From the NCBI GenBank assembly GCA_001825155.1, contig MHVH01000005.1, positions 3,528 through 67,527 on the forward strand: a stretch of DNA of 64,000 nucleotides. Reading direction: 5' to 3'. Below the pieces are notes generated by a model. That model saw only the letters and a program-made list of their open reading frames with translations. It had not been told where the DNA came from and made no database searches. A program made the translations under genes and the position numbers. Position 1 is the first letter of the stretch. Every line of letters begins with the position of its first letter. The stretch is from Candidatus Zambryskibacteria bacterium RIFCSPHIGHO2_01_FULL_46_25 (GTDB lineage Bacteria; Patescibacteriota; Minisyncoccia; Phycocordibacterales; Zambryskibacteraceae). Shown here piece after piece: positions 1-64,000 of the stretch.

Positions 1-512
1 CAGATGAGTATCAGCACGGCGCGGAGGAAGCGGGGCACGAGGTAAGGAGGATGAATCTGGGGGAAATGCGATTCGACCCCATCCTTCGGCACGGCTATCG
101 CTCTATCCAGGAACTTGAGCCGGATCTCAAAGCGTTTCAAGAGAACGTGAGTTGGTGCGAACACTTCGTCATCTTCTATCCGACCTGGTGGTCCACTATG
201 CCCGCGCTCCTCAAAGGCATTTTCGACCGGGCATGGCTTCCCGGTTTCGCTTACAAATTTACAAGCAGTTTCAGCTGGAAGAAATTGCACAAAGGCAAGA
301 CTGCGAGAGTCGTCATCACTTCCGACAACATCCCTTTCGCCGCCTACATCCTTTTCGGCGACACATCGAATGAAATCGCGAGAGCCATCCTCTGGTTTGC
401 CGGGTTTAAAGTGAGGATAAAAAAATTCGGCTACCTCAAACATTTCGGCTCCACCGGCCGCCGCGAGCGTATCAAACGCAAGGTTTATAATTTTGGGAAA
501 AAGGCGAAATAA
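1..512 (+). CDS. NAD(P)H dehydrogenase (quinone)/flavodoxin-like fold protein, 5-prime-truncated by window edge
   Basis: Reading frame is open from the window start (…DEYQHGAEEAGHEV…). C-terminal part carries the YPTWWSTMPALLKGIFDRAW motif typical of MdaB/NQO-type flavodoxin_2 proteins. Stop at 510-512. Confidence 0.55.
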   Translation, partial: DEYQHGAEEAGHEVRRMNLGEMRFDPILRHGYRSIQELEPDLKAFQENVSWCEHFVIFYPTWWSTMPALLKGIFDRAWLPGFAYKFTSSFSWKKLHKGKTARVVITSDNIPFAAYILFGDTSNEIARAILWFAGFKVRIKKFGYLKHFGSTGRRERIKRKVYNFGKKAK

Positions 513-712
513 ATGTCAAAGCTATCTGTCGGAACGGGGTGAACACAAGACAACATCCTAGACTAGACAACTCCATTCGTTATATCTCTTCGGCGGAGCG
601 CATCTCGTTTGAATTTAAGGTTAAGATACCTCTTCCAAGGAAGCTGTTTGGGAATCCGTAGATATTTATCGAATTATTAAAAAGACAGCCAACCCACGGA
701 ATGGGCTGGCTA

Positions 713-1396
713 TCATCTGCGAGAAGACTGCCTCTGGATGAAATTTGGGTTTGCTGTTGGATCGATAACCCGCATCTCATCGAGAAGAGAGAATGTTCCG
801 TTCCTATAGGATAGTCGTTTGAGTTCGCAGTGACGTGGATGGGCTAGTGACTCAAAGTATTCTTCTGTCCAGCCGAGCAGGCTCATTAAGAGGACACGAA
901 ACTCGAAGCCGTGGGTAATCACAAGCGTACACCCCTTCGATTTGTCTCGCGCTCTCTTTTGAAGTTTTTCAGCGAACAGACTGAAGCGGTTTAGCATTTC
1001 AGTACCGTTCTCACCACCAGGGAATTGGTAGCGAAGTACTCCCGTCAGATATCGTTGTTTCTCGATAACTGAGCGGTTGTGAATCGTTACGTTACCCCAG
1101 TTCTGTTTTGCGATGAGATGTTCTGTGGTCAGCGACCACTTAATGCGTGTGGGCATTGCCGACACCATAATTCCTGCCGTCTCCAATACCCGTTTACTGG
1201 GTGACAAGATTAGGTGTAGGTGCTTGCACATACCGAGGTGTTCAATCAGGCTCTGCCCCATGGATAAGGCCTGATCTTTCCCTTTGTCGCTGAGCGGCAT
1301 GTCTTCATCCGCGATGCGTTCATATGCGGATTTGTCGATGTCCTCCAGTGATTCGGCATGCCGCATCACGAAGAACATCTTGTCTTGTGTGTTCAT
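713..1396 (-). CDS. histidine phosphatase superfamily protein (phosphoglycerate-mutase-like)
   Basis: N-terminal RHAES motif (catalytic Arg-His of branch-1 histidine phosphatases) and a later THG motif. 227 aa. Confidence 0.7.
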   Translation of the reverse strand: MNTQDKMFFVMRHAESLEDIDKSAYERIADEDMPLSDKGKDQALSMGQSLIEHLGMCKHLHLILSPSKRVLETAGIMVSAMPTRIKWSLTTEHLIAKQNWGNVTIHNRSVIEKQRYLTGVLRYQFPGGENGTEMLNRFSLFAEKLQKRARDKSKGCTLVITHGFEFRVLLMSLLGWTEEYFESLAHPRHCELKRLSYRNGTFSLLDEMRVIDPTANPNFIQRQSSRR

Positions 1397-1448
1397 TCGT
1401 GACCTCCGTCATTGACAGGAAAACGTTTCTTTAGATATAATACCAGCT

Positions 1449-2009
1449 ATGAGTTCAGAAGTCAATATGTCCAAGTCGCTAGCTACATTTTTTCAAAAAG
1501 ACGTTTTTCCAAGCAAAAATGATAATTGGAAGGATCTTCTTTTTGAAGATCGGCTGACAGGAAAAGCTATTGTGTTTGATAATGAAAATAAAATAGCATT
1601 GGTTGGTACCAAAGTTAATTCTCTCTATCAACTTCCTGGCGGTGGAATAGATAGTAACGAATCTATTGAAGATGGTGTGATTAGAGAATGTTTGGAAGAG
1701 ATTGGGTGTGAAGTTACTCTTATAAAAAAGATTGGGGTGATTGATGATTATAGAAATAGAGATAAAAAACATTGCATTAACCACTGCTATGCAGCTAAAT
1801 TAGTTGGAGAAAAAGGCGCCCCCGCTCTTACAGAAGATGAGGCGAAAAATGGATTGCATGTAGTCTGGGTTTCTCTAGATGAAGCAGTCCAAATATTCGA
1901 TAAAGAAGTTTTACAACTGAAAAAGGGTGAAATACCTTTTTACAATACTGGTTACAATATTTTGCGAGATATATTCTTTCTTAAAGAGATGCAAAAGAAT
2001 ATTCAATGA
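1449..2009 (+). CDS. NUDIX hydrolase
   Basis: Nudix box GGIDSNESIEDGVIRECLEEIGC fits Gx5Ex7REUxEExGU. Lies in an AT-rich segment. Divergent from the histidine phosphatase gene. Confidence 0.8.
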   Translation: MSSEVNMSKSLATFFQKDVFPSKNDNWKDLLFEDRLTGKAIVFDNENKIALVGTKVNSLYQLPGGGIDSNESIEDGVIRECLEEIGCEVTLIKKIGVIDDYRNRDKKHCINHCYAAKLVGEKGAPALTEDEAKNGLHVVWVSLDEAVQIFDKEVLQLKKGEIPFYNTGYNILRDIFFLKEMQKNIQ

Positions 2010-2010
2010 A

Positions 2011-3033
2011 ATGACCAGGATCTTCCTTTTAACTGATTATCGAAGACAATTTTATTCATCAACAAAAAGTAGAGGGGGTGGAATAGACCTTATTCGATTG
2101 GCAGAATATTTTAAAAAATTAAATTTTGATTTAGTGGTGATGCCTTTTTCTGAGGTTGATCTACGAACACAAAATTATAAAAACGAATGGGTTTTATATC
2201 AATCCTCCGAAGATCCCAGTTTGTTTTATAGAAGTTATCTAGACGATATTGTCTTGGGACTATTCCTACAAGGGGCGAGGCTTATTCCTGACATCTATAA
2301 GTTTCGTGCCCACCACAATAAGCATTTTATGGAGATTCTACGAGATGTATCTGATATACCAGAAATAAAAAATATCAAGTCTGATCGCTACGGCACATAC
2401 GAAGATTATCTAAAGAATATAAATAAATTTAAAAACAATTCCTATGTATTGAAATCAAGTAATACATCAAAAAGTCGTGGAGTGTTTTTACTAAATAATA
2501 TAAAAGATAAATTAACTATACCAAGGAAAATATCTAACACTTTTTCTCTCAGAAATATTCAATACTATTTTGAAAGGTTAAGAACGGGTAAAAAACCTTT
2601 ATATATATCAAACAACCGAAAAAAATTCATTCTCCAGCCCTATATTGCCAGTCTTCAGGGGGATTATCGTGTTGTAGTGTATGGCGACAAGTTCTACGTT
2701 CTATATAGATCCAATAGAAAAAATGATTTTCGAGCTAGTGGAAGTATGATGTTTAACTATGAAATCGAATTGCCTCCTAACCTTTTAAATTTCGCCAAGA
2801 AAGTTTTTGATGGTTTTGATGTCCCATATATAGCGCTTGATATTGGTGTAAAAGATAACAATTTCTTTGTGTTTGAATTTCAATTTCTATCTTTTGGTCA
2901 ATACACACTTGAAAAATCAAAGTTCTTCTATCGACTTGAGGATAAGGATTGGATTAAGATATTTGAAGAGCCAGATCTTGAAAGAGAAATTTCTATATCT
3001 GTAATGAAGTTTATTAGTAAGCCAAAAAACTAA
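2011..3033 (+). CDS. ATP-grasp fold protein (RimK/D-Ala-D-Ala-ligase-like), function unknown
   Basis: ATG at 2011 directly after the NUDIX stop (ATGA overlap). C-terminal motifs (YRVVVYGDKFY, ALDIGVKDNNFFVFEFQ) resemble ATP-grasp carboxylate-amine ligases. AT-rich. Confidence 0.5.
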   Translation: MTRIFLLTDYRRQFYSSTKSRGGGIDLIRLAEYFKKLNFDLVVMPFSEVDLRTQNYKNEWVLYQSSEDPSLFYRSYLDDIVLGLFLQGARLIPDIYKFRAHHNKHFMEILRDVSDIPEIKNIKSDRYGTYEDYLKNINKFKNNSYVLKSSNTSKSRGVFLLNNIKDKLTIPRKISNTFSLRNIQYYFERLRTGKKPLYISNNRKKFILQPYIASLQGDYRVVVYGDKFYVLYRSNRKNDFRASGSMMFNYEIELPPNLLNFAKKVFDGFDVPYIALDIGVKDNNFFVFEFQFLSFGQYTLEKSKFFYRLEDKDWIKIFEEPDLEREISISVMKFISKPKN

Positions 3034-3037
3034 ATAT

Positions 3038-4771
3038 ATGTGCGGAATAGCTGGTTTTATAGATAAAAGTAATAAATATGATATTGCTGAGAGGGAAGAT
3101 CTTCTTCATCGAATGTTGGGCTTGATTGAGCATAGGGGAGGTGACTCTATGGGTATTAAAACTATAGGTTCGGTTACGATGGGTCATACCAGGTTATCAA
3201 TATTAGACGCAGATAAGCGAGCCTATCAGCCTATGGCAAGTGATAACACGGTGCTCTCTTTTAATGGTGAGATATATAATCACTCAAAACTTCGAAGTCA
3301 ATACTGTAAGAGTCAAAAAATAAGTTCTTACTCAGACACCTCAACACTTTTTGCTTTGTTGCAAACACTTTCGTTAAAGAAAGTACTGGCTCTAATTCAC
3401 GGTATGTATGCGTTTAGTTTCTTAGACATGAGAAACAAATCATTAAGCCTTATTTTAGATAAACTAGCAATCAAACCATTGTATTATGTAGACACTCCAG
3501 ATTTTTTTGCTTGGGCTTCAGAAATAAAAGCTTTCAAAGCAATTCCCGGTTTTAAGTTTAAGTTTCGTGATGATGGCTTGGAAGAATTTATGTGTTTTAG
3601 ATATATTGTTGGTGAAAAAACTTTATTTAAGAATATATACAAGATGCAAGCTGGTGAAATCTTAACTTTTTCGCTTAAGACAAATTTTTTTAACAAAAAA
3701 ATATATTACAAACTACAGAAATCAAAAAAACAAAGTGGATCATCCTTGAGCAGACTCTTAAAAGATAGTGTTTATAATCATCTGATGAGTGATATTCCAA
3801 CTGGAATCCAATTGAGTGGCGGGGTAGATTCTAGTCTGGTAGCTTATTTTGCCCAGAAGTTTTCTAAAAAACCACTTCATACATTTTCTATAGGTTTAAA
3901 AAACAATAAGTGGAATGAGTTTATATATTCTGATATGGTGGCGAAACTTTTGAAAACCAACCATCATAAAATAACTTTTTCAAAACGAGACTTTATTAGG
4001 TTGTTTTCAAAGCTCACCTATCATCTAGATGAGCCTATTGTTCATCCAAACACTATTCCTATGTATTTACTAGCAAAAGAAGCAAGAAAATACACAAAAG
4101 TTCTATTAACTGGTGAAGGGGCGGACGAAGTATTTTATGGGTACAACAGATATTTTCAAAAGCTTTTGAAATCAAGTAAAGACATCCTTATTTCCAATTC
4201 ATTTACTGACCCGAAGTTTGTCTCGTCTATCTTAAAAAAGTTTAACCCCGTTTTCTTGAAAAGACTAGCAATCATAAAAAATGTGGAAGGAGCAAGTATA
4301 GTCAATAGGGTGAGCTATTATGACGTTTATAGTTATTTACCACATGTCCTATTGAGGCAAGATAAGGCGGGAATGGTAGCGAATATAGAAAATAGGGTGC
4401 CTTTTCTTTATGATTCTGTTTGTGAGTACGGCTATAATTCAAAAGACAAAGTTGGAAAATATGGTGGTAAGAACTCAATTAAAAAGATCGCACTAAAATA
4501 TCTTCCTAAAGATTTAGTCTTAAGAAAGAAAATAGGTTTTGGCTTACCAATTTCCAACTGGCTGAAAGACAATAGTGGGTTTTTACCACACCTTTCTAAT
4601 TTAAAAAATCATCAAATAATTAAAAGGTATTTTATTAAAAGTGAGATTAATCAGCTTATTAATGAACATGTAGCAGAGGATAATGATCACTCAAGTATAC
4701 TGTTTACTCTCATTAGTTTGATGACATGGTATGACATTTTTATAAACACTTCCTTACCACATAAACCATAA
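3038..4771 (+). CDS. asnB: asparagine synthase (glutamine-hydrolysing), AsnB family, copy 1
   Basis: N-terminal MCGIAG (class II glutamine amidotransferase nucleophile Cys2). PP-loop SGGVDSS. 577 aa. AT-rich. Confidence 0.85.
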   Translation: MCGIAGFIDKSNKYDIAEREDLLHRMLGLIEHRGGDSMGIKTIGSVTMGHTRLSILDADKRAYQPMASDNTVLSFNGEIYNHSKLRSQYCKSQKISSYSDTSTLFALLQTLSLKKVLALIHGMYAFSFLDMRNKSLSLILDKLAIKPLYYVDTPDFFAWASEIKAFKAIPGFKFKFRDDGLEEFMCFRYIVGEKTLFKNIYKMQAGEILTFSLKTNFFNKKIYYKLQKSKKQSGSSLSRLLKDSVYNHLMSDIPTGIQLSGGVDSSLVAYFAQKFSKKPLHTFSIGLKNNKWNEFIYSDMVAKLLKTNHHKITFSKRDFIRLFSKLTYHLDEPIVHPNTIPMYLLAKEARKYTKVLLTGEGADEVFYGYNRYFQKLLKSSKDILISNSFTDPKFVSSILKKFNPVFLKRLAIIKNVEGASIVNRVSYYDVYSYLPHVLLRQDKAGMVANIENRVPFLYDSVCEYGYNSKDKVGKYGGKNSIKKIALKYLPKDLVLRKKIGFGLPISNWLKDNSGFLPHLSNLKNHQIIKRYFIKSEINQLINEHVAEDNDHSSILFTLISLMTWYDIFINTSLPHKP

Positions 4772-4821
4772 ATAGAGGGTTATTTTATTTCTTGTCATTA
4801 TGAGATACTCTTAATTTCATC

Positions 4822-5637
4822 ATGTCACTCAAAATAGGTATTGTCGGTCTCCCGAACGTTGGTAAATCCACGCTCTTCAACGCGCTCACCAAGCAGTCTG
4901 TGCCGGCGGAGAATTATCCTTTCTGCACCATTGATCCATCTGTTGGCATCGTGCCGGTGCCAGATGAGAGACTAGATAAACTCTCCGTTCTTTCGAAATC
5001 GAAGAAGACTATTCCGGCCGTGGTCGAGTTCGTCGACATCGCGGGCCTCGTGAGAGGCGCTTCGGAAGGGGAAGGTCTGGGCAACAAATTTCTCTCCCAC
5101 ATACGCGAAGTGGACGCCATTATTGAAGTGGTGCGAATTTTCGAAGACAAAGAAATAATCCACGTGCACGACAAGGTCGACCCGCTTTTCGATATCGAAA
5201 TCATCAATCTGGAGTTGAAAGCGGCGGGGATAGATAAACCGATTCTCTACGTTGTAAACACCAGCGAGGCTTCAGAGAACAGACGCGAGATGCTCGACAA
5301 GATTCCCGGGCCCTACATCGAGATAGATCCCATTTTCGGCACGGGCTTGGACAAACTTATCATCGAAGCATACAAGCTTCTCGACCTTATAACTTTTCTT
5401 ACGACTGGGGAGAAAGAAAGCAGAGCGTGGACGACGCATCGCGGGGCCACCGCGCCGGAAGCGGGCAAGTCTATCCACACCGATTTCAAAGACAAATTCA
5501 TCCGCGCCGAAGTCATACACTGGGATAAGCTTCTCGAAGCGGGCTCTTACGTTGCCGCCCGCGCCAAGGGCTGGGTCCGCATCGAAGGCAAAGAGTACAT
5601 CGTCCAAGATGGCGACGTCATGGAGTTTCTTATCTAG
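4822..5637 (+). CDS. ychF: Obg-family ribosome-binding ATPase YchF (compact form)
   Basis: G1 [16 protein letters not shown]3 motif, C-terminal TGS-like region (…[21 protein letters not shown]). 271 aa, shorter than the usual 360 or so. Confidence 0.8.
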
Positions 5638-5655
5638 CCGTCATATAATAGGCAT

Positions 5656-6210
5656 ATGAATACTTCAAATCGCATCGGGAAGTGGTCAGTCATTATCGGC
5701 ATTATGATTGTGCTTAACCTCTTCTTCAATTACGCTCTCTCGCTCGCTTACAAGAGCCCGGAGTACAACAATTTCTGTCCAAACGAGCAGGTTATCAACA
5801 TTCCCGATGATCAGAACGAGTGCGTGGCCCAGGGAGGCCAATGGACGGACAATGGCTACTACGGCAAACCTATGCCGGTCGGAGAAGTCGTTCCCATAGG
5901 TTATTGCGACCTCCAGTATACTTGCCGGCAAGAGTTTGAAGACGCGATGAAGAGCTACAACAGAAACATTTTCATTGTCTTGGTGGTTCTTGGAGCCGTG
6001 AGCGTCCTCGCAGGCAATTTCTTCGTTGGCAATGAGGTGATTGCCGGCGGCCTCTCGCTTGCCGGCGTGCTCTCTTTCCTCGTCGCCTCCGTACGCTACT
6101 GGAGCTCGGCCAATGACCTCATTCGCGTCATCATCCTCGCCATCGCCCTTGGACTCCTCTTCTGGATAGCGATTAAAAAATTCAACCAACGATCGACAAC
6201 CAACAACTAA
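5656..6210 (+). CDS. hypothetical membrane protein
   Basis: N-terminal and C-terminal hydrophobic helices. Competing minus-strand ORF 5686..6654 overlaps leuS and is judged spurious. Confidence 0.4.
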   Translation: MNTSNRIGKWSVIIGIMIVLNLFFNYALSLAYKSPEYNNFCPNEQVINIPDDQNECVAQGGQWTDNGYYGKPMPVGEVVPIGYCDLQYTCRQEFEDAMKSYNRNIFIVLVVLGAVSVLAGNFFVGNEVIAGGLSLAGVLSFLVASVRYWSSANDLIRVIILAIALGLLFWIAIKKFNQRSTTNN

Positions 6211-6216
6211 CAATAG

Positions 6217-8985
6217 ATGCAGGAATACGACCCGAAAAATATAGAAGCGAAGTGGCAGAAAGAGTGGGAGAAATCCGGTCTTTATCGTGCAGAGGATTCT
6301 TCCGAAAGGCCCAAGTATTACTCTCTCATTGAGTTTCCTTATCCTTCCGGCGATGGCTTGCATGTCGGTCATCCTCGCCCGTATATCGGCATGGATGTCA
6401 TTTCGAGGAAGAAGAGGATGGACGGCTTCAACGTGCTTTATCCCATAGGCTGGGACGCCTTCGGTTTGCCAACGGAGAATTATGCCATCAAGACCGGCCG
6501 TCCTCCGTCCGAAATTACGAAAGAGAATACCGACACATTCCGCAGACAAATCCAGTCTCTCGGAATATCTTTCGACTGGTCGCGGGAGATAAACACGACC
6601 GACCCGAAATATTACAAATGGACACAGTGGCTCTTCTTGAAATTTCTCGAACATGGTCTGGCGTACAAAGCAAAAATTCCGATTAATTGGTGTCCGCAGG
6701 ACAAAATTGGTTTAGCGAACGAAGAAGTCTTGTCCGTTGGCGGACAAGAAGTCTGCGAACGCTGCGGCACGCCGGTCGAACAGAGGGAGAAAGAGCAATG
6801 GATGCTTGCCATTATTAAGTACGCGGAGAAACTTTTGAGTGACCTGGACACTGTTGATTATCCCGAGCGCGTCAAAGTTCAGCAGAAAAATTGGATTGGA
6901 AAATCTGAAGGAGCGGAGATAGAATTTAAAATCAAAAATCAAAAACCAAAAATCAAAGTTTTTACCACTAGGCCGGATACCATTTTTGGCGCGACTTTTT
7001 TGGTAAAAGCGGGAAAAGAAGACAAATTCACGGGAAAGTATGCCATCAATCCGGCTACTAAAGAAGAGATTCCGATTTGGGAAGCAGAATATGTCATGGG
7101 CGACTACGGCACCGGAGCCATTATGGGCGTACCCGCGCATGATGAAAGGGATTATGATTTTGCTATTAAGCATGATTTGCAGATAAAACACGTAATAATG
7201 CCAGTTTTGCCGGATCCGACCAATCCTCATCGAACCGACAAAGAAGTCATTGTTCGCAAAGTTACTTTAAGCATCATCTATGATCCGAAAGCAAAGAAAT
7301 ATCTGTCTCTAAAATGGAAAAAAGTTCCGTGGAGAACTTTTATCACCGGTGGAATCGAAGAGGGGGAAGATCCGATACTGGCCGCAAGAAGGGAAATAGC
7401 GGAAGAAACAGGATACACGGATATTAATCTGGTTAGAGTCCTGGGAGGCAAGACCCAAGCGGAATTCTACGCGGAACACAAGGGCGTTAATCGCATCGCG
7501 TATGACACTTTGATCCTTTTTGAACTTGTAAGCGATGCGCGTCAGACAGTGGCAGCCGAAGAACTCGATAAACACGAGGTCGAATGGATAACCGAAGACG
7601 AATTTAAGAATGCGCGCATAAATCACTCGGAAATAGACATCATCAGGAAACGCATCGAGACCGGCAAGGATTTTTATATCGGAGAAGGCGTTCTCGTAGA
7701 TTCAGAAGGATTTGACGGTTCATCTAGCGAAGAAGCAAGGGGAAAGATTACCGAGAAATTTGGCAAAAAGGTTGTCAAATACAAACTCCGGGACTGGGTT
7801 TTTTCGAGGCAGAGATACTGGGGCGAGCCAATACCGGTTGTGCATTGCGCTAAGTGCGGCATTGTGCCGGTGCCGGAGAAAGATTTGCCGGTGCTGTTGC
7901 CGAAAGTCAAGAATTACGAGCCTACCGATACGGGCGAATCGCCGCTCGCGGCCATAGAAGAATGGGTCAATACATCGTGCCCTAAGTGCGGTGGCGATGC
8001 CAAGAGAGAGACCGACACCATGCCCAACTGGGCCGGTTCTTCGTGGTATTTCCTCGCTTATCTTTTCGACAAAAAGGGATTTGAGAATCCCGCATCCATT
8101 GAAAATTGGAAATTGCAAATTGAAAATTTCCGGCATTTCATGCCGGTTGACTGGTACAACGGTGGTATGGAGCACACGGTACTTCATCTTCTCTATTCGC
8201 GTTTCTGGAACAAATTCCTGTTTGATATTGGTCTTGTGCCGACAAGCGAGCCGTACAAGAAGCGCACTTCCCACGGTCTGATTCTCGCCGAAGGGGGAGA
8301 GAAGATGAGTAAGTCGAAGGGCAATGTCATTAATCCGGACGCAATCGTCGAGCGCTTCGGCGCGGATACCCTGCGGGTCTATGAGATGTTCATGGGCCCC
8401 TTCGAGCAGGCGATAGGGTGGAGTGAGGCATCGCTTGTCGGACCGAGAAAATTTTTAGAGAGGGTTTGGCGGTTGAAAGATAAAATTCACCAAGGCAAGG
8501 CCTTAGATACCAATTCCCAAGGCCTTGCCTTGGTTCATCGAACTATCAAGAAAGTGACTAATGATATCGAAGCGATGGGATTCAACACCGCAGTATCAAC
8601 CCTGATGATTTTTGCGAATGACTTGGAAAAAAGAAAAGGAATCTCTCAAGAAGAATACGAAACATTGCTAAAGTTGTTAGCGCCATTCGCGCCGCACATG
8701 ACAGAAGAATCGTGGCACCAACTTGGACATTCGATGTCCAAATCGATTCACGAAGAGCTCTGGCCCAAGTTCGATGAAACAAAACTTGTATCTGAGACTG
8801 TTACGATTGTGGTTCAGGTCAACGGCAAGGTACGTGCGAAGTTTACGACCCAGTCTATCGTGGAAGAAAAAGAGGCTATCGACTTGGCAATGAACTTACC
8901 CGAAACGCAAAAGTGGGTTGGGGATAAGAAGGTGGAGAAGACCATTTATGTGCCTGGAAAACTGGTAAATATCGTGGCAACTTGA
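6217..8985 (+). CDS. leuS: leucyl-tRNA synthetase with embedded Nudix-like domain
   Basis: HVGH (HIGH) motif, TTRPDT CP1 motif, KMSKS, C-terminal VQVNGKVRAK. About 140-aa insertion at aa 341-470 containing a perfect Nudix box GGIEEGEDPILAARREIAEETGY. Confidence 0.95.
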   Translation: MQEYDPKNIEAKWQKEWEKSGLYRAEDSSERPKYYSLIEFPYPSGDGLHVGHPRPYIGMDVISRKKRMDGFNVLYPIGWDAFGLPTENYAIKTGRPPSEITKENTDTFRRQIQSLGISFDWSREINTTDPKYYKWTQWLFLKFLEHGLAYKAKIPINWCPQDKIGLANEEVLSVGGQEVCERCGTPVEQREKEQWMLAIIKYAEKLLSDLDTVDYPERVKVQQKNWIGKSEGAEIEFKIKNQKPKIKVFTTRPDTIFGATFLVKAGKEDKFTGKYAINPATKEEIPIWEAEYVMGDYGTGAIMGVPAHDERDYDFAIKHDLQIKHVIMPVLPDPTNPHRTDKEVIVRKVTLSIIYDPKAKKYLSLKWKKVPWRTFITGGIEEGEDPILAARREIAEETGYTDINLVRVLGGKTQAEFYAEHKGVNRIAYDTLILFELVSDARQTVAAEELDKHEVEWITEDEFKNARINHSEIDIIRKRIETGKDFYIGEGVLVDSEGFDGSSSEEARGKITEKFGKKVVKYKLRDWVFSRQRYWGEPIPVVHCAKCGIVPVPEKDLPVLLPKVKNYEPTDTGESPLAAIEEWVNTSCPKCGGDAKRETDTMPNWAGSSWYFLAYLFDKKGFENPASIENWKLQIENFRHFMPVDWYNGGMEHTVLHLLYSRFWNKFLFDIGLVPTSEPYKKRTSHGLILAEGGEKMSKSKGNVINPDAIVERFGADTLRVYEMFMGPFEQAIGWSEASLVGPRKFLERVWRLKDKIHQGKALDTNSQGLALVHRTIKKVTNDIEAMGFNTAVSTLMIFANDLEKRKGISQEEYETLLKLLAPFAPHMTEESWHQLGHSMSKSIHEELWPKFDETKLVSETVTIVVQVNGKVRAKFTTQSIVEEKEAIDLAMNLPETQKWVGDKKVEKTIYVPGKLVNIVAT
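8098..8131. repeat. ATTGAAAATT-type 12-nt tandem repeat cluster, in-frame inside leuS (encodes IENWKLQIENF)
   Basis: attgaaaattggaaattgcaaattgaaaatttcc. Same repeat family as 32437..32470 and 34287..34319. Confidence 0.6.
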
Positions 8986-9032
8986 CACGGGTTGACATGG
9001 GAGTATGGTAATGATACAAATAACAGAAAGAT

Positions 9033-10067
9033 ATGGAAAAAATAGCAACCAGCTTTAAGCCGAAGGACGCAACCAAGAAGCTTTTGTCGATTCTCACCAA
9101 GCGTGGTCAGGATGTCATCGTCTCGCGCTATGGTCTCAGCGCCAAGGCGCAGAAACTCACACTTGACGCTATCGGCAAGAAATACAACATTACCCGTGAG
9201 CGCGTCCGCCAAATCGAGAATCATTCTCTCGCCGTTGTGCGAAAGTCAAAGGCATACAAAGAGACCCAGCCGGTTTTCGATGAACTCAAGGAAATTGTTT
9301 CCGCTCTCGGCGGAATCGTAGCGGAGAAAGACCTTTTGAAGCACTTGAGCAAGGATCTGGCCATCCAGAACCATTACCACTTTCTCCTGGTTATCGGAGA
9401 AGAATTCAAGCGTGAGAAAGAAGATGAGGAATTCCATCACCGCTGGAATGTGGATCAGGAGCTCGCGCAGAAGATCCAGAATACCTTAAAGAAGCTTTAC
9501 GCCAAGCTTACCGACGACGAGCTCGTGGTCGAGGGCGACCTCATAAGCTCTTTCCTCGAAGAGGTTAAGGATTTGAACGAAAAGTACAAGGACGAAGAGA
9601 TTATCAAGCGATGGCTTGGCATTTCTCACAAGATTGGCAAGAATCCTCTCGGCGAGTGGGGCAGAACCTCGTCTCCCAACGTCAATGCTAAGGGTATGCG
9701 CGACTACGCCTTCCTCGTCATTAGGAAGCACGGTTCGCCTATCCATTTCAAAGAAGTGGCCAAGGCTATTACCCAGTATTTCAATAAGAAGGCTCACGTG
9801 GCCACTACTCACAACGAGCTCATCAAGGACAAGCGCTTTGTTCTCGTTGGACGCGGTCTCTACGCTCTCGCCGAATGGGGCTACATGTCGGGCGTGGTTA
9901 AGGACGTCATCCGCAGCATTCTCACCAAAGAAGGCCCTCTGACCAAAGAAAAAATCGTTGAGAAAGTGCTCAAAGAACGTTACGTCAAAGAGAACACCAT
10001 TCTTGTTAATCTTCAGAATTCGAAATATTTCAAGAAAGACAAAGAGGGGAGGTATTCAAACGTTTAA
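9033..10067 (+). CDS. sigma-70 region-4-like HTH domain protein
   Basis: N-terminal …LDAIGKKYNITRERVRQIENHSLAVVRK matches the sigma-70 region 4.2 HTH signature. Rest unassignable. Confidence 0.5.
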   Translation: MEKIATSFKPKDATKKLLSILTKRGQDVIVSRYGLSAKAQKLTLDAIGKKYNITRERVRQIENHSLAVVRKSKAYKETQPVFDELKEIVSALGGIVAEKDLLKHLSKDLAIQNHYHFLLVIGEEFKREKEDEEFHHRWNVDQELAQKIQNTLKKLYAKLTDDELVVEGDLISSFLEEVKDLNEKYKDEEIIKRWLGISHKIGKNPLGEWGRTSSPNVNAKGMRDYAFLVIRKHGSPIHFKEVAKAITQYFNKKAHVATTHNELIKDKRFVLVGRGLYALAEWGYMSGVVKDVIRSILTKEGPLTKEKIVEKVLKERYVKENTILVNLQNSKYFKKDKEGRYSNV

Positions 10068-10087
10068 TCTCGGGGTAGAATATAAGA

Positions 10088-11338
10088 ATGTTCGAGGAAC
10101 TTGCTACTCTTTTTAACCAAGAGGTTTTCTCCATTGCCCTGCGCTTTCTCTTCTCTTCGTGGCCGGTTTGGGTACCACTTATTCTCATAAATCTCGCCTG
10201 GCGCGTCTGGCTCGATTACGTAAGAAGGGCGTGGATCAGTAAGCAGGGCTACGTATTCCTCGAGATCAGGTTGCCGAAAGATGTGGCCAAGTCTCCGGCT
10301 GCCATGGAGCTCGTTCTCCAGGGTATCTGGGAGAATGCCAACATTTCCACTCCCGCGGACGCTTTCTGGGAGGGGAAACTCCGCGAGTGGTTCTCGCTCG
10401 AAATCGTTTCGATCGGAGGGCAAGTCAGGCTCTTCATTTGGGCCTTCCCGCGGTGGAGGAAGATTATCGAGTCGAGGATTTACGCGCAGTATCCGGAGGC
10501 CGAAGTCTTCGAAGCCAAAGATTATGCTCTCGATCTCAAGTACGATCCGGACAAGACTATGAATGCCTGGGGCGTCAACACCGCTCTCGTCAAGCCCGAT
10601 GCTTATCCGATCAAGACGTACATAGAGTACGAACTCGACAAGAAGACGGGCGACGAACAGGAAGAGATCGTCGATCCCATCACTCCGGTAATCGAATATC
10701 TCGGTGCTCTGAAGCCGGGCGAGGTGGCCGGCATCCAGATTCTAATTCGTGCCCACGCCAAGGAAGGCTATCTCTATGGTCGCCTCATCACCAAGGAGAA
10801 TTGGCAGGGCGATATCAAGAAGGAGATCGAAAAAATGGTCAAGGAGGAGCAGCTGGCCAAACCTGTGGAAGACAGCAAGGGCGTAACCTTCCTCAATCTG
10901 ACAAAAACTCAGACCGAAACTATCGCGGCGATACAAAGGAACGCGGGTAAGCTCGCGTTCGATACCATGATTCGTCTCATGTATGCCGCTCCCAAAGATG
11001 AATTCGAGAAAACGCGAGGCATGGGCATTATCGGCTCCATGCGCCAGTTCGGTTCGGCAAATATGAATGGCATTAAACCGATTTTCTTTACCTTCACTCA
11101 CGCCTGGCAGGACTACAAGGGTATGCGCAAGAGAGTGCGAATGACAAACTTCCTCGATGCATATAAGAGAAGAGCCTTTTTCGGCATCCCTCATTATCAC
11201 TTGTTCGGAAGGCCTTACATCCTCACGACCGAGGAGCTTGCCACTATCTTCCATTTGCCCGGAGCGGTAGCCACCACGCCGTCTCTGGTTCGCGCGCCCT
11301 CGAAGAAAGCCGAAGCGCCCGCCAATCTTCCCATCTAA
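10088..11338 (+). CDS. hypothetical protein with N-terminal transmembrane helix
   Basis: Long ORF with good coding periodicity. No recognisable motifs. Confidence 0.45.
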   Translation: MFEELATLFNQEVFSIALRFLFSSWPVWVPLILINLAWRVWLDYVRRAWISKQGYVFLEIRLPKDVAKSPAAMELVLQGIWENANISTPADAFWEGKLREWFSLEIVSIGGQVRLFIWAFPRWRKIIESRIYAQYPEAEVFEAKDYALDLKYDPDKTMNAWGVNTALVKPDAYPIKTYIEYELDKKTGDEQEEIVDPITPVIEYLGALKPGEVAGIQILIRAHAKEGYLYGRLITKENWQGDIKKEIEKMVKEEQLAKPVEDSKGVTFLNLTKTQTETIAAIQRNAGKLAFDTMIRLMYAAPKDEFEKTRGMGIIGSMRQFGSANMNGIKPIFFTFTHAWQDYKGMRKRVRMTNFLDAYKRRAFFGIPHYHLFGRPYILTTEELATIFHLPGAVATTPSLVRAPSKKAEAPANLPI

Positions 11339-12219
11339 TGAAGGATCAATCGCAGGCAGTGAAGGTTTATTTATTTCTTGTGGGGATTATCGTGCTTGTG
11401 GCTGCTGTGAGATATCTTACGCCACCCAGCGATTTTCCAACCGGTTCCATGGTTACAGTAGTGGAAGGTTCAGGACTCTATGTGCTTGCGGAGAACTTAC
11501 AAGAACAAAATGTCATACGCTCTCCCTTTTGGTTTCGCGCTGCCGCTATACTTCTCGGCGGAGAAAGAGATATGAAAGCCGGCCAGTATTATATGGAGCG
11601 ACCCCAAAATCCCTTTTTCGTCGCCTGGCGTATCCATCAGGGTCGGTACGACGTCGAGACGGTCAGGCTTACTGTGCCGGAAGGATTTACAATAAAAAAG
11701 ATTTCCGCGCTTTTTGATGAACGCTTCCCATTTTTTGATAATGCGTATTTCGAGAACTCGGCTCCAGAAGGGTATCTCTTTCCGGACACGTACTTCGTGC
11801 CAGTTACCGCGTCGGCTTCTTCGACGGTAAAGATAATGCGAGACAATTTCATCAGAAAAATTTTCCCCGTAATGCCAGAAGTGGAGGATTCTGGGAAAGA
11901 GCTTGAAGATATCATCATCGTGGCCTCGCTCATAGAAGGGGAGGCGAATAATCAAAAAGATAGGGAAATAGTTTCCGGTATTTTGTGGAAGAGGCTCAAA
12001 ATAGGCATGCCGCTCCAAGTGGACGTGGAAAAGAAGACGTACGAATTCCAGGGCTTGCCAAAAAGCCCGATCAATAATCCCGGTCTCGACAGCATAAGGG
12101 CGGCACTTCATCCCACTTCGACGCCCTATCTCTATTATTTGACCGGTGATGACGGCAACATGTACTATTCCAAGACCTTTGACGAACATGTTGCCAAGAA
12201 GCAAAAATATATCAAGTAA
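11338..12219 (+). CDS. mltG: endolytic murein transglycosylase MltG/YceG
   Basis: N-terminal TM helix. YceG-like motifs (EGYLFPDTY, …GLPKSPINNPG…). Confidence 0.85.
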   Translation: MKDQSQAVKVYLFLVGIIVLVAAVRYLTPPSDFPTGSMVTVVEGSGLYVLAENLQEQNVIRSPFWFRAAAILLGGERDMKAGQYYMERPQNPFFVAWRIHQGRYDVETVRLTVPEGFTIKKISALFDERFPFFDNAYFENSAPEGYLFPDTYFVPVTASASSTVKIMRDNFIRKIFPVMPEVEDSGKELEDIIIVASLIEGEANNQKDREIVSGILWKRLKIGMPLQVDVEKKTYEFQGLPKSPINNPGLDSIRAALHPTSTPYLYYLTGDDGNMYYSKTFDEHVAKKQKYIK

Positions 12220-13327
12220 AAAGGTTTACGTCGGACTCTCCGGCGGGGTTGACTCTGCTGTCTCAGCAGCTTTGCTTAAGGAGCAAGGTTTCGATGTGAC
12301 CGGCGTTTTTATTAAGGCGTGGCAGCCAGAATGGATGGCTTGCATTTGGCGTGAGGAGCGCCGGGACGCCATGAGAGTTGCTCTCGCGCTTGATATTCCA
12401 TTTCTTTTTTTAGATTGCGAGCGTGAGTACAAGCAGGCGGTAGTGGATAAGATGATTGCCGAGTACAAAGCGGGCCGCACACCGAATCCGGACGTGCTCT
12501 GCAATCGGGAAATCAAGTTCAGCGTCTTTTGGGAAAAAGCTCGCGAACTCGGCGCGGACTATATTGCAACCGGGCATTATGCGAGAAATCCCTCCCTGCC
12601 CCTCCCTTTGTCAAGGGAGGGGAATAAAACTGATACCCCCTTGATAAAGAGGGCTGGGGGATTGTGTGAAGGAGTCGACAAAGAAAAAGATCAAAGTTAT
12701 TTTCTCTGGATTCTGACCGAAAAGGACTTGTCCCACGTCATTTTTCCGGTGGGAGATTTGGAGAAGAGGGAAGTGCGAGAACTCGCGCAGAAATTCAAAT
12801 TACCCGTGGCGGAGAAGAAGGATAGCCAGGGTATATGCTTCATGGGTGATGTTTCCATGGAGGAATTTCTCTCCCACTATGTTTCCGCGAAGCCCGGCAA
12901 AGTTATGAACGCCGATGGAGAAGTGATAGGCAGGCACGAAGGTCTTGTCTACTACACTATCGGCGAACGGCGCGGCTTCGAAGTGACAAAAAAGAGCGCC
13001 GCGAGCGGGCCGTTCTATATTGTGGCGAAGGACCCGGACACGAATACTCTTGTCGTATCTGACAAAGAAGAAGAGATTCTGGAATTTTCTCCGACCAAAA
13101 TACTTTTGAAAAATGTTAATTGGATTAATGAGCCAGAGAATTCGGAAATTTCCGGCAGAGTCCGCTATAGGGGAGAGAAATTGCCTCTAAGGCTGTCGGT
13201 TGTGGGTCGTCGGTTGTCTGTTGAATTCAAGAATCCCGTTCCCGGCCTCTCTCTCGGTCAGTCGCTGGTCTTCTACGACGGCGAGAATTGCCTCGGCGGC
13301 GGCATCATGGACAAAGTTTTGGAATAA
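12188..13327 (+). CDS. mnmA: tRNA-specific 2-thiouridylase MnmA
   Basis: PP-loop VGLSGGVDSAV, AEYKAGRTPNPDVLCN, C-terminal GQSLVFYDGENCLGGG. Start codon uncertain; ATG 12188 overlaps the mltG end. Carries an 81-bp in-frame repeat insertion. Confidence 0.85.
   Translation: MLPRSKNISSKKVYVGLSGGVDSAVSAALLKEQGFDVTGVFIKAWQPEWMACIWREERRDAMRVALALDIPFLFLDCEREYKQAVVDKMIAEYKAGRTPNPDVLCNREIKFSVFWEKARELGADYIATGHYARNPSLPLPLSREGNKTDTPLIKRAGGLCEGVDKEKDQSYFLWILTEKDLSHVIFPVGDLEKREVRELAQKFKLPVAEKKDSQGICFMGDVSMEEFLSHYVSAKPGKVMNADGEVIGRHEGLVYYTIGERRGFEVTKKSAASGPFYIVAKDPDTNTLVVSDKEEEILEFSPTKILLKNVNWINEPENSEISGRVRYRGEKLPLRLSVVGRRLSVEFKNPVPGLSLGQSLVFYDGENCLGGGIMDKVLE
12587..12667. mobile_element. 81-bp MITE-like miniature of the DUF559 TIR element, inserted in-frame in mnmA
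   Basis: Left part (aatccctccctgcccctccctttgtcaagggagggg) and right part (cccccttgataaagagggctgggggattgtgt) match the two termini of the element at 42228..42677. Length 81 is divisible by 3. Adds about 16 aa (…NPSLPLPLSREGNKTDTPLIKRAGGLCEG…) relative to canonical MnmA between GHYAR and DQSYFL. Confidence 0.6.
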
Positions 13328-13374
13328 TAATTATAGACAGCCCAAAATACATACTGAAGTGCACAAAATCCCAT

Positions 13375-13412
13375 ATACGTTATAATTATGCGGTCGCACA
13401 ATAGTAGCGTAT
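13375..13412. promoter_or_regulatory. 38-bp palindromic element (ATACGTTA-N22-TAgCGTAT), copy 1, overlapping the start codon of the PaaX-like gene
   Basis: atacgttataattatgcggtcgcacaatagtagcgtat. Near-identical copy at 14001..14038. Confidence 0.5.
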
Positions 13413-13977
13413 GGGTAAATTAGAAGAAAAAAGCGGAAAAAGATCCAAAAGAAAGCATTTGCAATACGCCATATTTCAAACTGTTGCCGCTGTCGGGGTT
13501 TTAAGCGCGGCTGTCATGGCCCCGAACGTACTAATTGCCATGGATAAGCTCGGCTCGATTCCAAACAGAAGACAGAAAGAATATATTAGTTCATCTGCCA
13601 GTAAATTAGTCAAGCGAGGACTGCTTCACTTCGATGGCAAAAGATATCAAATGACCTCAATAGGGGAGAGTCTATTCCGGCGTTGGCAATTTGCAGATTT
13701 CCAGATCCAAAAACCTAAGAGATGGGATAAAAAGTGGCGGGTTATGATTTTTGATATCCCGGAGAAGAAAAGAAAGATCAGAAATGATCTAACCACGTTA
13801 TTTCGCGCGGCCGGCATATACCGTCTCCAAAACAGCGTTTGGGTATATCCGTATGAATGCGAGGATATCATTACTTTGCTCAAAACCGATTTCGGCATCG
13901 GCAAGTATCTTCTATATATGATTGTCGATGAGCTTGAAAATGATAAATATTTGCGTCAGCACTTCGGTCTTATCTAG
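13411..13977 (+). CDS. PaaX-family transcriptional regulator (wHTH N-terminus, Cas2-like C-terminal region)
   Basis: WDKKWRVMIFDIPE…LQNSVWVYP resembles the PaaX WDGKW hinge and the Cas2/VapD core (catalytic-Asp region, QNSVF). 188 aa. Confidence 0.55.
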   Translation: MGKLEEKSGKRSKRKHLQYAIFQTVAAVGVLSAAVMAPNVLIAMDKLGSIPNRRQKEYISSSASKLVKRGLLHFDGKRYQMTSIGESLFRRWQFADFQIQKPKRWDKKWRVMIFDIPEKKRKIRNDLTTLFRAAGIYRLQNSVWVYPYECEDIITLLKTDFGIGKYLLYMIVDELENDKYLRQHFGLI

Positions 13978-14000
13978 CTCAATTTAATTAAAAAATCCCT

Positions 14001-14038
14001 ATACGTTAAAGTCATGCGGTCGCACAAAAGTAACGTAT
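14001..14038. promoter_or_regulatory. 38-bp palindromic element copy 2 (ATACGTTA-N22-TAACGTAT), about 58 nt upstream of the ATP-cone nuclease gene
   Basis: atacgttaaagtcatgcggtcgcacaaaagtaacgtat. TATAAT at 14083 follows. Confidence 0.5.
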
Positions 14039-14095
14039 CTACACAATTGGTGATGATTTAAAAACGATATCTTTTCTATCTGCTATAATATTTCC

Positions 14096-14938
14096 ATGCC
14101 GGAAACAGCGGACACGATAACTATAATCAAGGCTTCGGGGCAAAGAGAGGCTTTCGACCCGGAGAAACTGCGCTTCTCGCTTTTAAACTCCGGCGCGTCG
14201 CAGGAGGAGGCAGAAGAAGTGTTGAAGCATCTAGAGCCGGAGCTCAAGAACGGTATGTCTACGCATGATATTTACCATCATGCGTTCTCCATTCTCACCA
14301 AGATGAGCCGCCCGGTCGCCCGAAGTTATTCGTTGCGCCGCGCCGTCATGGATCTTGGCCCGTCTGGCTTTCCTTTCGAGGATTTCGTTGCCGAGATTTT
14401 GCGGGCTCAAGGTTTCCAGTGCATTACCCGCCAGACAGTTATAGGTGGCTGTGTGCCTCATGAGGTGGATGTCGTGGCTTACAACAACAAGAAACTTATT
14501 ATGGTTGAGGCCAAGTTCCACAACGAACTCGGCACGAAGTCCGATCTCAAGGTGGTGCTCTACGTCAAGGCGCGCTTCGATGACATCAAAGACAATGTAT
14601 ATGACTACGGCGGCAATGATAGAAAAGTTACAGACAGCTGGCTTGTGACCAATACCAAATTTTCCTCGACGGCGATCCACTATGCCGAGTGCAAGAATAT
14701 GACGCTTATCGGCTGGAATTATCCGGAGAAGAATAATCTCCAAGATATGATTGAGAACGAAGGTCTGCATCCCGTCACTTGTCTTACCACGCTTTCGAAC
14801 GATGAGAAAAAACAGCTTCTAGCTGGAGGCGTCGTGCTTTGCTCGAGTATCAAGGAGAGGCCACAGGTGCTTAAGGATCTTCTTGGCTCCGCCTTCGATG
14901 CTGATTCAGTACTTAATGAAATTAACGAACTAAAATAA
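14096..14938 (+). CDS. ATP-cone domain protein fused to PD-(D/E)xK (restriction-endonuclease-like) domain
   Basis: N-terminus ITIIKASGQREAFDPEKLRFSL is ATP-cone-like. Central HEVDVVAY…LIMVEAKF fits D-x(n)-E-x-K nuclease motifs. Confidence 0.6.
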   Translation: MPETADTITIIKASGQREAFDPEKLRFSLLNSGASQEEAEEVLKHLEPELKNGMSTHDIYHHAFSILTKMSRPVARSYSLRRAVMDLGPSGFPFEDFVAEILRAQGFQCITRQTVIGGCVPHEVDVVAYNNKKLIMVEAKFHNELGTKSDLKVVLYVKARFDDIKDNVYDYGGNDRKVTDSWLVTNTKFSSTAIHYAECKNMTLIGWNYPEKNNLQDMIENEGLHPVTCLTTLSNDEKKQLLAGGVVLCSSIKERPQVLKDLLGSAFDADSVLNEINELK

Positions 14939-14957
14939 TTCGACTAACTCACTATAA

Positions 14958-15407
14958 ATGATAAATCTTTTAAATATTTCCCCCGCTTACGAACCATTGG
15001 CCTACCTTGTGCTCGCGCTTGTGCTAGGTTCGCTTCTGGGCATGGAACGCACACTTGCTCACAAGACCGCCGGCGTTCGCACTTATGGGCTGGTTTCCAT
15101 GGGTTCGGCGCTCTTCATCCTAATTGCCAAGTACGTCATACCGACAGTAGAGGCTTATAACTACGACCCTATGCGCATAGCGGCCGGAGTTGTCATGGGC
15201 ATCGGTTTTCTCTGCGGCGGGGTAATCATCTTTAAGGACTCCCAGCTCTCCGGACTTACCACGGCGGCTGGACTCTGGGTGGCCGCGGGTATTGGCATGG
15301 CAGTCGGATATGGGCTAGTCATGCTCGCTGTCTTCGCTACCGCGGCAACGCTTGTCGTCTTTACGTTGTTCTGGTTTATCGAGCATAAAATAATCTCGAG
15401 AACTTAA
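14958..15407 (+). CDS. MgtC/SapB family membrane protein
   Basis: MgtC-type N-terminus (…LGSLLGMERTLAHKTAGVRTYGLVSMGSALF…) with 4-5 TM helices. Confidence 0.8.
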   Translation: MINLLNISPAYEPLAYLVLALVLGSLLGMERTLAHKTAGVRTYGLVSMGSALFILIAKYVIPTVEAYNYDPMRIAAGVVMGIGFLCGGVIIFKDSQLSGLTTAAGLWVAAGIGMAVGYGLVMLAVFATAATLVVFTLFWFIEHKIISRT

Positions 15408-15988
15408 TGGAAGAGAGGGAAGCCGAGCTCAAGAAGATTAAGGAAGATGTGTTAAATTTGACCGCCTCTCCGCTCTATGCGTATCGTGTAGAAAATAATT
15501 ACTTTCCGGTAATTGGAGAAGGCAATCACACGGCGAAAATTATGTTCATAGGCGAAGCGCCGGGGCAGAATGAGGCCAAGACTGGCAGACCTTTCTGCGG
15601 CAGGGCTGGAAAAGTGCTGGATACGCTTCTACAGAGTATCGGCATAGACAGGAAAGATGTTTACGTCACCAATATAGTTAAGGATCGACCGCCGGAGAAC
15701 CGCGACCCCTTGCCGGATGAAATCGAACTCTACGCGCCGTTTCTCGACCGGCAGATTGCCGCCATCAAGCCGGCGGTTATCGCCACTCTCGGTCGTTTCT
15801 CCATGCAATATGTCATGAGTCGATACGGGCTTGAGTTCGAGTTTGATAGTATTTCAAAAATTCACGGGCAAGTTTTTACTGCGGACAAATTCAAGGTCAT
15901 TCCTCTCTACCACCCCGCCGCTGCCATTTATAATCAGCACCTACTCGATACCCTGAAGGAAGATTTCAAAAAACTTGCAGATTTGTAG
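15407..15988 (+). CDS. uracil-DNA glycosylase, family 4
   Basis: GEAPGQNE…GRPFCGRAGKVL motif of family-4 UDG. Confidence 0.85.
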   Translation: MEEREAELKKIKEDVLNLTASPLYAYRVENNYFPVIGEGNHTAKIMFIGEAPGQNEAKTGRPFCGRAGKVLDTLLQSIGIDRKDVYVTNIVKDRPPENRDPLPDEIELYAPFLDRQIAAIKPAVIATLGRFSMQYVMSRYGLEFEFDSISKIHGQVFTADKFKVIPLYHPAAAIYNQHLLDTLKEDFKKLADL

Positions 15989-16037
15989 GGGATGTGGGAT
16001 AATAGGGAATAGATTGCTCACACTGATTGGAGTTGAT

Positions 16038-16274
16038 ATGAGTTGCTCTCATCCGATGGCGTCGCTCCACGTGATTTTGTTCGGCTTCGAGAACAGGTAC
16101 TGTTCTCGTTGCAAAAACATCATCAACGCACACGGCGAAGTGGTTCCGGCGCCGCCGGCGCCGGTTCCGAGCTTCGTCGAGAGTTGCGAGACGATCGTCG
16201 ACATGGCGGAGTTGCCGATCAAGCTCTTCCGCCTCGGTCGGTCTCTCCTGAGAGGTCGGCGTTTCGCGAGATAA
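16038..16274 (+). CDS. small hypothetical protein (78 aa), GC-rich
   Basis: GGAG 5 nt upstream of ATG 16038. Strong intrinsic terminator directly downstream. No homology recognised. Confidence 0.3.
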   Translation: MSCSHPMASLHVILFGFENRYCSRCKNIINAHGEVVPAPPAPVPSFVESCETIVDMAELPIKLFRLGRSLLRGRRFAR

Positions 16275-16287
16275 TGATCTCGTTCGA

Positions 16288-16318
16288 AAGGCCGGGCGTG
16301 TTCGCCCGGCCTTTTCTA
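16288..16318 (+). terminator. rho-independent terminator
   Basis: GGCCGGGCG-tgtt-CGCCCGGCC followed by TTTTCTATT. Confidence 0.7.
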
Positions 16319-16337
16319 TTGTGTTATATTCATTGTA

Positions 16338-17933
16338 ATGGATTCAGCCCAAATCAGGCAGAAATTCTTGAAATTTTTTGAGGAAAGAGGGCATGCCGTG
16401 GTGCCCTCCTCCTCACTCGTGCCGGAGGGGGACTCGTCTGTTCTCTTCACCACCGCGGGCATGCAGCAGTTCAAGCCTTACTATCTCGGTTCGAAAGATC
16501 CTATAAAAGATTTCGGCTCCAAGAATACTGTTTCAATACAGAAGAGCATGCGTACTTCCGACATAGACGAAGTGGGGGATGAGAGCCATCTCACGTTTTT
16601 CGAAATGCTTGGCAACTTCTCCTTCGGCGGCTACTGGAAGAAGGAGGCTATAGAATACGCGCACGAATTCATAACGAAGGAAATGGGTTTGAAAATAGAT
16701 TACGTAACCGTTTTTGAAGGGGAGGAAGGTGTGCCGGAAGATACGGAGTCCGCGGAAATTTGGAAATCAATTGATTCGGAAATTGTTATCAAGAAAGCCG
16801 GCCGAAAAGATAACTTCTGGGGTCCGACAGGGGAAGAAGGTCCGTGTGGACCGACGACAGAAATATATGTAAATGGTCTCGAAATTTGGAATATTGTCTT
16901 CAACGAGTATTACCAAGATAAAGCTAAGAAGCTAACGAAGCTAGAGAAGCTAGGAATAGACACCGGCATGGGTCTCGAGCGCCTTGCCATGGTTTCGCAA
17001 AATGTTTCAACTCTTTTTGAAACGGATCTTTTTGCGAATATAATTTCGCGGTTGCCCGACGAAGTGCCCATAAGAATCAAGAGGATTGTCGCGGATCACA
17101 CTCGCGCTATCGAAGCCATGCTGGGAGAAAATCTCCAACCGTCGAATAAGGACCAGGGTTATGTATTGCGCAGACTGATAAGGCGAGTGCTTATGTATGA
17201 AAATAAATATGTATTTAAATACGTAATTAATTCCGAAGTTTTCGATTCCGAAAGGAAGAAATTCAATGAGACCTTGGGATCTGGCTTAAAGCAGTTCGAA
17301 AGAGGTGTTGACCCGTTCATTCTTTTTACCACCTATGGCTTTCCAATCGAGTTGACCGAAGAGATTGCAAAAGAGAAGGGAGTCGCGGTTGATAGGAAAA
17401 AATTCGATGAGGATTTCAAACAACACCAGGAGATTTCCAAAGCGGGTATGGAGCAGAAATTCAAAGGCGGTTTGGGAGGGCACTCGGACATGGAGGTGAA
17501 GCTTCATACCGCCACGCACCTTTTGCATCAGGCGCTCCATGACGTCTTGGGTGACGAGGTGGGGCAGAAGGGCTCTAACATTACGCCCGAAAGATTGCGT
17601 TTTGACTTCTCTTTCCCCAGAAAGATGACTGAAGAAGAGAAAAAGAGGGTAGAAGAGATAGTAAATAAAAAAATCGCTGCCGCCCTTCCAGTGCAACACT
17701 CGGTGTTGCAGAAAGAGGAGGCGTTAAAGACCGGTGCGCGCCACTTCTTCGACCAGAAATATCCGGACGAAGTATCTATCTACTACATTGGCGAGTCGCT
17801 CGAAAGCGCGTACTCCAAGGAATTCTGTGGCGGGCCACATGTCGCGAATATAGGCGAGTTAGGGCATTTCAGAATTACGAACGAAGAATCGTCATCAGCC
17901 GGTGTTCGCCGGATAAAAGCGGTATTGGAATAG
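16338..17933 (+). CDS. alaS: alanyl-tRNA synthetase, compact form (catalytic core plus editing domain; no C-Ala domain)
   Basis: N-terminus aligns to AlaS motif 1 region (…VPSSSLVP…FTTAGMQQFK…), FFEMLGNFSFGGY, GMGLERLA. Editing-domain HTATHLLHQALH and CGGPHV. Only 531 aa. Confidence 0.8.
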   Translation: MDSAQIRQKFLKFFEERGHAVVPSSSLVPEGDSSVLFTTAGMQQFKPYYLGSKDPIKDFGSKNTVSIQKSMRTSDIDEVGDESHLTFFEMLGNFSFGGYWKKEAIEYAHEFITKEMGLKIDYVTVFEGEEGVPEDTESAEIWKSIDSEIVIKKAGRKDNFWGPTGEEGPCGPTTEIYVNGLEIWNIVFNEYYQDKAKKLTKLEKLGIDTGMGLERLAMVSQNVSTLFETDLFANIISRLPDEVPIRIKRIVADHTRAIEAMLGENLQPSNKDQGYVLRRLIRRVLMYENKYVFKYVINSEVFDSERKKFNETLGSGLKQFERGVDPFILFTTYGFPIELTEEIAKEKGVAVDRKKFDEDFKQHQEISKAGMEQKFKGGLGGHSDMEVKLHTATHLLHQALHDVLGDEVGQKGSNITPERLRFDFSFPRKMTEEEKKRVEEIVNKKIAAALPVQHSVLQKEEALKTGARHFFDQKYPDEVSIYYIGESLESAYSKEFCGGPHVANIGELGHFRITNEESSSAGVRRIKAVLE

Positions 17934-17980
17934 TTCGACTTCGCTCACTATAAATAATAAAATAAGGTATAATTACCAAT

Positions 17981-19285
17981 ATGCCGAAAAAAATTGAGGA
18001 TATAATCGTTTCCGACAGGAGAAGGAGCATTCGGGATATTCCTATTCCAGAAAGCAGGCGCAAGCTTCCTGCCAAAGCGCCGCGCATGGATGCGATAGAA
18101 GACACTTCATCTCTTCCTCCCGTACGCACGCCCATTCCTCGCCATAAGAAAGGTTTCCGCAGGAAAATATGGACTGCCGGTGCCGTTGCAGTTGTTATCC
18201 TGTTGTTCGCCATTCTCTCGCTTATGAATGGCGCGACATTGAGTTATGTGCCGAAATCGGCCGCTCTCGCGTTTGATAACGATGCCTACACCGCTCACAA
18301 GTCCGGCGCGAATGGCCTCTTCTATAGTGTGGTCAAGCTCTCTCGCGATAAAAGTATGAATGCTCCCGCTGGAGCTGAGCAGAATGTGAGCCGGAAGGCT
18401 TCCGGAGTAATAGTAGTCTACAACGATAGCGCCGAGTCCCAGCGCCTGGTTGAGAACACGCGTTTCGAATCTCCGTCCGGCAAGATTTATAGGATAAGCA
18501 AAGCAATAACCACGCCGGCAAGGAGAGCCGTAAGCGGCGTTACCCAACCCGGTTCCGTGGAGGCGACTGTCTATGCCGATGTGGCGGGTGAAGCGTATAA
18601 TTCCGCGCCGACGGATTTTACCGTTCCAGGACTTAAAGGTACTTCGCGCTATAGCACTATTTATGCTCGCTCGAAAACTCCTCTTGCCGGAGGCTTTGTC
18701 GGCATGGAAAAGGTAGTCAAGGCGGAGGACCTTAGCCGGACCAAGACGGAACTGGAAACCGCCTTAAGAGAAGAACTCTACCGCGAGGCGGAAGCGGAGG
18801 TGCCGGAGGACTTCATCCTTTTCCGAACTCTTTCAACATTTGATTTCGAAGATTTGCCCCAGGCTCCAGGTAGTGGCGGTAGCGCGGTTGTGAGTATGAG
18901 AGGCCACCTCTATGGCGTCATGTTCAAGAAGAGCGATTTCGCCGGTTTCCTCGCAGAGAAAAAACTCGGCACGGCTCCTGCTGAAATTATAGAAATTCCT
19001 GATTATTCCGCCCTTGAAATCGCCTTTGCCTCAGTACCTCCGGCGGATCTCCTGGCTTCAAACGATGTGAGTTTCAAAATTAAGGGTAATGCTCAGGCGG
19101 TTTGGGTAACAGACGAAGTTTCTCTCCGCGCCGATTTGGCTGGTCACCACAAGAGGGATGTGCCCGGCGTTCTCAACAATTATCCGACCATCGCTTCCGC
19201 GAGTGTTACCGTGAGACCGTTCTGGAAGTCCTCTGTTCCCGCCGAAGCGGAGAAAATCAAGATAACTAAACTCTCTTCCGAGTAG
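17981..19285 (+). CDS. hypothetical membrane-anchored protein
   Basis: Single TM helix near aa 65-90. Long, low-complexity extracytoplasmic region. Confidence 0.45.
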   Translation: MPKKIEDIIVSDRRRSIRDIPIPESRRKLPAKAPRMDAIEDTSSLPPVRTPIPRHKKGFRRKIWTAGAVAVVILLFAILSLMNGATLSYVPKSAALAFDNDAYTAHKSGANGLFYSVVKLSRDKSMNAPAGAEQNVSRKASGVIVVYNDSAESQRLVENTRFESPSGKIYRISKAITTPARRAVSGVTQPGSVEATVYADVAGEAYNSAPTDFTVPGLKGTSRYSTIYARSKTPLAGGFVGMEKVVKAEDLSRTKTELETALREELYREAEAEVPEDFILFRTLSTFDFEDLPQAPGSGGSAVVSMRGHLYGVMFKKSDFAGFLAEKKLGTAPAEIIEIPDYSALEIAFASVPPADLLASNDVSFKIKGNAQAVWVTDEVSLRADLAGHHKRDVPGVLNNYPTIASASVTVRPFWKSSVPAEAEKIKITKLSSE

Positions 19286-19286
19286 T

Positions 19287-19517
19287 ATGGCAAAAAGCGT
19301 CAATCCTATAGAGAAAACAGGTGTTGTTACGGAATCGCTTCCAAATATCATGTTCAAGGTTAAGCTCGATGATCCGCCAGTTGGCGGAGGTGAAGAAATA
19401 TTGACCTACCTTTCCGGCAAGATGAGACTCCACCGCATTAGGGTACTTGTGGGGGACAAAGTTATTATGGAGATGGAGCCCTATGGCGGCAAAGCCCGCA
19501 TAACCAAGCGTTTATAA
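19287..19517 (+). CDS. infA: translation initiation factor IF-1
   Basis: S1-like IF-1 sequence (…LPNIMFKVKLDD…SGKMRLHRIRVLVGDKV…). Confidence 0.9.
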   Translation: MAKSVNPIEKTGVVTESLPNIMFKVKLDDPPVGGGEEILTYLSGKMRLHRIRVLVGDKVIMEMEPYGGKARITKRL

Positions 19518-19565
19518 GAAAAGTCTTGCCAAGAAATCAGGCTTAGGTTACAATGCATTCTTGTC

Positions 19566-19682
19566 ATGAAAGTAAAGGCGGCGGTAAGAAAAATGTGCGC
19601 CAAATGCCAGATAGTCCGCAGGAAGGGCTATGTTTATGTTGTCTGCAAGGCCAATCCCCGTCATAAGCAAAGACAAGGTTAA
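19566..19682 (+). CDS. rpmJ: 50S ribosomal protein L36
   Basis: [38 protein letters not shown], 38 aa, C4 zinc-ribbon pattern. Not in the ORF track (below 60 aa). Confidence 0.85.
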
Positions 19683-20065
19683 TGAGAATACTCGGTATCA
19701 CCATTCCAGAAGAAAAGCGTCTTGAAATTGGCTTAACAATCCTTTACGGGGTTGGCCGTTCGCGCGCGCGTAGCATTCTCGACCAAGCCAAGATTCCTTA
19801 CGGCACCAAGTCCAAAGAGGCTACCGTCGAGCAGGAAAACAAGATTCGTTCTGTCATTGAGACCCTTATGCTTGAGGGAGACCTCAAGCGTGAAGTAACC
19901 AGCAACGTCAAGCGTCTCAAAGATATTAAGGCTTACCGGGGTATTCGTCACCAGCGAGGCTTGCCGACTAGGGGCCAGCGCACCAAGTCAAATTCTCGCA
20001 CCACGCGACCTTATCGAGGCAGGAAGACCATGGGCACAGGCAGGAAGATAGCGGAGAAGAAATAA
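19682..20065 (+). CDS. rpsM: 30S ribosomal protein S13
   Basis: S13 signature and position in the infA-rpmJ-rpsM-rpsK-rpsD-rpoA-rplQ order. Confidence 0.9.
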   Translation: MRILGITIPEEKRLEIGLTILYGVGRSRARSILDQAKIPYGTKSKEATVEQENKIRSVIETLMLEGDLKREVTSNVKRLKDIKAYRGIRHQRGLPTRGQRTKSNSRTTRPYRGRKTMGTGRKIAEKK

Positions 20066-20069
20066 AAAT

Positions 20070-20519
20070 ATGGGAAAGCAGAAAATCGTAACAATCAAAG
20101 ATACGGAGGTGAAAGTGGCGGATGCCGCTGTTGAGGCTGCTCCTGCTCAGCCGGTCAAGTCGTCCAAGAGGCGGGTCGATTCTGGCATTCTATGCGTTGA
20201 ATCTACTTACAACAACACCAAGCTTGTGCTGACCGATAATAAAGGAAACACTCTCGCCTGGTCTTCGAGTGGGAACCTTGGTTTCAAGGGAGCGAAGAAA
20301 GGCACTCCTTTTGCCGCCGCCAAGGTTGGAGAGGCGCTTGCCGTTAAGGCCGGGGATATGGGGGTAAAGGAAGTAAGGGTGGTAGTTAAAGGGGTCGGTT
20401 CCGGACGAGAGTCGGCTATTCGCGGATTTATTTCCAAAGGTATTAATCTTGTCGCCATCCGGGACATGACCCCGGTGCCTCATAATGGGCCGAAACCGCC
20501 TAAGCCGAGAAGGACATAA
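20070..20519 (+). CDS. rpsK: 30S ribosomal protein S11
   Basis: S11 conserved C-terminal region (…VKGVGSGRESAIRGF…). Confidence 0.9.
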   Translation: MGKQKIVTIKDTEVKVADAAVEAAPAQPVKSSKRRVDSGILCVESTYNNTKLVLTDNKGNTLAWSSSGNLGFKGAKKGTPFAAAKVGEALAVKAGDMGVKEVRVVVKGVGSGRESAIRGFISKGINLVAIRDMTPVPHNGPKPPKPRRT

Positions 20520-20520
20520 C

Positions 20521-21126
20521 ATGAAAATAGGACCGAAATACAAAATAGCAAGGCGTCTTGGAGCACCGATTTTCGAGAAAACCCAAGGACCGAAGTATGC
20601 CCTTTCTCTCGCGCGCAAGGAGAGAACCACAGCCAGGCGCGGTCGCCCAAAGAGCGAATATGGTCTCCAGCTTCTCGAGAAGCAGAAGGCGCGCTACAGC
20701 TACGGCATGACCGAAAGGCAATTCCGCATTTGCGTAGACAAAGCGCTTCGCTCAAGCTCTCCCGTACAGAAGCTCTTTGTCCTGCTTGAAACTCGTCTGG
20801 ACAATACGCTCTTCCGCGCTGGGATTGCCAAGACGCGCTCGGCCGCCAAGCAGATTGCCGGACATGGGCACGCTTTGGTGAATGGCCGTCGAGTGACCAT
20901 ACCATCAATGAGCCTCAAACTTGGCGATAAGGTGTCGATAAGAGAGGCATCTGCTGGAAGTATGCTCTTCTCGGATGCGGCCGATAGGATGAAAACGCTT
21001 GCCGCGCCTGCCTGGGTCAAGGTTGACCCTGAGCAGAGGGTGGCGGAAGTAGTGGGCGAGCCGGTGTACGTGCCAGGCGAACAACTCTTCGATCTCGGAG
21101 TCGTAATTGAATTCTATAACAGATAG
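20521..21126 (+). CDS. rpsD: 30S ribosomal protein S4
   Basis: Start MKIGPKYKIARRLG immediately after the rpsK stop. S4 domain. Confidence 0.9.
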   Translation: MKIGPKYKIARRLGAPIFEKTQGPKYALSLARKERTTARRGRPKSEYGLQLLEKQKARYSYGMTERQFRICVDKALRSSSPVQKLFVLLETRLDNTLFRAGIAKTRSAAKQIAGHGHALVNGRRVTIPSMSLKLGDKVSIREASAGSMLFSDAADRMKTLAAPAWVKVDPEQRVAEVVGEPVYVPGEQLFDLGVVIEFYNR

Positions 21127-21160
21127 TGTTATAATTATTACCTAATTTTTTCATAATATT

Positions 21161-22126
21161 ATGGCCGATTACACAATACATTTGCCTTCGAAGCCAAGAG
21201 TGGTTTCCGAGGAAGGGGATAGTGGAGTCTTCGAGATCGAAGGTCTTTACCCCGGCTACGGTCATACCCTAGGCAATAGCTTGAGACGCATCATCCTCTC
21301 CTCTCTTCCCGGTGTCGCTATTACCTCTGTCAAAATTGCCGGCGTGAGTCACGAGTTTTCGACGATAGAGGGTATTAAAGAGGATGTCGTAACCATCCTT
21401 CTTAACTTGAAGAAAATTCGTATGCGCTTCTCGACGGATGAATCACAAATTCTCTCTCTCAAGACTAAGGGCGAGAAAACTATCACAGCGGCAGATCTCG
21501 ATATTCCGGGCCAGGTGGAGATTCTTACCCCAGATGCTGTCATCGCGACCTTGACCTCCAAGTCGAGCGCTCTTGAGATTGAGATTAAGGCGGAGAAGGG
21601 ACTCGGCTTTATGCCGAAGGAAATGATTGAAAAATCCCGCGTAGACATTGGCTCCATCGCTCTCGATGGTATTTTTACGCCCATTCGTCGCGCCAGCTAC
21701 GAGGTGGAGAACATGCGCGTTGGCGACAGAACCGATTTCAATAAACTACGCCTGTTTATAGAGACGGATGGCACCATTACTCCGACCGAGGCTCTCACGG
21801 TCGCGATTGAGGTCATGATTAACCAGCTCAAGGCCATTGTCGGTTTCAAGGAGGAAATGCCTTTGGAGGAAGAGTTTCCTAAGTCTGCCGGAAGCTCTTC
21901 TGTCACAAGCCGGCCGGAAGTGGATCCGGAAGTGCTCAAGACCAGAATCGAATCTCTCGACATGGGTGCTCGCACACAGCACGCGCTTGCCGATGCCAAT
22001 ATTCGCACCGTCGGTGGCTTGGCCAGAAAGAAGGAAAAAGACCTTCTCGAGATAGAGGGTCTCGGCGCCAAGGGCATTCAGGAAATCAGGAAGGCTCTGG
22101 GAGAATTTGGCATTACTCTCAAGTAA
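21161..22126 (+). CDS. rpoA: DNA-directed RNA polymerase subunit alpha
   Basis: N-terminal dimerisation domain (…GYGHTLGNSLRRIILSSLPG…) and C-terminal alphaCTD helix-hairpin-helix. Confidence 0.95.
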   Translation: MADYTIHLPSKPRVVSEEGDSGVFEIEGLYPGYGHTLGNSLRRIILSSLPGVAITSVKIAGVSHEFSTIEGIKEDVVTILLNLKKIRMRFSTDESQILSLKTKGEKTITAADLDIPGQVEILTPDAVIATLTSKSSALEIEIKAEKGLGFMPKEMIEKSRVDIGSIALDGIFTPIRRASYEVENMRVGDRTDFNKLRLFIETDGTITPTEALTVAIEVMINQLKAIVGFKEEMPLEEEFPKSAGSSSVTSRPEVDPEVLKTRIESLDMGARTQHALADANIRTVGGLARKKEKDLLEIEGLGAKGIQEIRKALGEFGITLK

Positions 22127-22127
22127 A

Positions 22128-22475
22128 ATGCGGCACGGTAACAGCAACAGAAAATTCGGTAGGAAAACCGACCAGAGAAGGGCTCTGATGAAGTCCTTGG
22201 CGTACTCACTCGCGCTTAAGGGCAAGATCAAGACTACGGAAGCCAAGGCCAAGGAGCTCCGCCCATTTATGGAGAAGCTGGTTACTCTCGGCAAGAAGGA
22301 GACTCCCGCTTCCAAGAGGCTTCTCGTAAGTCGAGTAGGGGCGCCCGCCGCCAAGAAAATTTTCAACGATCTCGCGCCTACCTACAAGGAGAGAGCCGGT
22401 GGCTATCTTCGCATTACCAAGATGGTTCGCAGAAAGTCCGACGGCGCTCCCCAGGCGGTAATAGAATTTGTATAA
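22128..22475 (+). CDS. rplQ: 50S ribosomal protein L17
   Basis: MRHGNSNRKFGRKTDQRRALM… L17 N-terminus. Confidence 0.9.
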   Translation: MRHGNSNRKFGRKTDQRRALMKSLAYSLALKGKIKTTEAKAKELRPFMEKLVTLGKKETPASKRLLVSRVGAPAAKKIFNDLAPTYKERAGGYLRITKMVRRKSDGAPQAVIEFV

Positions 22476-22482
22476 CATGAAC

Positions 22483-22827
22483 ATGAAGCACACTATTGAT
22501 GCCAAAGGAAAAGTGCCCGGACGAATAGCGACGCAGGTAGCGGTTATTCTCATGGGGAAGAACAGAACAGACTTCGCCCGAAACAAAATTCCTGATGTCG
22601 AAGTCGAGGTCACTTCCGCCGGAGGTATGGTTCTAAACCAGAAGAAACTTACGGACAAGAAGTACGCTCGCCACTCACTCTATCCGGGAGGTCTTACGCT
22701 GGAATCGATGGCGCATGTCGTCGAGAAGAAGGGCGCCAAGGAAGTGCTCCGTCGCGCGGTTTATGGCATGCTCCCGAAGAACAAATTGCGCCCGCGCATG
22801 ATGAAGAATTTGAAAATCCATGAGTAA
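22483..22827 (+). CDS. rplM: 50S ribosomal protein L13
   Basis: MKHTIDAKGKVPGRIATQVA… Start could be 22468 or 22477. Confidence 0.88.
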   Translation: MKHTIDAKGKVPGRIATQVAVILMGKNRTDFARNKIPDVEVEVTSAGGMVLNQKKLTDKKYARHSLYPGGLTLESMAHVVEKKGAKEVLRRAVYGMLPKNKLRPRMMKNLKIHE

Positions 22828-23212
22828 AGAAAAATATTTAGAAGCAGTAGGGAGAAGGAAGACCGCGATTGCCCGCGTGCGCATCACGCCTGCGACGAAG
22901 TCCACCGTAGTCGTAAACGGGGGAGAATTCGAAAAATATTTCCCGACTCAAGAACTTCGCAGGACAATCCTTTCCGCCTTTAACGACGTGCCGGGCAAGT
23001 TCGAAGTCTCGGCCAAGCTTATCGGCGGTGGCATTTCTTCGCAAGCAGACGCCTTCCGCCACGGTATTGCCAGAGCTCTCCTCGTCCACGATGTGAACCT
23101 TCGCTCAATGCTCAAGCTCAAGGGCTTCCTCAAGCGCGACCCTCGCGCCAAGGAACGTCGCAAATTCGGTCTCAAGAAAGCCCGCAAAGCCCCGCAGTGG
23201 TCGAAGAGATAG
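22820..23212 (+). CDS. rpsI: 30S ribosomal protein S9
   Basis: …GGGISSQADAFRHGIARAL… and C-terminal KFGLKKARKAPQWSKR. Confidence 0.9.
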   Translation: MSKEKYLEAVGRRKTAIARVRITPATKSTVVVNGGEFEKYFPTQELRRTILSAFNDVPGKFEVSAKLIGGGISSQADAFRHGIARALLVHDVNLRSMLKLKGFLKRDPRAKERRKFGLKKARKAPQWSKR

Positions 23213-23214
23213 TC

Positions 23215-23237
23215 ACTTAGCTGTCCGACAGCTAAGT
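23215..23237. repeat. perfect palindrome ACTTAGCTGTC-CG-GACAGCTAAGT (copy 1). Probable bidirectional terminator
   Basis: Copies at 23581..23603 and 63372..63394. Located after the rpsI stop and downstream of the minus-strand small gene. Confidence 0.6.
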
Positions 23238-23318
23238 TGTGTGAATTTTTGCAAAACGAAACCCCGTACCAGAGCCGAAGCTTAGTACGGGGCGTGGGAT
23301 AGGTGTCGGCGGCGGGTT

Positions 23319-23501
23319 TCAGTCGGGGATGACACAGGCGGAAAACGAAACGATGTTCTTGCTACGTGCCAGTGCCATTTCTTCCGCGGCCTGCCGAATC
23401 TCCAGAGAGATGTTATCTCCCTCCTTGATTTCGATTTCCGTCGAATCGAGTTTGTTGTCGTGTATCTCGTCTTCTAAAACAACCATTACTAGCAACTTCA
23501 T
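23319..23501 (-). CDS. small acidic hypothetical protein (60 aa)
   Basis: ATG preceded by AAGGAGG at 7-nt spacing on the minus strand. AT-rich islet. Confidence 0.4.
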   Translation of the reverse strand: MKLLVMVVLEDEIHDNKLDSTEIEIKEGDNISLEIRQAAEEMALARSKNIVSFSACVIPD

Positions 23502-23580
23502 AGACAGCCTCCTTTTACTACCATACGCCAAATAAGTATTTTGTCAAATCTAAACTTGATTTATGCGGTTTTTATAATGC

Positions 23581-23603
23581 ACTTAGCTGTCGGACAGCTA
23601 AGT
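23581..23603. repeat. palindromic repeat copy 2 (ACTTAGCTGTC-GG-ACAGCTAAGT)
   Basis: Brackets the AT-rich small-gene insert together with copy 1. Confidence 0.6.
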
Positions 23604-23667
23604 GCTGAAGTGGAGGAATTCCAGTGGTTGAAGTTGCATATTATTTTGCCTAGAGCATACTAACATT

Positions 23668-24186
23668 ATGGTGAATATCTTTTGGGGAGTTCTTAGTGGT
23701 GTAATTACTTCAGCCATTCTTTTTCTTCTTTTTCTTTTGAAAGAAAAAGTTTTCAATCCTTGGTTAGAAAATAGGCTGTATAAGGGAGTGATGTTGGATG
23801 GGTCATGGACAGGCAAAAGATCACGCTCTCTCGCAAGTGTAAATCCTAAAACCGCCTCAACACATGAACTAAACATACAAATGGATCTTAAACAGAGTGG
23901 TTATAAAATCCAAGGCATTTTTTCGGCGGATTCAGGAATAACAATTCAGAAGGATAAAACGAGACAATATAGTAATGTATATAGAATACATGGGCATATT
24001 CAAGATAATTTTGTTGTTCTTGAATACTATCCATTTTCCAGAAAAAGAGTTGGTATAGGGACATTCTTACTTGAGGTTAGGGAGGGTGGCAAAAAGTTAG
24101 TGGGACACGCAACCTTTGTTTCTGAAGGGGCTATGAATATCGTAACTATGCAAGACATTACTCTCGATAGGGTTAGTGAGAATTAA
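23668..24186 (+). CDS. hypothetical protein with N-terminal transmembrane helix (172 aa)
   Basis: AT-rich. TM helix at aa 8-28. No recognisable domain. Confidence 0.4.
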   Translation: MVNIFWGVLSGVITSAILFLLFLLKEKVFNPWLENRLYKGVMLDGSWTGKRSRSLASVNPKTASTHELNIQMDLKQSGYKIQGIFSADSGITIQKDKTRQYSNVYRIHGHIQDNFVVLEYYPFSRKRVGIGTFLLEVREGGKKLVGHATFVSEGAMNIVTMQDITLDRVSEN

Positions 24187-24229
24187 GCCCTTGATTTTTT
24201 TTATAAATTAGATATTCTATAACCCACCT

Positions 24230-24763
24230 ATGGATCCAAAAAACGACGATTTTTCTATTGAAAGTACTGATCTTGACGACTCGGTGATAGCCGAGGAGCA
24301 TGCTAGTGAGTCCATACAGAAACTCAGGGCGAAGCTCAAGGAGGCGGAAGGGAAAGCCAAGGAGTATCTCGACGGTTGGCAGAGAGCGCAGGCCGACTTT
24401 GTTAATATAAGAAAGAGGGATGACGAAGCGAAGAATGAGTTCCTGAAGTTCGCCAATTCCGACCTCATATATCAGCTCATGCCGGTGCTCGACAGCCTGG
24501 AGCTCTCATTGCCGCATGACAACAAAGAACTTGAAGCCGTCTATAAGCAGCTTCTCTCTATCCTCAAGTCGAATGGTTTGGAAGAATCAAATCCCATGGG
24601 AATGGAATTTGATCCGCGCCTTCACGAATCCATTGGCACTCTTCCGGCCGAGACTGGCGAGGATGACCACAAAATTCTTGAAGTTGCGCAAAAAGGTTAT
24701 ATACTATCGGGGAAAATTATCAGACCCGCCAAAGTAAAGATTGGCGAATTTAACGGAAAATAA
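24230..24763 (+). CDS. grpE: nucleotide exchange factor GrpE
   Basis: GrpE motifs (…[15 protein letters not shown]…MPVLDSLE…). Confidence 0.9.
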
Positions 24764-24764
24764 A

Positions 24765-26648
24765 ATGGCTAAAATAATTGGAATCGATCTTGGAACAACT
24801 TTTTCCGCGGTGGCGGTAGTGGAAGCGGGCAACCCGAAGATTCTTGAGAACGCGGAGGGCGCGCGCACCACTCCTTCCATAGTCGCTATTTCGAAAACGG
24901 GTGAGCGTCTCGTTGGCCTTCTTGCCAAACGTCAGGCCGTTACCAATCCGAAGAATACTATCTTCGGCATCAAGCGCTTTATCGGTCACACTTATGCCGA
25001 CCCTGCCGTGCAGAAGGACAAGGTTACCGTGCCATTTGAGCTCAAGGAGGGTGCCAATGGCGGCGTAATGGTGAAGATAGGTGATAAAGACAATCGTCCG
25101 GAAGAAATTTCCGCCATGATTCTACAGAAACTTAAGGTCGATGCCGAAACCAGATTGGGCGAGAAGGTGACTGAAGCTGTCATCACCGTGCCAGCCTACT
25201 TCAACGACTCTCAGCGCCAGGCTACCAAGGATGCCGGTCAGATAGCCGGATTAAACGTATTACGCATTATCAATGAGCCCACGGCCGCCGCTCTGGCATA
25301 CGGCTTCAACAAGAAGAAGAATGAGCAGATTGCGGTCTTCGACTTCGGTGGAGGTACTTTCGACATCTCCATCCTCGAGGTTGGCGATGACGTGGTGGAG
25401 GTTAAGAGCACCGACGGCGACAGTCATCTCGGAGGCAAGGATATCGACCAGAAGGTTTTAAACTTCATCGCAGACGAGTTTAAGAAAGAATCAGGAATTG
25501 ATGTAAGAAGCGACGCTCTCGCTCTCCAGCGTCTCGATGAAGCGGCTGAGAAGGCAAAGATTGAACTCTCAACTGCAACCGAAACAGAAATAAATATTCC
25601 CTTCGTTACTTCCGATGCTTCCGGTCCAAGACACCTCCTCATGAAGCTTTCTCGTGCCAAACTCGAGGAACTCTCGAGAGAATTTGTGGACCGCGCCATG
25701 GAGATAACCAAGCGGGCCGTAGAGGCATCACCCTTCAAAATAAATGAGATTGAAGAAGTAATTCTTGTCGGCGGTCAGACTAGGATGCCTATGATTGCCG
25801 AAGCGGTGAAGGTCTTCTTCGGCAAGGAGCCGAACAAATCCATCAATCCGGACGAAGTGGTCGCCCTCGGCGCCGCCATCCAGGGAGGTATTCTCGCCGG
25901 AGATGTCAAAGACGTTTTGCTTCTTGATGTTATCCCGCTTTCTCTCGGCATCGAGACCATGGGCGGAGTGGCTACCAAGCTTATCGAGAAGAACACCACC
26001 ATCCCTTCCGCGAGGTCGCAGATATTCTCCACCGCGGCTGACAACCAGACCAGCGTGGAGATTCATATCGTCCAAGGCGAGCGCGCCATGGCCGCCGACA
26101 ACAAGAGTCTCGGCCGATTTATTCTCGACGGCATACCGCCGTCGCCCAGAGGCATGCCCCAAGTTGAGGTGACCTTCGACATCGACGCCAATGGCATATT
26201 GAACGTGAAGGCCAAGGACAAGACCACCAACAAAGAACAATCGATAAGAATCGAGGCCTCCTCCGGACTCTCGAAGGAAGATATCGAGAAGATGCAGAAA
26301 GACGCCGAAACGAATGCTGCCGAAGACCAGAAGAAGAAGGAGTTAGTTGACGCCAAGAATACCGCCGAACAACTTGCCTACACCGCTGAGAAATCTCTTA
26401 AAGATGCTCCATCTGTGCCGGAAGACATCAAGTCAGGAGTTAATGGCAAAATTGACGCATTGAAAAAAGAAAAAGAAAGCGGCACTTTGGAATCCATCAA
26501 GTCCGCCACCGAGGCACTCTCGGCGGAGATGCAGAAGATAGGGGAGTACCTCAACAAACAATCAACAACTGACAATAAACAAGAAGGTCCGGAAGTGAAG
26601 GACGCTGAGGTTAAGGAAGAGCCCAAGAAAGAAGAGGAGAATAAATAA
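24765..26648 (+). CDS. dnaK: molecular chaperone DnaK (Hsp70)
   Basis: [26 protein letters not shown], full Hsp70 architecture. Start directly after the grpE stop. Confidence 0.97.
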
Positions 26649-26670
26649 TGGTTCGACAGCCTCACCATAA

Positions 26671-27546
26671 ATGAAGGATTACTACAAGATTCTGGGTGTT
26701 AATAAGGACGCAAGCCAGGACGAGATTAAGAAGGCGTTCAGGAAGCTTGCGCACGCGCACCATCCGGACAAGTCTGGCGGCGACGAAGCCAAGTTCAAGG
26801 AAGCCAACGAAGCTTACTCCGTGCTCTCGGACAAGAAGAAACGCACGCAATATGACCAGTTTGGTTCGGCTACTGGACCAGCCGGGGGCTGGTCCAGCAC
26901 CAACGGTTTCAATCCATCGGATTTCGGCTTCTCCGCCGATTTTGGCGGATTCTCCGGATTTGGCCAGCAGGGATTCGATGCCGGAGATTTGGGTGATATT
27001 CTCTCATCTATTTTCGGCGGTAGACGAGTGCGCCGCGGCAGGGATATCGCGGTTGATATAGAATTATCTTTCCAAGAATCAATCTTTGGCGCACAACGCA
27101 AAGTGGTTATTAATTCCAAATTTGTGAAGCAGAAAGAGGTTTCCATCTCCGTGCCGCCCGGTATCGACGACGGACAGATGATAAGACTCTCCGGCATGGG
27201 CGAGACGCTTGATGGCGGGCTGCCGGGCGACCTGTATGTCAAGGTTCACGTGCGAAGGCATCCGTATCTTCGTAAGGACGGATACAATCTCGCCATGGAC
27301 TTACGAGTACTTCTCTCGGATTCGCTTCTCGGCGCCGAGAAGAAGATTGCCACGCTTGATGGCGAAATTACCTTGAAGGTTCCTTCCGGCACCAAGCATG
27401 GCACAATTCTCCGGGTGAAGGGCAGGGGCGTGCCGAGCGAGCGCGGCAGAGGCGACCTTTATATCCGCATTCTCATAGACATCCCCGAGAAGCTCTCCAA
27501 AGAACAAAAGAAACTCGTTGAGGAATTAAAGAAACAGGGGTTATAA
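26671..27546 (+). CDS. dnaJ: DnaJ-like co-chaperone, J-domain plus C-terminal domains, without Cys-rich zinc finger (CbpA-type)
   Basis: J-domain DYYKILGV…HPDK. G/F-rich region. No CxxCxGxG repeats. Confidence 0.8.
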   Translation: MKDYYKILGVNKDASQDEIKKAFRKLAHAHHPDKSGGDEAKFKEANEAYSVLSDKKKRTQYDQFGSATGPAGGWSSTNGFNPSDFGFSADFGGFSGFGQQGFDAGDLGDILSSIFGGRRVRRGRDIAVDIELSFQESIFGAQRKVVINSKFVKQKEVSISVPPGIDDGQMIRLSGMGETLDGGLPGDLYVKVHVRRHPYLRKDGYNLAMDLRVLLSDSLLGAEKKIATLDGEITLKVPSGTKHGTILRVKGRGVPSERGRGDLYIRILIDIPEKLSKEQKKLVEELKKQGL

Positions 27547-27553
27547 TTACATA

Positions 27554-28504
27554 ATGTCTAAAAAGATACTATTATCCGGGGTAAAGCCGACGGGGAGGCC
27601 GCATGTCGGCAACTATTTCGGCGCCATGAAGCAGTTCGTCGAGCTCCAGAGTCAATACGAGAGTTACATCTTCATCGCGGACCTGCACGCCCTAACTACC
27701 GTCCAGAACAGGCAAGAGCTTGAGGAGAACACGACGGGCGTGCTTCTCGACTACATGGCCATAGGCCTCGATCCAAAGTCGGTAACGATTTACAAACAAT
27801 CTGACGTGCCACAGGTGGCGGAGCTTGCATGGATTTTCAACTGTCTTACAACTGTGCCCTACCTCGAGCGTGCTCACGCTTACAAGGACGCTGTTGCCAA
27901 CAAGAAGGAGCCGAATGTGGGCCTATTTGACTACCCCATGCTCATGGCGGCGGATATCTTGATACAAGATGCGGATGTTGTACCTGTGGGTCAGGACCAG
28001 AAGCAACATGTAGAGATTGCTCGCGACACGGCAGAAAAATTCGACAGAATTTTTCAAAAATGCTTCAAACTACCAGAACCTCTTATACTCGATACTGTGG
28101 CGACCGTTCCCGGCACAGATGGCAGGAAGATGAGCAAGAGTTATAACAACACCATTCCGCTTTTCGCGAGCGATGAAGAGATAGAAAAAGCGGTGATGGG
28201 TATTGTAACCGACTCTGGCGCTGATGTTCCGGAAAATGTTTACGCTATCCACGCGCTCCTTCGTGACAGAGTTTCGCTTGACGCTCTTTATGCCGAGAAC
28301 AAGGGTCAGTACAAGAAGCTCAAGGAATTGCTTATCGAGGACTTGAAAGCCATGATTACCCCCATGCGCGAGAGGCGCCAGGCGCTCGAAGAAGATAAGT
28401 CTGCCGTGCTCGAAGTGCTCAAAGCCGGCGGCCTCGTTGCCCACGAGAGAGCCGAGAAGAAGATGGAGGAGGTGAGAAAAGCAGTGGGATTAAAATTATA
28501 CTGA
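27554..28504 (+). CDS. trpS: tryptophanyl-tRNA synthetase
   Basis: GVKPTGRPHVGNY (HIGH-like) and KMSKS. About 316 aa, class Ic. Confidence 0.9.
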   Translation: MSKKILLSGVKPTGRPHVGNYFGAMKQFVELQSQYESYIFIADLHALTTVQNRQELEENTTGVLLDYMAIGLDPKSVTIYKQSDVPQVAELAWIFNCLTTVPYLERAHAYKDAVANKKEPNVGLFDYPMLMAADILIQDADVVPVGQDQKQHVEIARDTAEKFDRIFQKCFKLPEPLILDTVATVPGTDGRKMSKSYNNTIPLFASDEEIEKAVMGIVTDSGADVPENVYAIHALLRDRVSLDALYAENKGQYKKLKELLIEDLKAMITPMRERRQALEEDKSAVLEVLKAGGLVAHERAEKKMEEVRKAVGLKLY

Positions 28505-28505
28505 A

Positions 28506-29747
28506 ATGATACAAGGATTCATACACGCATTAAGAATTCAGTCGAAGATTATTTTTGTCGTGGTAAGAAATCTCAAGGGCCTGACACAAGTTGTGGTCAC
28601 GGCGGATAATCCGGAATTTGATAAAGCGAAGAATCTTACTCTTGAATCAGTCATACGATGCACAGGGGAGATGAAGGATGCTCCACAAGCGCCTGGAGGG
28701 TCAGAAATGCATCCTTCTAGAATTGAGGTTCTTAGCGCCGCTGAGCCAGAACTGCCAATCCCTGTCGTAGTTAAGGGCAGTGACGAAGAAACGGAGGCAC
28801 CGACCCGTTTCGACTACCGCTGGCTTGACTTGCGAAAGCCCGAGAAGACAAAAATTTTTAAAGTCTGGACGGAATTCGAGAAAGGCTGGCGCAAATACTG
28901 GGACGAAAACGGATACATCCAGCTCTATCCGCCAGCATTCATGTCCATTCCGTCGGAGACGGGGGCAGATGTTTTTGAGGTGAAGTACTTCGACCGCAAG
29001 GCTTATCTGGCCCAGTCGCCGCAATTCTACAAGCAGATGGCTATGGCCGCGGGTATGGAGAAGGTTTTCATGGTTGGACCGGTTTTCCGCGCCGAACAGT
29101 CGTTTACCACACGCCACGTAACGGAGTTCACCGGCTGGGACTTCGAAATCTCATACATCAACGACCACAACGATGTCATGGATGCCGAAGAGGGGATGAT
29201 TGTGGCTGGCTTCGAGCAACTCAAGAAAGCTTTTCCTGACCTCGACATAACGATTCCCAAAAGACCCTTCCCGAGAATTACCATGGTTGAGGCAAAAAAG
29301 ATTCTCTCCGGCATGGGTATTCCGTCGCCCGAAGAGCACGACCTTGCGCCCGAGGAAGAGAGAGCCATTTCGGAATATGTAGAGAAGGAAATGGGACACG
29401 AATTTGTTTTTATCACCGAGTATCACAAATCCAAGAGCGCTTTCTACCACATGCGCCTCGACGAGAACTCCGACAGAAGCCGCCGGGCGGACTTGCTTTA
29501 CCGTGGCATAGAAGTGACGACCATGGCTCAGCGCGAACACAGAGTGGAAATTTTGGAAAAGCAGGCACTGGAGAAGGGTATGAATCTTGAGCCACTCAAG
29601 GATTACATCAACTTCTTCCGCTGGGGTTGTCCGCCGCATGGCGGCGCCGGTATCGGTCCGGCTCGCTTTATCATGAGAATTCTCGACTTGCCCAACGTTC
29701 GCGAAGCAACGTATTTGCCAAGAGACGTGAAGAGATTGAATCCATAA
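28506..29747 (+). CDS. aspS: aspartyl-tRNA synthetase, archaeal/eukaryal type (class IIb). AsnRS not fully excluded
   Basis: QSPQFYKQ, FRAEQSFTTRH (motif 2), GGAGIGPARFIMRILDLPNVREATYLPRD (motif 3). Strong resemblance to archaeal AspRS. Confidence 0.8.
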   Translation: MIQGFIHALRIQSKIIFVVVRNLKGLTQVVVTADNPEFDKAKNLTLESVIRCTGEMKDAPQAPGGSEMHPSRIEVLSAAEPELPIPVVVKGSDEETEAPTRFDYRWLDLRKPEKTKIFKVWTEFEKGWRKYWDENGYIQLYPPAFMSIPSETGADVFEVKYFDRKAYLAQSPQFYKQMAMAAGMEKVFMVGPVFRAEQSFTTRHVTEFTGWDFEISYINDHNDVMDAEEGMIVAGFEQLKKAFPDLDITIPKRPFPRITMVEAKKILSGMGIPSPEEHDLAPEEERAISEYVEKEMGHEFVFITEYHKSKSAFYHMRLDENSDRSRRADLLYRGIEVTTMAQREHRVEILEKQALEKGMNLEPLKDYINFFRWGCPPHGGAGIGPARFIMRILDLPNVREATYLPRDVKRLNP

Positions 29748-29753
29748 ATAAAA

Positions 29754-29788
29754 GAAACCCGCCACCGATCGCGATGGCGGGTTTCGCC
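29754..29788. terminator. bidirectional rho-independent terminator between convergent aspS and the 101-aa gene
   Basis: CCCGCCACCGATCGCGATGGCGGG flanked by T-runs on both strands. Confidence 0.7.
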
Positions 29789-29804
29789 GTGATCGGGGCG
29801 GGTA

Positions 29805-30110
29805 TTACTCGATGGCCCAGAATCCGTTCGTGATGTCCCAGTTGACCTCACGACCGAACCGTCGGAGCAGTTTGTCGGTCATCTTGTACATGATCTCTTC
29901 GCTGCTCTTCTTCATGCCATCGTATTCGTACGTGAAGGCGATGCCGAACTGGTTCGTGCCACACGAGCGCACAACCATGAATTTGAACTTGGTTCCCTCG
30001 TCGCCCTGCTTGACCTCCAGGGCGAAGCTCTTCACTTCGTCCAAGGAAATCATCCGGGAAAACTTGATTTGGCCGTTGATGAGGAAGCCTTCGTAACGAA
30101 ACTGAGCCAT
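29805..30110 (-). CDS. hypothetical protein (101 aa), GC-rich
   Basis: GGAGG SD upstream of ATG on the minus strand. A palindrome AAGTACGC-N6-GCGTACTT (30152..30173) lies upstream. Confidence 0.4.
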   Translation of the reverse strand: MAQFRYEGFLINGQIKFSRMISLDEVKSFALEVKQGDEGTKFKFMVVRSCGTNQFGIAFTYEYDGMKKSSEEIMYKMTDKLLRRFGREVNWDITNGFWAIE

Positions 30111-30276
30111 CTGATACCTCCGTAAGGAGTGAAAGGAACATAAGTACGCGACATTGCGTACTTCTTAATCCTATCATACTTCACTCTAAATGTCAAGCTT
30201 TTGCGAGGAAATGGCTCAAATGCGAGGTTTTAGCCCTTCGACAAGCTCAGGGTAAAGGATATATAATGTTATTTAA

Positions 30277-30972
30277 ATGACTGCCGGATTTTCTGTAAAA
30301 ACCGAAGTGTTTGAAGGACCCTTGGATCTCCTGCTTGAGCTTGTGAGCAAGCGGAAGCTCTTCGTCAATGATGTATCGCTTTCCGAAGTGGCGGACGACT
30401 TCATCCGCCACATCTCGGAAATGGAGGAATACTCCCTTTCTCTCTCCGCGGAATTTATCCTCGTCGCCTCGACTCTGATGCTTATCAAATCGCGCTCGCT
30501 CCTGCCGACACTCGAGTTTACCGAGGAGGAAGAAGAAAGCATCCACGACCTTGAGAATAGGCTGTTAGCCTATTCTCACACCCAAGAGCTGGCAGCAAAA
30601 CTCAAAGCAATTTTCGGCAAGAGCATCATTTTCGAGAAGACGCCCTCAAAGAATCCTCTCATAGTCTTCTCTCCGGATGCCGAAACCAATCCGGAGAGCC
30701 TTCTCTCCGCTCTCGAGCGAGTTATAGAAGCGCTGCCGAAGAAAGAGGTTCTCTCCAAGGTTACGGTCAAGAAGGTTATTAGCCTTGAAGAGATGATCGA
30801 AAAGCTCACGGAACGGATATCAAAGTCCGGGAAATTGTATTTCAAAGATCTCAAACATAAAGACAAGATCTCGATGATCGTGGGTTTTCTCGCCATGCTC
30901 GAGCTTGTGAAGCGCGGCATTATCAGCGTGAAGCAGCACAGTCGGAACGAAATTGAAATCGAACATGCTTGA
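30277..30972 (+). CDS. scpA: segregation and condensation protein A
   Basis: ScpA N-terminus (…FEGPLDLLLELV…). Confidence 0.85.
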   Translation: MTAGFSVKTEVFEGPLDLLLELVSKRKLFVNDVSLSEVADDFIRHISEMEEYSLSLSAEFILVASTLMLIKSRSLLPTLEFTEEEEESIHDLENRLLAYSHTQELAAKLKAIFGKSIIFEKTPSKNPLIVFSPDAETNPESLLSALERVIEALPKKEVLSKVTVKKVISLEEMIEKLTERISKSGKLYFKDLKHKDKISMIVGFLAMLELVKRGIISVKQHSRNEIEIEHA

Positions 30973-31507
30973 ACAAAAAATAGAATCAATACTGTTGTTC
31001 AAAAACGAGCCGGTCACTCTCGCGGAGCTTTCCAAGATACTTAATGTCCCGCGAGAGAATTTACAATTTGCAATTTCCAATTTACAAAAAAAATATGAGA
31101 ATTCGGGAATAGTTATCATCACGGATGGAGAGAATTACAGCCTCGGCACGCATCCAGACAATTCGGAACTGATAGAAGAAATTCAGAAAGAGGAGCTCAA
31201 CCGCGACATCGGGCGGGCGGGGCTCGAAACTCTGGCGATTATCCTGTATCGTGGGCCGGTATCGAGGAGAGAGATTGACTACATCAGAGGCGTCAATTCG
31301 AGCTTCATCCTGCGTTCGCTCCTCATCCGCGGTCTTGTCGAGCGAACCGATATTCCAGGCGAACGAAGCTACAGTTACAAGCCGACGCTGAAGCTCCTTG
31401 AACATCTCGGAGTGTCGCGCCGAGAGGATTTGCCGGAGTATGGCGCGGCGGAGAAGAAGGTGGAAGAATTTATCCAAAGCGGCATAGATGGAGAGAAAGA
31501 TGATTAA
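30953..31507 (+). CDS. scpB: segregation and condensation protein B
   Basis: ScpB winged-helix signature …GLETLAIILYRGPVSRREIDYIRGV…. Confidence 0.85.
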   Translation: MKSNMLEQKIESILLFKNEPVTLAELSKILNVPRENLQFAISNLQKKYENSGIVIITDGENYSLGTHPDNSELIEEIQKEELNRDIGRAGLETLAIILYRGPVSRREIDYIRGVNSSFILRSLLIRGLVERTDIPGERSYSYKPTLKLLEHLGVSRREDLPEYGAAEKKVEEFIQSGIDGEKDD

Positions 31508-32447
31508 AAAATTTTTTAAAAACAGGGAGCTCGAGATTAAATTTTTTGTATTTTTGGCAATGGGATTGTCACTCCTTTTACTCGTATCGTATGTCTTGGG
31601 TTCGAAGATTGAGAGAGGGGACAATTCTGTAGGGACGGGACTTGTCCAGAGCCGATTCCCGGAAATGATGCTTAAGGCTAAGGCCGCTTATGTCTACGAT
31701 GCTCGCACCAAGACTGTTCTTTATGCCAAAAACGAGAATACTCGCATGCCGCTCGCCTCGCTTACCAAGGTCATGTCGGCTCTCGTGGCAAAAGAGCTTA
31801 GTCCGGACTATTCCACCGTAACGATTAGTCGTAGCGCTCTCGATACGGATGGCGACAGCGGTCTTCGTCCGGGAGAGAAATGGAGGCTCAAAGATATTCT
31901 CGACTTTTCCCTCGTGGCTTCTTCGAACGACGGCATGCGCGCGGTGGCTCTTGCTCTGGGTGCGCTTGAGCAATCCGATGCCTCCGATGAAGAAATTATC
32001 GGAGAGTTCGTCTCTCGCATGAACAGGAAGGCGGCGGAGATTGACCTCAAGAATACTTATTTCCGCAATGAGACGGGGCTCGATGAGACGGAATTCAAGG
32101 GCGGAGCCTACGGCACGGCAAGGGACATGTCTTCTCTCATGGAGTATATTCTCCTTTATCATCCCGACTTGCTTGAGGCTACGCAAGAGGTTTCCATGTT
32201 CGCCTTGTCTCTTGACGACTATCGCCACGAAGCAAAGAATACCAATCCTCTGGCCGGGAGGATTCCCGGTCTTGTGGCATCGAAGACCGGCTTCACCAAT
32301 ACTGCCGGAGGCAATCTGGCTCTCATATTCGACCCGGAGCTTGGTCGGCCGATTGTCGTTACCATTCTCGGTTCGACCGAAGAGGGCCGATTCGAAGACG
32401 CACAAACACTCATTAATGCTACTCTCAAGCATCTCAATGAAAATTGA
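31488..32447 (+). CDS. D-alanyl-D-alanine carboxypeptidase (peptidase S11, PBP5-like)
   Basis: Signal/TM N-terminus. SLTK (SxxK) active-site motif and SSND-like SxN motif (VASSNDG). Confidence 0.8.
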   Translation: MERKMIKKFFKNRELEIKFFVFLAMGLSLLLLVSYVLGSKIERGDNSVGTGLVQSRFPEMMLKAKAAYVYDARTKTVLYAKNENTRMPLASLTKVMSALVAKELSPDYSTVTISRSALDTDGDSGLRPGEKWRLKDILDFSLVASSNDGMRAVALALGALEQSDASDEEIIGEFVSRMNRKAAEIDLKNTYFRNETGLDETEFKGGAYGTARDMSSLMEYILLYHPDLLEATQEVSMFALSLDDYRHEAKNTNPLAGRIPGLVASKTGFTNTAGGNLALIFDPELGRPIVVTILGSTEEGRFEDAQTLINATLKHLNEN

Positions 32448-32470
32448 AAATTATAAATTGAAAATTTTAC
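32437..32470. repeat. ATTGAAAATT-type tandem repeat cluster upstream of asnB copy 2
   Basis: aatgaaaattgaaaattataaattgaaaatttta. Spans the dacB-like C-terminus (…HLNEN*) and the asnB2 intergenic region. Confidence 0.6.
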
Positions 32471-32474
32471 CCCT

Positions 32475-34319
32475 ATGTGCGGAATAACAGGGATCACAGA
32501 CAAAAACCTAGCGAAGAAAGAGTTCATCGAGAAGATGACCACTGTTATCGCCCACAGAGGCCCTGATGACGACGGTTTTCTCGTCGACGAACATGTCGCG
32601 CTTGGCATGAGGCGACTTTCAATTATTGATTTAGTCCACGGGGAACAGCCTATTGCGACGCCTGACGGTCGATATAAAATTTTCTTCAACGGTGAGATTT
32701 ACAACTATAAAGAATTAAAGAAAGAGTTGAATAATTATCAATATAAAACCGAGAGTGACACGGAAGTAATACTGGCAGGATTTGTGAAGTGGGGTCCGGA
32801 AGTTCTGAAAAAGCTCCGCGGAATGTTTGCCTTTTGTATTTATGATACGCAGGAGAAGAAAATTTTCTTGGCTCGGGATTTCTTCGGCATAAAACCCTTA
32901 TATTACTGGACACAGGCAAGGCCTATGGGTCCCATAGGCCTTGCCTGTGTAGCGTTTTCTTCCGAGATAAAAAGTTTCTTTGAGTTACCCGGATTCAAGC
33001 CGGAGGTGAATGATGCCGCCGTCTACAACTATCTTTCATACCAATACAATCCGCTGGAAGAAACTTTTTTCAAAAATGTTTTCAAGCTTCCTCCCGCGCA
33101 CTATCTGACGATCGATCTCAAGACTGGCAAGTGGGAGAAGAAGCGCTATTGGCAGTTCAAGTTCTCTCCAGAAGAAGCTCTGGACGAGGAGAATACGCGC
33201 AAAGAGATTCTAAATACGATGGAGGATTCGGTGGCGCATCATATGATTGCCGATGTGCCGGTGGGTTCCTTCTTGTCGGGTGGTATAGATTCCTCTATCA
33301 TCGCAACCTTGATGCAGAAAGTTCGTGGCGAGAAAAAAATAAAAACCTTTACCGTCGGTTTCAACTCTGTAAGCGAAGGTAGGGAAGCGAAAGAGACTTC
33401 AGAGCCGCTTGGTACAGACCATACGGAAATCAGTGTCGGGGCCGAAGAATACTTTGCCACCTTACCCAAGGCGGTGTGGCACTTCGACGAGCCGGTGGCG
33501 GACCCGTCGGCCATCGGGCTTTATTTCCTGGCTCGCGAGGCGAGAAAACACGTCAAGGTGGTGCTCTCGGGAGAAGGCGCCGACGAGCTCTTCGGTGGAT
33601 ACAACATTTATCTCGCGCCCATTGCCGCCGAGAGATTGCGCAAGTTTCCGAAATTCATTTTGAAATTAATCAGTGTACTGCCATTCCGCGGTAGAAACTA
33701 TGCTCAAAGAGCTCTCTTGAAGCTCGAAGACTGGTACATAGGCAATGCCTTAGTATTTAAGCCAGAAGAGATTAGGTCTCTCTGGCGAGACAACCCTATG
33801 TCAAGGGGCATCCTTGACACTCTATATCGAGAAGCGGCTGGGCTCAGCGATTCGACCAAGATGCAATACATAGACATAAACACTTGGCTAGTGGGTGACA
33901 TCCTCGCCAAGGCGGACAAGATGACTATGGCACATTCGCTCGAGCTCCGAGTGCCGTTTTTGGACAGCTCCGTAGCGACACTTGCTTCAAAGCTTCCGAA
34001 TAAATTTAAGTGGCATAATGGTGTAACGAAGTATCTCTTGCGGGAAGCTTTCAAAAATGTTTTGCCGGAATCCACGCGTAAGCGCAAGAAGCTCGGTTTC
34101 CCGACGCCGGTGCGTGAATGGATTACGAAAGAGAGAACGAATGTCATTCTCGAAAATCCATATATCAAATCGCATTTCGATGTTGCAAAAATCGAAGAAT
34201 TGATTAGCGACCATATCTCAAAAAGAACCGACAACTCGCGCAAAATCTACCTCCTCCTCATGCTCGCCCTCTGGTACAATGTATTTATTGAAAATTCTAA
34301 ATTGAAAATTGAAAATTAA
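32475..34319 (+). CDS. asnB: asparagine synthase (glutamine-hydrolysing), AsnB family, copy 2
   Basis: MCGITG N-terminus. SGGIDSS PP-loop. 614 aa. C-terminus (…IENSKLKIEN*) is encoded by the tandem repeat. Confidence 0.85.
   Translation: MCGITGITDKNLAKKEFIEKMTTVIAHRGPDDDGFLVDEHVALGMRRLSIIDLVHGEQPIATPDGRYKIFFNGEIYNYKELKKELNNYQYKTESDTEVILAGFVKWGPEVLKKLRGMFAFCIYDTQEKKIFLARDFFGIKPLYYWTQARPMGPIGLACVAFSSEIKSFFELPGFKPEVNDAAVYNYLSYQYNPLEETFFKNVFKLPPAHYLTIDLKTGKWEKKRYWQFKFSPEEALDEENTRKEILNTMEDSVAHHMIADVPVGSFLSGGIDSSIIATLMQKVRGEKKIKTFTVGFNSVSEGREAKETSEPLGTDHTEISVGAEEYFATLPKAVWHFDEPVADPSAIGLYFLAREARKHVKVVLSGEGADELFGGYNIYLAPIAAERLRKFPKFILKLISVLPFRGRNYAQRALLKLEDWYIGNALVFKPEEIRSLWRDNPMSRGILDTLYREAAGLSDSTKMQYIDINTWLVGDILAKADKMTMAHSLELRVPFLDSSVATLASKLPNKFKWHNGVTKYLLREAFKNVLPESTRKRKKLGFPTPVREWITKERTNVILENPYIKSHFDVAKIEELISDHISKRTDNSRKIYLLLMLALWYNVFIENSKLKIEN
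34287..34319. repeat. ATTGAAAATT-type tandem repeat cluster forming the 3-prime end of asnB copy 2
   Basis: attgaaaattctaaattgaaaattgaaaattaa. Confidence 0.6.
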
Positions 34320-34324
34320 TCCCC

Positions 34325-35377
34325 ATGGACATCTTAAAAATTATTAGTCCGACGGTTATGGCATTCTTTATCGGCATTTTCATCACGCCGTTCTTCACTA
34401 AGTATTTCTACAAATACAAAATGTGGAAGAAGTCTCCTCGCACCGAAGCGGGGGACATTACTTCCGACCACTTCAAGAAAATTCACAATACCGACTTGGA
34501 AATTTCAACTCCGCGCGTCGGTGGCATTATCATCTGGGCATCCGTATTTATCACAGTCGCGGTTATTTACATCCTCTCGATTGTTTTCCCATATGACGCG
34601 ATAGGGGAGCTGTCCTTCTTCAGCCGCTCGCAGACCGTGGTGCCTCTGGGAGCCTTCTTCCTCGCGGCACTCATCGGCCTCTTGGACGACTTACTGCAAA
34701 TATTCGGCCAGGGGAGTTATGCCAAAGATGCCTTGGTTTATCGCAAGGTAAAAATTGTTTTCGTCACGCTCATCGGCCTTGCTATCGCTACCTGGTTTTA
34801 CTTCAAGCTTGATTTCACTTCCATCCACATACCATTTGATGGGCCGTGGGAGCTCGGAATCTGGTTTATACCGTTTTTCGCTCTGGTAATGCTCGCCACC
34901 TTCTCCACTTCGGTCATAGACGGCCTCGACGGCCTGGCCGGGGGGGTGATGGCCTCTTGCTTCACCGCTTTTGCCGCCATCGCCTTCCTCGGAAGCCAGT
35001 ACGACATCTCGGCGCTCTCTGGGGCCATCGCCGGCGGCATATTGGCCTTCCTCTGGTTCAATGTGCCGCCGGCGAGATTCTACATGGGCGAGACCGGCAT
35101 GCTCGCGCTTACTGTGGCGCTCTCGGTTATCGCCTTTCTCACCGATTCTGTTCTCCTCTTGCCGGTAATCGCCTTACCGCTGGTGCTTACCACTCTCTCG
35201 GTTATTATCCAGATTGGTGTTTACAAAGTCTTCAATCATCGTCGGGTTTTCCTCGTCGCTCCGCTTCATCATCATTTCCAAGCTCTTGGTTGGCCGCGCG
35301 AGAAAGTGGTTATGCGCTACTGGATTGTTTCCGTTGTCTGCGCCATTACCGGAGTAATACTCTATCTTGTCAGCTAA
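34325..35377 (+). CDS. mraY: phospho-N-acetylmuramoyl-pentapeptide transferase
   Basis: Polytopic membrane protein. GLLDDL and PLHHHF motifs of MraY/GT4. Confidence 0.9.
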   Translation: MDILKIISPTVMAFFIGIFITPFFTKYFYKYKMWKKSPRTEAGDITSDHFKKIHNTDLEISTPRVGGIIIWASVFITVAVIYILSIVFPYDAIGELSFFSRSQTVVPLGAFFLAALIGLLDDLLQIFGQGSYAKDALVYRKVKIVFVTLIGLAIATWFYFKLDFTSIHIPFDGPWELGIWFIPFFALVMLATFSTSVIDGLDGLAGGVMASCFTAFAAIAFLGSQYDISALSGAIAGGILAFLWFNVPPARFYMGETGMLALTVALSVIAFLTDSVLLLPVIALPLVLTTLSVIIQIGVYKVFNHRRVFLVAPLHHHFQALGWPREKVVMRYWIVSVVCAITGVILYLVS

Positions 35378-36461
35378 AATCGCTCAGCTTAAAGAATGGT
35401 ATGAAGAGCACGAAAGAAGGCTGGCAACCTTCTCGCTCCTGTTCGGCTTCGTATTCGACTCACTCACTCTTACGCGCATTGATGCCTTGCAAGACAATCT
35501 CTGGCTTTTCGGCAACTTGGTGGTAATAGGTGTCTGCATAATCCTTCTTAACCGGCAGGAAAATGATGGCATACAAGACAAAGAAGTTTCGAAGCACTTC
35601 TGGCTGTATAACCTGCTCCAGTTCGGCTTCGGAAACATACTCGGCGGATTCTTTGTCCTCTACTTCAGAAGTGGCACGCTTGCCGTATCTTGGCCGTTTC
35701 TTCTCATCTTACTTGTCGCCATGGTGGCAAACGAGCTTTTCCAGAAGCGCTACGCTCGACTCGTTCTGCAAATCTCGTTTCTCTATCTCACTATTTACGC
35801 CTTCCTAATCTTTATTGTGCCTATAGCTCTTCACAGGATTGGGGCATGGATTTTCCTCGCGAGCGGGCTTGTAAGTCTCCTTGCCGTATGGCTCTTCCTC
35901 ATCGCTTTACATCAGTTCTCGAGAGAGAGGTTCAGGGAGAGCCGGGTCTCCATTGTCCGCTCGGTAGCCGCGATTTTCGCGGTTATGAACATTCTCTACT
36001 TCACCAATCTTATCCCGCCCATCCCACTCTCGCTCAAGGATGCCGGCATTTATCATAATGTGGAAAAATTACCGAGCGGCAGATACAGCGTGCTCGAAGA
36101 AGAGGAGAAGGGGATTATGAGTTTCTTCGACTTCCGCAAAGACATTCACCTGGTCTCCGGCAATACACTCTTTGCTTACAGCGCCATTTATTCTCCGTCC
36201 GACCTTGATACCCAGATTGTCCACGAATGGCAGCATTACGACGAGAAGCAGGGCGAGTGGCTTACAAGCACCACTATTCCACTCCGCCTCTCCGGCGGCA
36301 GGGTAGAGGGCTTCCGCACGTATTCGAGCAAATCGAGCCTTGCTCCAGGCCCATGGCGCGTAAACGTCTCGACTCCCAGGGGCCAACTATTGGGCCGCAT
36401 AAATTTCGAAATAGTTTCTGTCAATTCCTATCCGGCAATAAAAGCCGTTGTGAAGGATTAA
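35367..36461 (+). CDS. hypothetical polytopic membrane protein with C-terminal soluble domain
   Basis: About 6 TM helices, then a domain of about 130 aa. No motif recognised. Confidence 0.45.
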   Translation: MSAKIAQLKEWYEEHERRLATFSLLFGFVFDSLTLTRIDALQDNLWLFGNLVVIGVCIILLNRQENDGIQDKEVSKHFWLYNLLQFGFGNILGGFFVLYFRSGTLAVSWPFLLILLVAMVANELFQKRYARLVLQISFLYLTIYAFLIFIVPIALHRIGAWIFLASGLVSLLAVWLFLIALHQFSRERFRESRVSIVRSVAAIFAVMNILYFTNLIPPIPLSLKDAGIYHNVEKLPSGRYSVLEEEEKGIMSFFDFRKDIHLVSGNTLFAYSAIYSPSDLDTQIVHEWQHYDEKQGEWLTSTTIPLRLSGGRVEGFRTYSSKSSLAPGPWRVNVSTPRGQLLGRINFEIVSVNSYPAIKAVVKD

Positions 36462-36602
36462 CGGCTGACTCAAGGGTGGTTTTGTTATCCACAAGTTGAG
36501 AACATATTATCCCCACATGTCAAGTTGACATACTAACCACTAGGCGTAGGGTTTAAGACATTCTATATTTAGAAGTTTGTATTACACAATAAAATTAAAA
36601 AT

Positions 36603-38985
36603 ATGACAAAATTGCTGCGGGGGGGGGGCTTTACTAGGTAATTCATTCAAACTTCTACTTGTTTTCACAGTTGCCTTCGGCGGCTTTTTTGTTGCTAATT
36701 CGGCACAGGCGGCTACGATAAATGTCCCGGCTGAGCAGGCGACCATTCAAGCAGCAATTACTGCTGCGAATCCTGGCGACATAATTAATGTCGCGGCGGG
36801 GACATATCCCGAAAATGTTTCAATAAGTGGCAAGACAAATCTCACAATTCAGGGCGCTGGAATTTCAACCATCGTTGAACCAGCAAGCGGAATCGGTTTT
36901 GCAATCACGAATTCTAGCAACATAACAATCAAGAATCTCAAAATTCACACCGTCGGCACCGATGCACACGGCGTCTGGGTTGCTGGAACCCCTAGCGGTA
37001 GTGCGGTGACCGGTCTTACAGTGCAGGATGACACAATCGTTGTGGATGGCTACTCCAGCGGTATTTACGCTGGGTGGGTAGATACGACACCTCACTCGGG
37101 GTGGCTTATCGGTGGGTCAGGACACGGGAACACTATAGAAGTGAACTCTGGCGCAGGAGTTACAGGCGATGGAATGGATCTCTATGACGTATCTGACTCG
37201 GAAGTAAGTTACAACACGATTACGCTTACAAACCCGACTGATAGTACGCCCGTTATTTGGTCAAGTGAACTCTCCAATCTGAACAATCTAAAATTCGAGC
37301 ACAATACGATGAGCGGTTCTACCGGTAGCGAAGTATGGATTGGTACGGATTTCAGTAGCCAATCACCTGATACATCTATCTCGACCGTCTCCGTGTTGGG
37401 CAACACGTTCGGCAACTGGGGTGTGCGCGCGTTGAAACTCGAAGGATCTGTTACGGGGGTGTCCGTAAATGCCAACATCTTCCAGATGACTGCGGATACG
37501 ACTCAAGTAATCGGTGGTACCGCTGCGCCTAGTGCAACAGGGACGGGAAATACGTTTAATATTTCTCTCCCGGCAAAAATTCAAAAAGCGGTAGACGCGG
37601 CATTTGCCGGCGACACTATTAATGTTGCCGCAGGGACGTATGACGAACAGCTAACTGTAGATAAGGATGTAACGATCAGTGGCGTTTCCGGTGCGATTCT
37701 CCAGCCGACGGGAAACGATGATGCTTGGGACATCCAATTTGCCAGTGGCGGAAGCGGCGCGACCTTAGAGGGATTCACTCTCGACTTTAACGGTTCTGCT
37801 AATGATAGGGATGGAAGAGGTATAGGAATTAGCGATTCCGGCGGTCCGACAGTCACAAATGTCACGATTCAGAATAACGACATTACTATGGGTGTGGGTG
37901 TAGGTGCAGCGACGGGTGGACTGGAGGGCGTGGGTATTCAGACTGGCCTTAATGCCGATATAGGCGGTTTGCAAATACTGGATAACGACTTTCATGCCGG
38001 CAGTACTGTAATAACTGATGGCAATTCACAGGGTGAGGAAGGAATCTATGTAAATCCGAGCTCCGGTACCGGAGAGATAACCATATCCGGCAACACATTC
38101 GACGGAGAGTTGTTTACTGGCATCTCAATCGAGTCGGATAACGTCACAGTAAGCAACAATACCGTGACTCGTACGAGTATCGTCCAGAACACTAACGGCA
38201 TAAGAGTCAATGAATTCTACGGAAGTAAGACTTACAGCATAACCATAAGTGATAACGTTGTCAGCGGATTCGATAACGGCTTGCGTCTTGGTAGCGGAAG
38301 CGATGGGGGGTCGACATTAGCAGTAACCGTGGAGAATAACACGATTACTGACAACACCCGTGGTATTTGGGTCAGAAACGATGCAGTAGTAACCGCTTCA
38401 GGCAATACATTCTCAGGTAATACATCGAATCCCGAAATTCTTGCCGGAAGTGACGGAACTGTCAACGGAGTAAATGTCTGGGGAAATCCAGTCGTCACAA
38501 TCAACGGTGATGTAAATATGGGGGTTTGGGATAGAAACGGTTTCAGTGATCCTGGCGCTTCTGCTACAGACAGCTCTGGCGCTTCAGTTGATGTGGTTGT
38601 TACTGGCTCAGTAAACATATCCATAGCAGGCACATACACCTTGACTTATACGGCTACTGATATGTTTGGGAATACGGCATCTGCTGATCGCACAGTTACT
38701 GTAAGAATCGCAAGTGGCGGAGGCGGGGGGTCTTCGAACGGCGGAGGCGGCAGGAGTTCCGGAGCAGCTTCGCCTAGAGCTCTTCAGGCGGTGAATGCGG
38801 CCGGAGTAACTCTGCCCGTTCCCGCGGCCGGAGTCATAGGACAGGTTCTCGGTGCTTCTACTGTTAGTCCGGAGATACAGGCCCAAATTGATTCCATCAA
38901 ACTAACTCTAAGAGGTCTCATCTCACAACTCATTGCTCTGCTTCAACAGCAGCTTGCAGCCGCTATCGCGTCTCAGGGAAATTAG
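36603..38985 (+). CDS. secreted right-handed beta-helix repeat surface protein. Start codon out of frame as sequenced (G10 tract), putative phase-variable gene
   Basis: ATG 36603 then G10 (36619..36628). As sequenced: MTKLLRGGGFTR*. The frame from 36607 has no ATG, GTG or TTG before the signal peptide (…SFKLLLVFTVAFGGFFVANSAQA|ATINVPA). G9 would give one continuous ORF. Beta-helix repeats (NNTITDN, NVTIQNND…). Gly-rich C-terminal region. Confidence 0.6.
36619..36628. repeat. G10 homopolymeric tract between start codon and signal-peptide coding region
   Basis: Counted directly: ctgcGGGGGGGGGGcttt. Confidence 0.9.
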
Positions 38986-39008
38986 CAATTAATTCTGGTG
39001 CTTGGCCC

Positions 39009-39038
39009 AAAAAACCGCCTTGACTTAGGCGGTTTTTT
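39009..39038 (+). terminator. rho-independent terminator after the beta-helix protein gene
   Basis: AAAAAACCGCCTTGACTTAGGCGGTTTTTTGG. Confidence 0.75.
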
Positions 39039-39055
39039 GGTTAATAGTTAATCTT

Positions 39056-39958
39056 ATGATTTCTTGGCTCAAGAGGCACTTCATACCGCACGAGGGGAAT
39101 GGTCACAGACCTCATATTCTGCATAGGAAGAATGCCGCCCAACTCGTGGGAGTGGTGCTACTTTTCGAACTTGCGCTATTTATCTTGCCAGGGCTCAACT
39201 TCGCCGGCTTCGTCAATAGTCTCAATCTTGGCGCGGTCTTGCCCGGAGTGCTCTCGACGCTTACCAATGAGAAGAGGCTGGCGGAGAACATGCCACAGCT
39301 TCTCGAGAATCCTTTGCTTATGCAATCGGCCCAGCTCAAGGCGGAAGACATGGCGACAAAAAGTTATTTCGCTCACACTTCTCCGGAAGGGAAGACTCCG
39401 TGGTATTGGCTCAAGCAAGTTGGTTACTCGTATGCCTATGCCGGAGAGAACTTGGCGGTGAACTTCGTTGATTCCGAAGATGTGACGGAAGCTTGGATGA
39501 ATTCTCCAACTCATCGCGCCAATATCGTAAGCGGTGCTTACACTGAGATAGGGACAGGCATCGCGACGGGCGTGTACAAGGGCAATAATGCCGTTTTTGT
39601 CGCCCAGGTTTACGGCCGTCCGGCATTGTTTAACCCCTCGCTTCTACCGGCTGCGGCGCAGAAGTCTGCCGGTTTGAACCGAGTGGTGCAAGAAACGACA
39701 AGGTTTTTCCAAGAAGCGGCCGCATCGCCCAGGCGCACGACAGACGCCGTGCTCTTTAGTGTCATGGGCATCATTACTCTCGCGCTCCTTTTCAATATCT
39801 TTATCAAAATCAGGCACCAACATCCGGATCTTATATTAAACGGCGCGGTGGTCATGGTGGTAATTCTCGCTCTCCACATCGGCAACGGATATGTTTCAAA
39901 AGATCATGGCTTGGAAACGTCTTTTATCGCCTACAACGCCTCAGAAGTAGAAGAATAG
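39056..39958 (+). CDS. CAP/SCP/PR1-like (YkwD-type) domain protein with N- and C-terminal TM segments
   Basis: …SYFAHTSPEGKTPWYW…YAGENLA…WMNSPTHRANI… CAP-domain signature. Confidence 0.7.
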   Translation: MISWLKRHFIPHEGNGHRPHILHRKNAAQLVGVVLLFELALFILPGLNFAGFVNSLNLGAVLPGVLSTLTNEKRLAENMPQLLENPLLMQSAQLKAEDMATKSYFAHTSPEGKTPWYWLKQVGYSYAYAGENLAVNFVDSEDVTEAWMNSPTHRANIVSGAYTEIGTGIATGVYKGNNAVFVAQVYGRPALFNPSLLPAAAQKSAGLNRVVQETTRFFQEAAASPRRTTDAVLFSVMGIITLALLFNIFIKIRHQHPDLILNGAVVMVVILALHIGNGYVSKDHGLETSFIAYNASEVEE

Positions 39959-39977
39959 TGTTATAATTTCGCACAAG

Positions 39978-41078
39978 ATGCGAAGCAGGATAAAAGTCGA
40001 TAAGCCTTTTTTGGTCATCACGATTATACTCATCGTGGCGGGCTTTTTTATTTTCTCCTCCGCTTCTTTGGGCCTCTTGGCGAAGGAGAGTTCAAACTAT
40101 TCGAGTGTCGCGTTCTCGCAAACCGTCCTCGGCCTTTTCCTCGGCACGATTGCCATGATTCTGGCGGCCAGGCTCGATTACAAAATATGGAAAAAATGGG
40201 CTTTCTATCTCCTCATCCTGGCGGTAATTTTAAATATCATTGTTCTCATTCCTGACATCGGTTTCGAGCATGGCGGCGCGCGAAGATGGCTACGGGTAGG
40301 AGAGCTTTCTCTCCAGCCGGCCGAGGTACTCAAGTTCGCCTTCATCATCTACTTTGCCGCCTGGGCGGCGGGAGTTAAGGAAAAGATATCTACCTTCTCC
40401 ATGGGCCTCTTGCCCCTCATGACTCTCCTTGGCCTCTGTGGCATTCTCCTTCTTCTCCAGCCGGACACGGACAACTACATGGTCATCGTCGCGACCGGCA
40501 TGGGCATGTTCATAGCGGCGGGCGGTCGATGGCGGCACGTGTTAATACTGGGACTTATAGGACTTATAGGACTTATAGGACTTGCGGTAGCAAGGCCGTA
40601 TGTCATGCAGAGGATTACGACTTTTCTCAATCCGACATTGGACTCTCTTGGCTCCGGTTATCAGATACAGCAAAGCCTTATCGCTATCGGTTCCGGAGGT
40701 CTCTTCGGCACCGGTTTTGGTCAGAGTATTCAGAAATTTACCTATCTCCCGGAGCCGGTGGGCGATTCTATCTTTGCCGTGGCCGGAGAAGAGTTCGGCT
40801 TCGTGGGTTCGGTTTTGCTTATCGCGATATTCACCCTTTTTGCCGTGCGAGGGCTCAAAATCGCCGGCAATATGGAAGATAGGTTCGGTAGACTGGTGGT
40901 TGCTGGAATTGTTATAATGATTATCTCCCAGGCATTCGTCAATATAGGCGCCATGCTAGGAGTAATACCGCTTTCAGGCATTACCTTGCCCTTCGTCTCG
41001 CATGGCGGCACCTCTCTTTTCTTGAGCCTGTTTGAGATTGGCGTAATCCTTTCAGTATCCAAATCGCAAAAATCATGA
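39978..41078 (+). CDS. ftsW: SEDS-family peptidoglycan glycosyltransferase FtsW/RodA
   Basis: 10-TM SEDS topology and conserved C-terminal …GVIPLSGITLPFVSHGGTSL… Contains a 3x 9-bp tandem repeat (ggacttata) encoding LIGLIGLIG. Confidence 0.85.
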   Translation: MRSRIKVDKPFLVITIILIVAGFFIFSSASLGLLAKESSNYSSVAFSQTVLGLFLGTIAMILAARLDYKIWKKWAFYLLILAVILNIIVLIPDIGFEHGGARRWLRVGELSLQPAEVLKFAFIIYFAAWAAGVKEKISTFSMGLLPLMTLLGLCGILLLLQPDTDNYMVIVATGMGMFIAAGGRWRHVLILGLIGLIGLIGLAVARPYVMQRITTFLNPTLDSLGSGYQIQQSLIAIGSGGLFGTGFGQSIQKFTYLPEPVGDSIFAVAGEEFGFVGSVLLIAIFTLFAVRGLKIAGNMEDRFGRLVVAGIVIMIISQAFVNIGAMLGVIPLSGITLPFVSHGGTSLFLSLFEIGVILSVSKSQKS

Positions 41079-42220
41079 GAATTTTATTTACCGGCGGAGG
41101 CACAGGAGGACACTTCTACCCGATTATCTCCATTGCCGATGAGCTCAAAGCTCTCGCCAAGGACAAGAGGCTTCTTGAGCTCGAGCTCTTCTACATGTCG
41201 CCTACGCCATATGATGCAGGAACGCTCTTCGAGCACGGCCTCGAATACAGGAAGAATAGCGCCGGCAAATTGCGCCGCTCGAAATCCGGCTTGAACCTTT
41301 TCCGCAATTTCTTCGACTTATTTAAAACAGGGTGGGGGATTATCACGTCGGTTGTGCAGGTCTTCAATCTCTATCCAGACGTGGTCTTTGGCAAGGGCGG
41401 GTACGCGAGTTTCCCGGCGCTTCTGGCGGCAAGAATCTTGCGCATACCGGTCGTCATCCACGAATCCGACAGCGTGCCGGGCAAGGTTAACTTATGGGCG
41501 GGCAAATTCGCCCAAAAGGTCGCCGTTTCCTACAAAGAAGCTGGGCAGTTTTTTCCCCCGGAAAAAACTGCCTATACCGGCCAGCCTGTGCGCCGAGAAA
41601 TCGCTTCGCCGCTTCTCGAGGGAGCGAGAGAATTTCTGGGCCTCAAGGAGGATGTGCCGGTCGTCCTCATCCTTGGTGGCTCTCAAGGCTCGCAGAAAAT
41701 CAATGCCGCCGTTCTCGAAGCTTTGAAAGAACTTTTGGAGAAATACGCCGTCATCCATCAGACGGGAGGCAATAACTTCGCCGAGGTCAAAGCGACAGCC
41801 GAGGCGGTGCTCTACGGCTCAACGCACAAAGACCGCTACAAGCCATTCGATTATCTCAACACTCTGGCCATGCGCATGGCGGCCGGCCTCGCCACCATAG
41901 TGGTTTCCCGCGCCGGCTCCGCCATATTCGAAATTGCTTCGTGGGGCGCGCCATCGATTATCATCCCCATTAACGAGAAGGTGAGCCACGACCAGCACTC
42001 TAACGCCTTCGCCTATGCTCGCTCCGGTGCCTGTACCGTGGTGGAAGAAATTAATCTCTCTCCCAACATCCTCATATCCGAGATCGACAGGCTTATAGGA
42101 GACAAAATACTTACGGAAAACATGAAGGCGGCCGCTAAAGTATTCTACAAACCCGACGCCGCCAAGCTCGTGGCGGAAGAGATACTAAAGATAGCATTGG
42201 AGCATGAGATAGAGAAATAG
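41075..42220 (+). CDS. murG: undecaprenyldiphospho-muramoylpentapeptide beta-N-acetylglucosaminyltransferase
   Basis: MRILFTGGGTGGHFYP N-terminus (GT28). Confidence 0.9.
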   Translation: MRILFTGGGTGGHFYPIISIADELKALAKDKRLLELELFYMSPTPYDAGTLFEHGLEYRKNSAGKLRRSKSGLNLFRNFFDLFKTGWGIITSVVQVFNLYPDVVFGKGGYASFPALLAARILRIPVVIHESDSVPGKVNLWAGKFAQKVAVSYKEAGQFFPPEKTAYTGQPVRREIASPLLEGAREFLGLKEDVPVVLILGGSQGSQKINAAVLEALKELLEKYAVIHQTGGNNFAEVKATAEAVLYGSTHKDRYKPFDYLNTLAMRMAAGLATIVVSRAGSAIFEIASWGAPSIIIPINEKVSHDQHSNAFAYARSGACTVVEEINLSPNILISEIDRLIGDKILTENMKAAAKVFYKPDAAKLVAEEILKIALEHEIEK

Positions 42221-42227
42221 ATAAATA

Positions 42228-42677
42228 AATCCTCCCCCATAAATCCCTCCAACCCCCCTTTATCAAGGGAGGTGAATCATGAAATACAATTTTATTCCAT
42301 ATGATAAAAATCTGGTACTCCGGGCCAGAGAATTAAGAAATAATCAAACGGAAGCAGAGAAATACTTTTGGACCAATGTTCTTAAAAGTAAAAAATTCAA
42401 GACTTTCATATTTTTGAGACAAAAACCGGTTGGAAATTTCATTGTCGATTTCTACTGCTCGCGTTTGTTACTCGGCATAGAAATTGACGGCCATATCCAT
42501 GACAAGAATAGGGATAAAGAAAGAGATAATATATTAAAAGAGAAATTCGGGATTACGGTCCTTAGGTATAGAAACGAAGATGTTATGGATAATCCTGAAA
42601 AAATTGTGAAAGACCTATTGCGACAAATGAAAGGTTGATCCCTCCCTTGATAAAGGGAGGGCAGGGAGGGATTGTGT
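42228..42677. mobile_element. about 450-bp element with imperfect terminal inverted repeats (AATCC(C)TCCC… / …GGGAGGGATTGTGT) carrying a DUF559/Vsr-like nuclease gene
   Basis: Left end cctcccccataaatccctccaacccccctttatcaagggagg. Right end ccctcccttgataaagggagggcagggagggattgtgt, the reverse complement of the left end. A miniature derivative lies at 12587..12667. Confidence 0.6.
42279..42638 (+). CDS. DUF559-type endonuclease-domain protein (Vsr/PD-(D/E)xK-like)
   Basis: …RQKPVGNFIVDFYCSRLLLGIEIDGHIHD… signature of the DUF559/very-short-patch-repair-like fold. 119 aa. AT-rich. Confidence 0.7.
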   Translation: MKYNFIPYDKNLVLRARELRNNQTEAEKYFWTNVLKSKKFKTFIFLRQKPVGNFIVDFYCSRLLLGIEIDGHIHDKNRDKERDNILKEKFGITVLRYRNEDVMDNPEKIVKDLLRQMKG

Positions 42678-42689
42678 TAAAATGAGCCC

Positions 42690-43913
42690 ATGCAACAGAA
42701 AACTAGTGAAAAAGTGGTAGTCCGTATCCCGCCGTCGCCAACGGGCTTTTTCCACATTGGCCGAGCGCGTATGGCGTTGTTTAATTATCTCTTTGCCAAA
42801 AAACATGGCGGAGAAATCGTTTTTCGACTTGAGGACACAGACAAGGAGCGTTCCAAAAAAGAATTTGAAGAAGACATTATCGAATCGTTAAAATGGCTCG
42901 GCATTTCGTATGACCAAGGTCCATTCAGACAGTCGGAGAGGGGAGAGATATACAAAAAATATATTCAGAAGATGCTCGATAACGGCACGGCCTATGTTTC
43001 GCACGAGACGGAAGGGGAAAACAAGGAAGTCATCAGATTCAAGAATCCAAACAAGACCGTAACTTTTTCCGATGAGATACGAGGCGAAATATCTTTCGAT
43101 ACGACCGAACTGAAAGATTTTGTAGTGGCAAGAAATATAGATGATCCTTTGTATCACCTAACGGTTGTTATAGATGACCATGAGTCAGGTATTACGCATG
43201 TTATACGCGGAGAGGACCATATCTCCAACACTCCTCGTCAGATTCTTCTACAAGAAGCGATTGGCGCGAATAGGCCTGTGTATGCTCACCTACCCATGAT
43301 TCTTGCCCCCGACAGGTCGAAGATGTCTGCGAGGCATGGGGCCGTGTCCGTTCGCGAATACCGTGCCATGGGTTATTTGCCTCATGCCTTCAACAATTAC
43401 CTCGCGTTACTCGGCTGGAATCCGGGTACGGAGCAGGAAATATTTACCATGGAGGAGCTTATCGAGCAGTTCGATTTGAAAAAAATTCAGAAAGGCGGGG
43501 CCATATTTGACCAAAAAAAGCTCGACTGGGTAAACAAAGAGCATATCAAACTTCTGCCCGAAGCCGAGCAGAAAAAATTATTGTTGAAAAGCATCGAAAA
43601 CGAACCCTACATGACGGGTGAGCCAGAGCTTGATGTGGAGAAAATTTGCTGGAGGTATATAAATCAGGGAGAAACCATACGTCATTTAGAAAAAGTTAAG
43701 GAGCTTCTGAAAGAAGAATGGACTATATATAAAAGAGAAATAATGGCTTATTCAGAACAAGAGGGAAGAGGCAACGTTCTCTGGCCCGTGCGCTACGCGC
43801 TTACCGGTGCAGAAGCTTCCCCGGACCCGTTTATCATGCTGGAATTCCTGGGCAAAGAGAAGTCCCTTAAGCGTATCGAAAAAGCTATAATGGCTCTAAA
43901 GAATGCCAAATAG
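42690..43913 (+). CDS. gltX: glutamyl-tRNA synthetase (compact)
   Basis: PSPTGFFHIGRAR (HIGH) and KMSAR (KMSKS variant). 407 aa. Confidence 0.9.
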   Translation: MQQKTSEKVVVRIPPSPTGFFHIGRARMALFNYLFAKKHGGEIVFRLEDTDKERSKKEFEEDIIESLKWLGISYDQGPFRQSERGEIYKKYIQKMLDNGTAYVSHETEGENKEVIRFKNPNKTVTFSDEIRGEISFDTTELKDFVVARNIDDPLYHLTVVIDDHESGITHVIRGEDHISNTPRQILLQEAIGANRPVYAHLPMILAPDRSKMSARHGAVSVREYRAMGYLPHAFNNYLALLGWNPGTEQEIFTMEELIEQFDLKKIQKGGAIFDQKKLDWVNKEHIKLLPEAEQKKLLLKSIENEPYMTGEPELDVEKICWRYINQGETIRHLEKVKELLKEEWTIYKREIMAYSEQEGRGNVLWPVRYALTGAEASPDPFIMLEFLGKEKSLKRIEKAIMALKNAK

Positions 43914-45192
43914 ATTTTTCATTGTTTTATTTGTGTTCTGTGTTCTGGGTTTTTCATCTCTTGCTCTAGCGGTTAGTCCGGCCGAGCTATCGACGCAGAT
44001 TGAGAGCGTGCGCCGCGAGCGTGAGGCTCTGGTCGAAGAGCAGACACGCCTGCAGGCGGAACTTGAGGCGATCAATCGTGAGAGCCAGTCGCTTGGTACG
44101 GCGGTCAAGTCTCTTGACGCCACAAAGAAGAAGATTGCCGCCGACATCAAGGTAACGCAGTCGAAAATTTCTTCCACCGACCTATCCATTCGCTCGCTTG
44201 AGAACAATATGGCGGACAAGGAGGAGAAGATTGGCGCGCATGAGAAGGCGATTGCTCTTGCTCTGCAATCCGTCTCGATTTACGATACGCGTCCACTCTG
44301 GGTTGATATGCTTGCCGCAACGAGTTTCTCGGATGCGTGGCGGGACAGGACTCAGCTTGAAGGCTTGAGTGCTTCTCTCAATGATGAAGTGACGAGCCTG
44401 AGAGAAACGAAAAATATTTTAAGCGAAGAGAAGAAGAAAAAGGAGGCCGCGAAGAAGCAGATTGTCTCGCTCCAAGGAGAGCTTACCGGACAGAAGACCG
44501 TTGTCGAAGAAAGCCAGAAAGCGAAGGAACGCTTGCTCGCCGAGACCAAGAACAAGGAAGCGGTTTACCAGCAGATGATCAAGGAGAATCTCGAGAGGCA
44601 GGCGCGGTTCGAGAAGGATATCTATGAACTCGAGTCCCAGCTCAAAATAGCTCTCGACCCATCACTCATCCCTGACCAACGGCACGGCTTGCTCTCCTGG
44701 CCTCTGGACAAAATTTTTGTCACCAACTTTTTCGGCAAAGTAAGCGGTGCCGCGCTTCGTATCTATGCCTCCGGCTCGCACAATGGCGTGGATTTGCGCG
44801 CTTCCCAAGGTACGAGAGTCTTGGCGATGCTTGGTGGGGTAGTAGAGGGCACCGGTAATACCGACAACCAAAGAGGTTGTTATTCTTACGGTCGCTGGGT
44901 GCTTATAAAACACGGCAACGGTCTCACTTCGATTTATGCGCACCTCTCGGCCTCTCTCGTCTCAACCGGGCAAGAGATTAAAACTGGACAGCTTATAGGC
45001 TACTCCGGCGGCACGCCGCGCACCTCTGGTGCCGGCTACTCGACCGGTCCGCATCTCCATGTTGGTCTCTTCGCGAGCCAGGGAGTCTCAGTGCGCCAAT
45101 TTACTCAGAGCATTGGTTGCAAGCAGATTGTCCTGCCCATCGCCGACATCAAGGCCTATCTCGACCCCCTTGCGTATCTGCCTTCTCTCTAA
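43903..45192 (+). CDS. M23-family peptidoglycan DD-metalloendopeptidase with N-terminal coiled coil (EnvC/NlpD-like)
   Basis: Signal peptide. Long coiled coil. C-terminal HNGVDL…HLH M23 motifs. Confidence 0.8.
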   Translation: MPNRFFIVLFVFCVLGFSSLALAVSPAELSTQIESVRREREALVEEQTRLQAELEAINRESQSLGTAVKSLDATKKKIAADIKVTQSKISSTDLSIRSLENNMADKEEKIGAHEKAIALALQSVSIYDTRPLWVDMLAATSFSDAWRDRTQLEGLSASLNDEVTSLRETKNILSEEKKKKEAAKKQIVSLQGELTGQKTVVEESQKAKERLLAETKNKEAVYQQMIKENLERQARFEKDIYELESQLKIALDPSLIPDQRHGLLSWPLDKIFVTNFFGKVSGAALRIYASGSHNGVDLRASQGTRVLAMLGGVVEGTGNTDNQRGCYSYGRWVLIKHGNGLTSIYAHLSASLVSTGQEIKTGQLIGYSGGTPRTSGAGYSTGPHLHVGLFASQGVSVRQFTQSIGCKQIVLPIADIKAYLDPLAYLPSL

Positions 45193-45204
45193 TATGCTTA
45201 ATTT

Positions 45205-45483
45205 ATGAGTAAGAAAAAAGGATTCATTTCGACACTCCTCATCATCATAGCGGCTTTGGCGGCGCTAAAATATTTTTTGAACTGGTCCATCTTCGACGCG
45301 GCGGCTTCCGACCAGGGGCAGGGGACTATCGCTTATGTCAGAGATGTCTTGAACACGGTTTGGGCTTACATTGGTTCTCCGGTTACTTACGCTTGGTATG
45401 AAGTGGTGGTACCTCTCTTCAGCTTCGCCTTCGATTCCCTAAGGCAGCTCATAGGAGAAGGAAGAAGCGCTCTAGGACAATAA
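45205..45483 (+). CDS. small hypothetical membrane protein
   Basis: N-terminal TM helix. 92 aa. A further 38-aa hydrophobic ORF follows at 45490..45606. Confidence 0.35.
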   Translation: MSKKKGFISTLLIIIAALAALKYFLNWSIFDAAASDQGQGTIAYVRDVLNTVWAYIGSPVTYAWYEVVVPLFSFAFDSLRQLIGEGRSALGQ

Positions 45484-45629
45484 CTTATTATGCTGAAGCC
45501 TTTTAAAATAATTTTATTCTTTTTTCTTGCAGTCATATATGTTCCGGCGTATTTGCTTATGCAGTTCACTTTCTCATGGTGGTCTGGACTTCTGGGAGGG
45601 GATTGAAGCGAATACTTGGAGCTTCAATC

Positions 45630-45692
45630 GGCCGGAAGCTGACGAGCTGAGGCGGGGTCGCGGAAATTTCTAGCAAGAAATTATCCGTGACT
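45630..45692. repeat. left copy of the roughly 65-bp direct repeat bracketing the GC-rich pyrE/pyrF islet
   Basis: ggccggaagctgacgagctgaggcggggtcgcggAAATTTCTagcaAGAAATTatccgtgact. Right copy at 47642..47708. Confidence 0.6.
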
Positions 45693-45710
45693 TGATTTTA
45701 ATAATAGAAA

Positions 45711-45738
45711 GGGCCGGCAGCGCATGCGCTGCCGGCCC
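45711..45738 (-). terminator. GC-rich hairpin downstream of the pyrE-like gene (terminator or cassette-boundary element)
   Basis: GGGCCGGCAGCGCATGCGCTGCCGGCCC. Near-identical element at 46551..46575. Confidence 0.6.
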
Positions 45739-45757
45739 TCGTTCGTTCGAAACCGCA

Positions 45758-46474
45758 CTACACGGAGAACTGGTGCGCCTTGATCTCCTCCTCGACGGCG
45801 GCCACTGCTGTCTTGGACCACATGCCCAACTCGCCGTACGCGTACGTGATGTCGAGGAGGTTGTAGACGACCACGATCTTCTGGAAGCCTGCCGCAGTCA
45901 GGCGTGGCACGGCACCCTGCTGGCGATCGATCCAGATGAGGCATGGCATCTCGTGCCCGGGGTAGCCGTCTTCGATACCTCGCTCCGCTGCGACGACTTT
46001 CGAACGTCCGTCGGTCACGACGTTATCGATCCACCAGTACTGATGGCGGGCCAGGTCCGGCCGACCGTTGATCCAGACTTTTTTGTGCGCGCCGTGCTGC
46101 TTCGGCTGCTCGCGCATCACTCGGTGCCCGATCGGCTGCGCCGTCCACGCCATCTCTTTCAGGAGGCTGAGGCTGCTAAGGGAGGCCGCCTGGGCGAGGG
46201 TGTTGCCGGCCACCGGCACGCCGATGAGACATTGCTGGCGGCTCTCATCGAGGTCGGTGTTGTCGTAGACGACCCGCGCCAGCTTCAGGCCGATGAGGCT
46301 CGCCAGCTGAGGGTTGTCGGTGAGATCTTCGCGACCGAAGACGTAGACGTGCGACATGATGCCGGATGCGAGCTTGAACGGCTCATCGCTGCGTCGCACG
46401 AATCCGCACTTACTCATCATGGCGAGGATGTCAAGATCCTCATTGGTATACTTAGCGCCGGATGGGACTTGCAT
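45758..46474 (-). CDS. pyrE: orotate phosphoribosyltransferase-like type I PRTase
   Basis: FKLASGIMSHVYVF (compare FTLKSGRKSPYFFN of OPRT), LIGVPVAGNTLA, and PRPP-binding VWIDNVVTDGRS. SD GGAGA upstream. GC-rich. Confidence 0.6.
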   Translation of the reverse strand: MQVPSGAKYTNEDLDILAMMSKCGFVRRSDEPFKLASGIMSHVYVFGREDLTDNPQLASLIGLKLARVVYDNTDLDESRQQCLIGVPVAGNTLAQAASLSSLSLLKEMAWTAQPIGHRVMREQPKQHGAHKKVWINGRPDLARHQYWWIDNVVTDGRSKVVAAERGIEDGYPGHEMPCLIWIDRQQGAVPRLTAAGFQKIVVVYNLLDITYAYGELGMWSKTAVAAVEEEIKAHQFSV

Positions 46475-46550
46475 GACAGATCTCCTCTCGAAACAGGATT
46501 AAACGATACGATCTAGGGCTAGACTATCAGATAAGGAAGGGAAGTCAAAA

Positions 46551-46575
46551 GGGCCGACAGCTACGCTGCCGGCCC
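46551..46575 (-). terminator. GC-rich hairpin downstream of the pyrF-like gene (second copy)
   Basis: GGGCCGACAGCTACGCTGCCGGCCC followed by ctcgattgttgttc, paralleling ctcgttcgttcg after copy 1. Confidence 0.6.
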
Positions 46576-46597
46576 TCGATTGTTGTTCTTGCTCGTT

Positions 46598-47503
46598 CTA
46601 CGCTGCCACGAGATAGTAGGGGATGTAGAGGTTGATCTCGTCGCGCGTCTTCTTCGCCGCAGCTCCCGGATCATCCGCGAAGATGATGCCGGAAGACGAG
46701 TTGATGGCGATGGAGCCTGCACCCATGTAGGCGGCCTTGACGGTTTCCTCGACGAAGCCGCTCTGTGTGCCAATGCCGGGGATGAGGAACCACAACTGGT
46801 TGCCGACGATTTCACGCCCCTTGACGAGATGTCGCGAGTAGATCGGTTCCGATGTGTACGGGCTCTTGTGTGCGGCGCCCATGACCACGCCGGCGTTCTC
46901 GAGAACGCCAAACTCGGTCGACCAGTCGAGGATGTCCCGAACCATCGCTTCCCAGACTATGCGCACGTCGGCAAGCAGTCGGTCTTGAACTCGCCACGCC
47001 GCAGGATTGCTGGTGCGGCCGAGGCCGACCAGCGCCCGGCCGGGGTACTTCGGGTCCACAAGGGCCTTGAGCGTGTCGGAGCCCATGTAACCGTTGTAGT
47101 TCATCCCGTCGACGCCGTCGAGAAGGAAGTGAGCGTCACGGTACTGACGCTGGGTGCGGTCGATGTCACCGCGCTTGCAGTCGAGGAAGACGGGGATGTC
47201 CGGGTACTTCTCGTGGATGTAGGCGACGATGGAGCGGAGTGCTTCCGCTCCTCCCACCAGTGCCTCCCAGTGGGCGCGCTGAGGCTTGAACATGCTGGCG
47301 TAGAGAGCGGTCGCATCGACGACACCCTTCATCCAGTAGAGCACCACGGTGCCTTGCAACTCCTCCGTGATGTCTTCCCAGGTACGGCAGCCGAAGTGGT
47401 CCAGAACTGTCTGGGGCACCTTCTCGAGAAGTGGGTCGAGGCCGACGCAGAGGAGGCTGTTGACGGCGATTTGACGAGCGGTCAGTGCGGCACGGAAGTT
47501 CAT
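46598..47503 (-). CDS. pyrF: orotidine-5-phosphate decarboxylase, long (type 2) form
   Basis: LCVGLDP and FLDCKRGDIDRT (DxKxxDIxxT) OMPDC signatures. Start set at ATG 47503 with AAGGAG 8 nt upstream. GC-rich. Confidence 0.65.
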   Translation of the reverse strand: MNFRAALTARQIAVNSLLCVGLDPLLEKVPQTVLDHFGCRTWEDITEELQGTVVLYWMKGVVDATALYASMFKPQRAHWEALVGGAEALRSIVAYIHEKYPDIPVFLDCKRGDIDRTQRQYRDAHFLLDGVDGMNYNGYMGSDTLKALVDPKYPGRALVGLGRTSNPAAWRVQDRLLADVRIVWEAMVRDILDWSTEFGVLENAGVVMGAAHKSPYTSEPIYSRHLVKGREIVGNQLWFLIPGIGTQSGFVEETVKAAYMGAGSIAINSSSGIIFADDPGAAAKKTRDEINLYIPYYLVAA

Positions 47504-47641
47504 ATCTAGGCTCCTTATTGATTGTGTGCGTTTCCTGCCCGCTACATTAGCAGAATGGACGAAAATAGGGAAGTGTGGTGCTTTTCGAAAAATGGGCATA
47601 TTCCCCTACCGCTGCGGTGGGGGAGAGGAGCGAGTGCTCGC

Positions 47642-47708
47642 AGCTCCTCTCGGCCGGAACTCACGCCGGTGAGTGAGGCGGGGTCGCGCAAAAACTCAGC
47701 AGAGTTTT
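47642..47708. repeat. right copy of the roughly 65-bp direct repeat bracketing the GC-rich islet
   Basis: ggccggaactcacgccggtgagtgaggcggggtcgcgcAAAAACTCagcaGAGTTTTatgcgtgact. The internal hairpin differs from the left copy by compensatory changes. Confidence 0.6.
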
Positions 47709-47825
47709 ATGCGTGACTAGTGCAAAAGAGCGCATATGGTGTAATTCGCCAAGCTTTATCCAAAAGCCTTCTTATCCCCATAAGTTCGTTTTACATATAT
47801 TGTGCGAACCTATACAATATAGAAT

Positions 47826-48788
47826 ATGAGCCGTCCCCTGCCAATAAAAGACTACATCCTCCCCTTCCTCGATTACTGCGAGATTGAAAAAGGTTTGTCG
47901 AACAATACGCAGAAAAATTATAAGCAGTATCTCCTACTCTTCATTCGCTGGCTCGAAAAAATTAGCGAATCGGATTTAAAGCCCGAGGACCTTACCCCCA
48001 AGCATATCTGGGATTATCGGCTCTATCTGGCTCGCGGCTATAAGGCTCCAGGAGGCTCGTTTCTCGGTAAGAAGAGCCAAAACTATTACCTCATAGCGGT
48101 TAGAAGCCTTTTAAACTATTTTGCCGAACATGATATCGTTTCGCTCCCCTCTTCGAAAATAAAATTGGCGAAGCAGAAATCTGAGGAAACAATTTCTTTT
48201 CTCGACACGAGCGACGTGGAGAAAATGCTCAAGATTCCGGACGTCTCAACTTTGGGCGGTTTGCGCGACAGGGCTATAATGGAACTCTTTTTCTCATCCG
48301 GAATGCGCATCTCCGAGCTTGTGGCTTTAAACGCCGATCAACTCTCCTTTCTCTCCGACAAGAAGACTGACAAGACCTATGAGCTCTCAATCATAGGCAA
48401 AGGCAAACACATGAGAACCATCTTCATCTCTCCTCGCGCGGCCGGGTGGCTAAGACAGTATCTTAATAAGCGTCACGACGTGCATAAGCCACTATTCCTT
48501 AACTCGCGACCGGATGATGAGGACAACAATCGCCTCTCTCCCCGCTCGATACAGAAAATGATTTCGCGTTGCGCCATGCTCGCCGGACTTTCTAAAAAAG
48601 TTACGCCTCACACTCTGCGTCATAGCTATGCGACTGATCTACTCTCCCACGGAGCGGACCTCCGAAGCGTCCAGGAGCTTTTGGGTCACAAGAATGTGGC
48701 CACCACTCAGATATATACCCACGTTACCAACAAACAACTCCGCGATATCCACGAGAAGTTCCATGGTGGACAAGATATGAAGAAATAA
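47826..48788 (+). CDS. tyrosine site-specific recombinase, XerC/XerD-like
   Basis: …LRHSYATDLLSHGADLRSVQELLGHKNVATTQIYTHV… with the R…HxxR…Y catalytic signature. Confidence 0.85.
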   Translation: MSRPLPIKDYILPFLDYCEIEKGLSNNTQKNYKQYLLLFIRWLEKISESDLKPEDLTPKHIWDYRLYLARGYKAPGGSFLGKKSQNYYLIAVRSLLNYFAEHDIVSLPSSKIKLAKQKSEETISFLDTSDVEKMLKIPDVSTLGGLRDRAIMELFFSSGMRISELVALNADQLSFLSDKKTDKTYELSIIGKGKHMRTIFISPRAAGWLRQYLNKRHDVHKPLFLNSRPDDEDNNRLSPRSIQKMISRCAMLAGLSKKVTPHTLRHSYATDLLSHGADLRSVQELLGHKNVATTQIYTHVTNKQLRDIHEKFHGGQDMKK

Positions 48789-48945
48789 AGCCCGCCCGCC
48801 GAGCGCAATGCTCGGCGGGCGGTAATCGTGATGCCATGACATAAATGTCTCAAAGTTTTACTTTGATTTCGGTCAGCGCATGTGTCTTCCTCCATTTACC
48901 AGATTATCCTGATTTGAACCGATTGTCCAGAAATTCTAAAACAAC

Positions 48946-48970
48946 AAACCCCGCCGGATTGGCGGGGTTT
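48946..48970. terminator. bidirectional terminator hairpin
   Basis: AAACCCCGCCGGATTGGCGGGGTTTGTTGTT. T-rich on both strands. Confidence 0.65.
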
Positions 48971-48991
48971 GTTGTTCCGCCAGTTGGCGGA

Positions 48992-49468
48992 TTATTTCTT
49001 AGCGACTTCGTCCGACTCGCTAAATTTGCCAACGGCAAATTTAGACCAGCAGGCCGAGGACGACATCCAGGGCTTGGCGCCTTGCTTCTCGTAGAGATAG
49101 CGGGCGTAGGCCACGTTGTCATCAATGTTGTGTAGGTCGAGACCTAGCTTTACGGCATCCTTCTCGTGATAAAGGAGGTTAATTTGCATTACCCCTCTGT
49201 CATAGGTGTTCTTCTCGCCGCGGAGCACCTCTCCCTTGGAGTTGTAGTGCCTGTTGCGGGATTCGCACTTGCCGATCTTGGCGAGAATTGGAGTGGCCGC
49301 GAAGTAATCGTTAAGGAATTTCTCAACGTTCTTCGGATCAGTAAGCGGCATATAGTCTTCTGATTTGACCTCAAGAGAGATCTGCTGAACTTCGATTCCA
49401 TTGTCAGTAGCAGTCACCGGAGATGTAATCGCCGGGAGGACTGACAGAGCGCCGGAAGAAAAAGTCAT
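48992..49468 (-). CDS. secreted lytic-transglycosylase-like (SLT/lysozyme-like) small protein
   Basis: Signal peptide. …KCESRNRHYN…RGVMQINLLYH… resembles the SLT catalytic E-S … G-L/V-M-Q motif. Confidence 0.5.
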   Translation of the reverse strand: MTFSSGALSVLPAITSPVTATDNGIEVQQISLEVKSEDYMPLTDPKNVEKFLNDYFAATPILAKIGKCESRNRHYNSKGEVLRGEKNTYDRGVMQINLLYHEKDAVKLGLDLHNIDDNVAYARYLYEKQGAKPWMSSSACWSKFAVGKFSESDEVAKK

Positions 49469-49676
49469 GAGAAGACTAATGGTAGTAAGCTGAATAATAA
49501 CAGTAGGATAAATTGGTAATCTTGAGTGGCAGTTTCCGTGAGGTCCCTAGAGACCCGCTCTCTCAAGCGAAAAGCCAGCTCTTCGCTGACTTACCTACAT
49601 ACTAGCATACTTCAATCTTGCTGTCAAGCATTTTGTGTGGTCCAGTATATAATAAGTGGCTCTGTTAAGCCATATA

Positions 49677-50051
49677 TTATCTAGGTTTGCAGTTAGATGC
49701 CAGGGTATAACCGGATGTCTCTGCTACCTCCGAGGAAACAAAGACGATTTTATTGGTTTCCGATATCTGTTTGGTGCCTGGACAGTGTAAATAATGGTAT
49801 TTCTTGCCATTTTTCGAAGCTACCACCTGGGTGGAATTTTCAATGGCATTCAGGACTGAGGCAGAATTGGAAATTTCCGGATTGTATTCAATTTGGATAC
49901 CTTCCCTCTCCCCTCCTCCGTATAGCAGACCCAGACCGAAGGAGAGCCCGGCGATAAGCAGTATAACCAGAGCCAAGAAGAACTTCTTGAACATAGGAAA
50001 ACGCTCTATGTGTCCCCTATTGTCAAACTCAACTTCTTCTGATAAACTCAT
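49677..50051 (-). CDS. hypothetical membrane-anchored protein (124 aa)
   Basis: TM helix, then a small Cys-containing domain. No assignment. Confidence 0.4.
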   Translation of the reverse strand: MSLSEEVEFDNRGHIERFPMFKKFFLALVILLIAGLSFGLGLLYGGGEREGIQIEYNPEISNSASVLNAIENSTQVVASKNGKKYHYLHCPGTKQISETNKIVFVSSEVAETSGYTLASNCKPR

Positions 50052-50072
50052 TGGGCTTAATTATACCAGGCC

Positions 50073-50351
50073 ATGGCACATAAGAAATCAGCTGGCAAGA
50101 CAAAAAACGGCCGAGATTCCAATGCGAAATACTTGGGAATCAAGGTTACTCCGGGAGCAATGGCTCGCGTCGGCTCTGTTCTTGTGCGTCAGCGAGGCAC
50201 CGACGTGCTCCCAGGTCAGAATGTCTCCATGGGCAAGGACCATACCCTCTTCGCTTCAAAGGACGGCAAGGTATCTCTTACCTACAAACGCAAGATCCAT
50301 TTCGACAACACGATTATGAAGAAGAAGGTTATGAACGTTCTTCCCGCCTAA
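50073..50351 (+). CDS. rpmA: 50S ribosomal protein L27
   Basis: [24 protein letters not shown]… L27 signature. Confidence 0.9.
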
Positions 50352-50607
50352 GCTTCTCCAAAGCTTCTTCTTTCTCCCTCCTCTTCTCTTCTCTCTTGGC
50401 TTGTTTTTCCTGAATCCTTTTATCCTCGGCTTCCCTATACTTCTCTTCCTGTGCCTTGAGCTGTCTGACCGCCGCCAGTCCCGGGCCGTCCGCCACGACA
50501 GCAAGTTTGTTGGGTATAAGGAAATTTATGGCATAACCGTCGGAAACCTGACGCTCCTCAAACTTCCTTCCTGTTCCTTTAACGTCTTTTAGAAAAATGA
50601 CTTTCAT
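50329..50607 (-). CDS. rplI: 50S ribosomal protein L9-like (N-terminal domain plus long helix only)
   Basis: [37 protein letters not shown] matches the L9 N-domain. The remainder is a K/E-rich helix. Convergent 23-nt overlap with rpmA. Confidence 0.6.
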
Positions 50608-50703
50608 GGGCATTAATGATAGCGCGTAACGGTTTTTCTAAATATTGACACCTAATAAAATTTGGCGTATTTTTGTGCCAGGAAGTTCAGATTGGAGGGT
50701 GTG

Positions 50704-51123
50704 ATGCAGCAGCGCGTAGGTCTTTTTTTTGTGCCGGGACCGTCGATTACGGTTGATATGTTTTATGTCAACCTTAAGGAGTGGATCAAGGAGTTCAAGG
50801 TTTCGCTCATGGTTGTCGTCACTTACGACCGCGTTTACGACCGCGTTGGTCTCGCTTTTGCCTGGGACTTTTCCCAGGGTGTGGGGCTTTCAGAGTTGCT
50901 TGACCAGATGAAAGCTCACATGGAGCGAACCTTCGAGACTAGAGGAGAGGTGTTTGTTGCCGAAACCGAATCGGCAGAATTCAGCCCTCTGATGGAAGCA
51001 TTCATCGATCTCAAGAATGCTTACAAAGCCCAAGCCGAAGCTCTGCTCAATGAACGTGAACAAACGAAGCGATATCGGGAGGAACTGGCAATTCTTCAAG
51101 GAGCGGTCAAGAATCTTCGCTGA
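50704..51123 (+). CDS. hypothetical protein (139 aa)
   Basis: GGAGG SD before ATG 50704. TTGACA at 50646. Confidence 0.35.
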   Translation: MQQRVGLFFVPGPSITVDMFYVNLKEWIKEFKVSLMVVVTYDRVYDRVGLAFAWDFSQGVGLSELLDQMKAHMERTFETRGEVFVAETESAEFSPLMEAFIDLKNAYKAQAEALLNEREQTKRYREELAILQGAVKNLR

Positions 51124-51205
51124 TCCGCGGCAGCCCCTACTCTGGGGCTGCCGTCTCGTTTTGACAACTTTCGCAGATTGCGCCATATTATTGAGCGGAG
51201 GCTGT

Positions 51206-51595
51206 ATGAGATTAGCGGTACTTTACGAAGGTCCGAAAGACGAGGTTCTGAGAGTTCATGCTGACGAACTCAACGAATCGTGCGGAAGGGAGTACTCCCG
51301 AGAGATAGCGGAAGATGGGAGTTCGATCCTAGTCCTGCCAAAGGACTACACCAGGTATGGCGACGGGCTGAAGGAGCTGGAAGAGCTGTGGCAGCTCTCT
51401 TGGAAGGTCACACGGGCTCCTTTCGTGCCGTACGTGAAGCTCCCTGGCGCCGAGTATTTCGTGGCGCTGGCATACGCCGTTGTGGAGCTCGAGAAGCAGA
51501 GCTGGCTCAGACTAGCCTTCGTGCTCGGCGAGCCTGGCTTCGACGACCTGTCCTCTCATCCGATGTCCGGCAGTCTCGGCGTCGAACGGGATTAG
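51206..51595 (+). CDS. hypothetical protein (129 aa)
   Basis: GGAGG SD before ATG 51206. Followed by a perfect palindromic terminator. Confidence 0.35.
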   Translation: MRLAVLYEGPKDEVLRVHADELNESCGREYSREIAEDGSSILVLPKDYTRYGDGLKELEELWQLSWKVTRAPFVPYVKLPGAEYFVALAYAVVELEKQSWLRLAFVLGEPGFDDLSSHPMSGSLGVERD

Positions 51596-51609
51596 TGCGA
51601 CACAACAAG

Positions 51610-51637
51610 CCCGGCGGCAGGAATTCCTGCCGCCGGG
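51610..51637. terminator. perfect palindromic hairpin (CCCGGCGGCAGGAATTCCTGCCGCCGGG) plus T-run
   Basis: Followed by TTCTTCGTTTTTATTT on the plus strand. Lies between convergent genes. Confidence 0.7.
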
Positions 51638-51647
51638 TTCTTCGTTT

Positions 51648-52871
51648 TTATTTATTCAAAATCTCAAGCGCTTTGTTCATCTGCGGATCGCGGCCGGCCT
51701 GGAAGTCCGCTGGAGTGCGGATGATTTGATAATCCGGTTCTATCCCCCTCTCCGATATTGAAAGGCCGTTTGGCGTAAGCCATCTTGCCACCGTGACCTT
51801 GAGCGAGGTCTCTGAAGTGATGTCCACGAGTTCTTGCACCGACCCCTTGCCGAAAGTTGTTTCCCCGACGAGTATGGCCCGTCCATGTTCGGCCAAGGCG
51901 CCAGCCAAAATTTCCGAAGCGGAGGCGGAACCCTTGTCTATAAGAATTACGAAATCAAGTTTCCTGTTAGCGAAGATATCATATCCCCTGCTTCTATATG
52001 CCCGCTCCTCCCTTCTGTCGCCGAAGTCCTCCCGCACGATTACCTTGCTTGCCGGCAGAAACCGACTTGCCATGTCTATGGCCGCTTCAAGATAACCGCC
52101 CGGATTGCCACGCAAGTCGAGAATGAGTTTGTCCGAGCCGGAGAGGATAAATTCGCGCAAGGCTCCGCGGAAAAGATTTGGCGATTGTTCCGAGAAGCTG
52201 TATAACTCGATAACGAAGATTCCTCCCGGAAGCGTTTTGGTATTGATAACCGGTATATTGATGACATCGCGAATAATTTTTACTTCGAAAGGCTCTTTCG
52301 TTCCGTTTCTAAAGACCGTAAGCGCCACGGTTGTGCCTCGGGGTCCGCGAATGAGCTGGACGGCATCTTCCGTAGTAAGGCCGTTCGTGTCTTTGTCACC
52401 AATTTTTATAATTCTGTCTCCCGCCAGCATACCGGCGCCGGAAGCTGGACTGCCCTTCAGAGGTGCTATCACCGTAATCGCTCCCTCTTGAGCCAAGACT
52501 TCCATACCCACTCCTTCGAAGTTGCCACGGATATCAGAGGCGAAGAGCTCTGACTCCACCGGCGGGAAGAAGACGGTATACGGGTCGCCGAGTGATGCTG
52601 CCAAGCCCTCGATAGCCCCATAGAGCTTATCTTCGTCCCCCACTGTTGCCACGGTGGTGCTTGCGGGCACGTACTTCTCATTGATGATATTCCACGTTTT
52701 CCAGAAAGGGCTGAAGTCGATGTTATCGACTTCAGCAGATTCGGCATTCTCGACGCTTGAAACGGCGCCGGAAATCCGGTTTTCACCGGAGCGGAATCCC
52801 ATGCTGTAGAAAACGAAAGCGATAATCACTCCGAGTCCGATGATAGCCCCGTGTCTTTTTAAGAATTCCAT
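51648..52871 (-). CDS. ctpA: carboxyl-terminal processing protease (peptidase S41) with PDZ domain
   Basis: …GDRIIKIGDKDTNGLTTEDAVQLIRGPRGTTV… (PDZ) and …IDLRGNPGGYL… S41 motifs. Start taken at MEFLKRHG. Confidence 0.85.
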   Translation of the reverse strand: MEFLKRHGAIIGLGVIIAFVFYSMGFRSGENRISGAVSSVENAESAEVDNIDFSPFWKTWNIINEKYVPASTTVATVGDEDKLYGAIEGLAASLGDPYTVFFPPVESELFASDIRGNFEGVGMEVLAQEGAITVIAPLKGSPASGAGMLAGDRIIKIGDKDTNGLTTEDAVQLIRGPRGTTVALTVFRNGTKEPFEVKIIRDVINIPVINTKTLPGGIFVIELYSFSEQSPNLFRGALREFILSGSDKLILDLRGNPGGYLEAAIDMASRFLPASKVIVREDFGDRREERAYRSRGYDIFANRKLDFVILIDKGSASASEILAGALAEHGRAILVGETTFGKGSVQELVDITSETSLKVTVARWLTPNGLSISERGIEPDYQIIRTPADFQAGRDPQMNKALEILNK

Positions 52872-52899
52872 TCGAAGTATTTTAACATATAATGGTGAT

Positions 52900-54261
52900 A
52901 TGACACTCAAGCTTCACAATACTTTGACGGGCAAGGAGGAGGAATTCCACCCGATAGAGAAAAGCAAGACAAAGATGTTTGTCTGTGGGCCTACCGTTTA
53001 CGACTATTCCCATCTGGGCCACGGCAAGACCTATACCCAGTTTGACGTAATCGCCCGGGCACTAAGGTATCTGGGCCATGAATTGACTTACGTCGTGAAT
53101 ATTACCGATATAGACGACAAGATAATAAAACGCGCCACCGAACGAGGGGTGGATCCGGCCGCACTTGCGCAGGAATACGAAAAGGCCTATGTCGAAGATA
53201 TGCGGGCTCTTAATGTAGTGAATATAGATAAATACGCTCGCGCCCATGATTATGTGCCGGAAATAGTAAGTCAGGTAAAGCGTTTGATTGAGAATGGTTT
53301 GGCGTACAAAATCTCCGACGGTTATTACTTCGACGTAAAGAAATTCGATGATTACGGGAAGCTGTCCAGGAGAAATATTTTGAAACCCAATGACGCGGTT
53401 TCGCGCATAGACGAGAATCCGGAGAAGAGAAATCCGGGCGATTTTTGCTTGTGGAAATTACGCAAGAAAGGCGAACCATTCTGGTCATCGGAGTTGGGCG
53501 AGGGCCGTCCAGGCTGGCACATAGAGGACACCGCCATTACCGAGAAAGAGTTCGGAGCGCAATACGATATTCACGGCGGCGCCGTGGATCTCATTTTCCC
53601 GCACCATGAAGCGGAAATCGCCCAGATGGAATCAATCTCGGGCAAGAAGCCCTTGGTTCGTTATTGGCTCCATACGGGTTTTTTAAACATCAGTTCCGAA
53701 AAAATGTCTAAGAGTCTCGGCAACTTCCTCACCATCCGAGATGTATTGGCGAAGGGCGTTTCTCCCCTGGCTTTGCGCTATTACTTCCTCACCGCGCATT
53801 ACCGCACGCCCATGGATTTCTCGTGGGAAGCGCTCGAAGCGGCGCAGAACGCATACCGCAAACTCAAGGAGTTTGTTTCCACCCCCACCAGCCTCCCCCT
53901 TACCAAGGGGGAGGTGCCAGAGGCGGAGGGGGTGTATTTGGATGAATTTAAATCTGCGCTTGAAAACGATTTAAATACTCCAGAAGCGCTAGGGGTGGTG
54001 TGGAATCTTATCAAAGATGAATCAATCTTCCCCGCCAACAAGCGCGCGACGCTTCTTGAATTCGACAAAGTACTCGGCCTCGACCTGGAACACAATGAAT
54101 TTTTGAATGTGCCGCCGGAAGTCGTTGAGCTGGGTGAACAAAGACAGAAGGCAAAGGAGAATAAAAATTTTGCCGAAGCGGATAAGATAAGGCAAGAGAT
54201 CGAGAACAAGGGCTTCGAAATCCGCGACACCGAAGGCACGTTTATTATAATGAAGAAATAG
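52900..54261 (+). CDS. cysS: cysteinyl-tRNA synthetase
   Basis: MTLKLHNTLTGKEEEFHPI…MFVCGPTVYDYSHLGHGKTY (HIGH) and KMSKS. Confidence 0.9.
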   Translation: MTLKLHNTLTGKEEEFHPIEKSKTKMFVCGPTVYDYSHLGHGKTYTQFDVIARALRYLGHELTYVVNITDIDDKIIKRATERGVDPAALAQEYEKAYVEDMRALNVVNIDKYARAHDYVPEIVSQVKRLIENGLAYKISDGYYFDVKKFDDYGKLSRRNILKPNDAVSRIDENPEKRNPGDFCLWKLRKKGEPFWSSELGEGRPGWHIEDTAITEKEFGAQYDIHGGAVDLIFPHHEAEIAQMESISGKKPLVRYWLHTGFLNISSEKMSKSLGNFLTIRDVLAKGVSPLALRYYFLTAHYRTPMDFSWEALEAAQNAYRKLKEFVSTPTSLPLTKGEVPEAEGVYLDEFKSALENDLNTPEALGVVWNLIKDESIFPANKRATLLEFDKVLGLDLEHNEFLNVPPEVVELGEQRQKAKENKNFAEADKIRQEIENKGFEIRDTEGTFIIMKK

Positions 54262-54265
54262 AAAA

Positions 54266-54290
54266 GGTTCGACGTTGACAACGTCGAACC
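54266..54290. terminator. perfect palindromic hairpin GGTTCGACGTTGACAACGTCGAACC, terminator for the Cys-rich gene (minus strand) and cysS
   Basis: T-run follows on the minus strand. Confidence 0.65.
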
Positions 54291-54300
54291 TGCACGGCGG

Positions 54301-54558
54301 TTACTTGGTCGGGATAGGACAGGAGCAGTACTTCACTTTTTTGCTTGGCGCTCCCATCTTGATGCCGTGGCAGTGCGGACAGAATATCCGCTTGCACCTG
54401 TTGCACTCATGATCTTCAACTTCCCCGAGAATGCATGATGGACATGATCCCTCGCAGCCACAGCGATTGTTGGGATTTACCCCGTCCCACTCTCCGACGA
54501 CGACAGGGAATCTGTCTGTAGGATACTCGTATGTCAGCTCATCAATCTTAGGATTCAT
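54301..54558 (-). CDS. small Cys-rich protein (85 aa, 12 Cys), probable metal-binding
   Basis: CGCEGSCPSC…CNRCKRIFCPHCH…CSCP. AAGGAG SD. Preceded by the shared 65-bp upstream repeat. Confidence 0.45.
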   Translation of the reverse strand: MNPKIDELTYEYPTDRFPVVVGEWDGVNPNNRCGCEGSCPSCILGEVEDHECNRCKRIFCPHCHGIKMGAPSKKVKYCSCPIPTK

Positions 54559-54580
54559 TAGGAACTCCTTCCGCGGAATA

Positions 54581-54645
54581 CTCTACAATAATATTTAAAC
54601 TTCCGCAACTACATAATAACAATACGACCGTCGGCTTATTATGTA
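54581..54645. promoter_or_regulatory. 65-bp upstream repeat copy 1 (contains inverted repeat TACATAATAA-N…-TTATTATGTA)
   Basis: ctctacaataatatttaaacttccgcaactacataataacaatacgaccgtcggcttattatgta. Copy 2 at 55307..55375. Confidence 0.55.
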
Positions 54646-54692
54646 TACGATTTAAAAACGCTATAGCGTAGTTATTTCGTAATAAAACGAAT

Positions 54693-54721
54693 CGCCGGAC
54701 GTCCCATCGGGACGTCCGGCG
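54693..54721 (-). terminator. palindromic terminator after the 166-aa gene
   Basis: CGCCGGACGTCCCATCGGGACGTCCGGCG followed by a T-rich tract on the minus strand. Confidence 0.6.
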
Positions 54722-54734
54722 TGAAAAGAACAGA

Positions 54735-55235
54735 CTAGAGAAGTTGCTCCAGGCGGCTTGTCAATTCTCTCTCGACCTCGCAGAGCCCCCCGACTTCTTC
54801 ACGAATTTTCCTGGCGGCCATGTCGTCCATGACGTGAAAGTCGACGATTGTCCCAATCATCGTCGCCACGTTATGGACCTTCATCAACAAGTCCTCGACG
54901 TCTTCTGGTAGTTCGCCCGAAATCGGGAAGACCCCGAGGAAATCGAAGAGCTTGTTGACCATGCTGCGGTTGATCTTCGACACGATGCCGGTCATCGCCC
55001 GGTCAATATCCGTGTCCTGGTACGTTTCCAGGAGCTCGAGGGAAATCTCGATGTTTTCCCCGTCGAACTTGCGCTCGCCGGGCAGAACTCTCACGAAGTT
55101 CCTTCGTACTCCTGGACCGTTCGGGTCTGTTTCCTCCGGCCATTCCGTAATCTGGAGCTGATTCGGTATCTTCCCCAGTTCTTCCAACAGCCGGGCCAGC
55201 GCCTGAATCGGAACCCTTGTCTTGAAAAGAGCCAT
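54735..55235 (-). CDS. hypothetical protein (166 aa)
   Basis: AGGAGG SD. Monocistronic unit with its own repeat-containing upstream region and terminator. Confidence 0.45.
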   Translation of the reverse strand: MALFKTRVPIQALARLLEELGKIPNQLQITEWPEETDPNGPGVRRNFVRVLPGERKFDGENIEISLELLETYQDTDIDRAMTGIVSKINRSMVNKLFDFLGVFPISGELPEDVEDLLMKVHNVATMIGTIVDFHVMDDMAARKIREEVGGLCEVERELTSRLEQLL

Positions 55236-55306
55236 GCTGTCCTCCTGTAGGCAAAGCCTACCTGGAAACTTCGAGTGCGGAATTGCTCTCGAATGGACAA
55301 CCTAAA

Positions 55307-55375
55307 CTCTACAATAATATTTAAATATACGCAACTACATAATAAGCCGACGACCGTTTGCTTATTATGTAGTTG
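55307..55375. promoter_or_regulatory. 65-bp upstream repeat copy 2 (CAACTACATAATAA-N16-TTATTATGTAGTTG)
   Basis: ctctacaataatatttaaatatacgcaactacataataagccgacgaccgtttgcttattatgtagttg. Confidence 0.55.
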
Positions 55376-55402
55376 TGGCTAGGGAGTTACAAAATAAAAG
55401 AC

Positions 55403-55431
55403 CGCGCCCCTCGATGTTACTCGGGGCGCGG
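55403..55431 (-). terminator. GC-rich terminator after the 80-aa gene
   Basis: CCGCGCCCCTCGATGTTACTCGGGGCGCGG followed by TCTTTTATTTTG on the minus strand. Confidence 0.65.
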
Positions 55432-55457
55432 CTGAGGACTTCTTTGGCTTTTTCGCT

Positions 55458-55700
55458 CTACCTCCGGCGGGGAGAGCTGGTCAGTTGACGAACGAGCTCG
55501 CCGAAGGTGAAAGTTCCTGGCGAGTTGACCACCACCTCTTTGTCGAAAGTGATGTGGCAGATTTGGGCGACGCCAATCGCTCTTGAGCTGCCGAAGACAT
55601 ACCCGTCTTCTGTCAGCGTTTCTCGTGGGATGTGGAGCCAGCGGCTGACGTAGCTGGCTATCTCTTCTCGAGACGGGGTTCTTGTTGCATAATCGCGCAT
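55458..55700 (-). CDS. hypothetical small protein (80 aa)
   Basis: GGAGG SD 5 nt before ATG 55700 (minus). Confidence 0.35.
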   Translation of the reverse strand: MRDYATRTPSREEIASYVSRWLHIPRETLTEDGYVFGSSRAIGVAQICHITFDKEVVVNSPGTFTFGELVRQLTSSPRRR

Positions 55701-55776
55701 CAATACCTCCTGTTTTGCACCATGCCTTTTCTTACAATACTGCATTTTTATAATAAGTCAAATATAAAAAGGAAAA

Positions 55777-55800
55777 GAGCGAGCGCGTTAGCGCTCGCTC
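55777..55800 (-). terminator. perfect palindrome GAGCGAGCGC-GTTA-GCGCTCGCTC plus T-run (minus strand)
   Basis: Follows a possible 66-aa Lys/Arg/Pro-rich ORF (55788..55988, minus). Confidence 0.5.
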
Positions 55801-56050
55801 CTCTGCCGGCTTCCCCTCGGGATCCGCTGGACGGGCGGGTTGTCGAGCCCGTCGAAGCGGCTCCCGCTTCCCGGCCAGGTTGGCGCGGGACGTTTGGGAG
55901 GGGCCGGCTTTCTGGTGGTCTTCATACATGCCTCTCTTTTTATATCATACACCCAAATACTTAATTTGTCAAGTGTTATCTTATTCACAACTTAAACACC
56001 GTTTTCTGCCCATTTCTAGATTGTTTCTATAAGACTCGAACTGATACGAT

Positions 56051-57481
56051 GTGTTCATGCAAATTGTCGGCACCTCCACCCTAAACAGCGCCGGGCTGCG
56101 CATCCCTCCCCACTCGGCTGAAGCCGAGATGGCTCTCTTGGGTTCTATCATGCTTCGTCCGGACGCCATTTACGAAATCTTGGACATCGTTACACCTACC
56201 TCATTTTATTTCGAGAAACATCGAACGATTTTCGAAGCGATGCTCGAACTTTTTGGCAAACACAGTCCGATAGATATTCTCTCTCTTTCCTCACGCTTGA
56301 AGGAGAAGGACCAGCTCGAGCGTCTTGGCGGCACGACTTATCTTACGGAACTTTCTAACACGGTTCCCTCATCCGCGAACGTCAAGCACTACGCCGAGAT
56401 TGTGATGAAGAAATATATGATGAGGCAACTTATAGAAGCCTCCGAGCATCTCTCGCATTTAGGCTTCAACGAAGCTGGTGATCTTGAGGAAATTCTGGAC
56501 GCGGCGGAGAAAAAAGTTTTTGACATCACCCAGCACTTCGCCGGTTCGGCGCGCTTCAAAGATCTCACTCCCCTTCTCACGGAAGCGTTCGAAAGATTTG
56601 AGAAGCTCTCAAGCGCTGAGCACGAGCTCCGCGGCGTGCCAACCGGGTTCAAATCACTTGACGACATTCTCGGCGGCTTCCAGAATTCCGACCTCATCAT
56701 CATTGCCGCCAGGCCCTCGGTCGGCAAGACAGCTCTCGCTCTCGATATCGCCAGGAGAACCGCAAGCGAGCATCAGACTCCCGTCGGCGTTTTCTCGCTC
56801 GAGATGAGCGCTGACCAGCTTGTTGACAGAATTGTCGCTGCCCAATCGAAGACCGACTCCTCTATCATCAGGAAAGGCATAAGGACACAGGCGGGCACTT
56901 GGCGCGAAGACGTGTTCAAGAATATTCGCGACGCCCTCGACGATCTTTCTCGTACTCCTATCTTCATAGACGACCAACCGGGCAATACCATTATGAAAAT
57001 GAGAAGTGCCGCGAGGAAGCTCAAGATTGAAAAGGGTCTCAAGCTCCTTGTCGTCGATTACCTCCAGCTCATGGTGCCATCTACCACCCGCACCAACGAC
57101 TCGATGGTCCAGCAAGTGACCGAGATCTCCCGCTCCCTAAAGCATCTAGCCCGCGAGCTCAACATTCCGGTCATCGCACTCTCGCAAATGTCGCGCGCCA
57201 TCGAGACCCGCGGTGGCAAGCCTAAGCTCTCCGACCTGCGCGACTCTGGCTCTCTCGAGCAGGACGCGGACGCGGTTATCTTCATCCACAGTAACGAAGA
57301 GGATTTGCGCGATGAGAGCGGCCACATGAAAGATGTGCAGAGGAAAGAGCTTATCATAGCCAAACACAGGAACGGTCCCTTAGGCTCGGTCATTCTAGAC
57401 TTTCACACTCGCTTCAACACCTTCGTCGAGATAGATTTCTCGAACTATGGCAAAGCGGAAGAAGATTTTAAGAGCTTCTAA
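56051..57481 (+). CDS. dnaB: replicative DNA helicase DnaB
   Basis: N-terminal domain (…PHSAEAEMALLGSIM…). RecA-like core with Walker A (GKTALALD) and DnaB motifs. Confidence 0.9.
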   Translation: MFMQIVGTSTLNSAGLRIPPHSAEAEMALLGSIMLRPDAIYEILDIVTPTSFYFEKHRTIFEAMLELFGKHSPIDILSLSSRLKEKDQLERLGGTTYLTELSNTVPSSANVKHYAEIVMKKYMMRQLIEASEHLSHLGFNEAGDLEEILDAAEKKVFDITQHFAGSARFKDLTPLLTEAFERFEKLSSAEHELRGVPTGFKSLDDILGGFQNSDLIIIAARPSVGKTALALDIARRTASEHQTPVGVFSLEMSADQLVDRIVAAQSKTDSSIIRKGIRTQAGTWREDVFKNIRDALDDLSRTPIFIDDQPGNTIMKMRSAARKLKIEKGLKLLVVDYLQLMVPSTTRTNDSMVQQVTEISRSLKHLARELNIPVIALSQMSRAIETRGGKPKLSDLRDSGSLEQDADAVIFIHSNEEDLRDESGHMKDVQRKELIIAKHRNGPLGSVILDFHTRFNTFVEIDFSNYGKAEEDFKSF

Positions 57482-57484
57482 AAC

Positions 57485-58105
57485 ATGAATTCCATCGACA
57501 AACTTACGGAAATATTTTCGAAATTTCCGGGCATTGGGCCTAGGCAGGCGAAACGTTTTGTCTACTATATTCTCTCAAGGAATGGCAGTTTCTCGAGTGA
57601 GCTTGTCACGGCGGTTGAGAATTTGAAGAAAGAGATAACACAGTGTGCCGAATGCCAGAGGTTTTTCGTTTACCCCGAGCGGAGTCGGGGGGCGAAACTT
57701 TGTTCTATCTGTGCCGATGATACTCGCGACAGTTCAATGTTAATGCTCGTGCCACGCGATATTGACCTTGAAGCGGTGGAGAGAAGCGGAGGCTACAAGG
57801 GCTACTACTTTGTCCTTGGTGGAGTGGTGCCGATTCTTGAGAAAGAGCCGGAGAAAAAGATAAGAATAAATAAGTTACAAGAAACAATTTCCAAAAGAAA
57901 AAATTTGAAAGAAGTGATTCTTGCCATGAATGCCAATGCCGACGGCGAGCATACGGCCGATTACATAAAAGAGCAGTTATCCACAGCTTACCAAGGCAAG
58001 GCCTTGGCGTTTTCGATTCTTGGGCGCGGGCTATCGACTGGCATCGAACTTGAATACGCCGACCCGGAAACCCTCAAAAACGCCTTTTTGCATAGGACGA
58101 AATAA
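57485..58105 (+). CDS. recR: recombination protein RecR
   Basis: HhH (…FPGIGPRQAKR…), C4 zinc finger (CAECQ…CSICAD), Toprim. Confidence 0.9.
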   Translation: MNSIDKLTEIFSKFPGIGPRQAKRFVYYILSRNGSFSSELVTAVENLKKEITQCAECQRFFVYPERSRGAKLCSICADDTRDSSMLMLVPRDIDLEAVERSGGYKGYYFVLGGVVPILEKEPEKKIRINKLQETISKRKNLKEVILAMNANADGEHTADYIKEQLSTAYQGKALAFSILGRGLSTGIELEYADPETLKNAFLHRTK

Positions 58106-58501
58106 CTATTTTATCGAATCGATTACGACCTCGAAGTAAGGTTGACGGTGGCCGTATTTCTTGAAATAGCGGGACTTCTGCTTGTATTTGATAACATCGA
58201 CTGTCTTGTATCGGGCAATTTTATTTAAAGTGGCGGAGACGTAGGAACCTTTGATGAAAGGGTTGCCGAGAGTAACCTCAGATGCGCCGTTGTCGGTCAT
58301 GAGAACATTGTCGAAGGTGATGGAGTCACCCTCTTTGTACTCTCCAACTATCTTCTCAATCTTGACCCTATCCCCAACCCTCGCTCTGTACTGCTTGCCT
58401 CCGGTGGCGAAGACGGCAAATAACCCTGAGGTGCTAGGGGCTAGGGGCTTGGTTCTAGCTTTGGAGACGGGCTTTTTGGGAGCTTTTACAGCTTCTGTCA
58501 T
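58106..58501 (-). CDS. rplU: 50S ribosomal protein L21 with Lys/Pro/Ala-rich N-terminal extension
   Basis: …FAVFATGGKQYRARVGDRVKIEKI… L21 core. About 27-aa basic N-terminal extension. Confidence 0.85.
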   Translation of the reverse strand: MTEAVKAPKKPVSKARTKPLAPSTSGLFAVFATGGKQYRARVGDRVKIEKIVGEYKEGDSITFDNVLMTDNGASEVTLGNPFIKGSYVSATLNKIARYKTVDVIKYKQKSRYFKKYGHRQPYFEVVIDSIK

Positions 58502-58507
58502 AGCGCT

Positions 58508-59569
58508 TTATTCTACTGATGGTTTGTCCAAAGTCAACGCCTCGACCTCCATGCCGGTACCGGTAATGCGAAGCACGTCTTTATCAATCTTTTTGAACTC
58601 TTTGCCAGCGGAATTGTAGTGGTTGACGGTGGTCGAGAGGGCGTTTCCCAGCTTGCCGTAATACTCCTCGTATGCCGAAAGGTGCTTCTGGAGGTCGCCG
58701 ACATTCTTGATGATGGTCTTGACCGACTCTTCTATCTGCATGCCCTTAAGGCCCTGGAGCACGGTCTGGAGGTATGCTAGGAATGATGTCGGGGAAACGA
58801 TGAGTACGTGGTATTTGGAAGCGGCGCGCTGGATGAGAGACTCGGAATCTTCCTTCAAGGCGCCGATTTTGTTTACAATAAGGTCGTAGTAAATCGCTTC
58901 GTGCGGTATGAACATGAAAGCGAAGTCCATGGTCCCTTGTCCCGGTTGAATATATTTTGCCGTCTCGGCAATTCTGTTCTTGAGGTCGGCGACGAAGACC
59001 TTCTCGAGACTTTCTCTCTGCATCGAGTCCTTCTCCTCCACGATGCGGTTGTAATTTTCAAGCGAGAACTTGGAATCAATCGGAATAATTTTATCCTTCA
59101 CGAATACTGCCGCATCAACTATGGTGCCGTCCGGGAACGGATACTGCATTTGGTAGCTCCCTGGTGGCAAAACATTTTTGAGCAGCGTTTCGAGATAATA
59201 CTCGCCGAGCACTCCGCGCTGCTTCGGATTCTTCAAAATATCCTGGAGACTTTGCAGCTGGTCGGCGAAGGAGATAACCTGCTTATTGGTCTCATCGAGC
59301 TTGGTCAGTCCTTGCGTTACTTCTCTTATGAGTTTGGCCGACTCGCCGAACTGGGTGCGCACGGACTCGTTCATCATCTTGGTGCTCTCCGCCATTTTGT
59401 GGTCCACAGTTCTCGAAAGTTCGTTAAGTTGGGTTAAGAGCAAGTTCAATCCTTCCCCACCCCCTTCTTTCTTTTTCCCGGCAAGTTGGAAAACAAGCCA
59501 CACATTGACTAAAAGGAGCGCTGCTACGATAATGAGTGTCCAATCCATAACCAGATTATAACATGTCAC
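58508..59569 (-). CDS. rmuC: DNA recombination protein RmuC
   Basis: N-terminal TM. Coiled coil. …QRGVLGEYYLETLLKNVLP… RmuC signature. Confidence 0.8.
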   Translation of the reverse strand: MTCYNLVMDWTLIIVAALLLVNVWLVFQLAGKKKEGGGEGLNLLLTQLNELSRTVDHKMAESTKMMNESVRTQFGESAKLIREVTQGLTKLDETNKQVISFADQLQSLQDILKNPKQRGVLGEYYLETLLKNVLPPGSYQMQYPFPDGTIVDAAVFVKDKIIPIDSKFSLENYNRIVEEKDSMQRESLEKVFVADLKNRIAETAKYIQPGQGTMDFAFMFIPHEAIYYDLIVNKIGALKEDSESLIQRAASKYHVLIVSPTSFLAYLQTVLQGLKGMQIEESVKTIIKNVGDLQKHLSAYEEYYGKLGNALSTTVNHYNSAGKEFKKIDKDVLRITGTGMEVEALTLDKPSVE

Positions 59570-60015
59570 TCCACCAAGATATAAAAGTGCAGATGGTCGA
59601 AGCTATGAAAGCTAGAGAAGCTACGAAGCTTTCCGTTTTGCGCGGGCTTATGGCTTCTTTCACCAACGAGCTTGTGGCGAAGAAGAGGAAGCCGGACGAA
59701 GAACTTGGGGATGAAGATGCTCTCTCCGTTATCTCTCGCGCCGTCAAGCAGAGGAAGGATTCTATAGAACAATTCGAGAAAGGCAATCGCCAGGACCTCG
59801 CGGATGTCGAGAAGGCGGAAATGGCAATCCTCGAAACGTATCTCCCCGCCCAGATGTCTCAGGAAGAAGTGGAATCGTTCATCAATGATAAGATAACGAA
59901 AGAGAATCCAGAGAAAGATAAGAAGAATCAGTTCATGGGTCTGGTGATGAAAGAACTCAAGGGCCGAACTGACGGAAGCGTGGTCAAAGAAGCCCTTGAC
60001 AAAGTCTGGGGTTAG
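59563..60015 (+). CDS. GatB/YqeY domain protein
   Basis: YqeY-like sequence (…LSVLRGLMASF…KQRKDSIEQFEKGNRQDLA…). Confidence 0.8.
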   Translation: MSLHQDIKVQMVEAMKAREATKLSVLRGLMASFTNELVAKKRKPDEELGDEDALSVISRAVKQRKDSIEQFEKGNRQDLADVEKAEMAILETYLPAQMSQEEVESFINDKITKENPEKDKKNQFMGLVMKELKGRTDGSVVKEALDKVWG

Positions 60016-60049
60016 TGCTAAGATAGAAAATAGAAATGGAGGTTCTCTC

Positions 60050-60190
60050 ATGAGAAAAGTGCATTTGGGATGCCGTCGTGGCCGCAAGGGTCGTCGGACG
60101 CGCAAGCCGGCGGCGACCCTCAGCAAGCTCATGCGAAAAATGAAGGCGACGGGCGTGCAACCCGACCCGCCGCACTGGCAGGACAGGTAA
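60050..60190 (+). CDS. very basic small ORF (46 aa), GC-rich
   Basis: GGAGG SD 7 nt upstream. Strong terminator immediately after. Confidence 0.3.
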   Translation: MRKVHLGCRRGRKGRRTRKPAATLSKLMRKMKATGVQPDPPHWQDR

Positions 60191-60196
60191 GGTTTC

Positions 60197-60230
60197 AAAA
60201 AGGGCAGGCGCCCGTTGCGCCTGCCCTTTT
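60197..60230. terminator. rho-independent terminator (AAAAGGGCAGGCGC-CCGTT-GCGCCTGCCCTTTT)
   Basis: Perfect 13-bp stem flanked by A/T runs. Bidirectional. Confidence 0.75.
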
Positions 60231-60325
60231 CCTATCCCCCACTTTTCATTGACGCTGTACCGCGCTTATAAGAGAATTGGGCTAGAAATCTAGTCGTTCA
60301 CAACTCACAATCGGAGGTCTCGCCC

Positions 60326-60517
60326 ATGTTTCCAGTCTCGCCTCGCCAGTGGTGCCAGGATCGTCGCAGATATACCAGACGCAGTACCCACCGTATCGAC
60401 AGGACGGGCAAGCGAGCGCACGAGCTCAACCGCGCGTCAGAGTCCGGACCACTCGCGAATCACCAAGCGCAAGTTGCCGCTGAGAAGAGAGCCGAGTCAA
60501 GCGACGACGAGGAGTAG
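60326..60517 (+). CDS. small ORF (63 aa; Arg-rich N-terminus, acidic C-terminus), GC-rich
   Basis: GGAGG SD 8 nt upstream. Terminator hairpin 60545..60575 (TGGCCGGCACTTGCGTGCCGGTCA + TTTTTGT). Confidence 0.3.
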   Translation: MFPVSPRQWCQDRRRYTRRSTHRIDRTGKRAHELNRASESGPLANHQAQVAAEKRAESSDDEE

Positions 60518-60656
60518 ATTCCGTGTTAGTTTTCATCTAAAACCGTGGCCGGCACTTGCGTGCCGGTCATTTTTGTCCCACAACCTTGCTATCCACACTT
60601 TTGGCAGCCGAAATGTATTAAAATAGTTTAACAATTATCAATTAGCGAGAAGTCTA

Positions 60657-62954
60657 ATGAAGCCAAAATTCGCCACCAGCAAGAACGCCAATCTAAAAAC
60701 TATTATCAAGCGAGACGGAAGCAAAGTCCCTCTCAATCCAAAGAAGATTACGAATGCGGTCACGAGGGCTTTGCAAGAGACGAAGGAGTACCGTCCGGGC
60801 GTGGCGGAGAAGATTACTGACGCGGTGGTGAGGAAGCTTGCTTTGCGAAAGTCCTACGACAAGAAGTATGTGCCAATGGTTGAGGGCATCCAGGATCTCG
60901 TGGAGATGGAGCTCATGCTTCAAAAATTTACGGCTACGGCCAAGGCCTACATTCTCTACCGGGCCGAGCGCACCAAGTCTAGAGAGCAGAACGCCATGAT
61001 TCCTCAGGAGGTCAAAGACAAAATTGCCGAGAGCAGTAAGTACTTTAAAGCTCCATATCAAGAATTTATTTTCTACCAGTTCTATTCCAAGTGGAGGCCG
61101 GAGTTCGGACGCCGAGAAACTTGGGTTGAGGCGATAGACCGCTTCATGGATTATATGAAAGTGAAGATGGGCAGCATGCTCACTACTGGTGAATACTCGG
61201 AAGTGCGCGAAGCGATTTTGAAGCAGGACATCTGTCCTTCCATGCGCCTCTTGTGGTCGGCGGGCAAAGCATGCGATGCATCAAACGTTTGCGCTTACAA
61301 CTGCGCCTATATCGCCCCGGTTTCCTGGCGAGACCTTTCCGAGATTATGTATGTCTCAATGTGTGGCGCCGGGTGCGGCTTCTCCGTTGAACCGGAGAAC
61401 GTGGGCAAGTTCCCACAGATTAAAAAGCAGACCGGTCATATGGCGCCAAAAATTGTGATTGAAGACAGCAAGGAAGGATGGTGCAAGGCCTTTGTGGAGG
61501 CCTGCACCGCATGGGAGAAGGGCAAGGACGTGGAACTCGATTATTCTCTCATTCGTCCGGCTGGGGCTAAACTAGCGACCATGGGTGGTCGCGCTTCGGG
61601 CCCCGCTCCCCTTCAGGAACTTATGCAATTTACGAAGAGGAAGATGCTCGCCAAGCAGGGCCGCAGGCTCACCACTCTCGATTTGCATGACATCATCTGC
61701 CAAATAGGGCTTATTGTCGTTGCTGGCGGCGTGCGTCGCTCAGCGCTCATCTCCCTCTCTTCTCTTGATGACACCGATATTCGCGATGCCAAGAAGGGCA
61801 CCTTCTGGCAGACGGAGGGCCAGCGCTCGATGGCCAATAATTCCGCGGTCTATGAAGCCAAACCAACGGCCGAGGAATTCATGCAGGAGTGGACATCCCT
61901 TGTCACTTCGCACTCAGGCGAGCGAGGTATCTTCAATCGCGGAGGCTTGCAGTTCCAGGTGCCCAAGAGGCGCTGGGAAGTGCTCAAGAAGGCAAAATTG
62001 CCGGGAGTCAATCCTTGCGGCGAGATTTATCTCCAATCCAAACAATTCTGCAATCTGACTTCTATTGTGGTTAGGCCGGCGGACGATATGGAAAATCTGA
62101 AGAAGAAAATGCGTCTTGCGACTCTTCTCGGCACCTACCAGGCGACACTTACCGACTTCGGTTATCTTTCGAAAGAGTGGAAGAAAAATTGCGAGAAGGA
62201 ACAATTGCTCGGTGTTTCTATCACAGGCTATTACGACAACGAACTCATAAGGGATGATAAAAACCTGCAAGCCTTGCGCGAAGAATCGATAAAAACGAAC
62301 AAGAAGTACGCCAAGCGTTTCGGCAAGAACGAATCGACAGCCATCACTTGCGTGAAGCCGCACGGCAACTCCGGCCAGCTTCTGGGCGTGGGCTCCGGCA
62401 TGCACACTTGGTACTCCCACTACTACATCCGCCGCGTGAGAATCTCCGCCAATGACCCACTTTTGAAGCTCGCCAGAAACCAGGGCGTGCCTGTATTTCC
62501 GGAAGTTGGTTACTCAACTTCGAATGCCGCGACCATGGTTATGGAATTCCCTTGCAAGGCTCCCGAAGGCGCTTTGGTCAATAAGGACGTGACCGCTCTT
62601 GAGATGCTTGAGGAGTGGAAGAGACTCAAGGTAAACTTCACCGAGCATAATCCTTCTGTCACCATATACATTGGCGATGACGAATGGATCTCGGTGGCGA
62701 ACTTCGTTTACAAGAACTGGGATATCGTGGGCGGACTCTCCTTCCTTCCAAGGTCGAACCATGTCTACCAACTCGCCCCGTATGAGGAGATAACGAAAGA
62801 AGAATACGAAAGAAGGGTCAAGGAGCTTCGCCATCTGGACTTCTCGAAACTCGTTGTTTATGAGCAAGAAGACAATACTGTTGGTGCCAGAGAATTGGCC
62901 TGCGCCGGTGGAGTTTGCGAAATTGATGTGGTGCCGGCAGAAGCAGCGGCGTAA
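60657..62954 (+). CDS. nrdJ: ribonucleotide reductase, class II (adenosylcobalamin-dependent) with N-terminal ATP-cone
   Basis: ATP-cone (…IIKRDGSKVPLNPKKITNAV…). Active site …NPCGEIYLQSKQFCNLTSIVV…. C-terminal CAGGVCE redox pair. 765 aa. Confidence 0.85.
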   Translation: MKPKFATSKNANLKTIIKRDGSKVPLNPKKITNAVTRALQETKEYRPGVAEKITDAVVRKLALRKSYDKKYVPMVEGIQDLVEMELMLQKFTATAKAYILYRAERTKSREQNAMIPQEVKDKIAESSKYFKAPYQEFIFYQFYSKWRPEFGRRETWVEAIDRFMDYMKVKMGSMLTTGEYSEVREAILKQDICPSMRLLWSAGKACDASNVCAYNCAYIAPVSWRDLSEIMYVSMCGAGCGFSVEPENVGKFPQIKKQTGHMAPKIVIEDSKEGWCKAFVEACTAWEKGKDVELDYSLIRPAGAKLATMGGRASGPAPLQELMQFTKRKMLAKQGRRLTTLDLHDIICQIGLIVVAGGVRRSALISLSSLDDTDIRDAKKGTFWQTEGQRSMANNSAVYEAKPTAEEFMQEWTSLVTSHSGERGIFNRGGLQFQVPKRRWEVLKKAKLPGVNPCGEIYLQSKQFCNLTSIVVRPADDMENLKKKMRLATLLGTYQATLTDFGYLSKEWKKNCEKEQLLGVSITGYYDNELIRDDKNLQALREESIKTNKKYAKRFGKNESTAITCVKPHGNSGQLLGVGSGMHTWYSHYYIRRVRISANDPLLKLARNQGVPVFPEVGYSTSNAATMVMEFPCKAPEGALVNKDVTALEMLEEWKRLKVNFTEHNPSVTIYIGDDEWISVANFVYKNWDIVGGLSFLPRSNHVYQLAPYEEITKEEYERRVKELRHLDFSKLVVYEQEDNTVGARELACAGGVCEIDVVPAEAAA

Positions 62955-63039
62955 ACTTATACCAAGCTAGACCCCTCACACAGCCTTCCCCTTCGCAGGG
63001 GCGGGTTTTTGCATACAAACAAAAAGGCCCACGCGCGGT

Positions 63040-63145
63040 GCGGGCCAGTGGTTGTAGCGGGAGGGCTGGCTGGACTTATGGAGCCAAGTGGGAAGGACAG
63101 GACAGTCCTCCATGCCTGGCGGGAACCAACCCTACCCGCACCCAT
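63040..63145 (+). ncRNA. candidate structured small RNA (class undetermined; SRP-RNA-like size)
   Basis: Closing helix GGTGCGGG…CCCGCACC with nested stems (GGTTG/CAACC, ATGGAG/CTCCAT, GGAC/GTCC). GC-rich. Between nrdJ and tRNA. Confidence 0.25.
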
Positions 63146-63228
63146 ATTATAAGACGTATGATTCTTGAATTCAAGTCAGAATTGTGTCTTGAAAAGAGCC
63201 CAAATTTCCGCTAGAGTATGCGGGTTAG

Positions 63229-63300
63229 GGCCCTATCGTCTATCGGCTAGGACACAGCCTTCTCAAGGCTGGAAGCGGAGTTCGATTCTCCGTAGGGTCA
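63229..63300 (+). tRNA. tRNA-Glu (anticodon CTC)
   Basis: Hand-folded cloverleaf. Acceptor GGCCCTA/TAGGGTC (one G-U). D-arm GTCT…GGAC. Anticodon stem CAGCC/GGCTG with loop TTCTCAA. T-arm CGGAG-TTCGATT-CTCCG. Discriminator A. No encoded CCA. Confidence 0.6.
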
Positions 63301-63371
63301 TAAAAACATGTTATGTTTTTATGAGTCGCAGGCACGACGGTGCCGAGGCGTGACCACACAAGATTTGCCTT

Positions 63372-63394
63372 ACTTAGCTGTCCAACAGCTAAGT
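63372..63394. repeat. palindromic repeat copy 3 (ACTTAGCTGTC-CA-ACAGCTAAGT)
   Basis: Third member of the 23215 and 23581 family. Followed by a perfect 22-bp palindrome ACACTATGATA/TATCATAGTGT at 63401..63422. Confidence 0.6.
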
Positions 63395-63483
63395 TGTGAC
63401 ACACTATGATATATCATAGTGTCCTACGTTATCTTTTAGCTATAGCAGAATTGTAACGTATGTGAATTTTTGCAAACGCGAAG

Positions 63484-63621
63484 CTATTTCTTTATCTGTT
63501 TCCAGAGCCAGATGCCGGCGAGGATGAGGTCAATGACGATAATCAAGCAGACAATCGAGCCGAAGATTCCCCATCCGTCCCCTACCCCAGCTCCATCGAA
63601 TCCATAGCCAAATCTCATCAT
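63484..63621 (-). CDS. small Gly-rich membrane peptide (45 aa), YjcZ-like
   Basis: MMRFGYGFDGAGVGDGWGIFGSIVCLIIVIDLILAGIWLWKQIKK. No obvious SD. Confidence 0.3.
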   Translation of the reverse strand: MMRFGYGFDGAGVGDGWGIFGSIVCLIIVIDLILAGIWLWKQIKK

Positions 63622-63656
63622 AGTATTTTTTGTTAATTATACCTCTCAATTATACT

Positions 63657-64000
63657 CTACTTAAACTCCACCGCGAAGCGGTACATGCCCATGGAGCAGA
63701 AGCCGTCGAGGGTACCGGCTTCCGGGGTGCCGAGGTCTATATCGGTGGTACCCGTTTGCGGTAGAAACATGCTTACGTTCCTCTTCGGTATGCGGAGCGA
63801 TAGTGAGCAATCGAAGGTACCGCCGGTCTTCATGCGGAGAATAGTCGGCAAGCCGGCTTCCGCAACCGAATTCTTGGGCCTATAGCCGCCCTTGGCGGAG
63901 ATTTCGATTATCTGAACTCCGTCTACGATACTTACGTTGTTGGCAGGCAAGCTGTCTTGAGCGGGCACGCTTCGCCAAAGGAAGATTATTCCTGCCGCCA
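63657..64000 (-). CDS. hypothetical protein, N-terminus beyond the window end
   Basis: ORF open to the window edge on the minus strand. No motif recognised. Confidence 0.3.
   Translation of the reverse strand, partial: AAGIIFLWRSVPAQDSLPANNVSIVDGVQIIEISAKGGYRPKNSVAEAGLPTILRMKTGGTFDCSLSLRIPKRNVSMFLPQTGTTDIDLGTPEAGTLDGFCSMGMYRFAVEFK

What the first reader, a model, noticed from the sequence alone, without database searches (positions are those of the whole stretch)
42228..42677. Compact TIR-bounded element encoding only a DUF559/Vsr-like nuclease, inserted between murG and gltX
An AT-rich 450-bp segment interrupts the murG-gltX intergenic region. It is bounded by about 40-bp imperfect inverted termini (AATCCTCCCCCATAAATCCCTCCAACCCCCCTTTATCAAGGGAGG … CCCTCCCTTGATAAAGGGAGGGCAGGGAGGGATTGTGT), and each terminus can itself form a hairpin. 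The only gene is a 119-aa DUF559-type PD-(D/E)xK endonuclease (Vsr-like). With the miniature copy inside mnmA, this looks like an autonomous/non-autonomous pair of a small mobile element. Its mobility protein would be a homing-type or nicking nuclease rather than a transposase (inference). DUF559 genes are frequently multi-copy, but their status as mobile units is not well described.
Basis: partly seen in the sequence, partly recalled or inferred. Interest (0 to 1): 0.65.

Follow-up and report, generated by a model that had tools for sequence, protein, structure and literature searches.

The report
Small nuclease gene bracketed by triplex-motif repeats
A small nuclease gene of unknown function (DUF559) sits between two inverted copies of a known but unexplained bacterial repeat (BoxC / triplex motif), and the same gene-plus-repeat pairing recurs from tiny groundwater bacteria to E. 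coli, which suggests this nuclease is the missing partner enzyme of those repeats.

Summary
A 119-aa DUF559 nuclease gene (42279-42638) is bracketed by inverted 31-34-nt G/C-rich units. A gene-less doublet of the same unit lies in frame inside mnmA.

The "TIRs" are not private to this element. They have the architecture of the known BoxC / PIT / intrastrand triplex motif (TM) repeats: C-arm, loop, G-arm, 2-3 nt, mirror G-arm. One degenerate pattern found at least 120 loci in many phyla.

Among 70 independent DUF559 loci, unit density is 9/kb within 150 bp of the gene and 0.5/kb or less further out. DUF559 is the only gene family that recurs beside the units. E. coli ycjD (DUF559) has a unit across its stop codon and a published TM copy 168 nt downstream.

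The closest relatives (MurG 92% and 86% identical) have an empty murG/gltX junction. However, the gene co-diverges with its neighbours, the insert edges lie outside the repeats, and no clear target duplication exists.

Best reading: a nuclease-repeat partnership resembling RAYT/REPIN, not a classical TIR transposon. No searchable paper links DUF559 to TM repeats. Nuclease action on the repeats is inferred, not shown.

The parts
42221..42706 (.). Block present here but absent from the murG/gltX junction of the closest relatives (486 nt). Order: leader, left repeat, DUF559, right repeat, trailer.
   Evidence: Alignment A4 with the empty sites L212 (MurG 92% identical) and L210/L214 (86%). The edges are approximate because the flanks have diverged. 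TAG occurs at both edges (42218-42220 and 42704-42706).
42228..42238 (+). Partial extra copy of the outer C-arm (AATCCTCCCCC) in the leader.
   Evidence: Read directly from the sequence. It resembles the outer arm AATCCCTCC at 42242-42250.
42242..42272 (+). Left triplex-motif (TM) unit, C-rich strand shown: outer C-arm AATCCCTCC, AA, C-arm CCCCCCTTT, loop ATC, G-arm AAGGGAGG.
   Evidence: Pattern match, inverted repeat I1, four-way alignment A1, fold -5 kcal/mol.
42267..42272 (+). Shine-Dalgarno-like GGGAGG, 6 nt before the ATG. It forms part of the G-arm, so the hairpin would mask it.
   Evidence: Read from the sequence. The same layout appears upstream of many homologues. The masking itself is inferred.
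42279..42638 (+). DUF559 nuclease gene, 119 aa, PD-(D/E)xK superfamily with a Vsr / EDxHD-type fold.
   Evidence: Pfam PF04480 E=1.6e-28. NCBIfam PRK09767 (YcjD) E=1e-16, below that model's cut-off. PDB 3HRL E=2e-20 by profile. AF2 model pLDDT 89; Foldseek hits 3HRL, 3R3P (I-Bth0305I) and Vsr. Invariant D57, E68, D70 and H74 across 30 homologues. pN 0.175 against pS 0.82 versus L130.
42640..42673 (+). Right TM unit, G-rich strand shown: C-arm CCCTCCCTT, loop GATA, G-arm AAGGGAGGG, CA, mirror G-arm GGGAGGGAT(T). It starts one base after the stop codon.
   Evidence: Fold -10 kcal/mol, z = -3.5. 51 of 52 nt (unit plus part of the trailer) are identical to L130 although synonymous sites are saturated. 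It fits the C-stem / loop / G-stem / loop / G-stem layout of PMC4666352.
42675..42683 (+). TGTTAAAAT, resembling an extended -10 promoter element, facing gltX.
   Evidence: Read from the sequence. TGnTAAAAT or TGnTATTAT follows the right-hand unit in many related loci. The simple sigma-70 scan did not call it. Promoter function is inferred.
42690..43913 (+). gltX. Its start codon and first five codons lie inside the inserted block.
   Evidence: In empty-site relatives gltX starts inside or right at the end of murG.
41075..42220 (+). murG, the upstream neighbour.
12587..12663 (+). Gene-less doublet of the same TM unit (left unit 12587-12622, 13-nt spacer, right unit 12636-12663). It is translated in frame inside mnmA as NPSLPLPLSREGNKTDTPLIKRAGGL.
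   Evidence: It corresponds to 15 extra residues against solved MnmA structures and 20 extra residues against the modal length of 121 close homologues. The doublet folds at -17.2 kcal/mol, z = -3.2.
12146..13327 (+). mnmA, host gene of the doublet.
   Evidence: Pfam tRNA_Me_trans E=5.8e-72. PDB MnmA E=2e-87.

Best explanation
**What it is.** The segment is one instance of a recurrent module. A small DUF559 nuclease gene (PD-(D/E)xK superfamily, Vsr / EDxHD homing-endonuclease fold) is bracketed by inverted copies of a G/C-rich repeat. The repeat has the architecture of the BoxC / PIT / 'intrastrand triplex motif' (TM) class: C-arm, loop, G-arm, 2-3 nt, mirror G-arm.

**Shown by tool results.**
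- The gene and the repeats are tightly and specifically associated across many lineages.
- Gene-less singlets and doublets of the repeat are dispersed, including in frame inside mnmA here.
- The module is present or absent at the same junction in close relatives.
- The gene is under purifying selection and the flanking repeats are far more conserved than synonymous sites.

**Inferred.**
- DUF559 is the partner nuclease of TM repeats. It recognises the structured repeat (hairpin or triplex) and nicks or cuts there.
- That action drives, or controls, the copying of repeat units to new sites, and occasionally the gain or loss of the whole module.
- This would be a resident gene with dispersed repeats, analogous to RAYT with REP/REPIN, but using a Vsr-fold nuclease instead of a HUH transposase.

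**Local effects in this window (inferred).**
- The left repeat would mask the gene's ribosome-binding site.
- The right repeat is followed by an outward sequence resembling an extended -10 element and by the start codon now used by gltX.
For: **Association in DUF559 loci**
- In 70 non-redundant metagenomic DUF559 loci, hairpin-unit density is 9.05/kb within 150 bp of the gene. It is 0.5/kb or less at 150-900 bp and about 0 beyond 1.5 kb.
- Of 60 loci with both flanks available, 54 have a unit upstream and 49 downstream. Forty have the inverted '+ upstream, - downstream' bracket, and only 2 have none.
- Many homologue ORFs read into the unit, giving PPLIKGG-type tails.
- 34% of 148 diverse DUF559 representatives carry unit-encoded peptide motifs, against 0 of 120 MurG and 0 of 120 MnmA homologues.

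**Spread of the repeat and its neighbours**
My own estimate of the chance expectation is about 0.2.
- The hits come from Patescibacteria, Geomonas, Thiobacillus, Ignavibacteria and others.
- The only gene family recurring next to these units is DUF559: 5 loci, each 26 nt or less from a unit. No transposase or RAYT recurs.
- In Thiobacillus L065 the gene is flanked by doublets on both sides.

**E. coli**
- The DUF559 gene ycjD has a TM-like unit across its stop codon.
- Published TMECO no. 9 (1351204-1351239) lies 168 nt downstream of it.
- ycjD is single-copy in 3378 of 5426 complete genomes.
- Sampled genomes that carry the ycjD-locus copy have 13-28 TM places. Those without it have 1-20, and the ST131 strain JJ2434 has 1.

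**Mobility signals**
- Empty murG/gltX junctions occur in relatives with 92% and 86% MurG identity.
- The mnmA doublet is absent from most homologues.
- DUF559 plus repeat-encoded peptides occur embedded in long ORFs, for example HsdS-like P0382.

**Constraint**
- The right unit plus trailer is 51/52 identical between the window and L130, although pS is 0.74-0.83 in the genes.
- Within each locus, all units share one subtype.

**Fold**
- The closest solved folds are 3HRL, the homing endonuclease I-Bth0305I (3R3P) and Vsr.
Against: **No direct evidence of activity.** Nothing here shows that DUF559 binds or cuts the repeat; everything rests on association.

**Poor fit to a transposon**
- There is no clear target-site duplication.
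- The inserted block extends beyond the repeats.
- Unit order and orientation vary between loci: X..X', X'..X, or doublets on both sides.

**Signs of long residence**
- The gene co-diverges with MurG (Mantel r = 0.49), and its dN equals that of gltX.
- It therefore looks vertically inherited rather than actively moving.
- Only one copy lies in the 64-kb window, and all contigs carrying the exact protein show the same locus.

**Weak points in the cross-genome support**
- 115 of 120 repeat loci have no DUF559 within about 4 kb.
- E. coli lineages that lack the ycjD-locus copy still keep up to 12-20 repeats.
- That comparison is confounded by phylogroup.
- In a second genome the mnmA doublet (L219) is a different subtype from the units flanking that genome's DUF559 (L221).

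**Alternative role for the repeats.** The flanking units also look like cis-regulatory parts (SD masking, promoter), which could explain their conservation without any mobility.
Confidence: 0.5

Rival explanations
1. Free-standing homing endonuclease gene. DUF559 cuts the empty murG/gltX junction, or another conserved target, in genomes that lack it, and is copied in by repair. The flanking repeats are only its cis-regulatory hairpins (SD mask, 3' stabiliser, outward promoter). Dispersed repeats elsewhere spread by unrelated means.
For: - Presence/absence occurs at exactly the same junction among close relatives.
- The same murG-DUF559-gltX arrangement appears in many lineages.
- The fold matches the homing endonuclease I-Bth0305I. 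DUF559-type domains are reported as the EDxHD homing endonuclease family (PMC9403480; PMC3424549).
- The insert supplies a start codon for gltX, so the host gene stays functional.
Against: - It does not explain gene-less doublets of the same unit inside mnmA.
- It does not explain why DUF559 is the only recurrent neighbour of the units in distant phyla and in E. coli.
- DUF559 divergence tracks MurG divergence. Frequent horizontal homing would erase that signal.
- The other DUF559 loci lie in many unrelated contexts: uvrB/tgt, pth, dnaE, smc, ftsE and others.
Confidence: 0.2
2. Host maintenance enzyme. TM repeats arise and spread by replication or recombination accidents. DUF559 is a repair-type structure-specific nuclease that removes or limits the damage done by triplex or hairpin structures. 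The repeats next to the gene are operator-like sites for autoregulation.
For: - Inheritance is vertical and single-copy.
- The gene is under purifying selection.
- The flanking units are strongly conserved.
- The fold is Vsr-like.
- TM loci are reported as hot spots of genomic instability (PMC4666352).
- TM copies persist in E. coli lineages without the ycjD-locus copy.
Against: - A suppressor would predict more repeats, or more damage, where the gene is absent. In the E. coli sample, genomes lacking the ycjD locus have fewer repeats.
- The gene is dispensable in very close relatives. In the sampled loci those relatives also lack any repeats.
- It does not explain why the units conserve their loop and terminal sequences across phyla.
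Confidence: 0.2
3. Nothing special. The hairpins are ordinary terminators of murG and of the DUF559 gene, and the similarity to the mnmA sequence is chance.
For: The right unit is a stable hairpin directly after a stop codon.
Against: - There is no T-run and no terminator call.
- The same unit, including its third arm, lies inside the mnmA coding sequence.
- Five matches were found against 0 in shuffles.
- At least 120 loci match across phyla.
- Enrichment next to DUF559 genes is about 20-fold.
Confidence: 0.02

Closest known systems
BoxC / PIT elements / intrastrand triplex motifs (TM, 'TMECO' in E. coli). Sources: Bachellier et al. 1990s; Hoyne et al. 2000; Holder et al. 2015 (PMC4666352).
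   Same: - The unit architecture is the same: C-stem, loop of 3-6 nt, G-stem, short second loop, and a second G-stem mirroring the first.
- Both are multi-copy and occur as singlets and as inverted doublets.
- Both are found in many phyla.
- Both show presence/absence variation between close strains.
   Different: - The arm sequence differs: CCCTCCCTT / AAGGGAGGG here against CCCTCNCCC / GGGNGAGGG in TMECO.
- The published work reported the motif as always intergenic. It also stated that no mobility-related genes were ever found nearby.
- Here one doublet is in frame in a gene, and a DUF559 nuclease gene is the recurrent neighbour, including at published TMECO no. 9 next to ycjD.
REP / REPIN repeats with their RAYT (REP-associated tyrosine transposase). 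This comparison rests on my own knowledge of Nunvar et al. 2010 and Bertels & Rainey 2011; I did not read these papers here.
   Same: - A single-copy, largely vertically inherited gene is flanked by inverted copies of a short structured repeat.
- The same repeat is dispersed as singlets and as inverted doublets.
- Repeat subtype is uniform within a locus.
   Different: - The enzyme is a Vsr-fold PD-(D/E)xK nuclease, not a HUH/Y1 transposase.
- The repeat has three arms (triplex-capable) and lacks the GTAG head.
- Very similar units occur across phyla, which is unusual for REPs.
EDxHD homing endonucleases (I-Bth0305I, PDB 3R3P) and Vsr (PDB 1CW0)
   Same: The catalytic fold is shared (Foldseek E=4e-4 and 0.06). 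A published classification groups them in one PD-(D/E)xK clade (PMC3424549).
   Different: - The gene here is free-standing, not inside an intron or intein.
- It has no extra DNA-binding domain.
- The motif reads E-x-D-x-H-x-H-D rather than EDxHD.
- There is no adjacent cytosine methyltransferase as with Vsr.
Rickettsia palindromic elements (RPE). Own knowledge of Ogata et al. 2000; not read here.
   Same: A short palindromic repeat is inserted in frame in a housekeeping protein, at a surface loop that tolerates it.
   Different: The sequences are unrelated, the unit here has three arms, and a candidate partner gene is present.
MITE with its autonomous TIR transposon
   Same: There is a long copy with a gene and a short gene-less copy bounded by the same inverted repeats.
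   Different: - No transposase is present.
- The repeats are not at the exact insertion edges.
- There is no clear target duplication.
- The orientation of units varies between loci.

Membership tests
Pfam DUF559 (PF04480) | Profile match above the curated cut-off. | tested here: met
   99.1 bits against a cut-off of 20.6, E=1.6e-28, covering profile positions 3-108 of 109.
NCBIfam PRK09767 (E. coli YcjD equivalog) | Score above the equivalog cut-off of 218 bits. | tested here: not met
   61 bits, E=1e-16. It is a homologue of YcjD, not an equivalog.
Vsr very-short-patch repair endonuclease | Sequence family match and a partner cytosine methyltransferase. | tested here: not met
   There is no Vsr Pfam hit among the listed families. 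Similarity is at the fold level only: 1CW0 E=0.064 and 1VSR E=0.1. The neighbours are murG and gltX, with no methyltransferase.
EDxHD homing endonucleases (I-Bth0305I) | Vsr-like catalytic fold. | tested here: met
   Foldseek hit to 3R3P_B: E=3.9e-4, TM 0.58/0.69.
EDxHD homing endonucleases (I-Bth0305I) | Encoded inside a group I intron or an intein. | tested here: not met
   The ORF is free-standing in an intergenic block. Rfam finds no intron anywhere in the window.
BoxC / PIT / intrastrand triplex motif repeats | C-stem, loop of 1-6 nt, G-stem, loop of 1-6 nt, second G-stem mirroring the first, with at most one mismatch. | tested here: met
   Right unit: CCCTCCCTT-GATA-AAGGGAGGG-CA-GGGAGGGAT. 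The stem is 9/9 and the mirror arm 8/9 (compared with the criteria quoted). The left unit and the mnmA units are looser.
BoxC / PIT / intrastrand triplex motif repeats | Many dispersed copies, singlets and inverted doublets. | tested here: met
   At least 120 loci across phyla, many with inverted pairs. Only two sites occur in this 64-kb window.
BoxC / PIT / intrastrand triplex motif repeats | The TMECO consensus sequence CCCTCNCCC...GGGNGAGGG. | tested here: not met
   The arms here are CCCTCCCTT / AAGGGAGGG, or CCCCC / GGGGG in other phyla. It is the same architecture but a different sequence subfamily.
BoxC / PIT / intrastrand triplex motif repeats | Forms an intrastrand triplex in vitro. 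| not testable with these tools
   The folding tools model Watson-Crick hairpins only.
REP/REPIN-RAYT system | The partner gene is a HUH Y1 transposase. | tested here: not met
   The gene is DUF559. No other gene family recurs next to the units.
REP/REPIN-RAYT system | The gene is flanked by inverted repeats of the dispersed unit, and gene-less inverted doublets exist. | tested here: met
TIR transposon / MITE | A transposase in the long copy. | tested here: not met
   The only ORF with a family match is DUF559.
TIR transposon / MITE | TIRs at the exact ends, plus a target-site duplication. | tested here: inconclusive
   The block missing from empty sites runs 21 nt and 33 nt beyond the repeats. 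Only a TAG is shared at both edges, and the flanks are 8-18% diverged.

The most novel reading that the evidence does not exclude
Short stand-alone DUF559 nucleases, including E. coli YcjD, are the long-missing partner enzymes of BoxC / PIT / triplex-motif repeats across bacteria. They would recognise the three-armed structured repeat and drive its copying and turnover. That would make a second gene-repeat symbiosis of the REPIN/RAYT type, independent of HUH enzymes. It would also explain in-frame repeat insertions in housekeeping proteins of reduced genomes.
Probability: 0.4. Interest if true: 0.85.

Novelty: new variant of a known kind. Interest (0 to 1): 0.72.

Why it matters
- **Two open questions joined.** BoxC / PIT / triplex-motif repeats have been known in E. 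coli since the 1990s. The main survey (PMC4666352) found thousands of TMECO copies in 262 proteobacterial genomes. It assigned no function to the motif and found no mobility genes beside it. DUF559 is a very large family: 13,566 representatives of 50%-identity clusters at E<=1e-10. I found no paper reporting an experimentally shown function for stand-alone DUF559 proteins such as YcjD.
- **What a real link would give.** It would assign a role to both. It would add a new enzyme class to the gene-repeat partnerships so far typified by RAYT/REPIN. It would offer a cause for the 'genomic instability' seen at TM loci.
- **Testability.** The idea can be tested directly in E. coli with ycjD.

Tried and rejected
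- **Rfam.** A scan of the whole window found only a tRNA, so the units are not a curated RNA family.
- **Phage and defence libraries.** PHROGs gave no hit. PADLOC gave only marginal hits, DpdF at E=6e-4. I therefore did not treat the gene as a phage or defence gene.
- **Viral contigs.** Only 3 repeat hits and no DUF559 relatives were found, so a phage vehicle is not supported.
- **Terminator explanation.** Rejected: no T-run and no scan call, and one doublet lies inside a CDS.
- **Exact-protein contig look-up.** All 9 places shown are the same locus, and the three I aligned are identical in sequence. This gave no empty-site information. I switched to MurG homologues.
- **A RAYT or any transposase next to the units.** None recurs in the 120 cross-phylum loci.
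- **Literature.** Searches for DUF559, ycjD, the repeat sequence strings, and palindromic repeats in Patescibacteria found no paper linking the gene to the repeats.
- **Repeat subtype in a second genome.** I tested whether that genome's mnmA doublet matches its DUF559-flanking subtype. It does not (L219 against L221), so this gives no support.
- **Gain versus loss at murG-gltX.** Not resolved. MurG and GltX identities rank the relatives differently.
Full report
**1. The observation**

The window comes from a groundwater Parcubacteria population. The exact DUF559 protein is found on contigs of GCA_001003005.1 and GCA_001003935.1, and in every place shown it sits in the same murG-DUF559-gltX context.

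The ORF at 42279-42638 encodes 119 aa and matches Pfam DUF559 at E=1.6e-28. It lies between murG and gltX. The gene is 33% GC, against 49% for the window and 54% for murG.

It is bracketed by an inverted repeat. Arms 42253-42272 and 42641-42660 are 95% complementary over 20 nt. Aligned with two more copies inside mnmA, the shared unit extends to about 32 nt. The core is found five times in the window at up to 3 mismatches and never in 100 shuffles.

The doublet at 12587-12663 is translated in frame within mnmA.

**2. What the repeats are**

Each unit has three arms. In the right unit these are:
- C-arm CCCTCCCTT
- loop GATA
- G-arm AAGGGAGGG
- spacer CA
- a second G-arm, GGGAGGGAT, that mirrors the first

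This is the architecture published for BoxC / PIT / 'intrastrand triplex motif' (TM) repeats. Holder et al. 2015 give the pattern C-stem, loop 3-6, G-stem, loop 3, G-stem. They list 23 copies in E. coli MG1655, five of them as inverted doublets, and report thousands of copies in 262 proteobacterial genomes.

The hits came from Patescibacteria, Geomonas, Thiobacillus, Ignavibacteria, Kapaibacterium, Peribacteria, Gracilibacteria and others. I estimate about 0.2 matches would be expected by chance.

The 'TIRs' are therefore copies of a widespread repeat with the architecture of a known class, though of a different sequence subfamily from the E. coli consensus. They are not classical terminators: there is no T-run, the scan does not call them, and one pair is inside a coding sequence. 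Rfam has nothing for them.

**3. The link to DUF559**

*Metagenomic DUF559 loci.* Using an alignment of 30 homologues I fetched 80 metagenomic DUF559 loci, 70 of them non-redundant.
- Hairpin units occur at 9.05/kb within 150 bp of the gene. Density is 0.5/kb or less at 150-900 bp and essentially zero beyond 1.5 kb.
- Of 60 loci with both flanks available, 54 have a unit upstream and 49 downstream. Forty have the inverted bracket, and only two have none.
- Many homologue ORFs run into the downstream unit and end in PPLIKGG-type tails.
- 34% of 148 diverse family representatives carry such peptide motifs, against none of 120 MurG and none of 120 MnmA homologues.

*Starting from the repeats instead.* In the 120 cross-phylum loci, the only gene family that recurs beside the units is DUF559. 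It appears in five loci, each 26 nt or less from a unit, including Thiobacillus, Saccharibacteria and Peribacteria. No transposase or RAYT recurs.

*Subtype concordance.* Within each locus all units share one subtype. The 'ATT-end' subtype of the window is concentrated among the DUF559 proteins most similar to the window's: 5 of the top 13 against 1 of the other 57.

**4. E. coli as an independent check**

The NCBIfam model that matches the window protein is YcjD. In MG1655:
- ycjD lies at 1351407-1351760 on the minus strand.
- A TM-like unit overlaps its stop codon.
- Published TMECO no. 9 (1351204-1351239) lies 168 nt downstream.

The 2015 paper does not mention ycjD or any endonuclease. It states that no mobility-related genes were found near TMs.

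ycjD is single-copy in 3378 of 5426 complete E. coli genomes. A 2026 paper reports it in phylogroups A, B1 and C, replaced by eefRABCD elsewhere.

In an evenly spaced sample, genomes carrying the ycjD-locus TM copy have 13-28 TM places. Genomes without it have 1-20, and the ST131 strain JJ2434 has 1. This fits a link, but phylogroup confounds it.

**5. Mobility**

*Empty sites.* The closest relatives by MurG have empty junctions:
- At 92% identity (L212, L213), gltX starts immediately after murG.
- At 86% identity (L210, L211, L214), the two genes overlap.
- None of these loci contains a DUF559 gene or a unit.

Compared with L212, the extra block in the window is about 42221-42706. It runs 21 nt and 33 nt beyond the repeats. 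It contains the start codon now used by gltX and the sequence TGTTAAAAT, which resembles an extended -10 element. Only a TAG is shared at both edges.

*The mnmA doublet.* It corresponds to 15 extra residues against solved MnmA structures. It corresponds to 20 extra residues against the modal length of 121 close homologues. The same loop holds other, unrelated inserts in other Parcubacteria.

*Evidence for long residence.*
- About 30 of the 80 fetched DUF559 loci show a MurG and/or GltX match beside the gene, with MurG identity down to about 50%.
- DUF559 divergence tracks MurG divergence (Mantel r = 0.49, p = 0.003).
- Against L130 (MurG 82% identical, site occupied), DUF559 dN is 0.20. That equals gltX, and synonymous sites are saturated.

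The gene is therefore a long-term, mostly vertically inherited resident. The empty sites may be losses rather than the ancestral state; I could not settle this.

The right unit plus trailer is 51/52 identical between the window and L130 despite that saturation. The flanking repeats are therefore under strong constraint or are being homogenised.

**6. The protein**

The AlphaFold model is confident (pLDDT 89). Its best structural matches are the uncharacterised Neisseria DUF559 protein 3HRL, the catalytic domain of the homing endonuclease I-Bth0305I (3R3P), and Vsr. A published classification puts Vsr, DUF559 and 3R3P in one PD-(D/E)xK clade. D57, E68, D70 and H74 are invariant in 30 homologues. 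PHROGs and PADLOC give nothing useful, and viral contigs hold no relatives.

**7. Interpretation**

*Shown:*
- a specific, cross-phylum association between short DUF559 genes and TM repeats
- gene-less copies of the repeat, including one in frame in a housekeeping gene
- presence/absence of the module among close relatives
- purifying selection on the gene and stronger conservation of its flanking units

*Inferred:* DUF559 acts on the structured repeat and thereby drives or controls its copying. This would be a resident-gene-plus-dispersed-repeat partnership like RAYT/REPIN, built on a Vsr-fold nuclease.

I put about 0.95 on the association being real. I put about 0.5 on the partnership explanation as stated.

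*Rivals:*
- A free-standing homing endonuclease whose repeats are only regulatory (0.2).
- A host repair nuclease that polices triplex structures (0.2).
- Plain terminators or chance (0.02).

*Weak points:*
- There is no biochemical evidence.
- There is no clear target duplication.
- Unit order varies between loci.
- Repeats persist in lineages without the gene.
- One check failed: subtype concordance in a second genome.

**8. Novelty**

The repeat class and the protein family are each known. Seven searches of the paper library found no paper linking them, and the main TM paper reports that no associated mobility genes were found. I rate this a new variant of a known kind (a gene-repeat partnership), with interest 0.72. 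It would answer two old questions and can be tested in E. coli.

Noticed in passing
L215 (E. coli MG1655, NC_000913.3 1346000-1353000), locus positions 5195-5420: ycjD (DUF559) has a TM-like unit across its stop codon and published TMECO no. 9 lies 168 nt downstream. Between the two lies a degenerate duplicate of the ycjD 3' end (about 5300-5370).
   Followed up: partly
E. coli complete genomes: TM copy number is 13-28 in sampled genomes that carry the ycjD-locus copy and 1-20 in those that lack it; the ST131 strain JJ2434 has 1. ycjD is single-copy in 3378 of 5426 genomes. Phylogroup confounds this comparison.
   Followed up: partly
L193 (UvrB), L137 (PrfB), L077 (RNase HII): Housekeeping proteins in related loci carry in-frame peptides that look repeat-encoded (KSPHDKGDLGG in UvrB, RPPLSKGRVGEG in PrfB). 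In L077 the DUF559 ORF reads through a unit into rnhB.
   Followed up: no
window 12560-12700 and MnmA homologues P0241-P0360: The MnmA loop between GHYAR and KDQSYFL is an insertion hot spot in Parcubacteria. The modal segment is 27 aa (51 of 121), but many homologues have 31-60 aa with unrelated inserts. L219 carries a different TM-type doublet at the same loop.
   Followed up: partly
proteins P0382, P0363, P0384: DUF559 domains with repeat-encoded peptides sit inside very long predicted proteins. Examples are a 588-aa HsdS-like protein, a 1214-aa protein with two DUF559 copies, and a C-terminal fusion to what looks like an aminoacyl-tRNA synthetase fragment. These may be whole-module insertions into genes.
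   Followed up: no
window 42675-42683 and loci L132, L154, L155, L169, L189: A TGnTAAAAT or TGnTATTAT sequence resembling an extended -10 element follows the right-hand unit and faces the downstream gene in many loci. In some loci one also lies 7-10 nt before the DUF559 ATG.
   Followed up: no
window 42279-42638 and L130 3001-3351: The DUF559 gene stays at 33% GC in two lineages whose neighbouring genes are 44-54% GC, although synonymous sites between the two lineages are saturated.
   Followed up: no
L221 2870-3550: In another occupied murG-DUF559-gltX locus, about 680 extra nt with two small reverse ORFs lie between the DUF559 module and gltX. The spacer seems to collect further insertions.
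   Followed up: no
window 54580-55378: Two 66-nt repeats (86% identical, each with a hairpin) flank a 166-aa ORF on the minus strand (54735-55235).
   Followed up: no
window 23214-23237, 23581-23604, 63372-63398: A near-perfect 24-nt palindrome (ACTTAGCTGTCCGACAGCTAAGT) occurs three times. Two copies flank a 343-nt stretch after rpsI, and one lies near the tRNA at 63229-63300.
   Followed up: no
window 13365-13412 and 13991-14038; also 8097, 31058, 32435, 34286: A 48-nt repeat flanks the ORF 13411-13977 just downstream of mnmA. An AT-rich 30-nt repeat (TTGAAAATTGGAAATTGCAAATTGAAAATT) occurs four times.
   Followed up: no

Follow-up and report, generated by a model that had tools for sequence, protein, structure and literature searches.

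A GC-rich pyrE/pyrF islet of a Zambryskibacteria genome as a probably replaceable segment of a long-standing pyrimidine locus

Capsule and O-antigen loci are switched by recombination in their flanks, which is an in situ xenologous displacement at framed hypervariable loci. The locus analyzed here belongs to a Zambryskibacteria genome, denoted W, of which a stretch of 64 kb (the window) was studied; L001, L002 and so on are labels of the corresponding loci of relatives. It resembles the capsule and O-antigen loci in that a conserved frame (gltX-M23...xer-L27-L9) encloses non-orthologous, functionally equivalent contents, in that these contents are compositionally unlike the frame, and in that empty alleles exist. 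However, two core enzymes of nucleotide synthesis in a reduced genome of the candidate phyla radiation (CPR) are involved here, not genes for surface structures, the pyr slot is only 0-2 kb long, and flank-mediated exchange is what the sequence comparison suggests.

Two kinds of recombinase-dependent system are also close. The locus is similar to an integron in that transcription of a tyrosine recombinase gene leads away from variable genes, but it differs in that the recombinase is an Xer protein, no attC accompanies the islet, and the genes come with promoters, ribosome-binding sites and terminators of their own and, in relatives, are oriented either way. Mobile DNA that depends on Xer is known as integrative elements exploiting Xer (IMEX) at dif and as the pdif modules of Acinetobacter plasmids. 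The variable DNA of W likewise adjoins a probable Xer binding site, but no dif-like pair flanks the islet, and conserved sequence lies between the variable DNA and the site. The structured element that brackets the islet is short, multi-copy, located beside terminator-like hairpins and variable in position between strains, as are REP/BIME and MITE-like repeats, and, like three-stem-junction RNAs such as riboswitch aptamers, it forms a three-way junction in which the junction nucleotides are invariant and the stems covary. It differs from all of these classes in having no Rfam match, in being strand-specific, in its invariant G.U pairs and in its preference for the position 3' of rplL.

Composition and gene content of the islet

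The original prediction described a GC-rich islet of 2 kb, and the base composition bears this out, as 45.7-47.6 kb has a GC content of 60-67% against about 49%. In 1-kb windows, the GC content is 0.599 at 46001-47000 and 0.552 at 47001-48000, where most of the 64-kb stretch lies at 0.45-0.54; in 200-nt windows from 45700 to 47499, it ranges from 0.55 to 0.675. The phosphoribosyltransferase (PRTase) gene (GC 0.621, GC3 0.82) and pyrF (GC 0.619, GC3 0.805) have the highest GC and GC3 among the ORFs of the window, the means of which are 0.493 (sd 0.056) and 0.569 (sd 0.107), respectively. Both measures support the view that the segment is foreign in composition to its surroundings. The ends proposed for the islet, 45630 and 47708, both fall inside two copies of a direct repeat of ~100 nt, which was absent from the original prediction. 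The left border is marked, outside the islet, by a 38-aa ORF, and homologous genes of 36-39 aa are found at the same place in L002, L023, L084, L086 and L087. The features are summarized in Table 1.

Table 1. Features of the islet and its borders (positions in the 64-kb window)
Feature	Position	Strand	Basis
Hydrophobic small ORF, 38 aa, last gene of the M23-peptidase/small-gene unit	45490..45606	+	read from sequence
Left element copy	45602..45702	+	direct repeat with right copy, fold, covariance model R1
Intrinsic terminator of OPRT gene, 14-bp GC-rich hairpin with T-rich tail	45709..45740	-	terminator scan
Divergent orotate phosphoribosyltransferase (OPRT), 238 aa	45758..46474	-	family profile, fold, gene context
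Intrinsic terminator of pyrF, hairpin GGGCCGGCAGCG...GCTGTCGGCCC then TTTT	46551..46576	-	sequence reading and repeat search
pyrF, type-2 (long-form) orotidine-5'-phosphate (OMP) decarboxylase, 301 aa	46598..47503	-	TIGR02127, PF00215, motif
pyrF 5' region: GGAG ribosome-binding site, conserved block GCTACNTTAGCA, flank block TTCCCCTACCG..GGGGGAGAGG	47504..47620	-	alignments
Right element copy	47623..47727	+	covariance model R1
Invariant CTTATCCCCA, then 24-nt imperfect palindrome TTCGTTTTACATATATTGTGCGAA (palindrome 47785-47808)	47771..47808	.	alignment
xer promoter TTTACA-17-TACAAT	47790..47818	+	promoter scan, 10/12 matches; conserved in relatives
Chromosomal Xer-type tyrosine recombinase, right flank, outside the islet	47826..48788	+	PDB match, conservation, synteny

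The pyrE-like and pyrF-like ORFs were found on the minus strand as predicted, with LCVGLDP and DCKRGDIDRT present in the translations, and the ORF positions confirm that xer adjoins them divergently. Two details were revised. The pyrF ORF of 333 aa is over-extended: its homologues are 301 aa long, and the start is the ATG at 47503, with GGAG as ribosome-binding site in front of it. The PRPP loop is present in the PRTase, but its letters are WWIDNVVTDGRS, not VWIDNVVTDGRS as earlier quoted. Both genes come with a ribosome-binding site and an intrinsic terminator of their own and are read as separately transcribed units of the minus strand.

The product of pyrF scores above the cutoffs of TIGR02127 (pyrF_sub2; 140.2 bits, cutoff 110.6) and of Pfam PF00215 (61.5, cutoff 27). 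Its translation contains DCKRGD, GLDP and FKPQ, corresponding to the DxKxxD motif and the upstream Asp/Lys, which we take to be the catalytic residues. With the DxKxxD and LDP motifs and the TIGR02127 score, it shows no notable difference from the type-2 OMP decarboxylases, the family to which its sequence assigns it. Two 301-aa homologues are 97% and 83% identical, and the clade consists of CPR sequences with identities of 56-97%. In the 5' region, TAATGT (minus strand, 47544-47549) is a possible -10 element, and the flank block is common to the relatives, the empty site included.

Identification of the PRTase as an OPRT stands on its profile, fold and gene context, although the protein has no Pfam match and lies far below the NCBIfam pyrE cutoff. 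It scored 32.8 bits against TIGR00336 (cutoff 106.8) and 24.3 against NF010382 (cutoff 208), and the Pfam scan gave no match, PF00156 (Pribosyltran) included. The profile of its family, searched against the PDB (2wns, E 2.5e-11), matched only chains named OPRT and one chain named "phosphoribosyltransferase". An AlphaFold model was obtained with a pLDDT of 92 and a pTM of 0.90; in the Foldseek search of the PDB, the top 40 structures were all OPRTs, with E down to 6e-13 and target-normalised TM up to 0.84, and the uracil, adenine and xanthine PRTs ranked behind them. In the model, the 238-aa protein adopts the type I PRT fold, and its nearest structures are OPRTs.

The fold is shared with PyrE (EC 2.4.2.10), including the OPRT domain of UMP synthase, as are the PRPP loop VDNVVTDGxSK, the N-terminal F-x-L-x-SG-x-x-S-x-x-Y motif, the segment MRExxKxHGAH, which aligns with the catalytic loop of human OPRT (MRExxKxHG with RRKETKDYG), and the linkage to pyrF and pyrD. 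The PRPP loop, VDNVxTDGxSK, is invariant or nearly so in 25 members of the family. The protein differs from PyrE in that it is only 15-24% identical to the solved OPRTs and is ~30 residues longer, including a C-terminal helix that ends in AHQF. The family is found almost exclusively in CPR bacteria, among named records, and has no Pfam model. Its gene (X) occurs in the order pyrD-pyrF-X in L020, L021 and L022, and in the order pyrF-X in L081, L078, L005, L010, L012 and L013. The closest homologues of the OPRT are encoded in operons of these two kinds.

As indicated by homology, fold and gene context, OPRT and PyrF together would convert orotate and PRPP to UMP, which supports the prediction that the last two steps of UMP synthesis (orotate to OMP to UMP) are encoded here. 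The tblastn searches of the window covered pyrD, pyrE and pyrF; they revealed neither a second copy of pyrE or pyrF nor a relative of the pyrD that adjoins OPRT genes of this family elsewhere.

The terminator of pyrF sits in the 123-nt spacer between pyrF and the OPRT gene. In the nearest OPRT relatives, the spacer to pyrF is 10-13 nt long and the terminator is absent, which suggests that pyrF and the OPRT gene of W were joined secondarily. The terminator of the OPRT gene can be used by the convergent small-gene unit as well, and in L084, L002 and L023 the slot gene is followed by a hairpin nearly identical to it.

The slot in related genomes

The comparison covered the 64 kb of W and 5-13 kb per relative, and donor and direction were judged only by sequence identity, GC content and the sharing of codons. 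The gene order gltX - M23 peptidase - small genes - slot - xer - L27 - L9 (- S41) is conserved in the relatives, and the slot takes at least seven states, namely five arrangements of unrelated OPRT/OMP-decarboxylase genes, an OPRT gene alone, and empty. It contains OPRT(238) and pyrF(301), both on the minus strand, in W and L001; the same pair with a 10-nt spacer in L078; PRT235 convergent with pyrF301 in L002; PRT231 convergent with pyrF301 in L023 and L024, where a different Xer adjoins; a short pyrF235 and PRT212 on the plus strand in L082; PRT236 and an OMP decarboxylase of 257 aa on the plus strand in L087-L089; and PRT216 alone in L084. An empty site between the M23 peptidase and xer genes, as envisaged in the original prediction, is found in L086 and L090, and other relatives have different pyr genes there.

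The slot PRTases form at least four groups, which are unrelated or only 23-40% identical, and every one of them has OPRT models as its best matches; the decarboxylases form three groups that are not orthologous. In the genomes of ~50% GC (W, L082, L084, L087), the slot genes have a GC content of 0.54-0.65 versus 0.43-0.53 in the flanks, and the flanks of the GC-richer L002 and L023 reach 0.62. The prediction of a horizontally acquired module holds with regard to the foreign composition and the empty sites. It does not hold as the gain of a new capability in a naive site, because nearly all relatives examined have an OPRT gene, with or without an OMP decarboxylase, exactly here. Both slot gene families of W are widespread in CPR bacteria.

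An abrupt change in composition at both ends of the islet, in a source assembled from a metagenome, could also arise if a GC-rich fragment of another organism had been joined into the contig during assembly or binning. This is extremely improbable, since five further relatives have pyr genes between the same flanking genes, and L001, an independent assembly from another data set (ENA), shows the same arrangement and junctions with 99.5% identity over 12.9 kb; therefore, a chimera is taken as excluded.

In the flanks, W, L002 and L023 are equidistant, with identities of 70-72% for GltX, 58-66% for the M23 peptidase, 62-67% for p158 (a conserved 158-aa ORF adjoining xer) and 64-71% for L27. The PyrF identity, which is 83% for W and L002 and 67-69% for the other pairs, is incongruent with these values. 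Identical codons at conserved residues were used in pyrF at a frequency of 0.69 against 0.56 expected (z 5.7), and in the flanking genes at 0.39-0.48 against 0.36-0.40. For W and L002, the excess in pyrF similarity is moderate, and slowly evolving proteins can mimic this signal, as Xer shows. The high Xer identity between W and L002 (82%) was considered as a sign of co-transfer with pyrF and rejected, since Xer is 73-89% identical group-wide.

The incongruence bears on vertical inheritance, according to which a pyrE/pyrF pair has always been present here and has undergone rearrangement, fast divergence and loss, the GC excess being specific to the genes. That occupied slots hold only pyr genes agrees with this account, and so does part of the composition: the slot genes are somewhat GC-richer than the flanks in every genome, in L082 mainly at codon positions 1 and 2; pyrF has the composition of its neighbours in L023, a genome of 55% GC; and the genes of the OPRT family are GC-richer than their surroundings in about half of the unrelated CPR loci. 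As the GC3 of the L082 slot (0.66-0.69) equals that of its neighbours, some of the GC excess could be a property of the enzymes themselves. However, the GC3 of 0.80-0.82 versus 0.57 in W cannot stem from amino-acid content. Besides the incongruent PyrF identity, the slot PRTases are far more divergent than the flanking proteins, which are 58-89% identical, the decarboxylases belong to different subfamilies (type 2 versus short form), and gene order and orientation in the slot vary between genomes. Vertical inheritance is thus considered unlikely.

The adjoining recombinase and the bracketing element

The recombinase of W has its best PDB match in E. coli XerD (1a0p; 127 bits, full length, residues 12-310), whereas the integron integrase IntI4 (2a3v) aligns only at residues 230-303, and the score on the integron-integrase model TIGR02249 is 107.6 against a cutoff of 265. 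It lies below the equivalog cutoffs of both XerC (228 versus 335) and XerD (224 versus 330) and is therefore not assigned specifically to either. More than 120 protein clusters of Paceibacteria have an identity of 73-89%, as expected of a housekeeping gene, and the syntenic position of xer is constant in the Zambryskibacteria, Kaiserbacteria and GWA2_50_10b genomes. By its sequence relationships, the recombinase beside the slot is the housekeeping chromosomal Xer, and there is no evidence for it as the mover of the pyr genes.

The sequence CTTATCCCCA and the palindrome that follows it are identical in W, L002, L082, L084 and L086, the Xer proteins of which are 79-89% identical to that of W, and the sequences upstream are all different. 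In L023, with an unrelated Xer, a different palindrome is found at this place. As a candidate Xer binding site, the palindrome could be dif, an operator or both, and its reverse complement, GGTTCGCACAA-TATATG-TAAAACGAA, resembles E. coli dif. It overlaps the xer promoter, and the xer mRNA is probably leaderless because this promoter ends 8 nt before the ATG. In the window, the GC skew is +0.043 to the left of the palindrome and about 0 to the right, and the strand bias of the genes shifts there. If dif is nearby, Xer or terminus-related processes could contribute to exchange in the slot.

Insertion of the pyr genes by the adjoining recombinase would make the locus either an integron-like platform, as originally proposed, or an Xer/dif-dependent element of the IMEX or pdif type. 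In favour of such an insertion, the slot is 0.2-0.3 kb from the invariant palindrome before xer, the slot genes and xer diverge in W, and both empty and filled sites exist. The integron-like platform was nevertheless not borne out, since the recombinase is an Xer and not an IntI, matching XerD over its full length and failing the IntI model, and the genes have their own ribosome-binding sites and terminators. Neither strand of 45400-47830 contains an attC-like RYYYAAC...GTTRRRY pair; unlike single attC hairpins, the bracketing repeats have three stems and are directly oriented; and there is no shared cassette promoter, as pyrF has its own conserved upstream block. The 28-nt dif-like site was found only at 47783-47810, with no second one in 45400-47770, where the best match (15/28) was at the level of shuffled sequence. 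Insertion of either type is very improbable, as the slot genes have promoters and terminators of their own and are oriented both ways, and the shared flank block separates the variable part from the palindrome.

The islet is bracketed by two diverged same-strand copies of a three-way-junction element of ~87 nt with strong covariation. The left copy (76.8 bits with covariance model R1, E 3e-19; fold z-score -4.5) begins with the upstream hairpin P0 (45602-45628), whose 5' arm contains the stop codon of the small ORF, followed by the junction CGGCCGGAA, the hairpin P2, TGAGGCGGG and the long hairpin P3, which has an AGCA loop and ends in GTGAC (45691); the closing stem P1 is weak, with 4 bp. Relative to L084, in which GATTGA is followed almost directly by the shared terminator, this copy is an insertion of ~95 nt. 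The right copy (66.6 bits, E 2e-16) consists of P0 at 47623-47651 and the junction core up to GTGAC at 47717, with GC-richer stems and P1 essentially lost. Because it sits upstream of the xer promoter, it is outside the xer mRNA, and in L084, too, an element copy lies 99 nt from the xer ATG. The two copies differ by compensatory changes, and the bases directly 5' of the element core are always complementary to the upstream flank.

Other copies are mostly located immediately 3' of rplL. R1 also matched L084 and L086 elsewhere, at other positions, and had no match in L082, L002, L023, L078, L087 and L090. Scanned against Rfam, neither the entire window nor the islet nor a representative rplL-linked copy gave a match to the element with E up to 10, the sole signal over the copies being a chance match of 12.9 bits. 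The scan of viral contigs for the element gave nothing, ARAGORN, run for tRNA/tmRNA targets, found only a tRNA-Glu at 63.2 kb, and literature searches yielded nothing relevant on a matching RNA motif or on CPR pyrimidine genes. The upstream region of L002 is possibly a relic of the element or an ordinary conserved flank common to L086.

Several identities of the element were rejected. It is not a leader of the pyr genes, as no pyr homologues lie by the other copies, it is on the strand opposite to the pyr genes in W, and the right copy is upstream of both divergent promoters. It is not an Xer site, as the other copies have no recombinase nearby. The hammerhead, HDV-like, SRP, tmRNA and group II domain V RNAs misfit in the core nucleotides when compared by eye with their consensus sequences.

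The two copies may also be seen as the ends of a composite mobile unit, the recombination or transposition of which carries the pyr genes between genomes. In favour of this, the GC-rich DNA is exactly what the same-strand copies enclose, the right copy shares the raised GC content of the islet, and the position of the element shifts among close relatives as if it were mobile. However, the element is missing from L078, whose context is the same and whose OPRT allele is the closest, the right-hand copy accompanies a different slot gene in L084, and L002 has the pyrF allele without intact copies. Moreover, none of ~35 other copies is near pyr genes or a recombinase, and the two copies of W (65% identical) are no closer to each other than to those of other genomes. 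A composite unit is hence quite improbable; the copies in W are independent copies of a widespread strand-specific element unlinked to pyr or xer genes, not attachment sites of the pyr genes. Tentatively, with somewhat less than an even chance for the whole reading, the element and its upstream hairpin may represent an undescribed class of structured nucleic acid of Paceibacteria, acting as RNA or folded single-stranded DNA of one strand, which has its normal place immediately 3' of rplL and has spread or been copied to hairpin-adjacent sites, and pairs of which, like the one here, could mark or promote the exchange of whatever DNA they enclose.

Origin of the islet and its significance

The islet is a replaceable segment at a long-standing pyr locus of Zambryskibacteria and related Paceibacteria. 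The GC content, codon bias, mosaic structure and alternative contents in relatives point to xenologous replacement, and the segment is probably one allele of a hypervariable pyrE/pyrF locus, exchanged between conserved flanks. The slot is framed by the conserved M23-peptidase/small-gene unit and by the conserved chromosomal xer with its candidate dif/operator site. Most likely, GC-richer DNA of related Paceibacteria recombined in through the conserved flanks, one pyr allele replacing another. Such recombination probably occurred at least twice, bringing a pyrF allele like that of L002 and an OPRT allele like that of L078, and the element comes and goes at several sites of these genomes independently of the pyr genes.

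CPR bacteria are thought to rely on hosts or neighbours for nucleotides. The sequences compared here suggest that many Paceibacteria keep the capacity to make UMP from orotate, and some lineages from dihydroorotate. The slot OPRTs score below the PyrE cutoffs and the family of W has no Pfam model; therefore, routine annotation labels this family hypothetical, and the pathway will be under-counted in metabolic reconstructions. What is new here is the bracketing by two copies of a structured element without an Rfam match. For a group from which very few non-coding RNAs are known, this element is a well-supported candidate for a structured RNA or else for a mobile repeat. The locus is a compact case of repeated replacement of core metabolism at one chromosomal address in very small genomes, and the slot gives a handle on gene flow among uncultured CPR organisms.

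Composition and gene content of the islet

The GC content in 1-kb windows is 0.55-0.60 at 46-48 kb and 0.45-0.54 over most of the window, and in 200-nt windows it ranges from 0.55 to 0.675 between 45700 and 47499. The two minus-strand genes of this islet have the highest values of all ORFs in the window (GC 0.62, GC3 0.80-0.82), where the ORF averages are 0.493 (sd 0.056) and 0.569 (sd 0.107), respectively. The GC-rich stretch claimed in the original prediction was thus borne out; the motifs quoted there were found in the translations, and the recombinase gene, xer, is adjacent to the islet and divergent from it, as claimed. By a protein match of 100%, the window comes from a metagenome-assembled genome of Candidatus Zambryskibacteria. 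The coordinates are listed in the table. Elsewhere in the window, a second compositional islet is of low GC (0.32-0.34, GC3 0.26-0.29) and encodes a NUDIX hydrolase, an unknown 340-aa protein and an asparagine-synthase-like enzyme, and a 172-aa ORF without a Pfam match has a GC content of 36.6% amid genes of about 50%.

The ORF 46598-47599 is over-extended. The start of pyrF is the ATG at 47503, which is preceded by a GGAG ribosome-binding site, and the homologues are 301 aa long. The pyrF product scores above the cutoffs of the type-2 OMP decarboxylase model (TIGR02127, 140.2 vs 110.6) and of Pfam (61.5 vs 27), and contains the DCKRGD motif.

The second gene encodes a 238-aa protein, which has no Pfam match and scores weakly on PyrE models (32.8 vs a cutoff of 106.8). 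Its family comprises at least 164 protein clusters, whose named members are nearly all from the candidate phyla radiation (CPR), including Zambryski-, Doudna-, Andersen-, Portnoy-, Uhr-, Komeili-, Adler- and Moranibacteria. Searched against the PDB, a 25-member family profile matched almost exclusively chains of orotate phosphoribosyltransferase (OPRT; 2wns, E 2.5e-11), with both the PRPP and the catalytic loop lined up, and the top 40 structural neighbours of the AlphaFold model (pLDDT 92) were OPRTs, with other PRTases behind. The nearest relatives lie in pyrD-pyrF-X operons (L020-L022), where X is the OPRT-family gene, and in pyrF-X pairs with 10-13-nt spacers (L078, L081); the loop VDNVxTDGxSK is conserved throughout the family. 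The profile match, the structural neighbours, the operon context and the conserved loop make the protein, by predicted fold and by context, a divergent OPRT that lies below the curated sequence cutoffs. In about half of unrelated CPR genomes (L003-L022), the GC content of the family's gene exceeds that of its 5-10 kb surroundings by 8-11 points.

Features of the window and of homologous loci (L numbers, other assemblies)
Feature	Locus	Position	Strand	Remarks
Low-GC islet	window	1449-4771	+	
172-aa ORF	window	23668-24186	+	
DUF559 endonuclease-like gene	window	42279-42638	+	33% GC; between murG and gltX
Structured element, left copy	window	45602-45702	+	direct repeat, ~100 nt
OPRT gene	window	45758-46474	-	
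pyrF	window	46598-47503	-	
Structured element, right copy	window	47623-47727	+	direct repeat, ~100 nt
CTTATCCCCA and palindrome TTCGTTTTACATATATTGTGCGAA	window	47771-47808		just upstream of xer
xer	window	47826-48788		
Difference patches against L001	window	44800-45000, 46600-46800, 47600-47800, 52400-52600		
Divergent tyrosine recombinase	L023	4699-5664		in the position of xer; just 34% identical to the conserved Xer
Divergent tyrosine recombinase	L024	1554-2519		as in L023
Structured element	L084	5814-5902		
Structured element	L086	5322-5406		
Structured element	L018	29-120		
Structured element, tandem second copy	L060	607-695		
Structured element, tandem second copy	L076	5234-5320		
Slot: OPRT238 + pyrF301	window, L001		-	both genes on the minus strand
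Slot: same pair as in the window	L078			spacer 10 nt
Slot: PRT235 + pyrF301	L002			convergent
Slot: PRT231 + pyrF301	L023, L024			convergent; unrelated Xer alongside
Slot: short-form pyrF235 -> PRT212	L082		+	
Slot: PRT236 -> 257-aa OMP decarboxylase	L087-L089		+	
Slot: one 216-aa PRT only	L084			
Slot: empty	L086, L090			

The variable slot and the adjacent recombinase

Homologue look-ups in other assemblies gave the shared gene order ftsW - murG - gltX - M23 peptidase - one or two small membrane ORFs - [slot] - xer - ... - L27 - L9 - S41 protease - cysS. From Zambryskibacteria through to Kaiserbacteria this frame stays the same, whereas the slot does not. Every slot PRTase has an OPRT model as its best match with a score under the cutoff. 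In all-against-all BLASTP, these PRTases split into at least four groups that either share 23-40% identity or are unrelated, and the decarboxylases split into three; the flanking proteins, unlike the slot proteins, are 58-89% identical. In genomes of about 50% GC, the slot genes have a GC content of 0.54-0.65 vs 0.43-0.53 for the flanking genes, and in L002 and L023, which have a higher GC content, some of the flanking genes are as GC-rich as those in the slot.

The proposed search for an empty site between the M23 peptidase gene and xer in relatives was positive, two loci being empty and others carrying different pyr genes. The alternative and empty contents within a conserved frame indicate that the islet is replaceable, at a locus long dedicated to pyrE/pyrF. 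The prediction of a horizontally acquired module is partly supported, as a probable replacement of one pyr allele by another rather than an arrival at a naive site. Between murG and gltX, the DUF559-like gene is present in the window, L001, L002 and L082 and missing in L084, L086 and L023, which indicates a small presence/absence polymorphism.

The match of the recombinase to E. coli XerD spans the whole protein (127 bits), that to the integron integrase IntI4 just residues 230-303, and the score on the integron-integrase model is 107.6 vs a cutoff of 265. Xer is 73-89% identical across more than 120 clusters, and this conservation marks it as a housekeeping gene that evolves slowly. Immediately before the gene lie CTTATCCCCA and the 24-nt palindrome TTCGTTTTACATATATTGTGCGAA, both unchanged in the five lineages with this Xer type, and all sequence further upstream is variable. 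The palindrome overlaps the -35 of the xer promoter (TTTACA-17-TACAAT), which ends 8 nt before the ATG, and is a plausible candidate for dif and/or an Xer operator. At this point the GC skew goes from +0.043 to about 0 and the gene strand bias shifts too, which is suggestive only.

The original prediction likened the arrangement to an integron-like platform. Neither a second dif-like sequence nor an attC-like pair was found in the slot, and the slot genes carry expression signals of their own and occur in both orientations among relatives. Together with the housekeeping Xer, these observations do not support the integron model or an Xer-cassette model. In L023 and L024, a different palindrome precedes the divergent recombinase, which suggests a joint replacement of recombinase and putative site.

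A structured element flanking the islet

The islet is bracketed by two copies of a structured element, between which every stem shows compensatory changes. The element of about 87 nt has a predicted three-way junction and is preceded by a hairpin; it consists of a closing stem P1, the junction CGGCCGGAA, a hairpin P2, TGAGGCGGG and a long hairpin P3 with an AGCA loop and GTGAC at its end. When metagenomes were scanned for two conserved strings of the junction, 53 loci were obtained, about 35 of which (L027-L077) hold the full element. In a 28-sequence MAFFT alignment, 93% of cells were paired, vs 35-48% with slid partners, and 22 of the 31 pairs had double changes; none of 500 shuffles reached the observed values. 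A model-based alignment of 36 copies gave 93.8% pairing and double changes in 24/31 pairs. Which strand is active follows from the invariant G.U pairs; in the window it is the plus strand. No Rfam family matches the element.

The usual site of the element is directly 3' of rplL, as in at least 19 loci. There, the upstream hairpin has the stop codon of rplL in its loop, and its 3' arm also forms the 5' strand of P1. The bases immediately 5' of the core are always complementary to the upstream flank. Tandem second copies downstream of rplL are decaying through disruptive P2 or P3 mutations, and it seems that the first copy alone is maintained. The genes downstream of other copies are diverse, with neither pyr genes nor recombinases nearby.

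Among close relatives, the element occupies three positions, namely after the small ORF (window), 99 nt before xer (window and L084) and between M23 and the next gene (L086), and L082, L002, L023, L078, L087 and L090 lack it. The L084 and L086 copies occupy different sites and have an identical P3, the two window copies are just 65% identical, and the left one is an insertion of about 95 nt relative to L084. It follows that each repeat is a separate copy of an element that moves fast or is often copied, and the reading of the two as attachment sites for the pyr genes was rejected. The element is more novel than the islet, but not specific to it.

Proposed origin and replacement of the allele

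The following readings of origin are of moderate strength and rest on identities, GC content and codon sharing, with short flanks covered. In GltX, M23, L27 and p158 (a conserved 158-aa ORF adjoining xer), the window, L002 and L023 are about equidistant. PyrF identity is 83% between the window and L002 and 67-69% for the remaining pairs. Codon sharing at conserved residues between the pyrF genes of the window and L002 is 0.69 vs an expected 0.56 (z 5.7), whereas sharing in the flanking genes is near expectation; the L002 genome is GC-richer, and its GC3 matches the pyrF of the window. The OPRT is nearest to that of L078 (76%), where its gene directly follows pyrF, whereas in the window 123 nt separate the two genes, and the GGGCCGGCAGCG terminator occurs there a second time. 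With pyrF akin to L002 and OPRT akin to L078 but a different spacer, the allele looks, with moderate confidence, like a mosaic from at least two recombination events. The 66 differences from the 99.5%-identical L001 are grouped in a few short patches, one in the 3' end of pyrF. Such clustering is expected if recombination is ongoing, and suggests either tracts of recent recombination or a mixture of strains within the assemblies.

The islet holds two independently terminated genes for an OMP decarboxylase and an OPRT-fold protein, which together would turn orotate and PRPP into UMP. Slot alleles are probably exchanged with DNA from related Paceibacteria by homologous recombination within the conserved flanks, GC-richer members being the probable donors here; Xer would be a bystander, save for a possible influence of a nearby terminus. 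The islet is best read as an instance of a known process, xenologous replacement at a hypervariable locus, and what it adds is a poorly annotated OPRT family largely confined to the CPR.

Follow-up and report, generated by a model that had tools for sequence, protein, structure and literature searches.

The attC sites of integrons are single imperfect hairpins with two to three extrahelical bases and an unpaired central spacer. They carry inverted boxes in the order R''/L''...L'/R', with R' (GTTRRRY) at the crossover, and are accompanied by an integron integrase (IntI) with attI and by cassettes in an array, each of which ends in an attC. Insertion sequences of the IS200/IS605 type have a subterminal hairpin at either end, integrate 3' of a fixed target of 4-5 nt and cause no duplication; full copies have TnpA(Y1)/TnpB in their neighbourhood. 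Group I introns possess a conserved catalytic P3-P9 core that includes a G-binding site. Group II introns comprise six domains, including the catalytic hairpin of domain V, and usually encode a reverse transcriptase.

Here, we describe two copies of a non-coding sequence in a 64-kb stretch of DNA (the window) from a Patescibacterium of the Zambryskibacteria/Kaiserbacteria type, a group member known from aquifer metagenomes. The copies appear to belong to a type of small structured mobile element that carries a guide and has so far not been described. The element unit contains a core of 60-90 nt that folds on the + strand as a three-way junction. Helix P2 is composed of GCC/GGC with a G bulge, a tandem G-A and a variable hairpin, and is followed by a GG linker and by helix P3 (GUCGC../..GUGAC), which contains an invariant G.U pair (never GC) and a bulged A. 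This bulged A is located 8 nt before the 3' end of the element, and many copies start with GUGAG(A) and finish with ..AC. The nucleotides of the junction are highly conserved and the helices are variable in sequence. A guide of 7-11 nt and a 2-nt linker precede the core, and both are complementary to the uninterrupted target.

With IS200/IS605 and their miniature derivatives, the element shares a strand-specific subterminal hairpin with an unpaired base, a target apparently recognised by a short internal guide, the lack of terminal inverted repeats and the occurrence of small non-autonomous copies. In contrast, its guide comprises 9-13 nt instead of 4 nt, it is accompanied by a variable and often long target repeat where IS200/IS605 makes none, and it has one three-helix core at one end instead of a hairpin at each end. 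Furthermore, no TnpA/TnpB genes are located near the element loci, and the targets are diverse. The integrative elements targeting tRNA genes (attP/attB) are similar in having the joint in the T-loop and the tRNA 3' end repeated at the far side, which leaves the gene intact, and one example of the element carries 2.4 kb of cargo. However, units of the element can be as short as ~75-90 nt plus repeat and encode no integrase, they are found at many tRNA as well as protein genes, each matched by the element's own guide, and their core is a conserved, covarying fold.

Fold of the two window copies

All element sequences are given as read on the + strand of the window. The original prediction had placed direct repeats of ~65 bp at 45630-45692 and 47642-47708. 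The left string was found exactly there and the right one at 47652-47718, a shift of 10. The repeats as such are real, but the similarity reaches ~30 nt further in the 5' direction than the quoted strings and each copy comprises ~90 nt. In the alignment, 45598-45637 and 47620-47659 are 75% identical, and 45648-45692 and 47674-47718 are 73% identical. The features of both copies are as follows:

45601-45691, + strand: left copy, ~90 nt
45601..45629, + strand: helix P1a of the left copy, 9 consecutive pairs with the left flank in the minimum-energy fold
45601-45609, + strand: 5' strand of left P1a, GATTGAAGC, containing the TGA stop (45604-45606) of a small ORF
45610-45620, + strand: loop of left P1a, GAATACTTGGA
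45621-45629, + strand: 3' guide strand of left P1a, GCTTCAATC
45630..45691, + strand: conserved core of the left copy (covariance model R1: 84.8 bits, E 3.2e-18)
45631-45633/45651-45653, + strand: left P2a
Within left core P2, + strand: G bulge and tandem GA
45637-45640/45645-45648, + strand: left P2b
45657-45671/45676-45691, + strand: left P3, with loop AGCA (45672-45675) and bulged A (45683)
45660/45688, + strand: G.U pair of left P3
45692..45695, + strand: TTGA after the left core, repeating TTGA at 45603-45606, a possible 4-nt target repeat
47623-47717, + strand: right copy, ~90 nt
47623..47651, + strand: helix P1a of the right copy (minimum-energy fold and flank pairing)
47623-47631, + strand: 5' strand of right P1a, GAGAGGAGC
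47632-47642, + strand: loop of right P1a
47643-47651, + strand: guide strand of right P1a, GCTCCTCTC
47652..47717, + strand: conserved core of the right copy (covariance model R1: 70.3 bits, E 8.8e-15)
47653-47655/47677-47679, + strand: right P2a
47659-47664/47669-47674, + strand: right P2b
47683-47697/47702-47717, + strand: right P3, with loop AGCA (47698-47701) and bulged A (47709)

The minimum-energy folds of both copies contain the same three helices on the + strand. Their energies are -43.1 kcal/mol for the left copy (z = -4.7) and -54.4 kcal/mol for the right copy (z = -4.8), and none of 200 shuffled sequences folded as well. At least nine base pairs are changed on both sides between the two copies and no pair is broken. 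In P1a, GATTGAAGC/GCTTCAATC of the left copy is replaced by GAGAGGAGC/GCTCCTCTC in the right copy with pairing kept, and the same holds for P2b (AGCT/AGCT vs ACTCAC/GTGAGT). The lower stem of P3 contains one changed pair (..CGG/CCG.. vs ..CGC/GCG..), and the upper stem contains five. Identical in both copies are the unpaired stretches GGCCGGAA and GAGGCGGGG, the loop AGCA and the bulged A. Because of the G.T pair in the lower stem of P3, the + strand alone folds without mismatch. The hairpin with loop AGCA and compensatory base changes, as seen in the original prediction, corresponds to P3 and is one of three helices in which pairing is preserved.

The loop sequence GAAUACUUGGA of P1a is common to the left copy and the copies L009, L035 and L040 of other species. 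The TTGA repeat of the left copy is short and may be due to chance; longer repeats are found in the same position at other copies.

A covarying family, mainly in Patescibacteria

Species-representative genomes (one genome per species) were scanned with the pattern GGCCGGA-N(6-30)-AGGCGGGGTCGC-N(20-40)-GTGAC, which matched at least 120 stretches. The matches listed include Saccharibacteria, Paceibacteria (Kaiser-, Parcu-, Minisyncoccia), Levyi- and Berkelbacteria, WS2 and Elusimicrobiota, and among them all but ~5 derive from Patescibacteria as the main group, from Elusimicrobiota, WS2 or unclassified MAGs. Five matches, in Dactylosporangium, Cenarchaeum, an Alphaproteobacteria MAG and two Actinomycetota MAGs, were rejected as chance matches, with model scores of at most 24 bits or none. 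Viral contigs of IMG/VR gave 0 matches to the same pattern, which leaves a phage origin without evidence.

The covariance model R1 was built from 23 ungapped 62-nt cores of other species. Applied to the window, it recovered only the two copies described above. In the fetched loci, it yielded 123 and 30 matches, two of them at chance level, and hence 151 convincing copies, including additional diverged copies and tandem copies. In the 23 ungapped cores, 98.4% of cells are paired and changes on both sides occur in 14 of 22 pairs; in the 118 distinct sequences of the first set of matches, the corresponding values are 97.2% and 20 of 22 pairs. None of 500 shuffles of these 118 sequences matched this result, and sliding the partners by 1-3 columns gave 30-44% paired cells. 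Conservation at 24 fixed positions of the core is partly a matter of ascertainment since the search pattern fixed those positions. The G.U pair of P3 is GU in 114, AU in 3 and GC in 0 of the 118 distinct sequences; therefore, the folded strand is the + strand, in the form of either RNA or single-stranded DNA (ssDNA). The proposed selection on structure, as opposed to plain duplication, is thus borne out across the family, and the covariation among further copies is the reverse of the lack of structure-preserving covariation that had been named as a refuting outcome.

The presence of just two copies in the window would also be expected from a simple local duplication or a chance likeness of two intergenic hairpins. 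This explanation has become practically negligible, as all differences between the window copies preserve pairing, both copies score 70-85 bits with a model derived from other species, and the 151 convincing homologues are distributed over more than a hundred genomes.

Some genomes harbor several copies per 8 kb, and presence and position of the element vary between close relatives with Xer proteins 80-89% identical. All-against-all clustering of ORFs within 3 kb of the 120 loci listed revealed no recurrent neighbour protein and only scattered housekeeping genes. Within the same distance of these loci, no recombinase gene is enriched, and neither a reverse transcriptase nor a transposase is located nearby.

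The element was unmatched by Rfam 15 in the window (gathering score, E <= 10) and in 18 loci (gathering score), and tRNAs were matched in these searches. Other matches at the permissive threshold were at chance level only and located away from the copies. A search of the open literature with the core sequence string and by topic returned no relevant report of the element, the nearest paper dealing with group I introns of Patescibacteria tRNA genes, which are located in the anticodon loop. Should the family prove to be what these results suggest, few conserved non-coding structures of Patescibacteria would be as widespread. It is present in over a hundred species representatives with an exact match to a pattern of 24 bases, and neither Rfam 15 nor the searched literature contains it. 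For genome annotation, a model of the element would prevent copies from being missed or taken for tRNA fragments.

Several known identities were considered and rejected. ARAGORN finds no tRNA, tmRNA or tRNA-like gene at the copies, and the T-arm-like look of many of them results from the repeated tRNA end together with the guide. By eye, the pairings or core motifs required for an HDV-like, hammerhead or twister ribozyme or for a K-turn core are absent; the tandem G-A of the core is accompanied by a bulge of 1 nt only. Kissing of the CUGC loops of an accessory upstream hairpin with GCAG of the core loop was also dismissed, as the two show no association (6/28 vs 33/96).

Insertion at gene 3' ends and the guide rule

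The order of parts at the insertion sites is constant: intact gene end, spacer of 0-100 nt, guide, 2 nt, core and repeated gene end. A tRNA on the same strand is located at most 150 nt upstream in 49 of 130 copies. In 35 of the 130, at least 12 nt of the tRNA 3' end are repeated directly after GUGAC, and in 47 copies the sequence downstream of GUGAC has a direct repeat on the upstream side of the element. At tRNA sites, the repeat mostly starts with C56 of the T-loop (..GGTT|CGAATCC..), with the joint at 55/56, and extends to the tRNA end plus 1-6 nt. Protein-coding targets comprise the final codons of rplL (five genomes), the part of a topA-like gene that encodes the C-terminal zinc ribbon (L016) and the stop codons of two ORFs, one in L106 and the other, at the left copy in the window, belonging to a conserved ORF of 38 aa. 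In L012, L021 and L062, the 5' part of a tRNA up to the D-loop is repeated instead. There are element units of 90-200 nt without an ORF; in L030, the spacer is a cargo of 2.4 kb without a recombinase.

The target repeat ranges from 4 nt to more than 100 nt and mostly reaches the gene end. Since the upstream target copy mostly does so, the host gene (tRNA, rplL, topA-like gene or small ORF) is left intact. A repeat of such variable length fits no single known insertion chemistry. The two copies of the rplL end differ nearly exclusively by synonymous changes, with one conservative I->V exchange (L074), and both ends of the topA-like gene are still open reading frames. Such near-synonymous differences look more like a substitute gene end borne by the element than like a fresh target duplication. 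Among near-identical strains, no pair of an empty and a filled site was found; all strains of the window species carry both copies. Two candidates for such sites were discarded: in L001, the left copy is present and followed by an N gap, and in L008, the DNA past the ORF shows no convincing alignment and the gene located there is only 25% identical to the pyrE-like protein of the window.

The 7-11 nt directly 5' of the core pair with the start of the repeat and form helix P1. In addition, the dinucleotide preceding GGCCGG is complementary to the one immediately left of the upstream repeat in 27 of 28 testable copies. If the TT:AA case of tRNAs is set aside, 11 of 12 copies show this pairing, the sole exception being a tandem copy. 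Examples are TG:CA at tRNA-Cys, GA:TC at rplL and the topA-like gene and GT:AC at L113, as well as, read by eye, GT:AC at L040 and GA:TC at the left copy in the window. The joint is located 2 bp from the core-proximal end of the guide:target helix (27/28 copies). Guide and 2-nt pairing taken together mean that positions -2 to ~+9 of the uninterrupted target have their complement in the element. When P1 is required to have at least 6 pairs with the right flank or at least 8 with the left, about half of the copies possess one, and the other half show no clear P1 with the flanks under this simple criterion. Where the spacer is short, as in both window copies, P1 forms locally as a hairpin between the guide and the upstream copy of the target; where it is long, the guide can pair with the downstream copy, so that P1 encloses the core. 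The two apparent topologies of P1 thus result from the length of the spacer. At the orthologous site close to xer, the guide has changed together with the flank: GAGAGG/CCTCTC in the window corresponds to GAGTGG/CCACTC in L008.

The copies are always oriented in the same direction as the upstream gene and located upstream of its native terminator (rplL, tRNA sites), as would be expected for a host-beneficial cis-acting structured RNA on tRNA or gene transcripts. Such an RNA could be a ribozyme, a ligand or protein sensor or a module for 3'-end processing or stability, and the gene-end repeats would then be by-products of its spread by recombination. Conserved junction nucleotides combined with variable helices and an invariant G.U pair are typical of aptamers and ribozymes. 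The two connectivities of P1, as a hairpin or closed by the 3' flank, resemble the natural permutations of some ribozymes, and a small same-strand structure 3' of tRNAs as well as permuted P1 connectivities are shared with the HDV-like 'theta' and other small ribozymes. However, close relatives differ in whether they carry the element, tandem copies occur and the sites vary, the gene-end repeats are far longer than P1 requires, and the adjoining genes are unrelated and have no common function. No promoter was found on the + strand upstream of the right copy, which therefore may not be transcribed. None of the ribozyme or riboswitch models of Rfam 15 matches and, in contrast to the 'theta' case, a spacer and a repeated tRNA end precede the core and the element also occurs at the ends of protein genes. 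We therefore regard a cis-acting RNA as possible although not likely.

A small intron-like element spliced from RNA would explain a position inside a tRNA gene, and in L043 a copy indeed appears to interrupt tRNA-Trp in the D-arm; however, this record is N-masked exactly at the decisive position. As in reverse splicing by group I introns (P1/P10), a core-adjacent guide pairs with the target across a joint of fixed position, the 3' end of the element is attached to the downstream target, and a G.U pair is conserved. The guide:flank pairing thus resembles an internal guide sequence. In contrast to group I introns, the element comprises only ~90 nt, lacks a P3-P9 core and is unmatched by RF00028 of Rfam, its G.U pair is located in P3 and not at the joint, and it leaves a repeated gene end and uninterrupted genes. 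The likeness to group II introns is superficial and limited to the bulged A, 8 nt before the 3' end, and to a GUGAG with which some copies begin; no group II model of Rfam 15 matches and no recurrent ORF is found near the element. In-silico excision (ARAGORN) restored tRNAs at 30 sites; in the subset inspected, the restorations are explained by the flanking repeat or by a complete upstream tRNA. As the duplication of gene ends that avoids breakage would be needless for an intron, we consider splicing very unlikely.

The explanation in which we place slightly more belief than doubt is that the two window repeats arose by independent insertion and are diverged members of a family of small non-coding elements that is multi-copy and probably mobile. 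The active form is presumably the folded single strand, either RNA or ssDNA, and the target would be selected by base pairing. In the proposed course of insertion, guide and 2-nt linker would pair with the uninterrupted target, the 3' end of the element (..GUGAC) would be joined to the target 2 bp in from the core-proximal end of this helix, and the upstream copy of the target from the joint onwards would keep the host gene whole. Two variants are conceivable: the element may circulate with a substitute gene end and recombine at the joint between core and target, or its 3' end may be joined first at the point defined by the guide, with the variable 5' junction being made secondarily. Owing to the fixed rule for guide and joint, target choice by base pairing is directly testable with short synthetic substrates.

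A more far-reaching version, a protein-free, guide-bearing mobile RNA or RNA-templated element whose three-way junction would place its own 3' end for attack on a target strand bound by the guide of 8-13 nt, at a constant 2 bp from the core, is in our estimation improbable. The same doubt applies to the corresponding picture of a miniature self-inserting, ribozyme-like element for the tRNA T-loop and other gene 3' ends that can be retargeted through its guide. If true, the smallest bacterial genomes would harbor a new class of natural insertion system that is guided by RNA and programmable. More generally, the element would account for partial duplications of tRNA genes, tandem repeats and assembly gaps in the genomes of these organisms. 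It would also explain part of the variability of gene order in the vicinity of tRNA genes and of the xer locus, and possibly the movement of DNA in tiny genomes which are almost devoid of transposases.

The pyr islet and the xer locus

The surroundings of the two copies in the window comprise the following features:

45490..45606, + strand: small conserved ORF of 38 aa, membrane-like; the left copy starts in its stop codon region
45758..47506, - strand: islet with a GC content of ~0.60 vs ~0.50 around it
45758-46474, - strand: orotate phosphoribosyltransferase-like (pyrE-like) gene
46598-47506, - strand: orotidine-5'-phosphate decarboxylase subfamily 2 gene (pyrF)
47603..47623, + strand: resident hairpin CCCCTACC..GGTGGGGG followed by GGGGAGAGG, upstream of the right copy
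47783..47810, + strand: dif-like 11-6-11 site of 28 bp, AGTTCGTTTTA-CATATA-TTGTGCGAACC, invariant in four relatives
47826-48788: xer, XerC/D-type recombinase

Among relatives, the DNA from the small ORF to the xer promoter differs in content and constitutes a hot spot. The ORF is conserved in L007, L008 and L009 and called as a gene only in L008 (4901-5020). In L007, the closest relative, the hot spot is occupied by a pyrF-pyrE pair that is not orthologous and is encoded on the opposite strand, and a core is absent. L008 harbors a distant phosphoribosyltransferase-like gene and one copy of the element next to xer. In L009, the hot spot is empty and a copy of the element is located in another intergenic space. 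The resident hairpin and GGGGAGAGG are found upstream of xer in all three relatives, whatever the cargo.

According to the original prediction, the two copies bracket the islet. This holds only loosely. The left copy directly adjoins the terminator that follows the pyrE-like gene. The right copy, in contrast, is separated from pyrF by ~115 nt including the hairpin and GGGGAGAGG, and since these are kept in the relatives, it is located in resident DNA and not at the edge of the islet. In other Patescibacteria, homologues of the pyrE-like gene are part of an ftsA-ftsZ-pyrD-pyrF-pyrE cluster without copies of the element; because the family normally occurs in this copy-free cluster, the islet is a relocated gene pair of which the element is not a part. 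The pyrE/pyrF pair between the copies is separate cargo at a variable hot spot. A general role of the copies as boundaries of islets or cassettes also finds no counterpart in the family, which normally occurs as single copies at gene 3' ends.

The location of a copy ~70-100 nt from a dif-like site and a Xer gene, in the window as well as in L008, brings up a folded ssDNA site for a tyrosine recombinase, similar to attC or to the attP/Xer system of CTX phage, with pyrE/pyrF as a captured cassette. The core would then serve as a scaffold for protein binding, P1 would mimic a duplex target, and strand exchange would need homology to the target. The 5' strand of P3, GGGTCGCGCAA, agrees with the dif-like arm GGTTCGCACAA at 9 of 11 positions (by eye; p roughly 0.05 when the number of positions tried is taken into account). 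Like attC sites, the element shows a structure conserved beyond its sequence, a strand-specific fold and an extrahelical base in a long stem. In the window, gene-sized cargo adjoins it, and the genes between the copies are encoded on the strand that does not carry the fold, an arrangement also found in integron cassettes. The 2.4 kb cargo of one element and the diverged yet intact gene-end repeats, which resemble substitute gene ends borne by attP, would also be in line with such a site. On the other hand, the element forms a three-way junction supported by covariation instead of a single bulged hairpin, with a strongly conserved core and one bulged A in P3. It ends with GGCCGGA and GUGAC, and neither a GTTRRRY/RYYYAAC pair of boxes nor a GTT crossover was seen by eye in the two window copies and 123 unique cores. 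Furthermore, there is no integron integrase and no cassette array; the element occurs mostly as a single copy at tRNA or gene 3' ends and has one core per element as a rule, not two. Its target is matched by a complementary guide of 8-13 nt, and the targets are too diverse for sequence-specific recognition by a protein. The recombinase of the window itself is of the XerC/D type, with 228 bits to XerC vs 107 bits to integron integrase (partial, below cut-off). In view of the position of the right copy in resident DNA, the copy-free pyr pairs elsewhere and the lack of an enriched recombinase gene within 3 kb of the 120 loci listed, a recombinase site of this kind is unlikely. The integron attC site suggested originally has not withstood this comparison, and the broader idea behind it, a folded recombination site or a structured RNA, pointed in the right general direction.

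For the preferred explanation, independent insertions of a probably mobile element, the dif-like site is context only, and a role of Xer, suggested by the proximity in two genomes and the 9/11 match of P3 to the dif-like arm, is only a lead. The dif-like site overlaps a promoter-like sequence (TTTACA-17-TACAAT) just before xer. The Xer protein of the window is encoded on GCA_001824055.1 and related assemblies.

Dif-like sequence beside the recombinase gene

The gene for the XerC/D-type recombinase (47826-48788) is preceded in the window by a sequence with the layout of a dif site:

47783-47810: dif-like sequence AGTTCGTTTTA-CATATA-TTGTGCGAACC, arranged 11-6-11 as in a dif site

This sequence lies 15 nt 5′ of the Xer start codon, overlaps the promoter-like motif TTTACA-17-TACAAT and is unchanged across four relatives; in loci L007, L008 and L009 it is likewise located just 5′ of the recombinase gene. 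It may represent a dif site adjoining its own single recombinase gene, in the manner of XerS/difSL. The core of the folded element shows some likeness to this site. The segment formed by the GG linker and the 5′ strand of helix P3 (45657-45667, GGGTCGCGGAA, in the left copy; 47682-47692, GGGTCGCGCAA, in the right copy) is similar to the reverse complement of the dif-like right arm (47800-47810, GGTTCGCACAA), with 9 of 11 positions matching in the right copy, a similarity of marginal significance.

Non-orthologous pyrF/pyrE pairs and neighbouring gene content

A hot spot bounded by a small ORF and the recombinase gene harbors, in the window, the islet of two genes, each of which ends in a palindrome:

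45490-45606: 38-aa hydrophobic ORF (MLKPFKIILFFFLAVIYVPAYLLMQFTFSWWSGLLGGD), kept in every relative examined
45708-45747 and 46548-46584: near-identical GC-rich terminator palindromes (AAAGGGCCGGCAGCG..CGCTGCCGGCCCTCG), one ending each islet gene

Among the relatives examined, the ORF is annotated as a gene in L008 only. The first palindrome (45708-45747) gives weak Rfam matches to proteobacterial sRNA terminators. Between two close relatives, the pyrF/pyrE pairs in this interval are non-orthologous: the window (45700-47510) carries a subfamily-2 pyrF and a Patescibacteria-type PRTase on the minus strand, whereas L007 (4315-5657) carries a 235-aa OMP decarboxylase and a canonical Pribosyltran protein on the plus strand. 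The same function seems to have been acquired at one site on two separate occasions.

Elsewhere in the window, a DUF559 gene with a Vsr-like endonuclease fold (42279-42638) is flanked by a murG-like gene and gltX; it is shared with L007 and missing from the same position in L008 and L009. Over 3 kb (2001-5000) the GC content is 0.32-0.35, compared with about 0.50 in the rest of the window, and this stretch may be foreign DNA.

Element copies at tRNA genes and in tandem

In other genomes, copies also lie at tRNA genes. At L043 (2706-2900), in a locus with a masked run of 20 N, a copy apparently splits the D-arm of tRNA-Trp and is followed by the anticodon and T arms. At L030 (5080-7700), 2.4 kb of cargo separates tRNA-Ala from the guide-core; its products are a membrane protein of 183 aa and a zinc-finger protein of the DnaJ type, and it contains no recombinase gene. 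The repeat 3′ of the core exceeds 100 nt, reaching across both the terminator of the tRNA and a promoter-like TTGACT..TATAAT.

Head-to-tail tandem copies, some of them identical, occur among loci L045, L046, L076, L093, L113, L124 and L126, and in Elusimicrobiaceae up to four copies lie within 2.2 kb. Assembly N gaps lie immediately beside copies in L001 and L008, which suggests that the element repeats break assemblies.
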